A DNA stretch of 62,297 nt, filler included, from Platydemus manokwari (taxonomy: Eukaryota): the NCBI GenBank assembly GCA_037951405.1. It is 6 parts of 6 records of this genome, joined end to end, with 100 filler letters (N's around TTAATTAATTAA, not from the genome) between each part and the next. Parts side by side here need not be neighbours in the genome. Positions count along the whole stretch, not along the records: positions 1 to 10,344 come from JBBMOY011142660.1; 5 more parts are not named here. One strand, given 5' to 3'. Made by a program: the position numbers and the translations under genes. Shown one piece after another: positions 1 through 62,297 of this stretch. The notes under the pieces were generated by a model, which saw nothing but the letters and a program-made list of their open reading frames with translations, was not told where the DNA came from and made no database searches. Positions within the stretch are counted from its first letter, which is position 1. Each line of letters starts with the position of its first letter.

Positions 1-1464
1 CATATTGTGATGGTCTGTATGCCAAACAAGCAAAATGTGAAAAGAACAGTAATTGATAATAATAATTAATCGAATATCTAATGAATTATTATATAATTCA
101 GATGAATAAATAACTGACACGAACGTGGATTGAATAAGTGTGAAAATAGTTGTAATATTTTGTTTAAATAAATGTTAATAGAACTGATTTCTTTATATTT
201 GAATCATTTGATGTATATATAATGTCTTGATATGGACAATCACAATAACATGGTTTGTAGGAGATATGGCAAATTCCATAATAAATTTACGAATTTATTT
301 TCAATAAAATAATTGTTGTTATCAAAATATTAGTTTATATTGAAGCAATCATTCATTGATCTTATTGTCTTCACATTGGTAAATTCTAAATATTATATTT
401 ATATATCTTGATAGTAATATTTTACAAATCATGAAATTGTTAATCGATTGCTCCTCCTTAATAAATAACTATTAGATATTATTAAAATGCAATAAAGTTT
501 TTATATGTATTCGACATAATTCTTAACATCAATCTTGTAATTCCTTCTAGCGATTTATAATGTGAATGATTTCAATGTGTACACTTTGTACATCAAAATA
601 AACACAACAAATTTCAAAAAATGTTTAATTGAAAATTAATATCAATACTTCATTATGTGTATTACTAAATATTGATCTGAAATTATTTCTTGAATATCAC
701 CTATATGTGTTTATTGATTATCATTCAACAAAAACAACAATTTAGTTTTGAAAATATCTCAATCATAATAAATTCCAAATGTTAGATTGTGATCAAATTT
801 AAATAAATAACTCCATTTTAAACCGATTTATACCAAAAATCAATGTGGTTAAGTGTTTGAAAAGTAGCCATAATAAATCTTGGTTTGCTTATGATTTTTC
901 CTATCGTTTGATTTCCACAACAATGTGAAGATTGTGATACAATATAAAATGTTTAACATAGAACAGTTTTCAATTGTCTTCTCAGAACACAAATCATAAT
1001 AAAACTTTTAGAACTAACGTAAGATAGTGATGTCAAATCAATTAAATAGATAAAATGTGTTTAATATTTGAGAAAGAAAATATCTAATCTACATGATTAA
1101 TAATCAAAAATTAAAACTAAAATATTTACAAAATCATAAACATAAATGTTTACTATATTAAATTAATTATTCAAAATGATGGCATTTACAAATAAAGAAA
1201 TTAAATAAATTAACATTGAATAATTATTTTTCTATCCTGCTATCATCACACTTGTTATCATTCAACAAATTATTTTTGTAATTAAAAATTAACATTTAAT
1301 AATATTTGATTCTAAACCCATTTAGAAATCCTAATTTTACAAAAGTTAGGAAAATAAGAAATAAATAGCTGATGAAGATGAAGTAAAGGATAAGCTTTAT
1401 GCGGAAATAGATGAACTACACATAAAACAGGTGCAATACTATCTTTTCCAAATTGTACAATAAA

Positions 1465-2113
1465 AGTCACTAGTTTTTTGGAATGCCAATTAACCTATAT
1501 AAGCTTGGCAGAATTTTACCAGAGGATGGAATCAATAAGAGACCTTCTAAGATCTACTAAGATGCAAAAAGAGAAAAGAGAAAATAGAAGCCATGAAAAG
1601 TAAGAAAAATGAAATAATAACAGAGAAAATGATATAGAAAGTATAGCGAATTAAACCGTTTAAATAGGAACAACGGGACCAGAAAGCTCTCGAGACATTA
1701 AAAGAATATCTAATACAAGAACCAGTACTTAGATATCCAAATATGAGCAAACCAATTCTACTTATGACAAAGCAGATATGCTATCGGAGCAGTTTTAGCT
1801 CAGCAGGAAAACGGGGAAAAGGATCATGCAATAGCCTACGCAAGAAGATGCCTAAAGAAGCATGAGAAAAATTTCGGGACAATAGAAAAAGAGACTTTGG
1901 CCATAGTGTTCGTGGCGAAGAAGTTTAGGGACTAACTATGTGGAAGGAAAACTATCCTTTATACAGACCACAGTCCCTTACAATGGCTGTTGAAACATAG
2001 AGAATCAATAAGTAAGCTCATTAAATGGGAATTAATATTGCAGGAATATGAGAGAAATTAAATATAAGACGGGTAGAGCAAATGCGAATGCTGACGCCCT
2101 ATATCGAATGCCT
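1465..2113 (+). pseudogene. Gypsy pol: RT thumb/connection and RNase H (frameshifted, with stops)
   Basis: Manual translation: FK*EQRDQKALETLKEYLIQEPVLRYPNMSKPILLMT / IGAVLAQQENGEKDHAIAYARRCLKKHEKNFGTIEKETLAIVFVAKKFRD*LCGRKTILYTDHSPLQWL / IKYKTGRANANADALYRMP. These are the Ty3/Gypsy RNase H motifs (GAVL.Q, EKE.LA, TDH.PL, N..ADAL). Confidence 0.92.
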
Positions 2114-2396
2114 CAAGAGAAAGGGGAAATTAGAGAAGAATTTGAAGATTAGGTAATTGCAATAAAAACTTGAAAAGAAATAGTCAAGGAAATACTACTA
2201 GAGGCAACCGTATTTGCGGTAATACATAGAGGAAAAGGACTACCAAGAAAGAACCAAACAGAAGATGACGATTTTACAAAACGATAAAAAACATGCTGGC
2301 TTTATATACAAAGATTGGGACGTGCATATAGGATAATGTCTATATGTTTATAGGAATACGCAGGATAGTACAACAAAGGAAATTTCCTTATATTTA

Positions 2397-2765
2397 ATGT
2401 ATTTAAGGGACAACAATATGTCCATAGATCTAGAATACGTACACTCATCTTCACAAAATATGGACGAAAAAGATTATAAAACAGAAATGCAGGAGAAAAT
2501 GCAAACGGCATGGAAGAGGGCCTGCTTGCAGATAAAATACACTCAAGAAAGTTATAAAGAGGCCTACGATAGGAAAGCCAAACTACATAATTTCAAAATA
2601 GGAGACCGGGTGTTAGTAGATACCCCACAACCTATCAAAGGATTATACCCGAAATTACAAAGGACATTTAAAGGATCTTATACGGTTAAAAAAGTAACTC
2701 CAACAAATTTGCAATTAAAAAGAAGAGGACCGGCAGGACCATTGATAGTCCATGCCAACAGATGA
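2397..2765 (+). pseudogene. Gypsy integrase C-terminal region (GPY/F-type module); HHCC and DDE core not seen
   Basis: ORF track: QESYKEAYDRK...FKIGDRVLV...KLQRTFKGSYTV...LIVHANR(MK), matching F..GD.V, KL...F.GPY and VH.NRLK. Confidence 0.85.
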
Positions 2766-3092
2766 AAAAGAGTTACCAAGATAGTACAAAGTCGTCACGA
2801 ATTGCGATCGAGAACCCAGACAATAGCATCAGTTACTTTGGGAAAAAGTATGAAATTACTCAAATTGTTTTGGATGCCATTATGCATGCTATCTTTATTG
2901 ATATACACAAATGCGAAAGAACTCGCAGTAAAAAGAGTTCTATTTTGAAGTAGACTCAACAAAAATCACCTCACATTGCAACTGTGAATGGGACCCAATT
3001 TTATCCATAGCGTTGCTTTTTAGGAAGATGCAACAGAGCCCAAATAAATTTAGGGGCAGCAAAAATGAAGGTTACGTTTAATAACCTAAAAC

Positions 3093-3755
3093 CATATCGT
3101 AATCATTGGCTAGGCCATAATTAGGAATGAAGACGATAGAGAATATCAAGCCAAGCAAAAGTTTAAAGTAAAAACGCGCATATTAAGAGCGCCAGTAAGA
3201 TATCACGTACAAACAGAGACAATTATATGGGCAATTATTTGGAATCCGGAAAGAAACAGAACGATACAGATACAAATAGGAAATCTAGTAATAATGCTGG
3301 ATAAAAACCATCAGGTACATAAGCTGCCTATGGAGAAACAAGGAACAGTTAAAGCTTCAATATGGTATCACCTATGGAATGCGGATTTAGCACGGTATAG
3401 CATACAGGACTACGACTAAACAAAAAACAAAAACAACACGACAGTGGGATTTATTCAGAAGATGGATGAAAGTCCAGATATGTCAAGCTAGACAGAGAAG
3501 AAAGAATATAACCTTAACGATGACGTCGATTTTTTGGATCACCGGTACTCGTACACTACGGATGAGTATTGTACAATACTGGTAAAAAGGGGACTCTACG
3601 CAGACTCTACCATAATATATATAGGATTAGTGATGATAATCATCATAATCCTCATCATAATTATAAATGCATTGACAAAGATTGTGGTCATATACACAAG
3701 AAGTGAAAGAAGGCGAGTCAGAATAGAAAGATGTCCCCAGTTGATAGAAATCTAA
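3093..3755 (+). pseudogene. env-like ORF: ectodomain, C-terminal transmembrane anchor and basic tail
   Basis: One frame (same as ORF 3534..3755) runs about 220 codons with only three stops: ...WNPERNRTIQIQIGNLVIMLDKNHQVHKLPMEKQGTVKASIWYHLWNADLARYSIQDYD*TKNKNNTTVGF...[37 protein letters not shown]. It contains N-glycosylation sequons NRT and NNT/NTT and lies after the integrase. Confidence 0.55.
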
Positions 3756-3859
3756 ATACTAATGTCGCGTCGCTAAATAAAGAGTTATATGTAAATGTAC
3801 AGTATAAAATTCATGGTTTAAGTTTATTTCATAAACAGAAATTAATAATAAATGATTAG

Positions 3860-3873
3860 TTTGTATTTTGCAG
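3860..3873 (+). promoter_or_regulatory. Candidate splice acceptor for a subgenomic mRNA of the downstream ORF
   Basis: TTTGTATTTTGCAG, a U-rich tract plus CAG in otherwise A-rich element sequence, ends 7 nt before the ATG at 3881. Confidence 0.5.
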
Positions 3874-3880
3874 ACAAACA

Positions 3881-5104
3881 ATGAGTACGAGGAACAAAAC
3901 TTCAATAAAGAACTTGCCAAAAATCCCCAAGAAGAAGACTCTTGGTCGTACAAAGCTGGTCAAGCCAAAAGTAGTTTTCAAGCGGATCGAAGCCTATATG
4001 GGGAAACACCATTGGCGGCAGGTGTATTTTGGTAACGTAATAGATATTCCCAACATAATTAAGAAAAGGCCGTCGAATATCGAAAAGACTTTATCCGAGT
4101 GGAGAACCCGGATGACGACCTTAATCTATCTTGTCTAATAGCGGACCAAGAAGAAATTGAACTAAATAACGTTTTATCCACGATTCAGGTGTATAGCAAA
4201 GAACTGGCTTGGAAGGTAATAGTACCTCCAGTGCCGGTAATAAAAATCAAAGGAAACAGCGCAGATCTAAAGATGTAATTAAGAACCTAGAAGACCAAAA
4301 GGAATGTGAGCTCTCACAAACTTTGAGCGCAATCAGCCCAAATGGCAGAAACCTCCCAGAAATCTAGAAGAAGAATTTGGAGACGTACCACAAGAGTACG
4401 CAAAAATTTACTATCATAAATCATTTCTACGGAAAGCTAATATTTGGTGCAGGATTAGTAGCAGTAGCAATGAACATCCTCAATTATGGGGGAGATCTTG
4501 TATACTCCCAAGTAATATCACCTAGGCCAATGATAACCGATTATAGAACGCAACAACACGGCCTATTAGACGAGATCATTGAAGGTCAAAAAGACGAACT
4601 GGAAGTTACAGACGAAGTCAACCACCTCCTAAGAGGGAAGATGGTAGTAGGATACAAGGTGCTAGAAGAGTTAAACGCACTCAGAACCACTATTAGAGAT
4701 ATTTGTGGCGTGCGATAATTATCCAACGCTCTAGCATTCCAAGAAGATGGAGTGAAACGAAGCGATTAAAGATTCACGCTGAACAAATTGGTGCACCACT
4801 ATCTAAAGCACAAACTCGCACAAAGATTTTAGAATTATGAACGGACGCATCAAGTGGAGGTCGTTCAAAGAATTTATCTGGCTGTAGATGGAAGGATAAT
4901 GGGGTGTTTTTATCCAAGAGGAAAAAGCAACTAACCACAGAGGCAGAAATCCAAAGGACACAGCCTCTAACAAAAGAAAAGAAGGAACGTATCAACCTTA
5001 TTCGGGTGGAGAAACCCGAAGGTAGAAAACGCAGTAGGAGTGAAACTCGAAACGATATTGACTTCGAACAAATCCCAACCCTCTGTCAGCAGTTTCAGAT
5101 GTAG
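3881..5104 (+). pseudogene. Retrotransposon accessory ORF: basic N-terminus plus REX4/ISG20/AEN-like DEDDh 3'-5' exonuclease fold (about 4400-4900), disrupted
   Basis: Reading ORF 4377..4718 through its stops gives VAMNILNYGGDLVYSQVISPRPMITDYRTQQHGLLDEIIEGQKDELEVTDEVNHLLRGKMVVGYKVLEELNALRTTIRDICGVR*LSNALAFQEDGVKRSD*RFTLNKLVHHYLKHKLAQRF*NYERTHQVEVVQRIYLAV, then RWKD after a frameshift. This matches REX4-family blocks S.VN..G.VVY, P...VTDYRT..SG, EV..LL.GK.LVGH, RDT, SL..LA...L and LY...W. ORFs 3881..4138 and 4904..5104 appear to be pieces of the same ORF. Confidence 0.7.
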
Positions 5105-5580
5105 ACATTCATCAGCTGCTATATCTTGGATATGCATGCAATCGGATATGCGAGGAAAGAAATGTCAAAAAAAGAAAGTTTTGACAAGACATTGATTATT
5201 AAATGTGAAATGACATTGATTTTTTTTGAATTTTATTTATTTAATTAAATGATAATATGTTATGAATAATTGATTTATTGATATGTTTTTAGATTGAAAA
5301 ATCTCAAAATTTTGTGAGGGCGAATAGACAAGTAGAGAAGAATTAACAAATTTAAAATTAACACTCAAATTCAAGACAGAAATTAATCACCAGGGAATGA
5401 ATTTAATCATCCAACAAAGATACCACAGGCATTTCCATCAATTTTATGAATTATAAGCAGAGTTATTTTTGTAATACATTAAAATAAAATTTATTCAAAG
5501 TTATATTTTTTTTATAAAATAAAAACAATATGAAAGCAACATAAAATTGTAAAGAAATTATTTATTTTAAGAAGGCAGAA

Positions 5581-6145
5581 TCTATTTTTTAATAAAAATT
5601 GTGTTAAAGGCAATTTTAGTCTAAATTAAGCAGCCACAGGCCAAGTTCAGTGATTGGGCTTAGAAAATATTAAACAATCAGGGAATGCACAGGAGGAAGG
5701 TGCATCACGAATTAAGTATATAAAGAGCGAGATAACAATCGTATTACCTTTCTGAAGTCGCAATTTTGATAATGATTATTTATATTAAAAGTATAGAAAG
5801 CCCTACATCCAGTGTAGTTGTAAGGGCGGTGTGTATCGTATATTAGAGGTATATTGTATTGGTTCTAGCAGTCAGATGAACCGGTTAGTAGTAGAGAAAA
5901 TATCGTAATATTAGTTAGAAGTAGTTTCTGAGTTAAGGTATTCAAGAGAAGTTACGGGACCTAGTCCGCGATTTATTGACGTAACCGTTTAGAAATTGTG
6001 ATCCCCATTGTTATCTTTAGACTAAATTGTAATATAAATGTATGTTTTAAACAGCGAGTGTTAAACTTGAGTGTGTACCGGACATAGGAGAAGAGTCAGA
6101 TAGAGAAGTAATCGAGTAGCAAGGTTTAGGCAGATCTACCTAACA
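5581..6145 (+). repeat. 3' LTR of the Gypsy element (LTR family A); start uncertain
   Basis: Purine tract TTAAGAAGGCAGAA before 5581, TATA-like TATATAAAG near 5716, end ...TAACA at 6145. Shares AGTGTAGTTGTAAGG (5811-5825) and the GGAC-CTA-GTCC hairpin (5957-5967) with the copy at about 10.6-11.1 kb. Confidence 0.6.
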
Positions 6146-6336
6146 AATTATACATTGAAAATATTTTAATGTTTCAAAATATATGGAATTTCAAGGTTGA
6201 AGAACTTTTAAAATCATAAATCATAAGGTCCGAAAAATGAAAATAATACAAATATGTGAGAATAATAGAAAAGTCCTATTGTGGAATGAAGGGGCACAAA
6301 GAAGAAAAATTGAGTTTATTTATTTCAAAATTTATT

Positions 6337-8061
6337 TCAAATAATAATCGATCGAATAATTTTATCGAGGTTTGAGTTGTCATCATGTCTCGGAAGTGAT
6401 GGGCAAATGTTGCTTGGGAGTGCTGCTGGCTTTGGCATGGAATAGTATGTAATGATCTCATAGATTGTCGGAGTTGCAGTGGGGTTGGTTGATGGCATAA
6501 TGTTTCTAAGAATTTTCTTTGGCTCAGTTTGGAATTGTGTTCTGAGTTTGTAGTCCAAGGAAGATTCGTCCATTAGATGTAGCACTGACGGCTTGATGAC
6601 CTTCTTCGAAGCGATTCTGGATGTGTCGATGGATGAGATAGCTGTCCAAGTGGAAGTGAGCATTTGAATGAGACCCACGGTGTGACTATCCAGGTGGTAT
6701 TTGAAGCCCGTGCCTGGTCCGATGTATCTGCAGTAGCATTGGACGGCGAAGTCAGATTTGATGGCAATGTTGTGTGTCTTATTGAAGTGCTTCGAAACTA
6801 TTGTGGTGTTCGCAAAGGGGAAGCGATAAATCTTCGTGCACATGTTGCATTTTACGTTCTTATCATCAGTAAGGATCATATTGGCAGGGGTTTGACTGGC
6901 TCCACTGTAAATTATCGATAAGTATTTGAGATTTGACTTTGAGATTGGTTTGGAATAACTGGAGTTGTAGTTATGGTTTCGTCAGTTGAGGTAGAGTTAA
7001 CTTCCGAATCTGAGAGAGTGATTGAATCGTTGAGACGATGTCTTTTATTTCGTTATCCATCATAATTGGTTCGAAGTCGATCATTGGTTGAGTGGATAGT
7101 TGGTTGTGTGTTTGTCGTTGGTGCTGGCAGGTTGGATGTGGAAGTATTTACTGAATCTTTTCGATTTGATCGAAAATTGTTGAATTTTTTGCTGTGATGA
7201 TTTGTAGCAAGTTTCGGAAAATCAGACCAAGGGAATTGTAATGTGCATGAGGTGATGTGGAGTATTATTAACAGCTGGTTGAAATTTATTTGGCAATCTT
7301 GTTTTATTATTGTTTTCAGTGTTTGAGATGTTCGTAGGAGTTCGTTTGTTGGTAATGTTCTGATAGTATCTGAGATTATTATTGGGCATACTGTGGAGTT
7401 GAATGCCTTTGTGGATTGCTTGTCCATTTTGACTCTCATCGCTTTTCTATTAAATTCATTGAAATCGGCGTAAGCGGTCAAACTAAGTGCTGCATTAATG
7501 TGGCTGAGCACACCTTTTAAAAATTGGTTTTCGACGACTTTTCTGATTTGTGACGGCCATTCTGCCTTAAAATTAAAATTTTTCTGCTAGAGTAGAAAGA
7601 TGAAATTTGAATTCTTTGATCGTTTATTTTGTATTTTGAGTTCGAGATAAGAATTATTGTCGAATAATTCGACCCAATCTCCGCCAATGAGTTTTTCGGA
7701 AAGAATATCTTTGATAGTCATCTACTCTTTGATATTTTAGAGGCTAATTTGATTTTATGTCTCTCTTGCTGCTCCTATCAGATAGATTGGCAGTCGTTGT
7801 ATAATTTTTCGTTCTGCCCATAATTATGCGGTACTGTACATGGCGTAATCAGTCATGAAATCGATGGGGTCGCCACTGCATTGTTCGACTGGCAATTTCT
7901 GGCAGCCCGCGAACTCTACCGGATCACTTGGTCTAACGACTTGAATAGGAATTTGGTGTATTAGATTCGCTGGAATTTGATTAGGAATTTATAATAATAA
8001 ATTATTATTTTTTAAAGATTGAAAACATAACGATCGGATCTTCTGAGTTAAAGTCCGGCAT
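6337..8061 (-). pseudogene. Retroelement gag-like (capsid) ORF followed by BED-like and C2H2-like zinc fingers; no pol seen
   Basis: Minus-strand translation: PVEFAGCQKLPVEQCSGDPIDFMTDYAMYSTA*LWAERKIIQRLPIYLIGAARET ... ENQFLKGVLSHINAAL (gag capsid pattern F.G...DP..F...Y...W...LP.YL.G.A and F..G). Then a Ser/Thr-rich linker, CNMC-x16-HFNKTH and CYC-x11-HLDSH (6682-6849). Confidence 0.6.
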
Positions 8062-8556
8062 TTTTGGGTAAAACTAATTGGAATCATCGTTTGAAAATTC
8101 TAAGTTATAATTATGCAACAAAATTGTATTATTTGGAGTCAAAGCGTCAACGTTATCTCTCTAAGTCATACTCAAAAAAAAGTATCAGAAATAACAACCA
8201 TAAAAAAGTAGTGGTCATAATAATGACACAAGTTTAACGGCAATGAGAAACTTTCCATATTTACCCCCAGTCTTGCAGAATTGTTCATTATTTCTTCAAA
8301 CAAGTTGTTTATCAAATTCTCTTCTATGGCTCATTTCATTGAAGTATCTCGATTTTATTGCCTTTTGTTGGAATGTGCTAATTAACTATGAAATTTAATT
8401 TATGTATTGATATTTTGGAGGCTCCTAACTGGTTTCTGGCATGTGCTTATCGATATACCGTCTGTATGTATCGACCATTTGATGACTATTTCTATGTTTG
8501 GTTAGGTAGATGGCTTGTCACCCAATCAATAATTTTCTTATCTACTCTGCAATTAA

Positions 8557-10344
8557 CACTGGATATACCAGCTATTTAATATACCTATTTCTACCAAACC
8601 AGTCAAAATGACTGGTGCATAAGAAAAAAGGCTTTTTCCCGTCTATATTTACTCTTACAAAAGACAAAAATAAAGTTGAACAATATTAATTATAATAGAT
8701 AAATGGATTTACAGACATTGCCAATTAACAAAACACTTAATTGTTTGCAGTTTTTTGCTCACAATTTCTACATGTGTAGATTTTGCTGCGTGCACACTTT
8801 CCGAATAGACTTTTTTTGCATTTATTGCAAATATTTGTAGTTTTATTGTTATTGCAATATCATATTTGTCACCATTTTCGTACAGAAACCGTGGCATTTG
8901 TGGTTGGTATATTGACTTCGTGTGGTTTTTGCCTTGAAATCTGATATTCTGAAGCAAGTTCTTCTGCTAATCGAAACAGAAAGTCTTTTCGTGAGATATT
9001 TTCTCCTGTTGTGTTTTTGTACAATATCCAGCTATTTATTACGGCTAAATCTAAAATATTGAAAAATACTTGAAGTGGCCACCTTCTGAAACCTGATTTC
9101 ACCGTATATTTTAGTGCCATTTGATCAGTAACATCGACGCCAAATTTAGTATTATTATGAAATGATACGGTTTCGGGTAATTTATTTGCAGCTTTATCAA
9201 TTTTGATGTGTTTATGTTTTGTACTTAGTATTGGTACAACAACGTTGAGAAACGTGCCATGTTGTCTTTTTTCAGTTTGCAATTTTTGGCAGCTCCCCCT
9301 TGTTTGCGCGTATTATTCCAAGCAACTCAGTATTTTTAGATTTTAATTTTAACGCTAAAGGAATACTTGTAAAAAAATTATCAGTTGTTACGGTTCTACC
9401 CTTCATGGTATATAGTTTAAGAAGTTTCATCACGACAATTCGCTTAGGGGGGTTAATGCATTTCGTGTCTCGTATTTTCATAAATACGGAAAGCCATTTA
9501 ACACACATTTCGTCTTTACATCGGACGCCAACCAAATTTTTATGCCAAATTTTTGGGGTTTGTTTGGCATATATTGAGTAAATCTGCATCTGGCCTTTGA
9601 TGGAAAAAGTTGCTAATCCACGGTAATATTAGCTCCCGGTTTGAAGCAATTTTTAATGTTTTCAATAAATTTATCCCAAACTGCTGAGACTAAAGCGAAC
9701 TTATCTGTCTGCAAACTTTCACTCCTCTGATTTTTTTTGTCGAAAGGAATGCCTTCAATTTTTCTTGCGTAATTGTCCAGTTTTTCCACAAAACTCGAGA
9801 CGCTTCTAACTCAGAACAAATTCGAATAGGTTCCAAAATATGATTGTCAATCAGTAATATAAACGCACTACTTAGATTCCCGTTCATAATGTTTCTTTAA
9901 GCATGTGCTATTGGCCGTGTACATCTTTGAAAGCACTATGAAGTGGTGATCTACCAGCAATACCTCCTTCAAATCTCGTCCAAATAGTTCCGTCTAAAGC
10001 AATTTCAGTTTGCTGATTTGGTATGTTACTTCCACATTCATCTTCAGAACTTGAAGGGAATCGCATACATCCTCTTGTGTGTTTGTTTAGAATATTTTCG
10101 CAATAGCTGTCACTTGACTGATCTATATTGCCTTCATCAGGAATTTCATCATCACCACTTTCGATAATAGTACTATTACTTTCACTTTCTACATCTGAAC
10201 ATTCCAGAGGTATGTTCATTGCATTTTCTAAATATGTAGAAAGTTTTGCTTTTTGACACTCTTAGGGGCTCAGAATCACTATAAAAATTTTGTCTATAAG
10301 AAAAATGTTGCGAGTTGAACAAAGCTAGAAACAAGACTGAACGT
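8557..10344 (-). mobile_element. piggyBac-superfamily DNA transposon, degenerate; 5' end lost at the gap
   Basis: TTAA at 8553-8556 followed by the terminus CACTGGATATACC. Subterminal hairpin ACCAGTCA-AAA-TGACTGGT at 8598-8616. Transposase remnants lie inside. Confidence 0.85.
8737..10219 (-). pseudogene. piggyBac (PGBD4-like) transposase, frameshifted
   Basis: Acidic N-terminus with DGTIW; GRTVTTDNFFTSIPLA; HNNTKFGVDVTDQM...RRWPLQVFFNILDLAVINSW; C-terminal Cys-rich domain read through stops (W*QI*YCNNNKTTNICNKCKKSLFGKCARSKIYTCRNC), stop at 8737. Confidence 0.93.
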
Positions 10345-10444
10345 NNNNNNNNNNNNNNNNNNNNNNNNNNNNNNNNNNNNNNNNNNNNTTAATTAATTAA
10401 NNNNNNNNNNNNNNNNNNNNNNNNNNNNNNNNNNNNNNNNNNNN
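10345..10444. other. Assembly gap / artificial contig linker
   Basis: N44-TTAATTAATTAA-N44, identical at all five gaps. Confidence 0.98.
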
Positions 10445-10587
10445 ATACAGGCAAAAAGTAAATTATAATAAGCAAAAGATAATAATGATTAAAAAATTAA
10501 CGATAAATCCATAAAATAAAATAAATGTATCATAAAAATGTTATTAACATTAATAAAATTGAATAATAATTTCTAAGATAAAATTAA

Positions 10588-11126
10588 TTAAGAAGTACGA
10601 ATTTAGTGAATATTGAACTTAATAATTAAATTGGAATTGAACATAACAATTTTCAACTATAATCGGAAACTGAAGTGTACAAATCAAATAATAAGTTAAA
10701 ACAGCAGAATCCATACGATAGTGATTTAGCACTTTATTTTTGAGCAAGACTACTAAAAAGAGGTAATGTGCTTATTTTTAGTGCAATAGATCCTGCAACG
10801 AGTGTAGTTGTAAGGATGTAGAGTATTGAAGTGTATTAGCAGCGTGCAATTTGGTGATTGTTTAGCATTACATTGTAATATTAGCCAAAAGTTGATTGTG
10901 AGATAGGGTAACCTGAAGAAGTATCGGGACTTAGTCCTAATGTTATTCACTTGACTTTATTATACGAGACTTGTGTCATGTGTGTATTTTTCGCGGTGTA
11001 AATTGCAATAAAATATATTTTATTCCCACGTATTATTAGTTTTTACTCTGTGAGTACCTGAGTTAGAATAGGACTAGAATTAATTAGAGGTAGACACGAA
11101 CCGTTAAGTTATGGCGACTTTAAACA
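10588..11126 (+). repeat. Diverged second copy of LTR family A with upstream purine tract
   Basis: TTAAGAAGTACGAA (compare 5567-5580), AGTGTAGTTGTAAGG at 10801-10815, GGAC-TTA-GTCC at 10927-10937, end TAAACA at 11126. All are collinear with 5567-6145 at an offset of about 5.0 kb. Confidence 0.6.
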
Positions 11127-11829
11127 TAATAAATTTATTTGTTAATGATATTTCTTTGTGTCATTTTCTTAGTATAGCTTACAATAGTTCAGGTCATAAT
11201 TCAGGTAACATACTCTTCACACAAGTTATGAAAGGTCTCTAGGACTAATAAGAGCTAATATAAAATATCAAACCAAAACATATATTTAATACAAATAAAT
11301 CAAAGAATATTTATTGACGTTTTGATCAGGAATGAATTAAGAAATTGAAGACTATTTTGAGATTTTCATGACAAGTGAATTGAGAAATATTTTTAAACTT
11401 ACCAATATAATTGATTATTTACAATTTATAGATGCAGATAGATAATTCGATTAATTATTTACATATTTTAGATCATGATTGTTGATTTGAGTAGTTTTAG
11501 GCTTTGACTTTAAAGAGTTTAGATTCTAGAAAATATGTTTAATAATAAATACAAGGCATGATGTAATAGTTTCAAGTAGTTATTGTGTCACACTGGGTGA
11601 TTATTGAAGAGGGAAATAGAATGTTTTTTATTTTATAATTTATTCGAAACTCTTTTAAAATCACTAACTACATTGCTCTGAAAATTTTTTTAAAATCAAT
11701 CGAATTTCAAGAAAAACCAATTATTAAAATGGTCAGAATCATCCACAACAATTGTGACGATTATTAAAAATTTAATTTAAATATTAATTTTTGAAAGAAT
11801 TTAAAAATTTTAAAATATGATTTTCATTC

Positions 11830-13160
11830 AAATCCTACGGATGCAAATACCTCCACAATCTCAAAGATGGGCCTTTGATTGATGAATGGGAAATGAATAA
11901 TAAACATATATCAAGAATTTATTTTGATGACCACTTTAGATATCATGGTGTCAACTTCGAAAGAATTATGGACAAACTCACAAATTCAAATCTTCTACCG
12001 AGGCAAAGTTGAGGGTCTTTGAACTGTTTTTATACACACCAAAGTAACCTTCTTGAAAAACTATTATAACTATTGATATCATAATTCGCAAACGATTGAA
12101 CACCATACTTGTAGTTCAAATTATCTGTACGCATCAAATGCAAATGGCGGTTGTAGTCTGAGAAATATGTCAGAAGATTACAACATTCAGTCCATGATGC
12201 ATGCTTAATACGTACTGGTGTGCTGGCATGTTATCGTAAGATTGACGGTCTTTCATTCTCTATACAGATCAGTCAATATCGAAAAAGAAATCATAAGCAT
12301 ATGCGAAGCTCTGGAATGTTTAAATTCACACATTTCAGGTACCCGGTGGAGCAAAATCAGATGAGAAAAAGTTAGAGAGGTCATCAAATACGTAGTCAAC
12401 AAATTTCAAATCTCAATACACTCTGTGTTTTTCAATCATTCTGTATTGCCTCATGTCCATTAGAAGATATATTGCATTGGTACAACATACTATTAGTCGA
12501 AAAGAAAAAGATAAGAGTTACCAAACTTACTCAGATGGTGCTTCATCTAATCCTATCAAATCTGGTAGACCGAACAAATAAAAAGTGATTGTTATAATAG
12601 AGTCAATAGTACAACATGTTCATTGTGAAATAAAAATGTTTTTAATGGATATCTGACAATCACCGAATTTCAATTTTTAAACAAAGCTAGGATGGCCTGC
12701 CAAAAGTGTTTATACGAAACATAATCCAAAACTCACATTTTGACAGTGTAAACCAGCTAACTTAATTAAATTACTCAGACATGACCAAATTATGGATTTT
12801 CTCGCAACAACTGCAGAGTTTTCGTGGACCAGAATTGTCAATTCACTATTTCCAGTCTTCGAGTCGAAGCACAGATGATGAACGAAAGTACGCCAACAAT
12901 CATGCCAATAGTTGTGTAGTGTCCCATGAACAAACCCTAATTAATCGAAGAAACCGACAAGAAAAACTTGACCTGTCAATAAGAAAAAACCAAATTACAC
13001 AGTCTAACTCCACACTATAATAATCGGGGTTCTCGGAACTTGAGTGAAATCGAATGACTAGATCTTAAAGAATCTCTGATTGACACAGTAAGCAATAAAC
13101 AAAATAACAATGAATTGTATTAAGTTATATATCGACTCATCGTACCTCCAAAGACGGTTT
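11830..13160 (+). mobile_element. Degenerate 3' half of an RLE-type non-LTR retrotransposon (R2/NeSL/Utopia-like)
   Basis: DDHFRYHGVNF (YKYLG-like), LLPRQKLRVF, YLYASNANGGCSL...EDYNIQ, FLNKAR, CQKC...HIL.QC zinc knuckle (from about 12698), RHDQIMDFL, RGPEL (PD-like), IIGVLGT*VKSND*ILKNL (IVG.LG.W...ND). Confidence 0.8.
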
Positions 13161-16099
13161 CAGAGAGGTCAGAGGAACACAGAGAGCTTCCACCGAATTG
13201 CACTAACACGGAAGATTCAGTCAACATTGATAACGAATCTGAGCAACGTCTTTTCGGTACTTAATAACGGGACGAGAAAAGATGATGAAATGTGATATGG
13301 ATTCAATCGTGAGAAAGAATCTATAATCTAAGTCCTGTTTACTTGACTATCTATGAAAACAATGTTGATATATAAATATTAGCTTTCTTGCCTTGTGAAT
13401 TTAAGTAGCACTGATTGGGCATCTACTTTGTAGATAATTTTGAAGGTAACCTGAACTAACAAGTCAATATATCTTGATATATATTTCGTACTTAGAATCT
13501 AATACTTTAGAATGTAAAAATTAGACTTCATTGATTCTCTGATTTATAGCAGACTATGAATCATCTTGTTGAGTGTGTAACAAAAACAAGCAAGACACCT
13601 TCAAAAAATCTCGGAATTACTATCAAACTAGTCATGACACACGAATTCTACGAGCGCACGTGTCAATTAGATACTTTAAAAATATTAATCCGTAAATAGA
13701 ATTCGATCATCAATTGGCTCACATCAGCTACAGGCAACAAACACCAAATTAAGCTAGTGGCACGTGAGCTAGAAGATAATCTATTAGAAGAATCTATTAA
13801 TAAAATAGGCGATTATATCAAATAGAAAGTAAAGCTAACAGGTAAAAGGATTTGAATCTCATGAGCAATTATTCCTCTTTCATGGTCCGTAACTTTTGAA
13901 TTGTCATAATTCTTTTGAGCAATCATTTAATGAAGTGTTGATTTGATGTTTTTGTTTCTTGATACTTAGTGTTACTCATTTGAATTATATGCGAAGTTCA
14001 AATTGAATAACTAATACGAATTCATTTAGATTTTTTTTAAATTATTTTATAAATCAATTCCATAAATAGAAAATTTAAAATGAATAATAATGAAATATGT
14101 TGCCAAACAATTTTTAAATATTATAACTGTAATGCCGCAAGGTATGACTTTCCTGAATGTCATTAGGATTCTTTGACTTATCTTTTATCCATAAGTCTTA
14201 AGCCTATATAACTAAAATATAATCTCAATGTCTCCGGCATCACCAACAAAATTAAATAAGTTCTCCTCATTTTGGTTCCCGACGATATGAATTTTCAGCT
14301 AAATGCTGTGTATGACCTACCAGAACTATCGATTAGATCCAATAAATTCTAAAAGTGATTTTTTAAATTCCAATTTCAATGTCGACTCCAGTAATTCTTG
14401 TCATATATTTGATCACTTTATCGTGTTCTAAATCCTGATCATATACAGATAGAATTAAAAAATTAAAATAGCAATCAAAGTTTGACAATAATTTTGATAT
14501 TAATAATCTTGACTTTCATGAAACATATTAATAATTAATATTAATAGTATCTACAATGATAGCAATAATAATAATAACAATGAAACATTTGAATTTGTTT
14601 TAATTTAAATTTTTCGCATTGTTTACAAATGTAAATTTTTGATTGTGATTTATTTAATTGCCAAGTTGCTAATAAAGGAAAATAAAAATTTATACTTCTT
14701 TTCCATTGAATATACTTTTAGAAATCATGATGATTTAATTAGTTTTGCGCCTATGAATGTCGGCTTGGTGCTAATTTTCAAAAATAGTTCCTTTTATATG
14801 TTAAATATGCAAGTATGAAAATATTTGATATATTATTCAAAATGACGTCGATAATAATTGATTATTGGAATAATTTATTTATTGACATGGATTTTTATTT
14901 AGCTATGCCCTTTTAAACAGGATAAATTTGAGACTGAGTCAGATTTAATTTAATACAATTTAATTCTACATAAGCTTTTACATTCTCCATTTCTTTTGCC
15001 TTTGTACGATTGGTATTCTCTCCATTTTTTGCTATAAAGGCAGTCATTAAACCATCTAAAAAGATTTATTTAAATGTTAGTAATTTTGTTTTGAGTTCCT
15101 TTGCGCTTAATCTTGATATGGGATCTTTCTATTGTTATTTCTTCATGTAATAACATATTCGGTCTTATAAGTCTTTCAAAGTAATTTCCCTTATTTCACA
15201 TTCTCGTGTTTTTTTCCTGGTGCTTGTTTGAAACTCCTTCCGTTTTTAGTTCGTTTTGAAATTCAGCCATTATCACTCCCCTTGTGGTCTCCGAAAACTG
15301 TCAGTTTTTGAGTCATTGTGTGGATATTATTTGTAATAATTAACGGAAAATCGTAGTTTGCGTAGATGTCTTGATGTTATCCCCAGCTGATTTTGTCCAA
15401 ATTAATTTCATAGTTGTTGAATTTTTCATGCTGTTTCTTATCCATTTTGTATTTTTTTCATTTGATATTTCTTTAAAGATATCTTTCTTTTCCATGACTA
15501 GTGGATAATAATGGTATAACGAGTGTTCTTCCATAAATTTAGATAAATTAATAGGATTGCTTTAGCATCTTGATTTTCCATGACCAACACATTTATTCTT
15601 ATAGCTTTCACTTGATAGAGATTGAAATATTAGGGTTTATTAAAGATTAACATAGAAGTCTGCACGACAGGGTGGCACAAAGTCCTCACATCGTCTTTTA
15701 AATTGAATTCTTAAGATAATTGTTTCTGATATTCTGATTTGAGATTTCTTCATTATAAGTCTCTCATTCTCTTTGTAACATTACCGAGTAGCTCTGTTAT
15801 ACACATGTTGTTTTGGCTGACCAGTGCTGGAGAGATATACTCGATTTTAACAGACATGCTTTGGTCCTTATGAGCCTCTTAAGTCGCTTAGACATCTCCT
15901 TAAGTTGCAATAATCAACACATGAAACAATTATTGCTATAGTTATAGAATCAATCGTGTCTGAGTGATACAATTTCAAAAAACTTGTCACATTTCTCGGT
16001 TTTGACTTGTTTGAGTGTGAGTTCGCAGTCGCTTGAGTCGATTCTTGTTCGTAGATTTATTTAATTACATGTCATTGACGTCTACTAGTTCAAGTTACT

Positions 16100-17300
16100 A
16101 CTCTTATTGCAGCTACCTCCAGTATTCCAACCTCAATTTGTAATCTTCATAGGGTCTTAAATTATGGAATAATGGTTTTGAAAAATTAACAGTCAATATT
16201 ATATATTTTAGTCTCAAAATATAAAATTGTAACAATTTTCTCATCTGCACATTTCCGTCGAAGTTATATGGTGGTAGATGTGACGTGTATTTTTTATTTT
16301 TCTCCTTAATCAGCATCACAAACTTACTCTTAGTAGACTTGTGTCCTTTGATTATGATTATACATGTCTTTTTGAATTATGTACTCCTTTCTTTCCAAAT
16401 TTTATGTTTACTTTTAGATTTAGTTCATATAACCATCTGCAAGCAATGCTATCTATTTGAATTTTATTTCTAATTTCTCGAGTCCAGCTGTAAACTGCTT
16501 GGTTATTTATAATCATAAAGTGGGTCTTGCCAAAAAGCGATTTTCTATGTATATGGAATATTTTAGAACAGATTAATGTTTACCATCCGTATCACAATCT
16601 AATGTGAATACTTGAGAGACATTTTAGTGTAATGAGCGAGGTTTACGATGCCTATAGATCCAAATGAGCTAGTGTAGTAAGAATATTAGTTTAATCTTTC
16701 TGTTAATTCTATGTTCTTATAGTTATCATGACGTTAGAATTTGTTAAATGCATAATATCTTAAAAATTAAAATGATTGTTTGATGGTCATGCACTACTCA
16801 ATTATTTTATTCGTGGATTGCTGTACTCAATTTTGATGATAATCCACTAGCAGTTTCGTGAAGAAATAAATCTATTAGATCTCCTTAATTTTATGTTCAT
16901 TCGTCTTTTTATCACGAACTGCTTAATACTATTTAATTATATTTAATTTTTAAATCTGCCTTTGGTTACACTGATTGTAATCTTTCCTGCATTAAGGTTT
17001 TATATTCGGCAGTTTGCATATGCTGAGCTGTTGGTTATTGGTAATTTAGTTCTTTTGACATATTATTTCTTTTTAAATACATCATATAAAATAGAATTTC
17101 TCAAGCCCTTTCGTGTACTACATTTCGATAAAGAAATAGTCACAGGTTTATATATAGATCCCCAACCTCGTAGTCTTCTCCCACTTTAATATATAACATT
17201 AATTAACATAACTTTAAAATTTGCCACCAGCTCACCTGTATGCCGCTCATCATTACATTCAACGTCTGAGCTGACTGTTCCATTGACTACCTTAGACTCT
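16100..17300 (-). mobile_element. Possible highly decayed non-LTR retrotransposon remnant
   Basis: Only weak motifs in plausible order: AAY..LVA, ISLSKCST, YYTSSFGSIGIVNL, ACRW...KRH. Many stops. Confidence 0.3.
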
Positions 17301-17602
17301 TTAAATATTCTGGTGTTACCGAAAGATTTATTTCAGAATCAACCCTTATCTCTTTTGTCTGAAAAAAACCGTCATATTTATCGCATTTATTTTTTTTATC
17401 TTGATATTGCACGCATGCCAGTTAACAGTGAATCCAAATGCAAATTGACAAATCTCATCTAAATAATGAATATACAATAATGCCAAAACGGAACATTTTG
17501 ATAAATTATAATTGAGTTCTTTATCAGCTAAAAATAGAAAAAAGTCAACAATGAATGTTTGATAAAATGTTTTAATAAATTAAAAAACAAAACAAAACAA
17601 TA

Positions 17603-17850
17603 CTGTTGCTGCGTTCGGTCCTTATCGGTTATTATTAATATTAATATTGAATGAATTTAGATCTAGGATCAGCGTTGTCGTAATCGGTCTCAGTGAGTTT
17701 CTGGTTTAAGGCCTCAGGCGAAATTTTACCTTATAAGAGTTAATTTTTCATCACGCGCTTCAATGTCGTATAAGGGCAATAAGAGCGGCAACAGTGTCCT
17801 ACTATAACTTACTATCAGTCTCAATACCAGAATTCAACATTAATGCCTCT
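17603..17850 (-). repeat. LTR-like repeat family B, copy 1
   Basis: Plus-strand blocks CGTTCGGTCCTTA, TGTCGTAATCGGTCTCAGTGAG, TAAGGCCTCAGG and ACTATCAGTCT are collinear with the copy at 20272 and with the reverse complement of 55320-55550. Confidence 0.6.
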
Positions 17851-18640
17851 TAATACAAAACTTATGCATTAAAGTTTTTGACAGTCTCAGTTTAATTTAA
17901 TCGATCAAAAACCAACAATTGTTAAGCAAATTACCAATATAAAAAGTTAAAAATTGATTTTGAAATGCAATATACAATGAACATCTATGACGAAAGCCTT
18001 AGTAACTTCTTGGAACAACTGACGATTAGTAAACCCCGCACTCTTGCAGTAAAACCAATTATCTAGGCATTTGGGATAATATGAGATAAACGATGATTAA
18101 AATATAAATCAATAGTTTATACGAATTATCGCTTACTTAACCTCGTAGACTTAGTTTCAAATAATTTGGCAATCGAAGGGCATATACAAATTGATGTAAA
18201 TTTTCTTGATCACGTATATGAACGAGAATAAGGATAGTGGTTTCTTACGAGTTAATTGAATTCGACTACTGATCTTAATTATCTATTGTATGAAAATTAT
18301 TTAAATTCCTTTGACACTGATTTTTATTTTTACATTGTTATTCCTCTAATGAGAATAATCTTTTAATATTATCAGCTTAAATTAATGTCATAATTTATTT
18401 TTAATTTCATATTCCATTGAGGTTTTTATGTCATTTTTTACTATAAATGTTGCTTTTTAAGATATTTTAATTTTCCATTATAATTAAGCATTCTTTTAAT
18501 ATATTCATTTTACAAAATTATTACAAAAATGCATTAATTTGTGCGAATAATGCATGCATGTTTAATAAATTATCGCTATTCTCATAAAAACAATTTCGCT
18601 GTTCGAAAATTTGAAAACTCCAAAATTGAAGTCGTCAAAA

Positions 18641-19206
18641 TGTTGTGGTATCCATGATATATGGTCAAGAGTCTCACCCATTTCTGAAATGGTGACAGAA
18701 AATAAAATTACTGGCAATATTCTAAATCATTTCATCACAAAGAATGGTTATCAAAAAAATCAGATGAAAGACAAACATAATAGTAGTAACCCACCAAAAA
18801 GACTGGTAGATGTTCGTGAAATCCAACTCTTTTATAGGCTTCTCATGTGTGTTCACTCAATTTCTCGAAGCTTCACTTTTCACAAATCATTCTGTTAACA
18901 AACTTTCTCACATCTCTCTTTGCCGTTGGTGTATCTCGACGTTTGTGGCCTGTTGCTGTTTATCGAGTTAAAAATATGGATTTGATTGGCTATTGCCACG
19001 TTCACATATTGAATCTATGTGGGTTATTTCCATTACTTTTGAGGATATTTTACTTGTTTTTAATACCTTCCAATCACATATACTTGTCCTTGAATTATGA
19101 AAAATGTGATAGAAATTAATATGATGTTAGAGAATCAAGTACTCTGTGAAGGATAATGATGAACAAATTTTCTCTTCTACTAAACAGATTATTTCCATTT
19201 ACAACA
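18641..19206 (-). repeat. Solo-LTR-like repeat, family C copy 1
   Basis: Inverted termini TGTTGT...ACAACA. Minus strand AAGCCTATAAAAAGAGTTGGATTTCACGAACATCTACCAGTCTTTTT (18796-18841) closely matches 53661-53706. No target-site duplication found. Confidence 0.65.
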
Positions 19207-19853
19207 TATATGCAAATCCGGTTGAAATCTAAATTTCCAATTGTAAATCTCGAAATGTAAAATGTAATTTTTTATTTTAATATTTATTAAATATATGTTA
19301 TGACATGTTTTCGTTTTTATTTTTATTATCAACTTTGTTGTATTTTTATTGTTGGAATTAATCAAGTCATTCAAGCAGATAAAAATTATAATTAATCATT
19401 GATTGTTAATATTTAATGTTTTTTCGTTTATTATAATTATGCCTACCATAATTTATACCAATAATATTTATCTTTCTTGCCTATACTCTAGGAGTATTAA
19501 TAGTATATTAAACACGAAAGAAATTAAATTAATAATGCATTGGAAATGCCAGACCGTACATGATAATTCTATTAGTTGATAAAAACTGATAAACAACTCC
19601 AAATCTTACAATGATTTTAAGATCAATTATTAAAATTTTCTTTCAAAATAACTCAATATCACAATCCGTTTATGATGTTGACGCTTATAAAAATTGCTAG
19701 TGTTCTTATATAAATGTATATATAAACTTCAAGTCTAAGTATAAACATTTTAAGAGTTTTTTTGAGATTAAAAAATGCCTGCAGATTGCTGAACAAAAGT
19801 CAAACATAAATATAACTATTAAGAAATTTAGTAGTTACGCGTGAAACCAATGA

Positions 19854-19953
19854 NNNNNNNNNNNNNNNNNNNNNNNNNNNNNNNNNNNNNNNNNNNNTTA
19901 ATTAATTAANNNNNNNNNNNNNNNNNNNNNNNNNNNNNNNNNNNNNNNNNNNN
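19854..19953. other. Assembly gap / artificial contig linker
   Basis: N44-TTAATTAATTAA-N44. Confidence 0.98.
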
Positions 19954-20271
19954 GAACTCGATTAATTATTCATTCATTTTTCCAGTTGAAGCGATAAGGA
20001 TGCTTGTTTACTTTATCGAAAATATCTTTTATTTTACCAGAAATATCGATATTATCGACCGGTTTATTCAATGAAACGTATTTCAATACCAATCTCAAAT
20101 AAAGAATTGATCTAGCATTTAATTGATCACAAAACAAGAAAATTTAATAACAAATTTTTGAGGACAAATTAAAAATAATCCATGCAATTCCAAGCTCTTA
20201 TCATTTCGTGGAGATTGAGAAGCATTCTCTGACAGGATTTGAGTGTCAAGTATAAATTATTTATTTTTATG

Positions 20272-20691
20272 TGTTACGTTCGGACCTTAATGATTTTATT
20301 GTTTTATTAAACTTAATTATTTGATATCACTACTGTCTTAATCAGTCTCTATGAGCTCTTGATTAAGGCCACAGGTGTAATCTACCTAATGTTTATGTTC
20401 CTTCACCTCGCACAGCCTTATTGTGTGAAGACAATAGGTGTGGAAATTGTGATATATTTTAATTAACTCAACTATCAGCCTCAAATTACTTAAACCTATT
20501 TAAACTATTAACTATGCTAATAACAATGATAACGAATAATGATTTATGATCCCTATATGATTAAGAACTAAGACTTGCTATTACAAATTTTTATTAATAA
20601 TGACCCCAATACAAAAGCTGAATAAATTTATTTCACAGAGAAAATTCTCCCCCGATTAAATTAAATCGAGTGATTATTTTATTTTGTAACA
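20272..20691 (-). repeat. LTR-like repeat family B, copy 2 (possible solo LTR)
   Basis: Inverted termini TGTTAC (20272)...GTAACA (20691). Blocks CGTTCGGACCTTA, TGTCTTAATCAGTCTCTATGAG, TAAGGCCACAGG, ACTATCAGCCT. No target-site duplication. Confidence 0.6.
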
Positions 20692-21249
20692 GAATTTATT
20701 TGCTCGATAATAGATAGCAATTTATTTGTCTATGTTATAGCGCGATATCATATGGCGTGTTAATATTTTATATATTAATTTAATTTATTATTTAGGGAAT
20801 TTCAATGGATTTGTTTTAGGTGGGTTTTATTGATAATATTATTTAACAAGCACACACATACACATATTTATATATAACAATATTTTAAACAGGTTTTCAT
20901 TCATATATTCAAAGAGTTGTTAAAATATAAAAATTACATAGCGGTTAAATATTACTGCACATTTCATACGTATTGTCATAGTTACAAAAATTTATTTATA
21001 CAATGTTGTACATAGTTTTTTCAATGTGAATTAATTGTTGGATCAAAACCCCAATATATGACCAACTAATATTATTGTAATGCGGTTGATGAACGTTAAA
21101 CTTGCTATGAAATTAAAGCTTAATTCTTCAGGTTATTCCTTTTCTCTACATTTAACAGTAATATTTTTATAATTAAATTGATGACTCCTAAATCAAGATT
21201 GTTAAGTGGTCAAAATATAAGAAAATAGATATTTAAATAAACTACCTTT

Positions 21250-21570
21250 TGCTGAAAATTAGTACTATTTCGGCCGGCCGTAGAAGCCTTCAGGATAGAC
21301 ACGTGCAATCATGATGATGGTTTTATGATACGGATAGTGTCCTATTCTGGGCTTCATCAGTGAGTCGGATCAGAGCCGAAAGGACTAAAAGAAATCTTGA
21401 AAATAGCTATCCGTTTATATACTAATTTAGAGATCAATTCATCAAATAATCCAAAACTCAGGATTACTATATTGTGGCTAAAAATCCAGGCAGAACTCGA
21501 AGGAATTTTTAAGCTCTGACAGGCGATAAATTTTAACAAATTATTGCCTTCGGGATAAATCCCGTTTGAT
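21250..21570. mobile_element. Probable Penelope-like element remnant: two broken hammerhead-like motifs (minus) next to a possible GIY-YIG C-terminal fragment (plus)
   Basis: Minus: CTGATGAAGCCCAGAATAGGAC(no GAAA)ACT and CTGAAGGC...GCCGAAATAGTACTAATTTTC. Plus, 21450-21560: KLRITIL...RTRRNF...FNKLLPSG(I)N, resembling the F..L.P.GLN end of Penelope endonucleases. Confidence 0.4.
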
Positions 21571-22044
21571 AAGAAATTCAATTCAAATGGATTGCGGATT
21601 GAACAACGACTATGATGGATTATCGGGGCTCAATCTGATAATTAATTAAAAATAATAAATATATTATAATTATTTGCAATTATTATATAAAATTTTAATT
21701 TAATTTAAAATTCGCTATATAATAGGTATGTTAGTAATATTTTATTTTACATTATGTTTTCATGTTTTAGGGTGCCAAAGTGCGTACGCACTAAGTTACC
21801 TCTATTAAATAGACTTTGTGCTTTAAATTATTTGTTTAAATCGAATAAACATTATTGTTTAAATTTGTTTTAACTCTGTATCTCTATATTATAAACAGCT
21901 TATATAACAAAATACTATGTCAATGTTACCTTAATAAAATTATTTAGAAAATAAAACAAGACGTGTTTTAAATTATTTATTTCGTTTACATCATCATTGA
22001 TTACATCTAGCGAGTATTTATATGAATCCAGATTGTGATGGTTT

Positions 22045-25000
22045 TTAATAATTTGAATACTGGTGATAGGAATCAGTGTTCTCTCTTTTCATTTGTTGTG
22101 GTGGTATTTGATGATAATCAACTGCTGAATATGTTTGATCGAATGTGTTTGATCCGGTAGCTGGGTGAAATGACCCCAAATAATTACCATAGTAATCTGG
22201 AAATTTATAATTGGCTCGATATTCGATTCGATTGTAATTGAGAATCCATTTATCGATTATTTGATTGACATTCATAAAATATCCTTGTTGAATCATATCA
22301 CCAAATAGTATTTCTTCGATCACCGGTTGACTGAAACTAATGAGTGAAGGAATGATCAAGAGCAGATTGGAATGAAGCAGAACGTTTTCTTTTGTCATCA
22401 CGTGGATAATTGAATCCATCAATGATTTTTGTATTGCAGTTACTAAATGTGGTGACGATAATCCGTAGAGATCTACAAAACAAATACAGCAACTTATTAG
22501 AATTTCTTTAATAATAATATTTAATAATAATAATAATAACAGGCATGGCAATAGTATTGATCAGTATGACAATGTGATTAGATGCAGTTGTAACGCAATT
22601 GTTACAGGGCTTTTTAAAAGTTCATCATGTGTTGATATCAATGGAAAAACCAAACTGGATGATTCTGGATTATATTCTATTCAGAACTTATCCATCTCAT
22701 AAATATCAATCAATATTTTTTGTTTATTCTGTTAGTTATCAAGTAAGCGAATGGGTTCTTGTATTTAAATTTCACGGAACCAATCAGAATCAATCTTTAT
22801 TAGAATATTATTGGATTTTTTTAAATTAGAGTTTTGTACTTTTAGATATTTAATATTCTCAAATTCGTGTTTGGAATCATTCAATTGAAAACCATGAAAA
22901 ATGCGGAATTAAGTGAAGGGGTAAATAATACCTGGATTGTAGAGAATAATTGCCTGAAGCCAACTATAATGTTTGAGATTGGGTTTTAATGTTTCAATTT
23001 TTTTCAATTGGTTTTCGATGAATTTCAGATGTGGTACCGTGTGGAAGAAAGCATTGTTTGTGTAACTCATTCTCTCTGACATCCATGAATTGAAGGGAAG
23101 CTGCAGTTGTTTCTGTATAATTATAATGTTAATAATAATAATCATAATATTGATAATACACATGAATAACCATTAAAATACAATGTATATCTCAAACTTT
23201 CTGGATCTAAGATGGACTTCCTTGTTTAAAATTCTATCTAAGCGCAATACTTACAAAACAGATGCGATTTTAAACCCTTTTAATTGGCTTTAAAAATCTT
23301 TGCAAAGACGCTTGTCTGTTTTATGACAGATTTATTCGTTGTATTCTTAATTATCGAGAAATATGCTGAGCATTTTATCATTTCATCAATATTAGGGGAT
23401 TGGAACTCATTAAACTGCTCATTATCTATTATATTATATTTAACGTATTAAGCGAAAGATTAAATGTTTTATTATTATTGAATCGTTATTTCGATCGAAA
23501 ATCTAATTAAGATTTGTTTCGATAAAGATTTGTTTCGAAATGAGAGATTGAATCTTTCAGCGAATCCTTTTAAAATAGTATAAAATACATTAATATAAAA
23601 TACATTACCATATATTATGAAAGATTATGAATGAGACTACGATAATATTTAAGGTTTATCGTTACGTTAAAATTTGTTACAAACAATATTTTCTACTTAG
23701 ATTTTTCTTTAGTTTTTGAGTCTCGTATGAGAATCATCAGGTATTTAGTTTGTTAAAAATATTATTTTCGTTCCTATGGAATCGAATCTGTTTAAAAATA
23801 CTCAGTTCATAACATTTATAAAATATCTTAGTGTCTTATAAAGTATCGATTAATATTTAAAATCAATAAATTAATTAGAGCTGTAGAATTATAAAATTAT
23901 AAACGATAAAGAATGTTTTAAAACACATAAAAATAAACGAAAATTAACATCAAAATGACATCTTATTTAATTGTAAGTGAAATTGAAGTAAACAGCGATG
24001 GAATGCCGCTGATTGAGCATCAAAAACCAATGATGTGAATGACATATTGATTCAACCTGCTCCTAACCAAAGACTGATGATAACAAATAACACATATGTT
24101 TGCTGGACGGGTATTGGCAAATAAATGAGTTCCAACTCGAATGATGGTCGCACGTGTAGGAGACTTTGGTCAAGTTATTTACTATCGCCTTTTTCCAATG
24201 CTTTTGGTCAATATGGACTCCAAATATGATTCACATTTAACGACTCGACCAATCACAACACAGTAAAACTGTTTCATCATTATTCCATCCTTTACTTTTG
24301 TCAATACGATTCGAATCGATTGAATCAATAAATCCATCTTGCTTACATGGTTACAAATTTATTGCTTATTTCGTGTTCTCATGATTTTTACAATCGATAC
24401 TTTACGAATTGATAAAATGCCAAATAAAAAAAATTTACCTGAGATGCTATCAGTCCTAGAATGATATGCCAATTTGATTTGATTAGAATATACTGATCGT
24501 TATATGATAGAGAACATTTTCTCAAACGAAAATCTTGTCCGATTGAATCGAGAGTACACATCAAAAGGTTCCATGATAATCCGTACTGATTGATTTCTGG
24601 AACTGAATAATGATCGATTGCCACGGATCGTTGGTGATCAGTTGAGTTGAGAGCTAAACTGTTTGGCTGAGGAAGCTGCAATTTATCTGTGGTATCGATT
24701 TGTGATTCTGCTCGTGATGAGCTGCGACCCATTTGTACCGCTATGAATTTAAAGATCAATGAATAACCCATTTTCCTAAGTCATTTTTATTTGTTTTATA
24801 AATTATTCTAAAATATTTGTAAACCCCGGAATCGATTGTGGAATATACTTTTACATATTCATATTCCAGATGCTCGTAAATATAGCAATTATAAACTAAT
24901 CGTTCGATTTTCGGAGAAGATATTTGAATCGAATATTTGAATGAAGTCCGTTACGAAAATTATGATGAAGAGTTAATTATTTTTCGTACTAATAATACAC

Positions 25001-26112
25001 ACATACTACAATTTGATTGGTTGAGAATATTTCAATATTAAGTTTTATACCATTTTAAAGCTAAAAAATAAGTCAGAAATAATGTTTGTTCATGTTATTA
25101 ACATTATTATTTATAATTTCTACCATAATTATTAGCCCAATATAATTATATTTTATAAATATAATGTGATTCGATACGTCTTCCATAAAAATATATTTCG
25201 ATTATAATTATCATAATTTTTTATATTATTATTATTTGTAAATATTAATATAGCTGTTATTATTATTTTCATAATTATTTAATATATTTGATAATAATAA
25301 TAATTATTATATTAAATAATAATAAATTTGCATTAGGTGCAAGTAAGCGAGAGTCTGTCGTTGAATATTTATTTTTATTCAATGATGCTATTGAATAGGA
25401 TATTCACACCAGTAGTTGTGCAATCACCTTGATTTATTATGGAACTTCTGAAGCATGATCTAATATCGTTGCACAACGGGTAATGTCAAAATCGTTCATT
25501 CATTAAATTCATCGACACATGAATTGACTACTCAAATCGATATTCATCAGCTCATTGATACATTGTGATTTTCAAATCTCTATTTTTTATCATAGACAAT
25601 ACCAGTGAAATACGAGAGGTATAATACGTAAACATTTATTGTTATTATTTACCGAGAAACAAATGTTCATATAAAAGGATAATATTATAAATGAATTGGA
25701 AACAAAATAAATAAACAATTTATTTACCTTCTTTTTTCATACCAGCCAAGAAGCATTTTCTGAGACGACAATACTGGCAATTGTTTCGTCTCTGGATATC
25801 CACCACACAATCACCATCCAAATAGCATTGATATAAGCTTTGATTACGAATCGATCGTTTGAAGAAACTTTTGCAACCTTCACAAGTGTATTGGCCGTAA
25901 TGTCTGCCAGTACTCTTATCACCACATACCTTGCAATCTGGTTCTGATTTCTTGATGGATTTATCTGCACTTAAATTATCGGTAGATGATCGGCTGTCAC
26001 TGTTGTTGAGATCGGGAATGGCGAATTGTGAACAACCGTCAGTCATTAAGCATTGATCTAAATTCATGGGAGTATTGAACAAGTATAATGGGTCATCTTT
26101 AGTTTCTTGCAT
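22045..26112 (-). CDS. Nuclear receptor, NR2F (COUP-TF/seven-up)-like; exons 26112-25728, 24740-24439, 23112-22932, 22472-22045 (431 aa)
   Basis: DNA-binding domain [30 protein letters not shown]...[17 protein letters not shown]|AVQMGR (P-box CEGCKS; COUP-like GMRREAVQRGR). Ligand-binding domain motifs [26 protein letters not shown]|DLYGLS, VIEEILF. All introns are GT-AG with phases 1/0/1; CDS total 1296 nt. First ATG after an in-frame stop is at 26112. Confidence 0.9.
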
Positions 26113-26418
26113 TTGATTGTTGGGATATTTGAGGAAATATGACAATTAATGTGCTTTCTGTAGTGCAATTGGAGGATATTTAGTACCTTTTAGTCGTAAA
26201 CCAATAACATTTAAGCAACATCAATGAACGGTGTGCGCGCAACTCTGTGCCTATGGTTGCGTCGATTGATATAATTGTTTTTTGCCATGCAAGCTTTGCA
26301 GTTATGTAATAGGTTTATGATTGATTAATAATAACTTGGGAAATTCATTGTGGCAATAAATTATATCAAGATTCGATGGAAGACTCAAGAAAAGAGTGCT
26401 ATAAATTGTCAGTAAAAG

Positions 26419-26446
26419 AAAGGTCAAATCCTGAAAGTAAAGGTCG
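26419..26446 (+). promoter_or_regulatory. Nuclear-receptor half-sites upstream of the NR2F-like gene (AAAGGTCA and AAAGGTCG)
   Basis: Exact AAAGGTCA (NBRE-type octamer) at 26419-26426 and AAAGGTCG 20 nt downstream, about 310 nt upstream of the ATG. Confidence 0.3.
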
Positions 26447-29028
26447 ATTAAGTACAAATCAAAATGGATTTGAAAATGTAATCATCGAAATAAAGACAAT
26501 TCGGACATTTCGGTATTAAAATAGTTCATATTTTACTATTCTTTCGACCAGCAAGATTTGGAAACAGTAATTGGATTAAGTTATGTTTTAATAATTTAAT
26601 TTGTTATCAAACACAATATCTCAATCGCTGTTATTGGTCCCGTACATTGTGACTTCATGGAGGGGTAAATTTCATAATCACGCTTACACATACACACACC
26701 AAACACACACTTCCCAAGCTCAGAAATTATGAGGATGGCATGATACATTTCTTTTCAGCTTCTCAAATTACTATAACAGCGTGAGATTGATACAGTGCCA
26801 TTGCAGGTTGTCAATTAAGAATAGATCTTTCTATACTTTCTTTTAAGTGAATTCTATTATGTAATCCAACGGATTTGTTTTTCAAATTTACAAAATACAG
26901 ATTTATTCGTGATTTATACCAATAATTTGTCATACTGACGGTACAAGTAATTATCGGTACAACGGTATTCATTGATTAATTTTCTAAGTCAACATTTGAT
27001 ACATCAGATCTGCTACAATTTAATTATCGACTCTCAAATTTTAAAGTGTTTATTATTATCATTATTATTATTATTATTATACTTCATGTAATTATTAATA
27101 TATATTTTTGAAATTTTAAAATAAAATGTAATGAATTAGTTTTCCATTCTTTTTAATTTTTAATTTATTTGTAATTTATATTGTATTCGATATTTGTACG
27201 GAGTGCTGAAAATACAGATGATCAAATTCGTACAGACATGCATATCATTTCAGGTTGACTTGTTCACCGTGATAATTTAAAGATAGAAAGAAACATAATG
27301 AAACAACCAGTATAGTATTATAAATAAATTTTAAATCCATCAAAACATTCCAGTTAAATTATTATAAGATTTTAAAATTTTAAACATTTCTTAAGTCGTA
27401 CCATAGATTTTGAATCCCATCTAAAAGTCTAATACATTACGTTCTACCAGTCCATTATATAATACCATTGAAAGATGGGGGTATAGATTACTCAAAAATC
27501 AAACATTATCCAATTATTAGCGACCCTCAGATTTCAAATCCCCACATCAGGTGTGACATAATGATCCTGAAATACCATGATAGAAAAATATCTGAATGTA
27601 ATCAATAATATCAAATGATTATTCGTCATCTTGATTTATATTCTATATGATATGAGAAACATTTAAATTATTAATTAACACATTCACCATTGACAGAACA
27701 TTGAAAGTAAAGGTTTTTGTTCAAATATTTTATTATTTGAAGAAATTGCTAAGGATGAATATCAAGCTAGCTTATATTTAGAATTTATTGATAAACATTT
27801 TGTTAACATATGGGATGTGTTTATCAGAAAAATAATTCTACATACTGTAAAATATGGAAACTAATGTGAATGTTTAAGAATTACCTTCGATATAAATTGA
27901 ATTTATCTGATATTATGTTCAAAATTTATAACTCATCGTCATTTTTTACTTACGGTTGGTAATAAATTTGTAGTTAAGCATGTCAACAGAAGCTATTTTC
28001 CATTAAAACAGGGAATTTTCAAAATTCAAGATCAGCATTAAACCATTTTAAAAACTTTAAAAATTTTAAAAATCCACATGATATCTTTTGAAATAATTCC
28101 AATTACATATTTTTGAATTCTCATCAGAATTAGTTGACGTTCATTATGAATTAAAACTGTATTTTCAGACTAAATATACTACTTACATTCATCAGTAAGA
28201 TAAAAAAATATTAGATTTGGTATGGAATGAAGAATAAATCAGGTGAATTAAGTATGTTCAAATTGAGCATTACTTATTTTAATAAAATAAACTGATAAAG
28301 ACGAATGTGAACTCAAATTTTATTTTAAATTAATTGATATTTCGACATTATCGTCATCGAAGAGCGTTTTTTCTTCTCTAACTGATCGAGTCAGAACTCA
28401 GCAATACTGTTGGTCAATGTATCATACATTATCGATCTATACACATAAGTAATATAATATTCGATATTATTATTATTATTATTAAAATGGTATCTATAGA
28501 ATATTGCTTCAGCTTTCTAAAGGTTATGGTTACTATAGTTGTATTATTCGAATTTTTTATTATGTAACCACTAATAGACAGAAAATATGATGTAAATTAG
28601 GAAATCATCTAAGAAATCCAATAATCGAAAGACCTCTTAGAAATACATCCTGAAGAGATCAGATATGATATTTGATGGTAATAATATTTCAGAAGTAGTC
28701 TAATAATGCAGACAATATCTGATTGAATCCATAATAAATTTCTGACTTTTGACATTACACACATGTTTTTTGGGTATTTTTCGAATTTATAAATCCCAAA
28801 TAATCATCATGATGTCATTCGATTTTATTTTTGTGTGTGACTTGTTATGTAAGATTTCGAATTTTGAAATGATCATTCAGAAAACGAATATCATTAATAA
28901 CGAATAAGAATGAAATCATTCGAATTCGATACCGACAATCAAATAATAATGACAATCAATTATGAGGGATTTTGTGAAAAGGTTGTATGATATAACCTAT
29001 CAAAGGTGACATAGAAAGATATTCTATT

Positions 29029-29128
29029 NNNNNNNNNNNNNNNNNNNNNNNNNNNNNNNNNNNNNNNNNNNNTTAATTAATTAANNNNNNNNNNNNNNNN
29101 NNNNNNNNNNNNNNNNNNNNNNNNNNNN
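29029..29128. other. Assembly gap / artificial contig linker
   Basis: N44-TTAATTAATTAA-N44. Confidence 0.98.
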
Positions 29129-29305
29129 TTCTTTAACATGCAAATCCCTTAATATCTCCAAACAAGAAATATATGACTTATACCACTTTCATAATCAAGG
29201 GCACACTTAGTCTAATCATAGATGTTAATAGTTTATTGTTTTCAATATTGATTTTTATATAAAAATTGACATAAAAATGATAATACATATGGTTTGTTTT
29301 TCAAG

Positions 29306-32300
29306 TCAAACTGCGATCATGACAAAATCAATGCTGCACTTATGACTCATTCTTTCCAAGAATCGAAAACTATTAGCAAAAAAAGCTCCGATAGTAGCGC
29401 TCATTCAGCAAAAATATTTTCATTTACTTCCATGAATAGTGATTGTGGTGTATGTTGAAATATATTTTCAATGGAAAATCAAATACATTATTATTGTTTA
29501 GGATTCTGATTCTAGCAGCTCTGTGGGTCCTTTGAATCATTATAAGAATTCTAGTGACTTGAATACAAGTATATATCAATTTATATTATTGAACATCATA
29601 TTATAAACAAGAAAATGATTTTTGTATGTTTTAATATTTAGTTATAACATTAATAGTTTGAATTTATTGTACTTCCAGCCATTGAATTCATTTGTTAATA
29701 TTTTCGAAAAATCAATTAAAATTCGTTTTATAATAATATTCGCAATTTTTGTTAATTTATAAAAGTTGATTATTTGATTCAATGACATTTCTATTTAAAG
29801 TGAGATTATAAATGATATATTAAATTGGTAATATTCCTTTATTAATTTTAATGAAATTGTTGAACTATTAACTTATTATTAATCGATTGATTACAAATAA
29901 TGTCAACGAACAAGGATTGAAAAATGATTGGTTAAATTCCAACCAATAATAATCTTAAATATTCTGACAAATAATGTCCATTCCTTCCTATATTTGGTCA
30001 CAAATTTAGCTGCTTTGTATTTCACATAATTAAATGACGAAAGAAGTAGTATTATAATTTATTGATTTTTAGTGGTTAGCCATTTATTCTTAGGGCATTT
30101 TTGTTTGTTTTTACTTTAGAAGACAAATTTATCTTTACCATAACTACTTATATTAGGAAACAAACAGCAATCACATTATAAAATTCTTCAGCAATAAAAC
30201 AATCCATATCATTAAAACAAATTTTAAATAAAAATGTATGATCTAAAATTTCGATGAGTTGGTTCTTGTGTTAAGTTACTTGTGCTTGTTTGATCGTTAA
30301 TATTATTTGCAGCCTTTAATCTTTTAAAATTAACTTCCTGAACATTAATGCATTATCCATTTAGTAAATATGCTTGAAAATAGCTAATTAAGAAAAATGC
30401 CTAAAGCATATGGAATTTGTGGACTCAGAAATATTAGTTTTCTTTTATTAATATTTGTTTTTGACACAAAATAACACGGTTATTATAACAATGAATTTTT
30501 AAACCTGAGTTTATCAGATGAGTAGTAGTAATTGATAGTGAATAAGCTAACAACCAAACAAACATGTTTCATTTAAGTTATGATTTTATCCTTTAGAAAA
30601 GTTTTAAAAAATCCAAATCAAATTTGAGTTTTTTAATTTTATTTTTTGCTATATTTAGATCTTTTGATCAATCGAATAATTGATTTCTTTTTAAAATTAT
30701 CCAAGTCACTGACTTTGAACTTTGACTATTGGAATAATGAAGCAGCTTAAATCTTTTGCTAAAAAAATTGTTATACTATTTTATTGACTTTTCAAATTTG
30801 TCATATATTACAAGGAGAATCTTTTAAATGATTAATATAATCAATGGTTTACATTTTGGTTGATGATTCTACTAATAATTCTTCAGTCTAGAGGGGCCGG
30901 TTCGCGAAGTGCAGTCTACTAATAAGTGCAGTCAGTAATAACTACAGTATTAAAATAAAAATATTGTTATTGTATTTGAAATAATTTAATATTACTGCAT
31001 TACAAATAAATCATGTTTTGGATGTGATCGATAAGATTGCAAATTTGATTAAAAACAGAGTATGAAACCATCGAGGATTTCATTTATTTTTTGATTTTGG
31101 AGATTCAGTTTATATCAGAACGATATTTCAGAATTAATTGATATTGAGTGGCTGGGTGATTTAGTTTTCTTCGCTGACGTTAAATTTAAGACTTCAAGGG
31201 AAGAGTAAATTTGGTTCTGTTTTGTGGCAAAGCGAATAATAAGATTATTAAAGCCAGTTTGATACAGAATGTTTATTTTATTTTACAGCATACAAGATCT
31301 TTTCTGATAAAATTGTGAAATTAAGCCTATTTCATTTTTAGGAAACTATGCTAATACTTTTCAAAGATTATTAGTCGAATTTAATATACATTTTCCGGAT
31401 TTTAAAAATATACGAAAAAAAACTCGCCGTATTTAATGACTCATTTTTTAAATATCAAAGTTAGGTGATTCAATTTAACAAATTTACAAGAGAACAGCTA
31501 GAAAAAAAGATTTTATCACGATAATTATGTGGATGAATTTTACAAAAGGTTGTTGAAAACGAATAACTAAAATTACTAAAACATGCATACCAAACGTCTT
31601 CATTATTTGGAAGTTCTTGTATTTGTGAAAAAATCGAGATCAAGATTAATTGATTCGTTGTCAGTACACCGAATTAACATAATATCTTTTTAGCCAATAT
31701 ACAAATATAAATATCGTCAAACTATAAAAGTATAATGCAAATAGCTATAGTTCGTCGTAATTTGAGTCGAACAATATAATGATTATTTGTTAGTCTTACC
31801 ATTGTGATACGCAATGTGGTTCAGACCATATTTATAGGAACTATAGCTTTTTTTTTATCCAAAATATATGTATGACCAGCTCACTATTAAAATAATAAGG
31901 AAATTTGAACCTAGTATAATAAATTTGGTAACCCATGATCTGGAGGCATCGTGTTTATCTAGATTAATATAGATATAAAATAAATTGCACGTTATTTAAA
32001 GATTTAAGTTGAATTTTATATTCCAGATTTCAAAATTTTCGGCTTTGCATTTTAAAATTTATTGTGAATTCTAAATTATTTCAAAACGATAAATTAAATA
32101 ATTTCAATTATTAATAAAACTATAAATTCATCAAAATGACTTCGTTGTTTTTGTTTCCAATTTGCTTTTATTATATGAGTTTGTTAATGAATATTAATAT
32201 TATTAAAATTATTGAAAACTATTAATATATTTACCGAACACTTTTAATTTGGATATTATTGCCTAATATATTAAATGAATACAAATGGCATTGCACTACT

Positions 32301-35300
32301 GGGTATTAAATAATTTTGCTTTTAATATTTTTTGCTGTTGTAAAGCATGTGGTCAAAGAAATCATTACAGATAATTTAAATAACCACACATACAAACACA
32401 CACACGTGTATAATGGAATCATTGGGCTTGTTATTGAATTTTGCAATGAAATTGTAATAATGAATTTAAATATATTATTAAAAATTTAATATATAATTTC
32501 AAAAGTCTATAAATATGAAGTTCAAACACATAAATAACACGCGTACTTCAGTTATTATATCAGAAACACACTAAACGAATACACATTTCAATATTATGTT
32601 GCCATTATTTTATCCAATTTTTATTATATATTAGATTTTTAAGTTATTATTAAAATTTCCATGATATTGAATATAATTTCTCTTTTTTTTTCTTATCATT
32701 TTAAAACTAATACGTGATATTTAGAGTCAATGTTTTTCTCCATTTCCAACCCATTGATTTCTATGAGTTCATATTAAGTCAAGGGTTGAATATTTATGAT
32801 GAATGACCTTATTTTTGACAAGAGAAAAGTTCAAATACTTCAATTAAAGCTGTACTTTAGTTATTCAAATTGTTTTCCAATCACACGAGCATAAAAGATA
32901 ATTTTCATATAGAACACTAATATTATTATTATTATTATTTGTTATGATTTATCCAAGTTTTGGAATTTTTATTTGAATCCATATTTATTTTCTTGCCACA
33001 CCAGTTTTTCTCGTAATCATCAGAGCTTATAATTCCTATTAATTTGCATTATTTTATTTTGCTATCCAATATAAATGAAATGATATTTTATTAATTTGTA
33101 ATCAAATATTGTTATGCAGTTTCTGGTCAAACTTGCGATTTGAAAAGATTGGATGATGCTTTTAAGGATTTGGAAAAAAACCGCGATGATTTGAGAAAAG
33201 AAATGGAATTTTTAAACGAATTGCGTAATGTCAGAAAATCAGTTCCTAGTTTCCCAAATGTAATGTACAGATTTTTCATTGACTATTGATGCGAAAAAAT
33301 AATATCATTACAAATTTCATATCTTGAGCTAATTACAACATTAATGCCATTTCTTAATATGAACTCCTGTTTTTTAAACAAGATCAAATATTTTCATTAT
33401 TATTATTTGATTAATGGATGATAGTAGATTTGATTCATTCGATTTTCGTTCAGTTACATATCGAAACACAACAGACATTAATCAGACATGTTTAACAATT
33501 ATGAACTTAAATGAACTTTATTTATAATACACAAACCTTGATTGTATTCATTTCGTTTATTTAAGATATATTTAACAAAACTAGACAATGATATTGACAT
33601 ATTTATTTTATTATTAAATTTTTGTTACTTATTTAGTGAAAAGTATGTACTCACTATTTTCAGTAATGCATTTTCATATAATATTTCACATCTATTAAAA
33701 TGATTGGCGCACATTTATAACAGTATTTTAGTTTAATAGTATTTGATAGATATATATGATCGCTGATTTTGTCAATGTAAATATTTAGAAAATAATGTCT
33801 GAGTGTCAAACTTAAACATGAATTATTGTAAAGGGCAATGAACTGATTGTACTTAATTTTATAACAGGTTTTTCCAGATATTTCCAAATTTTCAACTAAA
33901 TTAATCTTGTTATAATTTAAGTGTAGTAATATATGTGAATTAGATATAATATAGATAAGATTATTGTACTGAATTCCGATGCAGTGATTATAGTGTTAAA
34001 GATTTACTTTAATTTAAACAGTCGTTGGGATTAGATTATAATTTTTGGAATTTTAGTCTAATAGTATCTCAAACCACACAATCAAATGAAGAAGAATATC
34101 TGTATTCAAGCATATTTATGATTTGCTTAGGCACTGAAATAATTGGTAATTTTAATCCGTAATTTACTGATCACGTATTTTTCCATTGTAATCTGAGCTA
34201 TTTATCATAATTCAGAGCGGATATTTTCCATTGTCGATCTTGGTGAGAAAATAGAACGAATATTCATGCGAGTAAGGTTAATGGAAAAAGACAGAGTCTA
34301 TTTGAATACGGTGAAGTTGCTCTCAGATTTGAAAATCGAAAAATCTCGAACTGATTTAAAGATATGGAACAATAAAATTTATTGTCATTCGTGATATCTG
34401 AGTGTGAATTACTAACAATTGAGAATTCATATAGTTTTATAGCCGCTATTATTTTGTAAAGCATGCATTTGACACGAGCTGAAAAGTAACAATACCAAAT
34501 TATATTTAGTTAAAATTATTTAAACAAACTAATATTATATAAAAATTTTATTATAAAATATTTCAAATTTCAATCCATTATAAATCTTCATAATACAGAT
34601 GATATTTTACCGATTTGATCGGCCAAAACTTTAACGACACGGGGGAAATAAATTCATGTTTTTGAATATTTTGAAATGACAATCTCTTTTAATATTAATG
34701 AAGTTCATGTAGTTGAGTGAATATTTTCCTAAATTTTGATTTGAATGATAAACAATTCTATTATTATGTCCGATATTTCCAATAAAATCAGTTATTAATT
34801 TATAGTAAAATATTGAATATTGCACATAATAATGGTAAATTTAATTCCAATTCTTTGAACTTCTATTTAGACAGTTTGAGTATAATATGAAACAATGATT
34901 TTATTGTAGATTAATCAACTCGAACAATTAGAACGGAAGGTTAATGACAGATATATGAAGCTTCCAAAAGCTATGTCATATGCTTGTGATTTAAGAGAGC
35001 CTGGCGAGATGAATGCCAGATTTAAAGGTTTTCATCAACCTTACAATTCAAATTCAAATATTCACTTCGATAATAATCATAATAATCATCACAGAAAAAG
35101 TTTAGGTTCTCATATTTGTATAACTGAAAAATAATTTTATTTCTAATTTCAAATTTCTAGCTGTTCCCGATATTCTCAATCCAAACTTTTATTTCTCACC
35201 GAAACCAAAAAATCATCTTATTTCTTCAATCAAAAAAACAGAAGAAAAACGCAATTCATCTCATTTTCCAGATGGTAATATATATTTGTATAAAATACCA

Positions 35301-36739
35301 GTTATGTTGAATAATAAAATATTTTATTTATATATTTATAATATAAATTGATCTGTTGACTCAATCATAAAGTCATCAGATCAAAAGTCATCAATCCATC
35401 ACATCAGCTATTAATGTGAATATTGAAAAAATAATGAAAATTTATGAAATTAATGAAACAAAAGATTTATCAATTTAAACTAAAATGTATTTTCAACCTT
35501 TCGAGTTTCATCGAAAAATTAAAACTGTTTAATATTTCTAAAAAATGGTTCCTATCAAGAAAAGAGGAAACGTTTTTTTATTCCAAGATTAAATTTTTCA
35601 AAATTATCAAATTTCTGTGTTAGAACTAAGAAAAATATTTAAATTTTCAATTATATTTTTGGATCTTTAAATACACTCTTTGTAACTTTTCTTTCTTTCC
35701 TTTTTCTGTTTTACTTATTAATTGAATTCATGCTCTTTATTTCAAGTCAATTTTAATTTGTCAGGAATGTTTGTCATTTTTTAATTGATATCATTATCGA
35801 TTTTTGAGATATATTTTATCTTCATTAAATATTCATCTAGAATTTTTAACAATTTTAATTCCTTCAATAATATTTTAATCATCATCGCGAATTTCAAATT
35901 TGACGAGTTAGATTCGTTAATAAATCACAAAAATACTTACATTTTAAAATCAATAATACTTTATTTTTCACAAATCCTTTATTATAATAATATATTTATG
36001 GAAACTCTTATCTCTCAATAACATAATATTAAAATCATGAAAATAATATGAAACAAGGTTGTACGATTGACTTATGGTTGTAGTGAAAAGAGCGTATGGT
36101 GTTAATAGAATAATAATAATCATGATAATTATAATAATTAATTCCTATGACTTTATTTGGATTTGACTGTTCATCCATATACACAAATGAGTAGTTAACA
36201 AAATGTGAGCAAGATTCATTTTATAAGAAAAATTCTTTGATTTATTAATTTTTTATAAATTACGATGTAAGTTAATTAATTTTTTAAATATTATTTATTC
36301 TCAATTATTAACTAGTTTTAGTGGAATATTATTATAAATATTATCTATTCATAATTTGCTTAGAATTTGAAATACCAGAAGAATTGACGGGACACAAATC
36401 CAGACACAGTCGTCAAAAATCAGATCCTTGGCTGATAGATTATTGGACTTGTCCACAGTGTTCTCAAAACAATATTTCATCGATTTGTTCATTTTGCTCA
36501 TATAATAAGGATTATCCTGGTAATTGTTGTTTCTCCCTTTTAAAATTTCTGCTAGTAGTAGTTTCTGTCGATTCGCTGAAAAATGTTGAAATTACAAAAT
36601 TACATAACAAGAAAAAGCAAAAATTATTTTTATTTACTTTAAAGTTCTTTAAAAACTATCTTGTAATTATTTATGATTTTTATAATTAATTGACATATTC
36701 TATATTAATTGATTTTTTGTTATTTCAGAGCGATTTTAG
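29306..36739 (+). CDS. TAB2/TAB3-like protein, 5'-partial; exons 29306-29449, 29502-29568, 33120-33259, 34910-35105, 35161-35274, 36364-36519, 36729-36739
   Basis: Seven GT-AG-bounded exons with matching phases give an open frame: Ser-rich region, coiled coil LKRLDDAFKDLEKNRDDLRKEMEFLNELRNVRKSVPSFPN|INQLEQLERKVND (compare TAB2 QIPSLEEMQQLR), and a terminal NZF/RanBP2-type finger WTCPQCSQNNISSICSFC. The gene model is better supported than the TAB2/3 identity. Confidence 0.65.
30890..31937 (+). mobile_element. hAT (Charlie/SPIN/GTF2IRD2-like) transposon remnant inside an intron of the TAB2-like gene
   Basis: EWLGDLVFFAD..LRLQGK (from about 31146), IHFPDF, VDEFYK, LFGSSCICEK (31606-31632; hAT dimerization FGSTY.CE). 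Right end reverse-complements to CATGGGTTACCAAA and is flanked by ATCTGGAG (nTCTAGAn-like target). Confidence 0.75.
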
Positions 36740-38089
36740 CAGCTATTTTAAACGACATGCCTAGTTATGATTTTAAAGCATAATTGTAAATATGGATGAT
36801 GTATGATGTATGTGAAGGTTTTATCAACGCAATCAGAAACCAAAAGAAATGTCAGATTTTTAGTAAAACATTAGACATTATTTTTATATTTAGATCAATA
36901 TAATTTCATAAATCAAGTTATTCTTAATTCTTGAAACAGAGAGTTTATTTGACTTTAAAGAGCTTTTCCACATTAGGTTCGTTAAAGTGGCTGATTTTTC
37001 AATTAAAACGTTTGGACATGTCAAACATTTTCGATAGGATTGCTAATTATTTTTTATTAATAATAATTTCAATAATTTGATATTTTAAATGATGATAGCT
37101 TTGCTTTGTACTTAAAAATTGTCGATATAAAAATAAATCTTGTATTTTTTATTGATATTTTTTCAATATTTGCACACATGATTTATCGACATATGTCTGT
37201 TTAGTATCTATTTTACATTGACAAAGAACAGATTTTTATTAATTGTACTTCAACCTTAAAGTCGAATATTCGAAACGCCAGGGCCCATATATGACCACCA
37301 CTTAAATGAGGGTTTAATTATTTGTGTATAAATTTGACATTGAGATTCTTAGAAAAGCGAGCTTGAAACATTGAATTCAAGCAATAAAATGTAATCGAGA
37401 ATTAATGGGTTTCAGAAAAGATATTATATATCTCCAAATAAATATATTAAATAAGATAAAGATTTATAAAAATAAATTATTTTAGAAAAATCAAAAACAT
37501 TTCTTCTATTAGATACTAAAAATTATCAGGAAAATACTTGTTTTAAAAAATTTGATAAAAAATATTTTAATAAAATAAAATAAATTACGGCGTATAAATA
37601 AAAATATGAAACAAAATTCCTGAAGAATATTTTCTCAAAAAATTATCTATCTGTTTTTGCACTTTGGAATACTATTTTTTGCACTTGTATAGATGCTTAC
37701 ACTAACCAATCAAAGTAACGACTTAAATGGTAGATTTTAATTTGAAACGGAGACCTAACTCCACAACAACACACGCGTAATGGATTGACGAGTCCCCATA
37801 ATAGAAAATTGATATATCCAAACAAAACTTGAGAAATAAAATATCAAATTAAAATTTTGCACAAATAATCACATACAAATTTCATATATTTAATGATGCA
37901 AGTTGAAAGCCGTATATGACGATGATAATTGGAGTCAATATTATTCGTGCTAAGGAGTATGATTTTGGTGAAACTACAGTCATACAACCTTCAATTCTTC
38001 TGAGAACATAATAATTATTTAGTTAGCCCTCCAGGTAATCAACACCCTGCAGTTCCGTAACTGCTTCAAACTCTGATTAGAGTGATCTC

Positions 38090-38450
38090 AAGCAAATTTT
38101 GCAGTCGCCAGATACCGGAGAAACCCGGTAGATTTCATCGATTTCATGACAAACTACTCTATAAAAGAATGGGCGTAGAGAGCAATGATTTATCTCTATT
38201 TAAAAGTTTCAGTGAGCGAAATGTATAACCATATTGACCAGAGAAACATAATCCAGTGAACAGTCATGAAAATTGCCCTATCGGAAAAAATGATCAGCCG
38301 AGCTAGCAAAATTTGCTCTCTAGATCCCAAAATGCAGGCAAAACATTTGGAATAGCATCGTCCCTTTCAAAGCTTGGAGGAAAGGCATTTGAAATAAAAG
38401 CAGAATTGCGAACTCAAACTCGAAAATTGGACGAAAATAATTTTCCAAAA
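38090..38450 (+). pseudogene. Short gag-like remnant related to 6337-8061
   Basis: PVDFIDFMTNYSIKEWA..YLYLKVS versus DPIDFMTDY...W...IYL. Shares CATCGATTTCATGAC with the reverse complement of about 7853-7867. Confidence 0.45.
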
Positions 38451-38619
38451 AACGTCCCGATCACATCAGTGTCGCTCTCAGTGTAGACGATTACGTCAAC
38501 AACGTCGACTTAATTCTATAAATGATCACTTAGAAATTACTTAGAAATATACTTAATAGTGTAGTGAAATAAACTAACAAAATTGTGTGTACATATACAT
38601 AGTCATATGATGTAATATA

Positions 38620-38760
38620 TAATATAACTCACATACAATATAGCAACACAATCCGTATACAAGCTCACATACAATTTAACAATATAACCCGTATACAAAA
38701 CCATAAATCCAAATACATTAACCCGTATACATTATCGTAATAATCATAAATCTAAATACA
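38620..38760 (+). repeat. Short dispersed repeats (CCGTATACA x3, CTCACATACAAT x2) upstream of Polinton polB
   Basis: Directly visible; possibly subterminal repeats of the Polinton. Confidence 0.45.
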
Positions 38761-38859
38761 ATGACACAGCAAAACACATCCTGATTATAGACTGCCTAGA
38801 GGTACAGATAGCCTAAATGCCCAGATGGTCCAGATGATGAACGAGGACAAGCCGGCAAA

Positions 38860-40480
38860 AACATTAAAATATTTTAAAGAAGAAACATATGATAATCTTT
38901 TAATAATTGAAAAAGGAATAAGGAGTGGAATTTCTGGAGTACATGGAAAAAGAAGAACAGTTTGTAACAATAAAATAACAAATAAAATAACAAATAAAAT
39001 AACAAATAAAATTACAAACCCAAATTTTGAAAGTTCTCGGGAATTAGAATATTTTAAAGGAACACATAAAATATTATGATTATAATTCATTATATTCCAG
39101 TTGTATGTGATTACCTTTACCAACAGGAGAAATGTAAGTAGTTGAACCAATTTATACACCTAGGGAAAAAATCAATCAAAGATTAGAAAAGTTAATAGAA
39201 AAAGAAGAATATGGTTTTATATATGTTGTTGATTTATTATATCCAAAAGAAATACATGAGTATACAAAGAACTTTCCATTTTGTCTAGAAAAATTAAAAA
39301 TAGAAAAAGATTTATTATCTCAATATCAAGTGAATAATCTTATGAATGAAACAACTGAAAAATTAGTTTTAAATCAGTTTGATAAAAATAATTATGTTAT
39401 AGAAGAAACAATGTTAGATTGGTTTGTTCAACACGGAATGGAAGTAAAACAATTTCATAAAAAGTTAAAGTTTAAGAAATCCAAATGGTTGGAACCATAT
39501 ATAATACATAATATAATGAAAAGAAATGAGGCAAAGAAGGTAGATACTTTGGGTGATTTTTTCTATAAATTGTTAAATAATTCAATTTATGGAAAAACAC
39601 TAGAAAATATTAGAAATAGACAATACATAGAAATTGTAACATCCCCGAAAAGATTTCAATTATTAGCTTCTAAACCTTCATGTGAAAGATCTAAGTCATT
39701 TAGTAACAATGTCGTAGCTTGTCATGTGAAACAACCATAAATATGTTTTAATAAATTTAATTACATTAGTTTTACAGTTTTAGAGTATTTAAAATATTTA
39801 GTGTATGAGTTTATATATGATTGTTTAAATATTCATTGTAAAAATAAATATGAAATTCTCTATAGATATTGTGATTCTTTATTTATTGAATAAGAAACAT
39901 TGAATGATTTAACAAGTAAATTAAAAGATTATATCGAACCTGATGTTTTATTTAAATTAAAAGATGAAAAGCCCAAGGCTACATTTAAGCAGTTTGATCG
40001 TATAATATCTAAATTACATGCTTATTTATTAAAAATTGAAAACTTGAATGTGACTATATTTGCCAATGTATGTGTAGTAATATATATTGTATGTCAAATA
40101 TTAAAGAATGCAGAAAAAGTATTTATAAATGTAAATGTAAATGTAATTCTAAAACAACAAATCATTGTAGGTGTAAAGACTCTTGTAAATGTGTTATTTT
40201 TTATAAACGGTTTAATGAAATAAATTCATGTTTGGATACAAAAATAAAATAATTTGATTCCGTTTTACTGGAAAATATTACAATATTAAAAACAAATTTT
40301 GGTTTAAAATCAGAAAATCATAATATATATTTATTTTCCCAGGAAAAAAATGGCTATAGACCCATTTGACGACAAACATTTAATAGAAAATAATGGTATA
40401 GTAACATGGCCATATGGTCATCAATTAAAATGTTTAAGATGTGATAAATGGATTAATAAATTAGACATAGTAAGAAACAA
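38860..40480 (+). pseudogene. Polinton/Maverick protein-primed family B DNA polymerase, C-terminal part, disrupted
   Basis: IIEKGIRSGISG; YGFIYVVDLLYPKEIHEYTKNFPFCLEK; KLVLNQFDKNNYVI; FYKLLNNSIYGKTLENIRNR (motif B); YRYCDS at 39861-39878 (YxDTDS-like); DPFDDKH...TWPYGH C-terminus. Confidence 0.88.
38968..39012 (+). repeat. Tandem 12-mer (AATAAAATAACA, about 3.5 copies) inside polB
   Basis: Encodes NKITNKITNKIT in ORF 38825..39079. Confidence 0.85.
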
Positions 40481-40689
40481 ACATATTGGTTGAAAATCTT
40501 AAAAATTTCATTTTTTATATTATTTTTTATTATTTTATTAGAAATTTCATTAAGTTCATTTTTTAACTTTAATTACTTTAGTTTTAAGCTTTTAACTTCG
40601 TTAATTCCTCACGATATTTCTGTTTTAATTCTTTTTTATTTTCTTTTTTTGCTTCTTGTTGTATTTTACTTTCTAATTTTATATTATTA

Positions 40690-41210
40690 TCATTTTTAAT
40701 TTTTAAAGTTTCTTCACGTAAATCTTTAATAATATCTTTAGCTTTATTAATTTCTTCGTTGGTTAATATATTATCATCTAAAGCTTTTAATTGAAAGAAA
40801 TATAATTTATCAATACCATGCTTAATCGCTTCACAAATTTCCCTATAAATCTTTTTCTTTTTACTACTTAATCCAATATGAAATGATTATCCCATACCAG
40901 AATTTATTGTTGTAAATAAACCAACTCTAGCTCCACAATATAAAGCAATTGTTGGTAAAATTCCAAATCCAAAAGAACTGGTAAAATTGATGTTATTATA
41001 GTTAAAGTTCAACTAGATGTTAAAATAAAATACTTCAAGCTACTATCAACTTTTGTCCATTTACTTTTTAACTTATTATAATGACTTAATAATTCTTCTA
41101 AAACTCTTTTTTAATTCATGAAGTTCTCAATTCTACGTTTATTAATATTTACTTTTAATAAATCATTTTCATAGGGTTAAATACATCGGAGCAGTTGGAT
41201 TATAATTATT
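40690..41210 (-). pseudogene. Polinton-type accessory small membrane protein remnant
   Basis: Minus strand: PTAP N-terminal motif, hydrophobic FTSSFGFGILPTIALYCGARVGLFTTI, then KKKKIYREICEAIKHGIDKLYFFQLKALDDNILTNEEI (KAL.D..I...E pattern I recall from Polinton accessory ORFs). Convergent with polB. Confidence 0.5.
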
Positions 41211-41393
41211 TGGATTATAATCCGAGTATTCTTCAAGTGTAAGGTAGGAATTCTCGATTTTTTGATCCAAACTATTCGAACGAAGTTTCTTCTTCTCCAT
41301 TTTTAAGAAAATTTAATAGAAGGAAAGGGTAGGTGAGGAAAAGGATTTCATCAACTCTTCTTCAACTCAGACCTCATTTGATAGAATTTAATT

Positions 41394-41449
41394 TATGCTA
41401 TAGTTTACGTTGTATTTATTACATTGATCTATGCTATAGTTTACGTTGT
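41394..41449 (+). repeat. 20-bp direct repeat TATGCTATAGTTTACGTTGT x2
   Basis: Directly visible. Confidence 0.8.
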
Positions 41450-41884
41450 TCAATAGAATTTTCGATAATACAACAAATCATGATAATTTTCTTTATATAA
41501 ATGTATGATTTCATTTCTTTTTTCATTATATAAAAAACCTTCAATCGATATAAATTCTAAGGGAATACTTTTTAATGGTCTATTAGGAAATATATTACCA
41601 ATAAATTAATTAATTCTATATGGTTTACCTAATTCTTTAAGTAATTTATCATTTAAGTAAATACAATACTTTCTATTTTTTTGATTTTTTATTAAATTCA
41701 TAAATTCATAATCTGGGTTTTGAAGTCATTAAATCCCATTTCTTTCGAAGGTAAGGAAAAGAAGATTTATCAACACATATATACTGGTCGACAAGATATT
41801 TAACCCAATTGTAATTTCATTATAGATTTTTTATTATTCTTTTTTCTATATAAATTTAAGTGAAATCGATTGAAATGTTGTTTA

Positions 41885-41984
41885 NNNNNNNNNNNNNNNN
41901 NNNNNNNNNNNNNNNNNNNNNNNNNNNNTTAATTAATTAANNNNNNNNNNNNNNNNNNNNNNNNNNNNNNNNNNNNNNNNNNNN
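41885..41984. other. Assembly gap / artificial contig linker
   Basis: N44-TTAATTAATTAA-N44. Confidence 0.98.
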
Positions 41985-42199
41985 TATATATATATATATA
42001 TATGTGTAAATGTAATCGGTTTTCTGCAAAACCATGACTTACACCACACATCTAAAGGCAGCCTAGAAGTATCAGGTTTTGATTTGAGTATAAATGTCGT
42101 CCATTTGTATTTACATATTAGTCGGTCGTGATGGATGGATAAAACGAACAGAATTCCATGTTCTCCAGCAATTATCGATTGATTGGATTTGTATTTTTC

Positions 42200-43000
42200 T
42201 TCAATTTTTCTTGAGAGTATCTTTTAGGGATTATTTATTGAGATACAAAAATTTGACGCCACACATTATGAGTTATAGGATAGATTATAAAGCATCATTT
42301 CAGTTTTTTTAGATAAAGACAAAAGTGAGCAAATTTCTATTTCTATTATTGTGCACCAAAATCACTAAGTCGTTCCAATAATTTTCTTAATATAGCTGTG
42401 ACCTGAATGTTGCTATAAATATTCTCTAAAAGATCGAAATAGAAATCAAACTATTATAGCTGCAACCATGAATCACAGCTTCGCACCAGGCCAGGAAACG
42501 ACATATTGGTATTTCTTCAATAAATATTTAATGTAAAGCTAAAATCTGTGGGAAATCTGTGGGAAATAAACCAAATTTAAAGTTCACTTGGAGGTTAATT
42601 ACCATAGCAACATTAAATGTGGTCTTAGTATGTGATTAGAAAATTTTAGGATTAAATAATTATGAGAATTTCCCTCAAAAGTGAAAATGTGTTATTTGAG
42701 GATATTATCTAAATAATACTTTCAGTGAATAATATGTATTGCGGGAACCAAGGGAATAAATCCCATCGATTGTTTCTTGGTACAGATAGTAAAATCCGTA
42801 TGTACTTATAGCGAATAATTTTACCAATAAATATCTCATTGTACAATCAAATGCTCGATTGATGTCTCACATCTCTAACAGGAAATAGAATGGATTTTTC
42901 TTAAATTGGTGGAATGAAAACTTGTGGTTTCAGTGGGTATATAAGATGAATTTTTAATTGTTCAAACCAATCTATTCAAATGTTCGACAACATTTCAGAT
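42200..43000 (-). mobile_element. Decayed non-LTR reverse-transcriptase remnant
   Basis: AVIHGCSYNSLISISIF (GV.QG..LS-like), NIQVTA(Y), LRKLLERLSDFGA in RT order; heavily disrupted. Confidence 0.35.
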
Positions 43001-46000
43001 GATGCCTGTTCCAGTTCAGTGATTTGTTTTCTGGAATATCAAACCGTTGCTGCCAATAGAATTAATTTTAAATTCACTACTTGATCGCTGTTTCATAGAA
43101 TGGCCCAAAATTAAAATGTGTTCTATCAACATGATTTGAATTTACCCAACCCATATCGACGATTTGTCAATGAAATCATTTGTTCTCCAAGACAGGTCCA
43201 ATGGGGATGAGTCAGGTCAAGAATTACAGAAATAAAGTACAAATAATGGAATCATATGACACATATTTCGAATGGATATAAATTTACCAGTAATGTCTGA
43301 AAAATTGTAATTGTATGTACTTTTGTCAGAGAGAGTGTGTGTATGTGTGAGTCCATTGGTTGTGGATATTCAAATTTGAATTATAAAAAACTCTATTGTC
43401 GAATCTTATCAAACAATTACGCCGGCATGTCCAGATGAAATTTATTCTCTGAGGATTTATATTTACAATATTATCTAGTCAATATCAATTGAGTTTGTCG
43501 TAGATATTCAAAGAAAATTTCATTTTTTGTTAGTCCTGATGAAAATTCGAATTAACAATATAATGGGGGTAATCTCATAAAATTCAAAGGGAAAATTTAT
43601 TGTTTGATAAAACGAATTTTTAATCGAAATTATTTATCTTTTTTCATGAAAAAAATTTAGTAAATCTTTGATTTGGAAAAATCTATTGGAAATTCACTTG
43701 GTTCCTGGAAATAAATTATGAATTTTATTTACAATAGACATTTTATTTTATAAGATTAATGAAAACAATTTCATTATAATTTATTCAGATTGTGATATCA
43801 TTTTATAGATCAGCGTATTTCCTGATTATGGCTCATAATATTATCCACGAGGTTCTATTATTTTTGTATTACTTACAAACAAATATTAACTAAATATAAA
43901 TTAAACGTGACTGAAACTAAATAATTATTATTGAGTAGACATAAATTAATATTCAGAAGGTAAAATACATCAATTTCATATATTTAATTGGTGATTGGAG
44001 GGAATCCAATTTTGAACTTCCTTAACTTCCTAGTGTGACGATTATAAATCAATAAAATATTTTGAACTTATTCTGTTGTTTAGAAATGTTATTTTTAAAA
44101 ATTTTAAAGAAATTTCGAACAGATTTTGTTTATTTGAATAAGTCCGTGATAATTTTTTAATATTTACGATTTATTACGATAAGAGTAGCACAGTTTTATT
44201 TCATATATAGTTATTTATTCTAAAGAACGAGTAAAATAAATATAAAATAAAAACGAGTACAATAACAAGAGCATTTATTGTAATTTATCGTGAAATATGG
44301 TAATAAGAGAATATCGGCCATACGATATCGTTTATTTAGAAAGGGTCCATCGGATGCATGTTCAAAGAATTTGTGCTTATTCTTTGTCTTTGTTTCGACA
44401 TTCAGAAGAGCTCCAGATTATAATTAAAAGAAACTGTAACAATCAATATTTTAGGGAATTTTAAAATATTTAACGATTATTTAAACATACGTTAATATTT
44501 TTATTAGAATAATTGGGTTAAAAATACTTCTAATTATACCATCTAAGATGGTAACCACGGATTTCGATTCGATTCTGAGAAGATCAATGCCAGAGACGTA
44601 TAGAATAGCGTATAGACAAGATAGAGAGAAGACAAAAATATTTAGATAATAAATAAGGTTTTTACTATCGATAAATATATTGAGAATTCGACACAGAAAA
44701 TATAAAATATATAGAGAGAAATTCAGGAAGAAATATAGAAGGTAAATAGAGAATTCAATAGCAAAGAAACGTAAAGAAAATTGTAAAGAAGTGAGGATTT
44801 TAAAACATTATATGATATTTTAAATATTACGCATATTTTTTATTAAAAAAACAAAAATAATAAATGCGAACTATTTTAATAATTTGGCAAGACTATTTGC
44901 GTTGACTGCTAAAAATCATTTTCAATTCGTATCCAATGAAAAGTAGCGGCTAAGAACTTTCTTACAATCTTTATTTATTGTCCTTTATAAAATTTTATCA
45001 TTTTTTTAAAATTGTATTTGATGCCAAATTTTAAAAATGTTCTGGGATGATCCAGATTGTGTTTTAATCTGTCATTCTTTGGTAAATTACAAGAAGTCCT
45101 AACAAGTGCCACATTTTATGACAAATGTCCATATTTTCTCAATATTTCATGACGAATTACATAGCCTATTGTGGTAGATTTGCTTTTATCTTGGTGCAAT
45201 GATAACCATTAATTTACAATCGATTTATTGTTCAAGATAGATTTTAAGTGAAAAATTTCATTCGGAAATCCATTTAAGAGCATTTTTTCTACTGTTTAAA
45301 AAATGTTTTGAAAAACTTAAACAAATATTTAACATTTCCTTAAATAATGAATTAAAGCAGTATTTTGTCATATATTAACGCATGCACAGCCAATAATCAA
45401 TTAAATAAATCTCTCTGCACATTCAACTGACAGCTGATACGTATAATCTCTAAAATAAAATTATAAAATTAAAAAAATAGCTTATGACCTTATTCTTTTC
45501 TTGAATTTTAGAAATTAACATTTATATTCGATTTTTTATTCTCAGTATGACTAAAAAATTTAACAAAGTCTTATTAGGTCTCCTCCTTTGGAGGATTTTT
45601 AATATGGATGCCAAATTTTGAAAATACAGAATTATCACTTAATATATTAATAATCTTGGTGATTATTTTCTGAGAATCAATGAATAACAAAAGAATCCCC
45701 ATATTACTATCGTTTTAGTCCATGCTTCGATTATAATTTTAAATTTAGACAGTGTTTGATGTACTTCTAATTTTCAAGTTCTTTCGTGCATCTGTGATTT
45801 CGATTTCTGACGTTAATATAAAGAAAATTATCAAACACCTAATTCGCATCTAATATTCGGTGCAGTTGTCTTCAACTGTGGACTTCCTATTACTCGTTCT
45901 CTCGAGAGAAATTAAGGTTTCTGAATTACCCAGAAATCTTTGAGTCAATATTTGAAGAATTTTCGTGCAATAGTTTATAATAATTTAAAATAAAACTCAA

Positions 46001-49000
46001 ACATAATATAACATTTGAAAAAGATTCAATCGCTATTTAAAAATTTATGACATTTTCACATTAATCACTCTGAACTAGATTACTCATCATAAATACTATG
46101 TTATATTTTTTCAGAGTTGTTCCAATTATAGAGAAAAATTTCTTTGAAATGATCTTAACTGAAAACTTAAGAACATCGACAACATTCTTTTAGATTACCG
46201 TCTTGAAATATTAATTGGTTTTGAGTTTGGAAGAATTGAAAAAGAAATAACGACATTTGGTATCTTTCAAACCTGGTTTTTACCAAATACAATCATCCAT
46301 ATATACACAAACTTATAATCACAACCACCGACCAATCGGAAACGTAATAAGCCTGAAAATTCATGTAATTGAAATGTATCACTCAACAAGTAGACACATG
46401 TAAAAACAAACTACTACTTTCCTTCGAAAATGATCAATTCTAAACATAGTTATGGAAACATAGATACCATAAGAAAATAACAAACAAACATGTAAGACTT
46501 ATCGAGACTCTTTGTATGTTAAAACTTATCAACAACGGTGTAGAATTCAGATGACATTTTTTTGGTATTTGTATGTTAGTTTTAATAAATTTTGATTAAG
46601 TTCTTCTTTTATATTACCGTATATAACAGTATATAGGACGCACTTATTTATCAAAAGTTTGGCTAAAAAAATTGCCTTATGAAGTTAATACCTTTCATAG
46701 GCTAATCTTCATAGTATCTGTCAGCATAAATAATTTGTGTGTCTATCCTTGTGTGTCGATATTAAATAATAACGCAACTCTCCTTAAATGCCATAATCAA
46801 ATTAATCAAAAACCATAGCCCAAGTGTGGGAGCGGGTGAGGAAATATTGGAAAGAAATTAGAAGTATTTTAAGAACTGAGGCATTATCAATGTCTTTCTT
46901 ATCGCAGAAGCTAATGTGTTATTTGAAGTATATGATTCCCATTTTCTTACTGTGTTTCGGTTTATATTCAAGTGATTTCCGCTTGTGTTATGTGTTGCTA
47001 AATTGCTTTCAACAATATATGCTTATAAACATTAAAAACTTTTCTTCAATCTGCACTGCTGAAATTGGAGTGAATCTTATATGTCCGTGTGTCCTACATA
47101 CCGTCAAATACGGTATATTGTACCTGCGACATTGCTTGATTAACCAATTTCAAATAATCAAATGTTTGAAGAAACTCGACAGAACTAAAATCGTAACAAC
47201 TTACTTAACTCATCAATTAAGTCCTAATGGTATTGGAGTTTTGTTCGAAGTTTCGACACCGGATTTCGCAAGTTGTTAGAAACTCTTTGTTGAACATTAT
47301 TTAACCTTTCCTTCATTGATTTATTAGTGAACTATTTTATCGTCGATTAAAACAAATGATAGAAATGTTCTTATGTGTAAATGATTCAGAAACGAATATT
47401 ACAGCATTGTCGAACAATTCCCTGATGGAAATAGAAAGAAAGAATATAGTTTGGATATAAGAGAACATTAAACAATAACATAATTAAATAAAACACATGT
47501 AGGTAGAAGTACTTGAAGTATAATGGAATAATTTGGCATGAAAAAATAATAGTTGATACCTTGGAAACTAAAGTATTTATCAATTACATACACTTTTTCC
47601 TTCACGAACTTACATAAATAATCCATTGACCAATCAAAATTATGGTAAACCAAAAAATTCAGTTCGTTGAAATATATACGATAGACACATACAGAAATGA
47701 ACCGTGCTCAAACACAATTAATTTGAAAGATGATTTTCTAAATTATAAACTCACAAAATCAGACAACCTTTCGATTAGGAAAATATGAGTAACTGAGAAA
47801 TTTTGCTTGTTGTCAGTTTATCGAATCAGTAGCAATGAAGAATTGGATTCAATATCGATTTGCGGATTGTGCAAATAATTAAATAAATCTTAATGATCGA
47901 TATTTTTAAATTTGAATTTTCAATGCAGAGTGACTATTATTGAATTATAGACTAGTTCTTATGATACCATGTTACTAAGACTGATAAAAAATTAGAAGTT
48001 ATGAAATGTTCGATAATGCACAGATAATGTGAAATATTTGATATAATACCGATCGATAAACTTTAAAAACGTTAAAAATTTTTGAAATACAATCACAAAA
48101 GGCTGAAATCTAACTGTTGACAAATAGATAGCACTTCAGGCACAGATGTCTCCGGTACTCAGTTTGAAATATTCTATAAAATAATCATTGAAAATATATG
48201 AGTGGTCAGTGAAGTAAATAATTACGGTTTAAAAATATATAAGCAAGTTAAACTACCTTACATCTGGAGATCTATTAGAAAAGTTAGCAAAGAGGCATAG
48301 CAACAAGTGAGATATTACAAAAGGTAGACATTTAAGTCTAAGAAAGGCCGACTTTGATAAAATACACAACAGCATAAAAACTAATCAGAACAAAATGTAC
48401 CAAATATCGACTAAACAAGTTATTGTATAGAATCATTTCTCAGGCATAATAATCACGGCAGTATAACTAATCAACATTTTCTCCAAATTGTTTTGGCTTG
48501 GTCGAATAACATTAGCTTCCACCACTAGCAACTTTTAATCCAACTTTTTCCTAAGGATTTACCTTTTCTTTGTCATAATTCAGCAAATAGCATCAATGTC
48601 AATTTCATGTATTATAATTATATCGATGGTTTTGAAAAATATAAAATTTTGTTAGTCATTATTATTCATAGATATACTCCTATATTCCTAAACTAGACAC
48701 TCCTATGGGGAATTTCAAAAGTACTACATATAATAAACCAAAAACTCACTCCTTTAATTACTTACTGTCGGTTGTTTGTCCATCGATTTATATCACATAA
48801 TCCCATCAATAATTTTATAAATATTGGCGTTATTGTCACAAGGGCCATGGACTCGAAGTTGAAGTTTTGAAATGGAGTTGCAATTTGTGATTTAAATCTT
48901 TAAAGTTGTTCATTCCCTACCACTTAATATTATTTTAAAATTGATAAGCTTATTATTACTAAATGAACAGAAAAACTTAACATTCTCTATTCATCTAAAA

Positions 49001-50729
49001 CAAATTTCTTAAAATCAGCGGTTTATGGACTTTCAACACGACGCATATTAGATTAGCGGACAATATCCTTTACACAGAAATCCGTCAATTCTAAGAATCA
49101 AAATCATTTATCAACATCATAAATATGTATTTGGTAAATGACCCATGAAAAAGAAATCAAATATCCATGACGTAAGCTAGCAGTTTTTGGCGATTCATAA
49201 TGTTGTCAATGGTCTTGAAGTAAACATGGCATACTTCATATATTGAATCATATTTTTAATAATATTGTAGGTAAATTTAACCTTTCCCTTCAAACAATCA
49301 GGATGATTAACAATTTTGACATGAGAATAAAAATGTATTTGACTTTTTACTTAATTAATCATTTGATCTGAATTTCACCTATGCCCACATACATACATCA
49401 AATTTAAAAATAGCTCGTATTCTAAAGTGGATCATCCGTTCCAAAATTTTTACTCGTGTTTATTTATCGACAACTTCAATGAATTTTAAGTGCCATTTAT
49501 AAAATTATATGTGCACTGTTTAAGTTGGATAAATATCATCAAATCTTTATTTTATTTTAATAAATAACACGTATAACCATTACCATTGTTAGTTCAATTC
49601 TTAAATATGTTAAGTGTAGTTGGTAAGCTTCTTGTTGTCTATTTTAATAAGTACCAGAATTAATATTAATCCCACATTTTATTATTTATTAATAATAGTT
49701 ATAAATTTTCTTCATCACAACACATAATGAAACGATTGTGAAAATTCATGGATTTTGTATCATGTTGTACCAATAAGTATTTACATTTTTCGAACAATAT
49801 TTGTTAATCAAAATTAATTAAAATAATAAAAAATGTCGATCAAAATAACGAAAACTGTAGGCTGGTATAACCATTTGATAAATATGTCAATAAACATTTA
49901 TTATACATCCATATCTATATCAATCCCTGTAAAAATTTACTAATCCACTTCATAATATAATTGATCAACAGTCAGGTTAACTTCAAAACTTTGACCTTGA
50001 TTTTTATTTCAATTTTCTTAATATTATCATCTACCAACATTATACCTCGAAATGTTTTTTTTAACTGGTGGATTATACAAATTTATAAATTTATATACAA
50101 ATTCAAAAAATTATAATTTTATCAGTAAATAATTAAAACCGATTGATAATACTGTTTCATTTAAATAAGTGTTTATATAGAATAATTACCATGCAAATAA
50201 AATTTTCTAGAAAATCTATTAAATAAATATAATAATAATATTTTGATTTTCTAAAAAACTATAAAGAAACTATTTTATACTTAAATGATTTCAAATTGAC
50301 ATTTGTTGTCACCAAAATTATTTAATAATCAGAATTTCTTAATTTGCTATTTCTTATATGAATGTGTGTATACACTACAATCATTACAAGCTCATGTTAC
50401 AAAAAATAGAAAAATATTCTTATGCATTTAACACATACATTACCAAAGAAATTTAGAATATTTTAAGTCTTATAAATTTTATTTAACAAAATGGTTTTCA
50501 ATAAGTATAAAAATGAATTACAATTATTTATTTCTCTTAAATTTAAAATAAAATAAAATGTTCATATAAAAATTTGTTTGTAACTCTTATTAAACTCAAG
50601 GTATCTAGGGTGATTTCGTCTGGACTTTTTCGACCTATGAAATTCGATTTATTATTAGAAAGTACGTATTTCTATATTTATATATCGATAAATAGCCACA
50701 TACAAGAATTTGTTTTAATTTTTGTAGCT

Positions 50730-52199
50730 ATGAATGATGTTACACAACGAAGTTGTCCAAAACAAGTTATTGGAAAAATTGATAAATTTAATAAGTCATC
50801 ATTCAATTCAAATATGATGGATGGAATAGATTCAGAATGTTCCATTAAGATAAAGGAAAATGATTACAATCCTCAAAAATATTCTGTAAATAAAGTGATG
50901 GAAGCAACTTCAAATACCTTAAATAAAATAAAAATCAACAAGCTTCATTTCATTGACATTGAAGAAATATCTGTTCATGATCTGGAAACTAAGTTGAAAG
51001 GTAAAAATACGATATGCTTGATAGACACAAGAGATGTTAGAACATATAAAAATGGTCATGTGATAAAAGCAGAATTATTTAATTGTACAACAAGAACAAT
51101 GATGATGAAAGCGAAAAAGAATTGGGATAAATTTTATCAGAGTCGAAGTGATTTTGAAACTGTTGTGATTTATAATCAGAAAGGCGAAAAATCTCAACAT
51201 TTGACGGACTTTTTGGAGCATCTACGAAAAGATTTCGATTGCACATACTTTGTTAAAGGTTATTTTATTTTTTTTCTTGTGTATTACATAATACTTTAAT
51301 TAATCGTACTTTTAAATTATTAGATTTATATATCATTAAAGGGTTTCTTAATTAACTTTGAAAATGTTTTTAAACAAGCCATTTTGATTTTCAATTAGTT
51401 TTGCTCATCGATTTGAAAAAATGATTTACCATTTAGTAATCTTATTAATTTTTGAAATTTAATAATCTATAAACGAAATTATTCATTTGCAATTTTAGCT
51501 GACGTTGAACAAATTGATTCAATTAGTCAGTTGCAATCTTGATTTTCTGGAAAAATCAAAATACAAAGTACTTGTTCATTGCATTTATTTCAGTTGTAAT
51601 TGTATTGAATATAATGATTAAATTCAACATTTTTGATTCAGATATATTTAAATTTCATTTATTATAGGTGGCTATGAAGAATTTATAAAACATTCTCAAA
51701 AAGAATTTATCGAATCTAGCATTCCTGAAGAAAAAATTGACCAGTACCATTTCAGTCCGACCAATGAATCAAATAGGTCTACTGATGTATTAAATGCAAC
51801 TATTTCTGAAATATTACCATATCTATACCTAGGTAATTCTAGACTCTTCCATTTATATTATAGCTAAATTAAAAAGTTTTTATTATTTGATCTACATATT
51901 GATTTAAATCGACTTGTATTGAATTTGTATTTTTAAATTGTTACTATATTTAGAATGACGTCATAAATATTTTTATTTTAGTGGGCGTTATTTAATATTA
52001 ACATTATTTCTTAAAGGTAATGAAATGGATTCCAATGATATTGACGTTTTGAGAGAAAAGAAAATTACTCACATTTTAAATGTGACGACTAATGTGCCTT
52101 TTTATCGTGAAGATCTGTTTGTATACAAGCGTCTTTCAGCCACTGATTGCAATTTGCAAGATATGCGTGCGCATTATGATGAAGCAATTAAATTTATAG
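50730..52199 (+). CDS. Dual-specificity MAPK phosphatase, DUSP10/MKP5 (puckered)-like, 3'-partial; exons 50730-51258, 51668-51832, 52017-52199
   Basis: Rhodanese/CH2 domain (LIDTRDVRTYKNGHVIKA...VKG|GYEEF) and phosphatase domain ISEILPYLYLG|NEMDS...HILNVTTNVP...YKRLSATDCNLQDMRAHYDEAIKFI, closely matching DUSP10 (ILPFLFLGNEQDA, YKRLPATDS). Phase-1 GT-AG introns. The catalytic HCxxGxSRS exon was not found. An acceptor just before the ATG allows an upstream exon. Confidence 0.88.
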
Positions 52200-53147
52200 G
52201 TGAATTTAATATGATATGAAAATTATAATGTTTTGATTTTTTTTATTGATATCTATTGATTTATTATGGAATCAGAAGGCTCACAACATTGACTGTTGGA
52301 ACATTTGGATTTATAGAATTAATTGCGAATACACACATACATTGATTCAATAGTGTAGTTCTTGAATTTGATTGGCTGGTTATTAGATAGAACTCAGGTA
52401 GCAAAAATACACAAATATTTTTCCAATAAATAAAATTATTAACAAATAATATAATCATTATATTATTTAGCTTATTTGTAGCGCATTTTTAAAAATTTTT
52501 GTGAAAAAAACTATCAAGTTTTGTATTAAAATAATTCTTTACATATGCGAATAGATTGCGTTTTTGTAATTTTTAATTAAAATTTATCGATTAATTTAAG
52601 GCACACGAAAGAAAGAAACATGATTTTTAAAATTATTTTCAAATAAAAATTTAGAGGAGGAGTACATTTGGGATTTTCATTTGTTTGAATAGTTGATCTA
52701 GAAAACTTGATGTAAATATATATTTTTTAATTTTCATAATTTCCTGATTAGAGCCTACCCAATCGATGTTAACAAATATAGATTTAATCTGACGTATTAA
52801 TGATGGGTTTATTAATTTAAACAATCTAAAATCTCATAGATCAAAAGTCAACACAGCTTCATAGGAAATCAGTGATTTAACTTAAATTTAAACAAAGTAG
52901 TTGGAATAAATTATAAACATATGGTATAAGGTAAATCATTGGATTTGTACTTTTCTTAAACATATTGATTGGTAAATGATGAGTGATAAGCATTTCCAAT
53001 TTTAGAAACGCGAAATAATTTGTTGTTTAAATGATTTAATATATATAAATACATTCATACCTTTTCAGTTTATCTACTTTCTCCGACTTACTTTTTGATA
53101 CGTTCACTGTAATTAATTAAATATCTTGTGCGCGCCTCTATTCCTAT

Positions 53148-53247
53148 NNNNNNNNNNNNNNNNNNNNNNNNNNNNNNNNNNNNNNNNNNNNTTAATTAAT
53201 TAANNNNNNNNNNNNNNNNNNNNNNNNNNNNNNNNNNNNNNNNNNNN
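53148..53247. other. Assembly gap / artificial contig linker
   Basis: N44-TTAATTAATTAA-N44. Confidence 0.98.
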
Positions 53248-53262
53248 GAGAATAGATTCATA

Positions 53263-53989
53263 TGTAACAGGAAATAATTATACAATCAAGCCCTAAATTA
53301 AATATATTGATTAAATATTATTTTGTATATTAATTGTTTTGTTTGCATCCCGGATAACAGGAAAGTACCTCCGATACTTATAATTGACAATATTCTGTTA
53401 TAGTGTCGATTATTTGGATGCCACATTTATCTTTTTTATTTTCGACCACTTGTGTCTTTAAAAATTTAAATAATCATTCAGTTAGCGATACAATCAATAC
53501 TTTTGTTAGTTTCGACCGAGCATACACAAAAAATGGCAACAAACACAGATATCCACCAATGACACGAGAGATGTGCTAGAAATTATTAATACAGCTTTGT
53601 ATAAACGAAATTTATCTAATGACAAGCGAGGCTCTGGAACATCAAGTAGACACACACAATAAGCCTATAAAAGGAGTTGGATTTCAAGACCAACTGCCAG
53701 TCTTTTTTGTTTGGTAACCTTCATTCTGTTCTGTGACTTTTGATTGATTTTTCTGAAAATCAGTTTTTATGGTTGTGTTTCTTTCTGTATTCAACTTTCT
53801 TCTGCTGATTCCACCTTCAGTGATACTTTATTATTGTGTTGTGGTACGATTTTCATTGTATCTACTACAGAGCTTAGTCTGTAATTCTTTGTAATTAAAA
53901 TTATAATTTTAACGAAACATGGAAAGAAAAATTCATGGTTTTTAGTTTATAGACGACCAATATTTTTCAAGGTCTCAGCTAGTGTGACA
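53263..53989 (+). repeat. Solo-LTR-like repeat, family C copy 2
   Basis: TGTAAC...GTGACA termini. TATA block 53661-53706 and GAGAGATGTG are shared with the reverse complement of 18641-19206; both start TGTAA..GGAAATAAT. Confidence 0.6.
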
Positions 53990-55279
53990 AATTGAAATCA
54001 AATATTTGATTTTTATAACTTCTGGTAATATTTAAGAAGTAGCGACGAAAATAAAATTAAGAGATTACTTAAAAAGTGGGGTTAGTGATGACCTGAAAAC
54101 CCAACCTTTGGATAGTCTGATAAATTAACCTCGACATGAAGATTAAAATTTTGAAGGTAAAAATAAATTGTATAAACCTGGGGTTCTGACAATATATTAA
54201 TCGTTTTGACAAAAACTGCTCTGATAAACAACATTGGTGTATAGTGTATATAGGCATATAGTGTAACAATTTTTATGTTAGTCGAACTGTCGATTAATCC
54301 ATTTTATATTGTATGTTGTTACATTTAGTTGAATTGTATCAACTAACGTATCGAACTTTGTCAGTTAATGACAGTTTTTATAAAAGTAACATTTTTTAGC
54401 TTTATCGATTGTATGATAAGTTGTATTGCATGAGTTAACATCTGTAGCAATTTTATTTTATTAAAAATTTTCTCCTACATTTCTGGAAAAATTATTTATT
54501 TATGGAAACTTATAATTAAGGAAAAAATATAATTATAATTAAATTATGATCGTAATAAACACTTCAAGAGAGGGTATAAATATTATATATATATATATTC
54601 TATATCTGTAATTATTGAAGGACTTTAAATATTTAAAATATGTTATTTCAAATGCAGTACCTGGTATTCGGCAAATATCAAAAGGGATAGATTTAAAATC
54701 TCAGGGGAATTTAGCGGAAATGTATCAAAATAAAATTAATTGAGGAATAATGTTTGGGTATCCATAGCAAGTTTAAATAGGAGGATAAAATCATAGCTCC
54801 GCACACAACTCAAATAACCAAAATCCACAATTACTATTTCTACGATCACGTGTGAAAAGCCCCGATAAGGAAACTATAAGGATATATTGATTTCGAGTTG
54901 CCGTTAGATCAACAGATACAATTTGCCGAAGTGTCATTGCCATTGATTAGAGTTTGCAGAATTTGTATTTCAATTCATTTCAATCAACGTGATTCTGATT
55001 GATTGTTAACCCACTGATAATTATTGCAATACGTATCGTTTTATTATTTTATTATCGAGCTTTGTCTCAAAAACCCCTCTTGAAGGTAGTTAGTTCTACT
55101 CTTCGAGTTGGAGTAAGTTAACCCCATTATTTTATCCAGAAGTTGTAGGAAAAGCTGTTTAATTGTTAGTGTATTTCAGTGTATATCGTAACATAAAAAT
55201 CATTTGTAATTTTTATTTCATTGTATCGGTGATTTAACAATAAACCTTAGCGTAGTAATAGAGTTATTAATTTGGAGTT

Positions 55280-55550
55280 TTGTCATATAAGTTGAATAGG
55301 CTATAGAAATAAAATATGAACTCAGACTGATAGTATCAAAATAACGAAGGTCATTGTTGCTGATCACTATGGACATATAGTATTGATCGTGAGGTTAAAA
55401 TAAAAAATAAAGGTTTAATAGATTTTACTTTGAGCTTGATTAGGACTCATTGAGACTGATCAAGACAACAGTGATCTTCGAAGAATAAACATTTTGAGAC
55501 TGATAAGAATAAGTTTATTAATAAAATAAAAGTAACAAGCCCGAAACACA
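55280..55550 (+). repeat. LTR-like repeat family B, copy 3 (opposite orientation)
   Basis: AGACTGATAGT, CTCATTGAGACTGATCAAGACAACAGTGATC and AAGCCCGAAACACA correspond to reverse complements of blocks at 17603 and 20272. Confidence 0.5.
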
Positions 55551-56355
55551 TCAAACCGAAAAGAATAAAAATATAAACCACATAATAAAACATGGAACAG
55601 ATTCTTATAGTTTATTTCTTTAAATAGAGGAGAATGTTCTGAAAATCAATACTGACAGTTCTGAAGTCATAATTTTTCAAAAGAAATGAAAATAATCTTT
55701 AATGTAAATTGAATTAGTTGAAGTGAAGAAAGTAAATTATTAAACGGTCAAGATTCTAAAGTCATTTAATTTATCTATCGGTTTGTGTTGTTTATTTTAA
55801 GAAAATTATTAATGATTGTCTTCTAGGATTTTTTAAAGTATATTTTTTAAGAACTTTTTAATTATTTTTTAAAGTTTTTTTTTAATTTAATTCTGACATT
55901 TTTAGAAGAAAATTTATCATCTTATTTCTACAAACTGAGTTGATACGATTTTTATCTGTTCGTCATGTTTGTATTACTCAACTAGAAATCTTGTAACAAA
56001 TGTTTGTCTTAAATATTCTAAATTCTTCAAGTACTTTTATCGAAGACCAAAAACTTTAATTCTAGAAAAATATGTGGAACAAAATTTTTAAATCGCTTTT
56101 GATAACTGAAGATCAACTTAATTCATCACAAATGTTTTTAAAAATTGTATTGTTACTATTATTTTAGACTTCAAATAAATACTTCAAAATATCGAAATTT
56201 GAAAATTGATTAAAATCAATTAATATTAATCATTAATATCAAAAACTATTGGTGGTTGCGTTATATATTATTAGCATCCATAACGAATTTTAAATTATAA
56301 ATAAACAATTAATTCAGGCATAAAGACTATATTAAAATAAAAATTATATTTACAA

Positions 56356-59300
56356 TTAATCAAGGTTCTTAGATCTAAAATCTGGAATAATGCTCGCAAC
56401 TTTTTGTCGCATAATTTCCTTTCTTCTTTCTTTTTCTCTTTCAAGTCTTTTAGCCATAGGTAATTGTCGCCAAGTATTAAATGCCTTTTTTAACAGAGTT
56501 CTTAAAAAAAATTAAAAAATGAATAACAATTTAAAATGGAGGCATAAATAATAGAAGGTATATATAGAGTTAGAATACAGAATTATTATAATAACTGCTT
56601 CATAAAATTTGAGGCAGAATTTCAGTCGGAAAAACCACGATTTTCTGTAAATGAAATTTTTCATTAATTCGTTTGGTAATATTTTTTGTTTTGTTAACTG
56701 AATCGATTTCAAATGCTCACCATAATAGCCAATATTTCCAGAAGATAAGGCAAGTGGTAATGGGTGCCGACTTCGAAATTAAGAAAAATCTGATTTTATG
56801 TGAAGTGACGGATAATGCTTCAAATCCATTGAAATCAATCGATATTATAAATCAATTCAATTAAGATGCATTAGATTTCATTTAACGGGCATTTAAGGAG
56901 TCACAGAGAGAATTAAATATTAAAAACAAATCATCTTCGGATCAAATAATTAAGAAAGCCTAGAACATGTGCTGTGCACTGGGTACATACCGGGTGGTCC
57001 AAAACCAGGTTTAAAGTTATTAAAGTGTGTGTGTCAGTATGTCCTGCAGAGATTTGAAGAATGTTCCAATGTTGAAGGAGGATATTTTGAATATCTGAGA
57101 GGTTAAATTGTTTATGTTACCAGGTAAAACGAATTTTCCGCTGTTCTAGTATCGAATTTTCAAACTCTAAACAAAATTTTTGGGCCACCCTGTATATATA
57201 ACTATATGAGATTAACTCAAAGAACATCATATTCTCATTAACCAATTACTATAGATATCTCAGGTAGAACAACTAAGACGGAGTAAATTCTAAAAAGCCG
57301 TTCTAGTAAAGGAGCAACTATAGATCGAGCCATTTAAGGTAAAAGCGTTTATTTGAATTAAAGTCATTCCTAGAACATTTAGGTAACCGTGACATTGAAC
57401 CAAACCCAAGTCAATTTCAGAATAAATCTAGAAATATTTAACTGAACTTTAATTAATTTTATTTTATTCATTTATTATTTGGTGAAGCTTAAATCAACTT
57501 ATTTTGTTACCCATTACCCAGCCATGATAAATCTAATTTATGTTGTCAATACGACCATTGGTTTATACATATAAATTCTAAATTTTAACCAATGAAAAAC
57601 AGTGTAAAAGCCATCTGGAACTCAAGTTCAAGGCAAGAAATTTACCAGAATAATACAGATACCAGTGCGTCAAGTATGAAAATGTCCCACGAAAACAACG
57701 ACCTTTTGACACCTTGGAACATCTGTTTCAATATTTTACATTTATAAATACCTTGACAATGATATAGAAATGATAACCGACCAATAAGATGAAACATAGG
57801 AAGAAGATTTCAACTTGGTAAAACACATGAATACGTAACAGCCAATCTTAGTCACCAGGACTCAATAATTTCAACTGGAATTTCGAAAATCAGAACACAT
57901 CACAAAAATCTTGTTGCAATTATGAATAATTATCAGTTTAAGTCAATTGAATAGAGTTAAATGCATTAGTATTTCATTTGTTAGTGCTCAGTAGCACTAT
58001 TTGCATTCAATAAACGTTTCTGTCACAACCCTGTTTTTAAATATCAATAAGTGGAAAAATTGTTTTCTAGCCGATTAATAAATGATTCAGATGTGCTAAA
58101 GCAAATACCAATGATGAAGGAATTGTAGAACAGCTAATTGGAGATCCTATTTCTATATTTATGAGAACAAAGGAAACCACCTTATCCTTCAGTTTCCTGT
58201 TGGAATTGTCAAAGTTTCAATCATATATTTTCTAATATTACCATTTAATAATAATGAAAATAATTTGATAATAATATAATTGACACCGGTTTATAGATAA
58301 TTGAGAAATGAAAATTACCGTTCATATAACTCTTCAGACTGAACTGCCAATTTATCAAGTCTGATTTGAGATCGATGATTAACTGTTCGCCAATGAAGGA
58401 AACAATTTTTCATTAGATTGCTAAGGTAGTGATTTTGAGCAGATTGTTCCATAAGCAGATATCTATGTTTGAACTAATTAAATCATTAATGACAATTTAC
58501 CTGAAATGAACACCAACCAGCTGCATATGATAAAAACATCGTTGCAGTAAAATCCGATTATAAAATCTTTTTACAATTTGATTATGGTATTGAACCTGCT
58601 CTTGAACATCTGCCAACCATGCCATAAACGTTTTCCTACGAAATGATAAATTTAGTCATAACCGCCATGCAATCGATTTACCTCATTAAAGTGATTGCAT
58701 ATTTATTGTTTGCCTTTTCGATGTTTCTTTCTCTAATACATAGCAATTTAAACCATCTTTCCGGGCCGTATCGTTTTAATAATTTATTTCTATGAAAATC
58801 ATCAGCCTTTGTATTTGCAGATTGTTCCCATTTGATTCGTTTCAACTTAGCTTCTTCTTTCTGTATTAATGTCAAAAAACAAACAATAATGAAATTATCT
58901 TTGGCATATATTCAAAATCAAATATAATATCAGCCTAAGTTAAAAAAGGGGTCCTTTGATCTGCCATTTTTATGATGAATTTTCGGATATGAAGTAATTT
59001 TACAATTTAATTTGATATATATTTTTTTGATCAGATTTCATGTAAAAATTTGTTTTTATAATTTTTTTTATTTTATATCAAAATTTGTATGATTTAATTG
59101 CTCTTTGCGTTACTATAGTTTCAAATTTATCAATTTCGGGGATTAATGAATCAATTTGAATAGTTGAGAGTTCCATGTTGATAACCAAATTTTAGAAATC
59201 ATCTGAGACCTGCAATGAAAATTAAAAATTACTTATCCAGTCTTGCCCATCTGCATTTTGATATAAATATTTTAAAAATATCAAATTTATCTTTATTTTG

Positions 59301-60976
59301 TAATTTTTGCCTCTAAGACAATCACGCTTTAGAATGAAAATAAGAAGAAATTATTTTTAACAAAATATTTTTATTTAGTTTTATCTTTATGATATTTTTT
59401 ATGATATTTTTTATCATTTTTCATGATGTCGATTAGAGACCAAAAAAAATTGCTAAACCAAGTTCCTATCTCGATCACAATAATTCTTTAATTTTTTGAG
59501 TTTGCAAAATTAATTTTTTCTTAATTATAAATCGACTTAGTACACTCCAAATCTAATATTACTTGATTTTATAAAATAATTCTCAAAAAAAATGTTCAAG
59601 AAATTGCAATTTGACCTCATTTGATCCGTTTTTCAAATAATCAATTTTAGGATATTTTAAAGCTCTGCTTTATTTGATATTATTTGATTTCTTCTGAGAT
59701 ACTTAAATAAAAAATTAAAATGTTTTTAAATAAACTGTATAGTTTCTTGCAACACATTCAACAAATTAAAAATTCCATTTCAGGACCCCATTTCTTAACT
59801 TTAGCATGGTAATTACTTAATCTATATTAAAAAATATGTTGTCAAAACTATAATTGAATAACATCCTCGTTTATTTGTTTTATTCCCAACCCTGCATTTC
59901 ATAATATTAAATTTTTAATTAGATGTAATAATTTTTAATTTATTTAAATTATATCTTGTTATATTTTTTTAATTTTTTCGTTTCTTATTTGTTTTTTTTA
60001 TTATATTAGTTTAATTAAGTTTAGAATCTCCTGTGATTTCTTTGGCTTTATCCGATAACCGATTGAAGGAGACATAAAACGGAAATAATAGCAATCTCGA
60101 ATAAAAATTTTATCAATAGCTTTTAATTCGAATTTGACCAATATTTATTGGTCTACAAAAGTATTGGAATATAAAATATACTCAATAAAATACAAAATAA
60201 ATCATAAAAGAAAACATGAAATTATTAAATACTCACAAACTGAATTAAAAAATTAATTTATACATCACTTGAATGAGTTAATTTTATTTTATTTTATTTC
60301 TTAAAATAATATTAAACAATGATTTATTATTATTAATATATTTATAATATTTATAAAACATGTTCAGTAAAACTTGAAAAAAACCTGTTTCTCCTTTTCT
60401 CTTTTATCTTTCAATAATTTTTCTCGTTTACATTTTTCTTCCAGTTCCAGTCTTAGTTGTTCAGCTATCTTTTCCTCTAGCTGCTTCTGGAATAACAAAA
60501 ACAATAATAAGGCTATTGAATGACAACTAAAACCAATATTCACCAACTTTTTTTTCTTCTTCAATTTTTTTTTGCTTTTCAAGTCTTTCAAATTTAATTC
60601 GTTCTCTTTCTTTTGCTCTGGCTTCCATCTCTATATGTATAGATAAAATTATGATGTACCACAACAAATTATAATGTACCACAACAAATTATAATGTACC
60701 ACAACAAATTATTATTATTGGTATATGTTAATAAAACCCGAATAAAAATATTAATAAAATATATATTCCTGTACAGACTTATTTATCAAAATAGGCGACT
60801 AGTTTACCCAATTTATAACAAGATATTGAGCATATATTAAATCAAATTTGGTTCTTCTCGATTTCCATTTCATTTCCTCCCATATATATTAAAAATATTA
60901 ATTCACTTGTTGTTGATAGGAAAAAATGTTGAAAGGAAAAATTTTAACAAAATAAAATAGTAAAAGAAAATTATTA

Positions 60977-61012
<36 letters not shown>

Positions 61013-62154
61013 CTAACGTATAACAAATTTATTATGATTCTTGGGAGGACCAGGTTGGATTCCAGTGTCAGTACAATTGGATGGTGAATTTACAAGCTGC
61101 ATTCTGATGCAAATATTAATATTAATAAATACTCTGAAAATCTTTTCAAGAAAATAATTTCGATTAAAAGATTGTTTAATTAAAAATATAAAGGAACATG
61201 ATACAATAAATATTATTGATTAATATGTTATCATAATATCTGAAAAATGATCATGTAAGGATTCTTGAACATATTTTCATTATTCAATTTAATGTACGAC
61301 AATCATCAAGGATTACGGAAATGGATATATATAATTTTCACTCAAATTAATAATAAAAATATTTAGTGATTCAACAACATAATTTGCTCGGTTGAAAAAT
61401 CAATGGAGATGATTGGACCAAATTATGAACAAAACATTAAAATTAATAACTCCAGACAAATGTGTAACTTTTCGACATATTAAAAATCCGTTTTGGAACA
61501 ATAATTGAAAAGGAAATAATAAAAAAGTATAATAAAAAAATATCTTTATTTACTCATTTTTATTGTACCAATACAACATTTATTGTCTGGTCGTCATTTC
61601 ATAATAAATAACATATGTTTACTTTTATATGCTTCTATTATTGTAAACAATTCCTTATTTTTTAAATATATCGATATTCAACTTGAAATATGCGATACAA
61701 TAAGTTAATTGTTAGCATTACAAATTAAATATTGATTATTGCCAACTATGTATTGATTCTTATCAACTGCATTTACTTGTAATAAATGAAAGCAGTATCG
61801 GTATAGCTGTTTATCAGGGGAGATTAAAAATCAATATGTTATACATTAGGTAACATTACGAGTTGTTAATAATATTTGAAATTTATATTCCATAAACAGG
61901 GTGCTGCCCGATATAAAAAATAGTTAACAAACTAAATGTGAAGAATCAACTGATAGCACAAAAAATATCAGAACAACAAACTGATAATGATTTTCTTCGC
62001 TCAGATTAGAATCAGACTGTTCTTCTTTGAATTTTTTAAGAAATTGTTCCGTTCTTATTTCATCGATTAGTTGCTGTTGTTCTTTGATTTTTACTTGTTG
62101 CTGCTTTATCAATTCTTTTTGTGCTGCATCTCGGTGAGCATATGAATTGATTAT
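56356..62154 (-). CDS. CCDC191: CCDC191 (KIAA1407)-like coiled-coil protein, 5'-partial; exons 62154-61982, 61103-61018, 60630-60548, 60486-60385, 58860-58682, 58635-58501, 58462-58319, 56500-56356
   Basis: Eight exons with consistent phases. HRDAAQKELIKQQQVKIKEQQQLI, QMEARAKERERIKFERLEKQKKIEEEKK, LLKRYGPERW and terminal TLLKKAFNTWRQLPMAKRLEREKERRKEIMRQKVASIIPDF match the CCDC191 C-terminal half (..RRKVVEILPDF). The gene continues beyond the window. Confidence 0.8.
56990..57192. mobile_element. Tc1/mariner-type MITE (203 bp) in the last intron of the CCDC191-like gene
   Basis: TA|CCGGGTGGTCCAAAA...TTTTGGGCCACCCTG|TA: terminal inverted repeats matching at 13/15, with TA duplication. Confidence 0.8.
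60646..60712 (+). repeat. Tandem 20-mer AAATTATAATGTACCACAAC, about 3.3 copies (intronic)
   Basis: Directly visible; one mismatch in the first copy. Confidence 0.9.
60977..61012 (+). repeat. (AAT)n microsatellite
   Basis: Directly visible. Confidence 0.9.
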
Positions 62155-62222
62155 CTGTAATATTCAAATTTTACATTTCTATTTCTAAATAATTTGAAAA
62201 AATTTATAGAAAATCACAAGAG

Positions 62223-62245
62223 TAATAATAATAATAATAATAATG

Positions 62246-62297
<52 letters not shown>
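62223..62297 (+). repeat. (AAT)n microsatellite running to the window end
   Basis: Directly visible. Confidence 0.95.

Follow-up and report, generated by a model that had tools for sequence, protein, structure and literature searches.

What is a nuclease-like gene doing inside an LTR retrotransposon, and could its product still cut when the element was active? The question is raised by the stretch at 3881-5104, which an earlier note had read as the disrupted cargo ORF of a Gypsy element, related to the REX4/ISG20/AEN group of DEDDh 3'-5' exonucleases. Positions are coordinates of the window, that is, the whole 62-kb stretch of DNA that was analysed, made of six contigs joined by N spacers; the finding lies in contig 1 (1-10344). 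The artificial spacers (N runs around TTAATTAATTAA) lie at 10345-10444 and at four more places, and sequences across them are not true neighbours.

The Gypsy context claimed for the ORF was borne out, since pol pieces lie upstream of the cargo within a stretch that reads as the 3' portion of a decayed Ty3/Gypsy element on the plus strand (1430-6145; Table 1). The RNase H matched Pfam RT_RNaseH (PF17917, E 2.6e-28) on 1780-2055 and RT_RNaseH_2 (E 3.9e-5) on 1668-1862, and the decayed pol also matched the RT/RNase H structure PDB 4ol8 (E 9e-4), which we take to be the Ty3 RT. The RT remnant at 1430-1670 was recognised by eye only, and a Pfam search of it gave no relevant match. The domain order is that of Ty3/Gypsy elements, with the RNase H ahead of an integrase C-terminal piece whose own match is weak; GPY/F is the label that we presume to apply to the block in that piece. 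An integrase catalytic core was not recognisable upstream of 2337, and a Pfam search of two frames of 2053-2341 returned no match. Judged by these domains, the element is a Ty3/Gypsy LTR retrotransposon in a broken copy, which is 5'-truncated near 1430. At the truncation point, a short stretch on the plus strand (1370-1420) reads ADEDEVKDKLYAEIDEL and resembles, by eye, what we take to be a LINE endonuclease motif. The minus strand at 16939-17172 carries a C-terminal remnant of a related Gypsy integrase, with 42% identity to 2307-2540; the REX4-like profile described below, run on six frames of the 62-kb window, detected no exonuclease remnant in its neighbourhood. A search of the window for tRNA genes found none.

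Table 1. Features of the decayed element in contig 1 (window coordinates).
Feature	Position	Strand	Basis or remark
Decayed pol: 5'-truncated RT end, connection, Ty3/Gypsy-type RNase H	1430-2110	+	Pfam, PDB; RT end by eye
Integrase C-terminal region with GPY/F-like block	2337-2765	+	Weak Pfam match, MLVIN_C, E 0.044
Decayed ORF of ~300 codons, predicted type I membrane protein	2850-3755	+	Start resembling a signal peptide; single transmembrane helix; short tail of basic residues
Site resembling a splice acceptor: CAG after a pyrimidine tract, 7 nt upstream of ATG 3881	3860-3873	+	Seen in sequence; acceptor use predicted
Cargo ORF, N-terminal part: basic N-terminus and middle region, over three frames	3881-4400	+	30% Lys/Arg in first 50 residues
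Cargo ORF, REX4/ISG20-like DEDDh exonuclease domain, five catalytic positions non-canonical	4401-4890	+	Stops 4716, 4767, 4830; profile and PDB matches
Cargo ORF, basic C-terminal tail, after frameshift	4895-5104	+	23% Lys/Arg
AT-rich putative 3' untranslated region	5105-5601	+	GC 22.7%, like host flank
LTR candidate, 544 bp, TGTTA...TAACA ends	5602-6145	+	TATA-like box at 5717, poly(A)-signal-like motif at 6031

The cargo had been placed between an env-like ORF and the 3' LTR. The upstream ORF does show the architecture of an errantivirus env, with a signal peptide (judged by eye), an ectodomain and a single C-terminal transmembrane helix (hydropathy peak of 3.44 within the 3492-3752 piece), together with two sequons and a RILR site, and an LTR candidate was located downstream; however, no env family was matched and only one LTR is present in the contig. 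Searches of Pfam, PDB and, with a 101-aa piece, the Atlas gave no meaningful match for this ORF, the queries being decayed pieces. The ORF can thus be called env-like in architecture only, and, short as it is for an env, it may represent an unrecognised accessory protein family of its own kind. Part of it is common to other copies, and a spacer of 125 nt, which ends in the splice-acceptor-like site, separates it from the cargo ORF.

At the other end, the LTR candidate is probably the 3' LTR of the element. Summed contig depth jumps from 56 to 387 at 5600, where the LTR starts. No clear polypurine tract adjoins it, purine runs in 5401-5601 all being shorter than 9, and no 5' partner was found within contig 1, where this is the single LTR candidate. 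The link from cargo to LTR in other copies comes down to one joint (5568-5609), a weak one whose short side consists of 27 AT-rich letters, for which reason it was rejected as proof of LTR linkage. An LTR-like relative of 5602-6145 (69% identity, gapped; nhmmer E 1.6e-10 on 10760-11128) lies on the plus strand of the second contig at ~10600-11128, and it is probably the solo LTR of a sister family.

The cargo ORF itself follows the RNase H, the integrase C-terminus and the membrane ORF, and runs from an ATG at 3881 to a stop at 5104. It has 408 codons and is decayed, its reading being interrupted by four in-frame stops (4365, 4716, 4767 and 4830) and by some three frameshifts, placed by eye near 4070, 4260 and 4890. 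The description of a disrupted ORF of about 400 codons with a Lys/Arg-rich N-terminus was therefore accurate; REXO4 and ISG20L2 have a basic N-terminal extension, as the cargo has. Pfam returned no meaningful match for the N-terminal part (3881-4400), pieces of which were matched by other contigs, and none for the C-terminal tail (4895-5104). The blocks quoted earlier are all in the sequence. Among them ILNYGGDLVYSQVISPRPMITDYRT with TDYRT (4536-4550), EVNHLLRGKMVVGY, FTLNKLVHHYL and RIYLAV share one frame at 4368-4890, but RWKD does not, since it is read in another frame after ~4890.

Does the core of this ORF descend from a REX4/ISG20-type nuclease? When the frame 4368-4955, read with X at the stops, was used as a phmmer query against PDB sequences, it matched ISG20 (E 3.3e-7), ISG20L2 (E 1.8e-5) and, weakly, plant SDN1 (E 0.02). 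Cellular relatives were collected through a motif scan of metagenome contigs, which gave at least 117 loci, many of which were REX4-like and had their catalytic motifs intact; a motif filter retained the 27 with the full domain. In this set the P, TDYRT, G and the ExoI and ExoIII motifs were fixed by the search pattern and the filter, and their invariance is partly by construction. A profile of the 27 cellular REX4-like domains gave a single match in six frames of the 62-kb window, at ~4470-4810 (E 7e-13), and the cargo reached 47.9 bits. The best of 1000 shuffled versions reached 7.6 bits and the reversed sequence 1.1, with 880 of the 1002 sequences in this comparison exceeding the cut for being reported. 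An hhalign comparison of the cargo domain with the cellular REX4-like domains gave a probability of 96% and an E of 1.2e-9; its confident local alignment spans profile positions 27-136, with ExoII within it and ExoI and ExoIII outside. The cargo domain was on average 21% identical to the 27 cellular proteins (range 16-25%), which are 51% identical among themselves, and it kept the structural residues G, P, TDYRT, G, G, L, RD and L. Together, the PDB and profile matches upheld the proposed homology, and we conclude from these comparisons that the cargo core is a REX4/ISG20/AEN-type DEDDh homologue.

The checks that had been suggested for this homology fared unequally. The profile search succeeded with the REX4-like profile, but the Pfam RNase_T match was weak (E 0.03-0.08). 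A structure model built on the alignment of the 27 homologues (pLDDT 67) found ISG20L2 and ISG20 as its best matches, but this model is alignment-driven, and the single-sequence model of the cargo domain was uninformative (pLDDT 41). The phylogeny against cellular relatives failed to place the cargo, which fell on a very long branch (~10) without a supported group, in a tree set that held no identified host sequence. A DEDDy or RNase D identity of the cargo was rejected: the PDB matches were only to ISG20, ISG20L2 and SDN1, the sole Pfam lead was RNase_T, and the catalytic residues are absent.

The substitution of the acidic catalytic residues, also claimed in the earlier note, was complete in the window copy, as none of the five canonical positions (D-E in ExoI, D in ExoII and H-x4-D in ExoIII) was found. 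The 23 in-frame codons before 4470, which make up the ExoI region, contain no Asp or Glu. The idea of a hidden DxE before 4470, or of a hidden H-x4-D at 4791-4890, in another frame was rejected, as both were absent in every frame. At the ExoII Asp site the window copy has Glu, and a Glu also lies one codon before that site (4665). Across the other copies the state of the catalytic sites was compared at ExoII only. The middle base of the codon was G in three of three, and therefore both Asp and Glu are excluded there; the residue in these copies is most likely Gly. At least two base changes separate the window copy from the canonical codon at three of the five sites under a gapped alignment, or at two of the five under an ungapped mapping of ExoI; the ExoIII Asp site is two base changes away. 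The probability that decay alone altered all five codons was estimated at 0.0002-0.005, for a private divergence of 7-15%.

The earlier note had offered two explanations for these substitutions, a nuclease-dead protein or simple decay. The first is favoured and the second disfavoured by the non-acidic ExoII site in all three other copies, by the sites that lie at least two base changes from canonical and by the low probability that decay alone altered all five codons. Since the ExoII Asp site is non-acidic in those copies, the loss of catalysis is probably older than the decay, and we consider it likely, on the strength of these codons, that the cargo had already lost catalysis when the element still worked. 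Participation of an active enzyme in processing cDNA or RNA, which had been raised as well, thereby becomes less likely.

Whether the exonuclease ORF belongs to the element or landed once in this copy was addressed with the contigs of one sequencing run, from which the window probably comes, aligned to the window at 80% likeness. The region 4380-4860 was covered by five contigs, one of them matching the window exactly and the remaining four at ~81-91% identity over the aligned pieces. Absence of the segment from other copies had been set beforehand as a result that would overturn the reading, but these four contigs carry parts of the domain, one of them also the integrase C-terminus. This contig, of 2393 nt, covers 2434-2885 of the integrase C-terminus together with the exonuclease pieces 4480-4519 and 4624-4708, and was equated across two comparisons by its same length, depth and strand. 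Another, of 2885 nt, covers the RNase H and the membrane ORF with its transmembrane region, and from the side-lengths of its joints we deduce that it continues into 4078-4130, 4385-4412 and 4864-4888. In its skew towards A the cargo ORF also resembles pol and not the flank (AT skew of 0.27 in the cargo ORF, 0.31 in pol and 0.04 in the flank). None of the other copies was seen intact, and two or more of the other contigs carry breaks or deletions as well. The exonuclease ORF is thus very probably element cargo rather than a one-off insertion. A one-off processed pseudogene of a host REX4 was rejected on the four other contigs, the 21% versus 51% identity and the excess of synonymous differences described next.

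The differences among copies suggest that the ORF was once kept as a protein. Other contigs that cover the stop sites lack the stop at 4716 (two of two), at 4767 (two of two) and at 4830 (one of one), the stop at 4365 being outside the region compared. There were 83 differing places, of which 40 were listed; with four stop-codon rows left out, 36 were classified, each site singly. Among these listed differences 16 of 36 were synonymous, where 26% would be expected (p 0.015), and 20 of 36 fell on third positions (p 0.005), both figures being indicative only. Among the differences listed as private to the most diverged contig, 8 of 11 were synonymous; the corresponding figure for a 1146-nt contig that has its own indels was two of nine. 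The pattern is consistent with selection of the cargo ORF as a protein, and it is to be taken as indicative only.

Relatives outside this genome were sought in several collections. Word-based protein searches with the exonuclease frame found none among 768 longer candidates or among 22 of near length, the same search with the integrase piece found none among 103 longer candidates, and exact look-up of ten ORF pieces in the collection gave 0 of 10. Scans for related loci, with the exonuclease in viral and metagenome contigs and with the integrase piece in viral contigs, returned none, and none of the 16 matches from a motif scan of viral contigs was homologous. Among the matches listed, 133 motif-scan loci had no tblastn match to the RNase H, the RT end, the integrase or the membrane ORF; one weak N-terminal tblastn match among them (E 0.005) was taken as chance.

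What, then, might a disarmed nuclease have done for the element? We suggest, tentatively, that a captured nuclease fold acted as a non-cutting RNA-binding protein that shielded the element RNA from host 3'-5' exonucleases. The gene would derive long ago from a cellular REX4/ISG20-type 3'-5' exonuclease, placed after pol and the membrane ORF, and its catalytic residues would have been lost while the element was still active. The protein may have been made from a spliced subgenomic RNA with the acceptor-like site at 3860-3873, its basic tails could have directed it into the nucleus or the nucleolus, where the fold, disarmed as it was, could have bound structured RNA or 3' ends; once bound, it would block active REX4/ISG20-type enzymes and so shield the element transcript. 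The relevant passages of PMC5388505 describe a D94G mutant of ISG20 that is inactive, still binds the HBV epsilon stem-loop and blocks binding of the polymerase, a precedent for the cargo, which was probably an RNA-binding pseudonuclease. The same passages assign RNA binding by ISG20 to the ExoIII motif (PMC5388505), and this motif is poorly conserved in the cargo, which counts against RNA shielding. If the protein is taken to be catalytically dead, shielding of the element RNA becomes slightly favoured as its job. A wider form of the proposal, in which a lineage of animal Ty3/Gypsy elements carries a small membrane protein together with a disarmed REX4/ISG20-type nuclease as a decoy, a mimic of an ISG20-like restriction factor, against host 3'-5' exonuclease defence, is in our view doubtful.

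The evidence for a dead, selected cargo applies equally to a reading in which the disarmed fold was a protein scaffold, a decoy for the piRNA machinery or a particle-assembly partner of the membrane ORF instead of an RNA shield, and the poor conservation of ExoIII, the RNA-binding motif of ISG20, speaks for it. Maelstrom and EXD1 are described, in the passages of PMC5408684 on this family, as inactive DEDD derivatives in piRNA biogenesis. On the other hand, the TDYRT loop and the basic tails are kept, which would fit contact with nucleic acid, and any protein partner is so far hypothetical. REX4/ISG20 is not known to be a piRNA factor, and we regard the reading as a whole as rather unlikely. 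Only one of the five catalytic sites was compared in more than one copy, which leaves some room for a working element that encoded an active 3'-5' exonuclease, trimming its own RNA or cDNA ends or host small RNAs; the copies seen would then come from a damaged lineage, or neighbouring acids would substitute, such as the Glu one codon before the ExoII site. Under the ungapped ExoI mapping three of the five sites are one base change from canonical, and rotifer cargo nucleases retain their catalytic residues according to the passages of PMC5408684 that concern them, trimming having been proposed for the rotifer DEDDy ORFs. However, the first strand region lacks any acidic residue, the ExoIII Asp is two changes off, five hits through decay have the low chance given above, and copies that are 81% identical share the non-acidic ExoII site yet show the synonymous excess; we hold an active enzyme to be unlikely.

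A functionless passenger, either a processed REX4-like pseudogene copied inside the element or a locus duplicated as DNA, would agree with all copies being in one genome with none seen intact, and with the lack of relatives in the protein, viral and metagenome searches; the 5' LTR is absent from the contig, and there is no target-site duplication to compare. It is at odds with the synonymous and third-position excess among copies and with stops that are not common to them, as well as with a base skew that agrees with pol. Moreover, a normal REX4 after ~10-19% nucleotide decay would still be far more similar to cellular proteins than the cargo is at 21% identity, and we consider a passenger very unlikely.

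The RNA-binding pseudonuclease that we propose has partial precedents. DEDDy cargo in LTR elements of bdelloid rotifers, mentioned in the earlier note, is confirmed by the passages of PMC5408684, PMC6431247 and PMC5718144 on Juno and Vesta, whose ORF3 is a DEDDy exonuclease common to Athena/Terminon. As in the present element, an LTR retrotransposon of an animal has, downstream of pol, an additional ORF for a DEDD-superfamily 3'-5' exonuclease of putative function. In contrast, the rotifer ORF3 is described there as RNase D-like, with its invariant residues intact (DEED) and in place of env, whereas the cargo here is REX4/ISG20-like, lacks the catalytic residues and follows a separate membrane ORF; the term 'DEDDh' occurs 0 times in PMC5408684. 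RNase D-like cargo of nematode BEL/Pao elements, mentioned alongside the rotifer case, was not found in a full-text search of the literature. According to the relevant passages of PMC9587614, KolobokD transposons carry a DEDDh (DnaQ) exonuclease resembling exuperantia, TREX and ERI1, and so share a DEDDh-type nuclease as animal transposon cargo, but they are DNA transposons and their nuclease is not REX4/ISG20-like. Errantiviruses, the env-carrying Ty3/gypsy elements, likewise have a membrane-protein ORF after pol, but their env is of F type or HSV/gB type in the corresponding passages of PMC13524379, and the ORF of ~300 codons has no such match; 'exonuclease' occurs 0 times in the text of that paper.

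Compared with the cellular REX4/REXO4, ISG20, ISG20L2 and AEN proteins (PDB 1wlj, 7yw5), the cargo has the same block order and spacing, the TDYRT, the LxGK-x-VVG segment and the RD motif, but it is only 16-25% identical to the cellular group, its catalytic positions are non-canonical and it lies inside a retrotransposon. It resembles ISG20 D94G in the loss of the ExoII Asp, the aligned site being most likely Gly in the three other copies, and differs from it, as far as that mutant is described in PMC5388505, in that D94G was made in the laboratory from a host antiviral protein and keeps ExoI and ExoIII intact, whereas the cargo is altered in all three motifs and belongs to a mobile element. 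The earlier note knew of no REX4/ISG20-type cargo in Gypsy, and our full-text search of the literature likewise found no REX4/ISG20-type or disarmed nuclease cargo in an LTR element; Repbase, Dfam, subscription journals and supplements are outside its scope, and an annotation may exist. What is known is thus the DEDDy cargo of rotifer LTR elements, and what appears new, none having been found in the literature, is a REX4/ISG20-type, disarmed cargo in Gypsy.

ISG20-family enzymes are treated as host antiviral nucleases in the passages of PMC5388505 cited above, and other DEDDh nucleases are reported, in the relevant part of PMC10123124, to restrict retrotransposons. If the fold was captured and kept past the loss of catalysis, this would implicate REX4/ISG20-type trimming as a pressure on invertebrate LTR elements and make the cargo a testable candidate antagonist. 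In addition to active DEDDy enzymes, the nuclease cargo of retroelements would then include a DEDDh pseudonuclease, on the evidence of decayed copies in one genome.

Several other features of the window are worth recording. Just after the LTR, the minus strand of 6337-7586 holds two ORFs, one with a weak BED zinc finger match (E 0.0065); the start is multi-copy, and this is possibly a hAT-like DNA transposon. It is followed on the same strand by a decayed piggyBac-like transposase at 8869-10261 (DDE_Tnp_1_7, E 5e-7 on 8869-9309). A nuclear-receptor exon with a C4 zinc finger (25720-26142; Pfam E 5e-29) lies on the minus strand at 25720-26145 and identifies the host, whose DNA is AT-rich, as an animal. 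On the plus strand, 39138-39740 encodes part of a type B DNA polymerase of the protein-primed kind (DNA_pol_B_2, E 3e-5), possibly a Maverick/Polinton or related remnant, and 50547-51299 is an ORF with a rhodanese-like domain (E 4e-6), perhaps an exon from a gene encoding a phosphatase. Two contigs match each other at 75% over ~120 nt in inverted orientation (18736-18852 and 53650-53771), which is probably a dispersed repeat.
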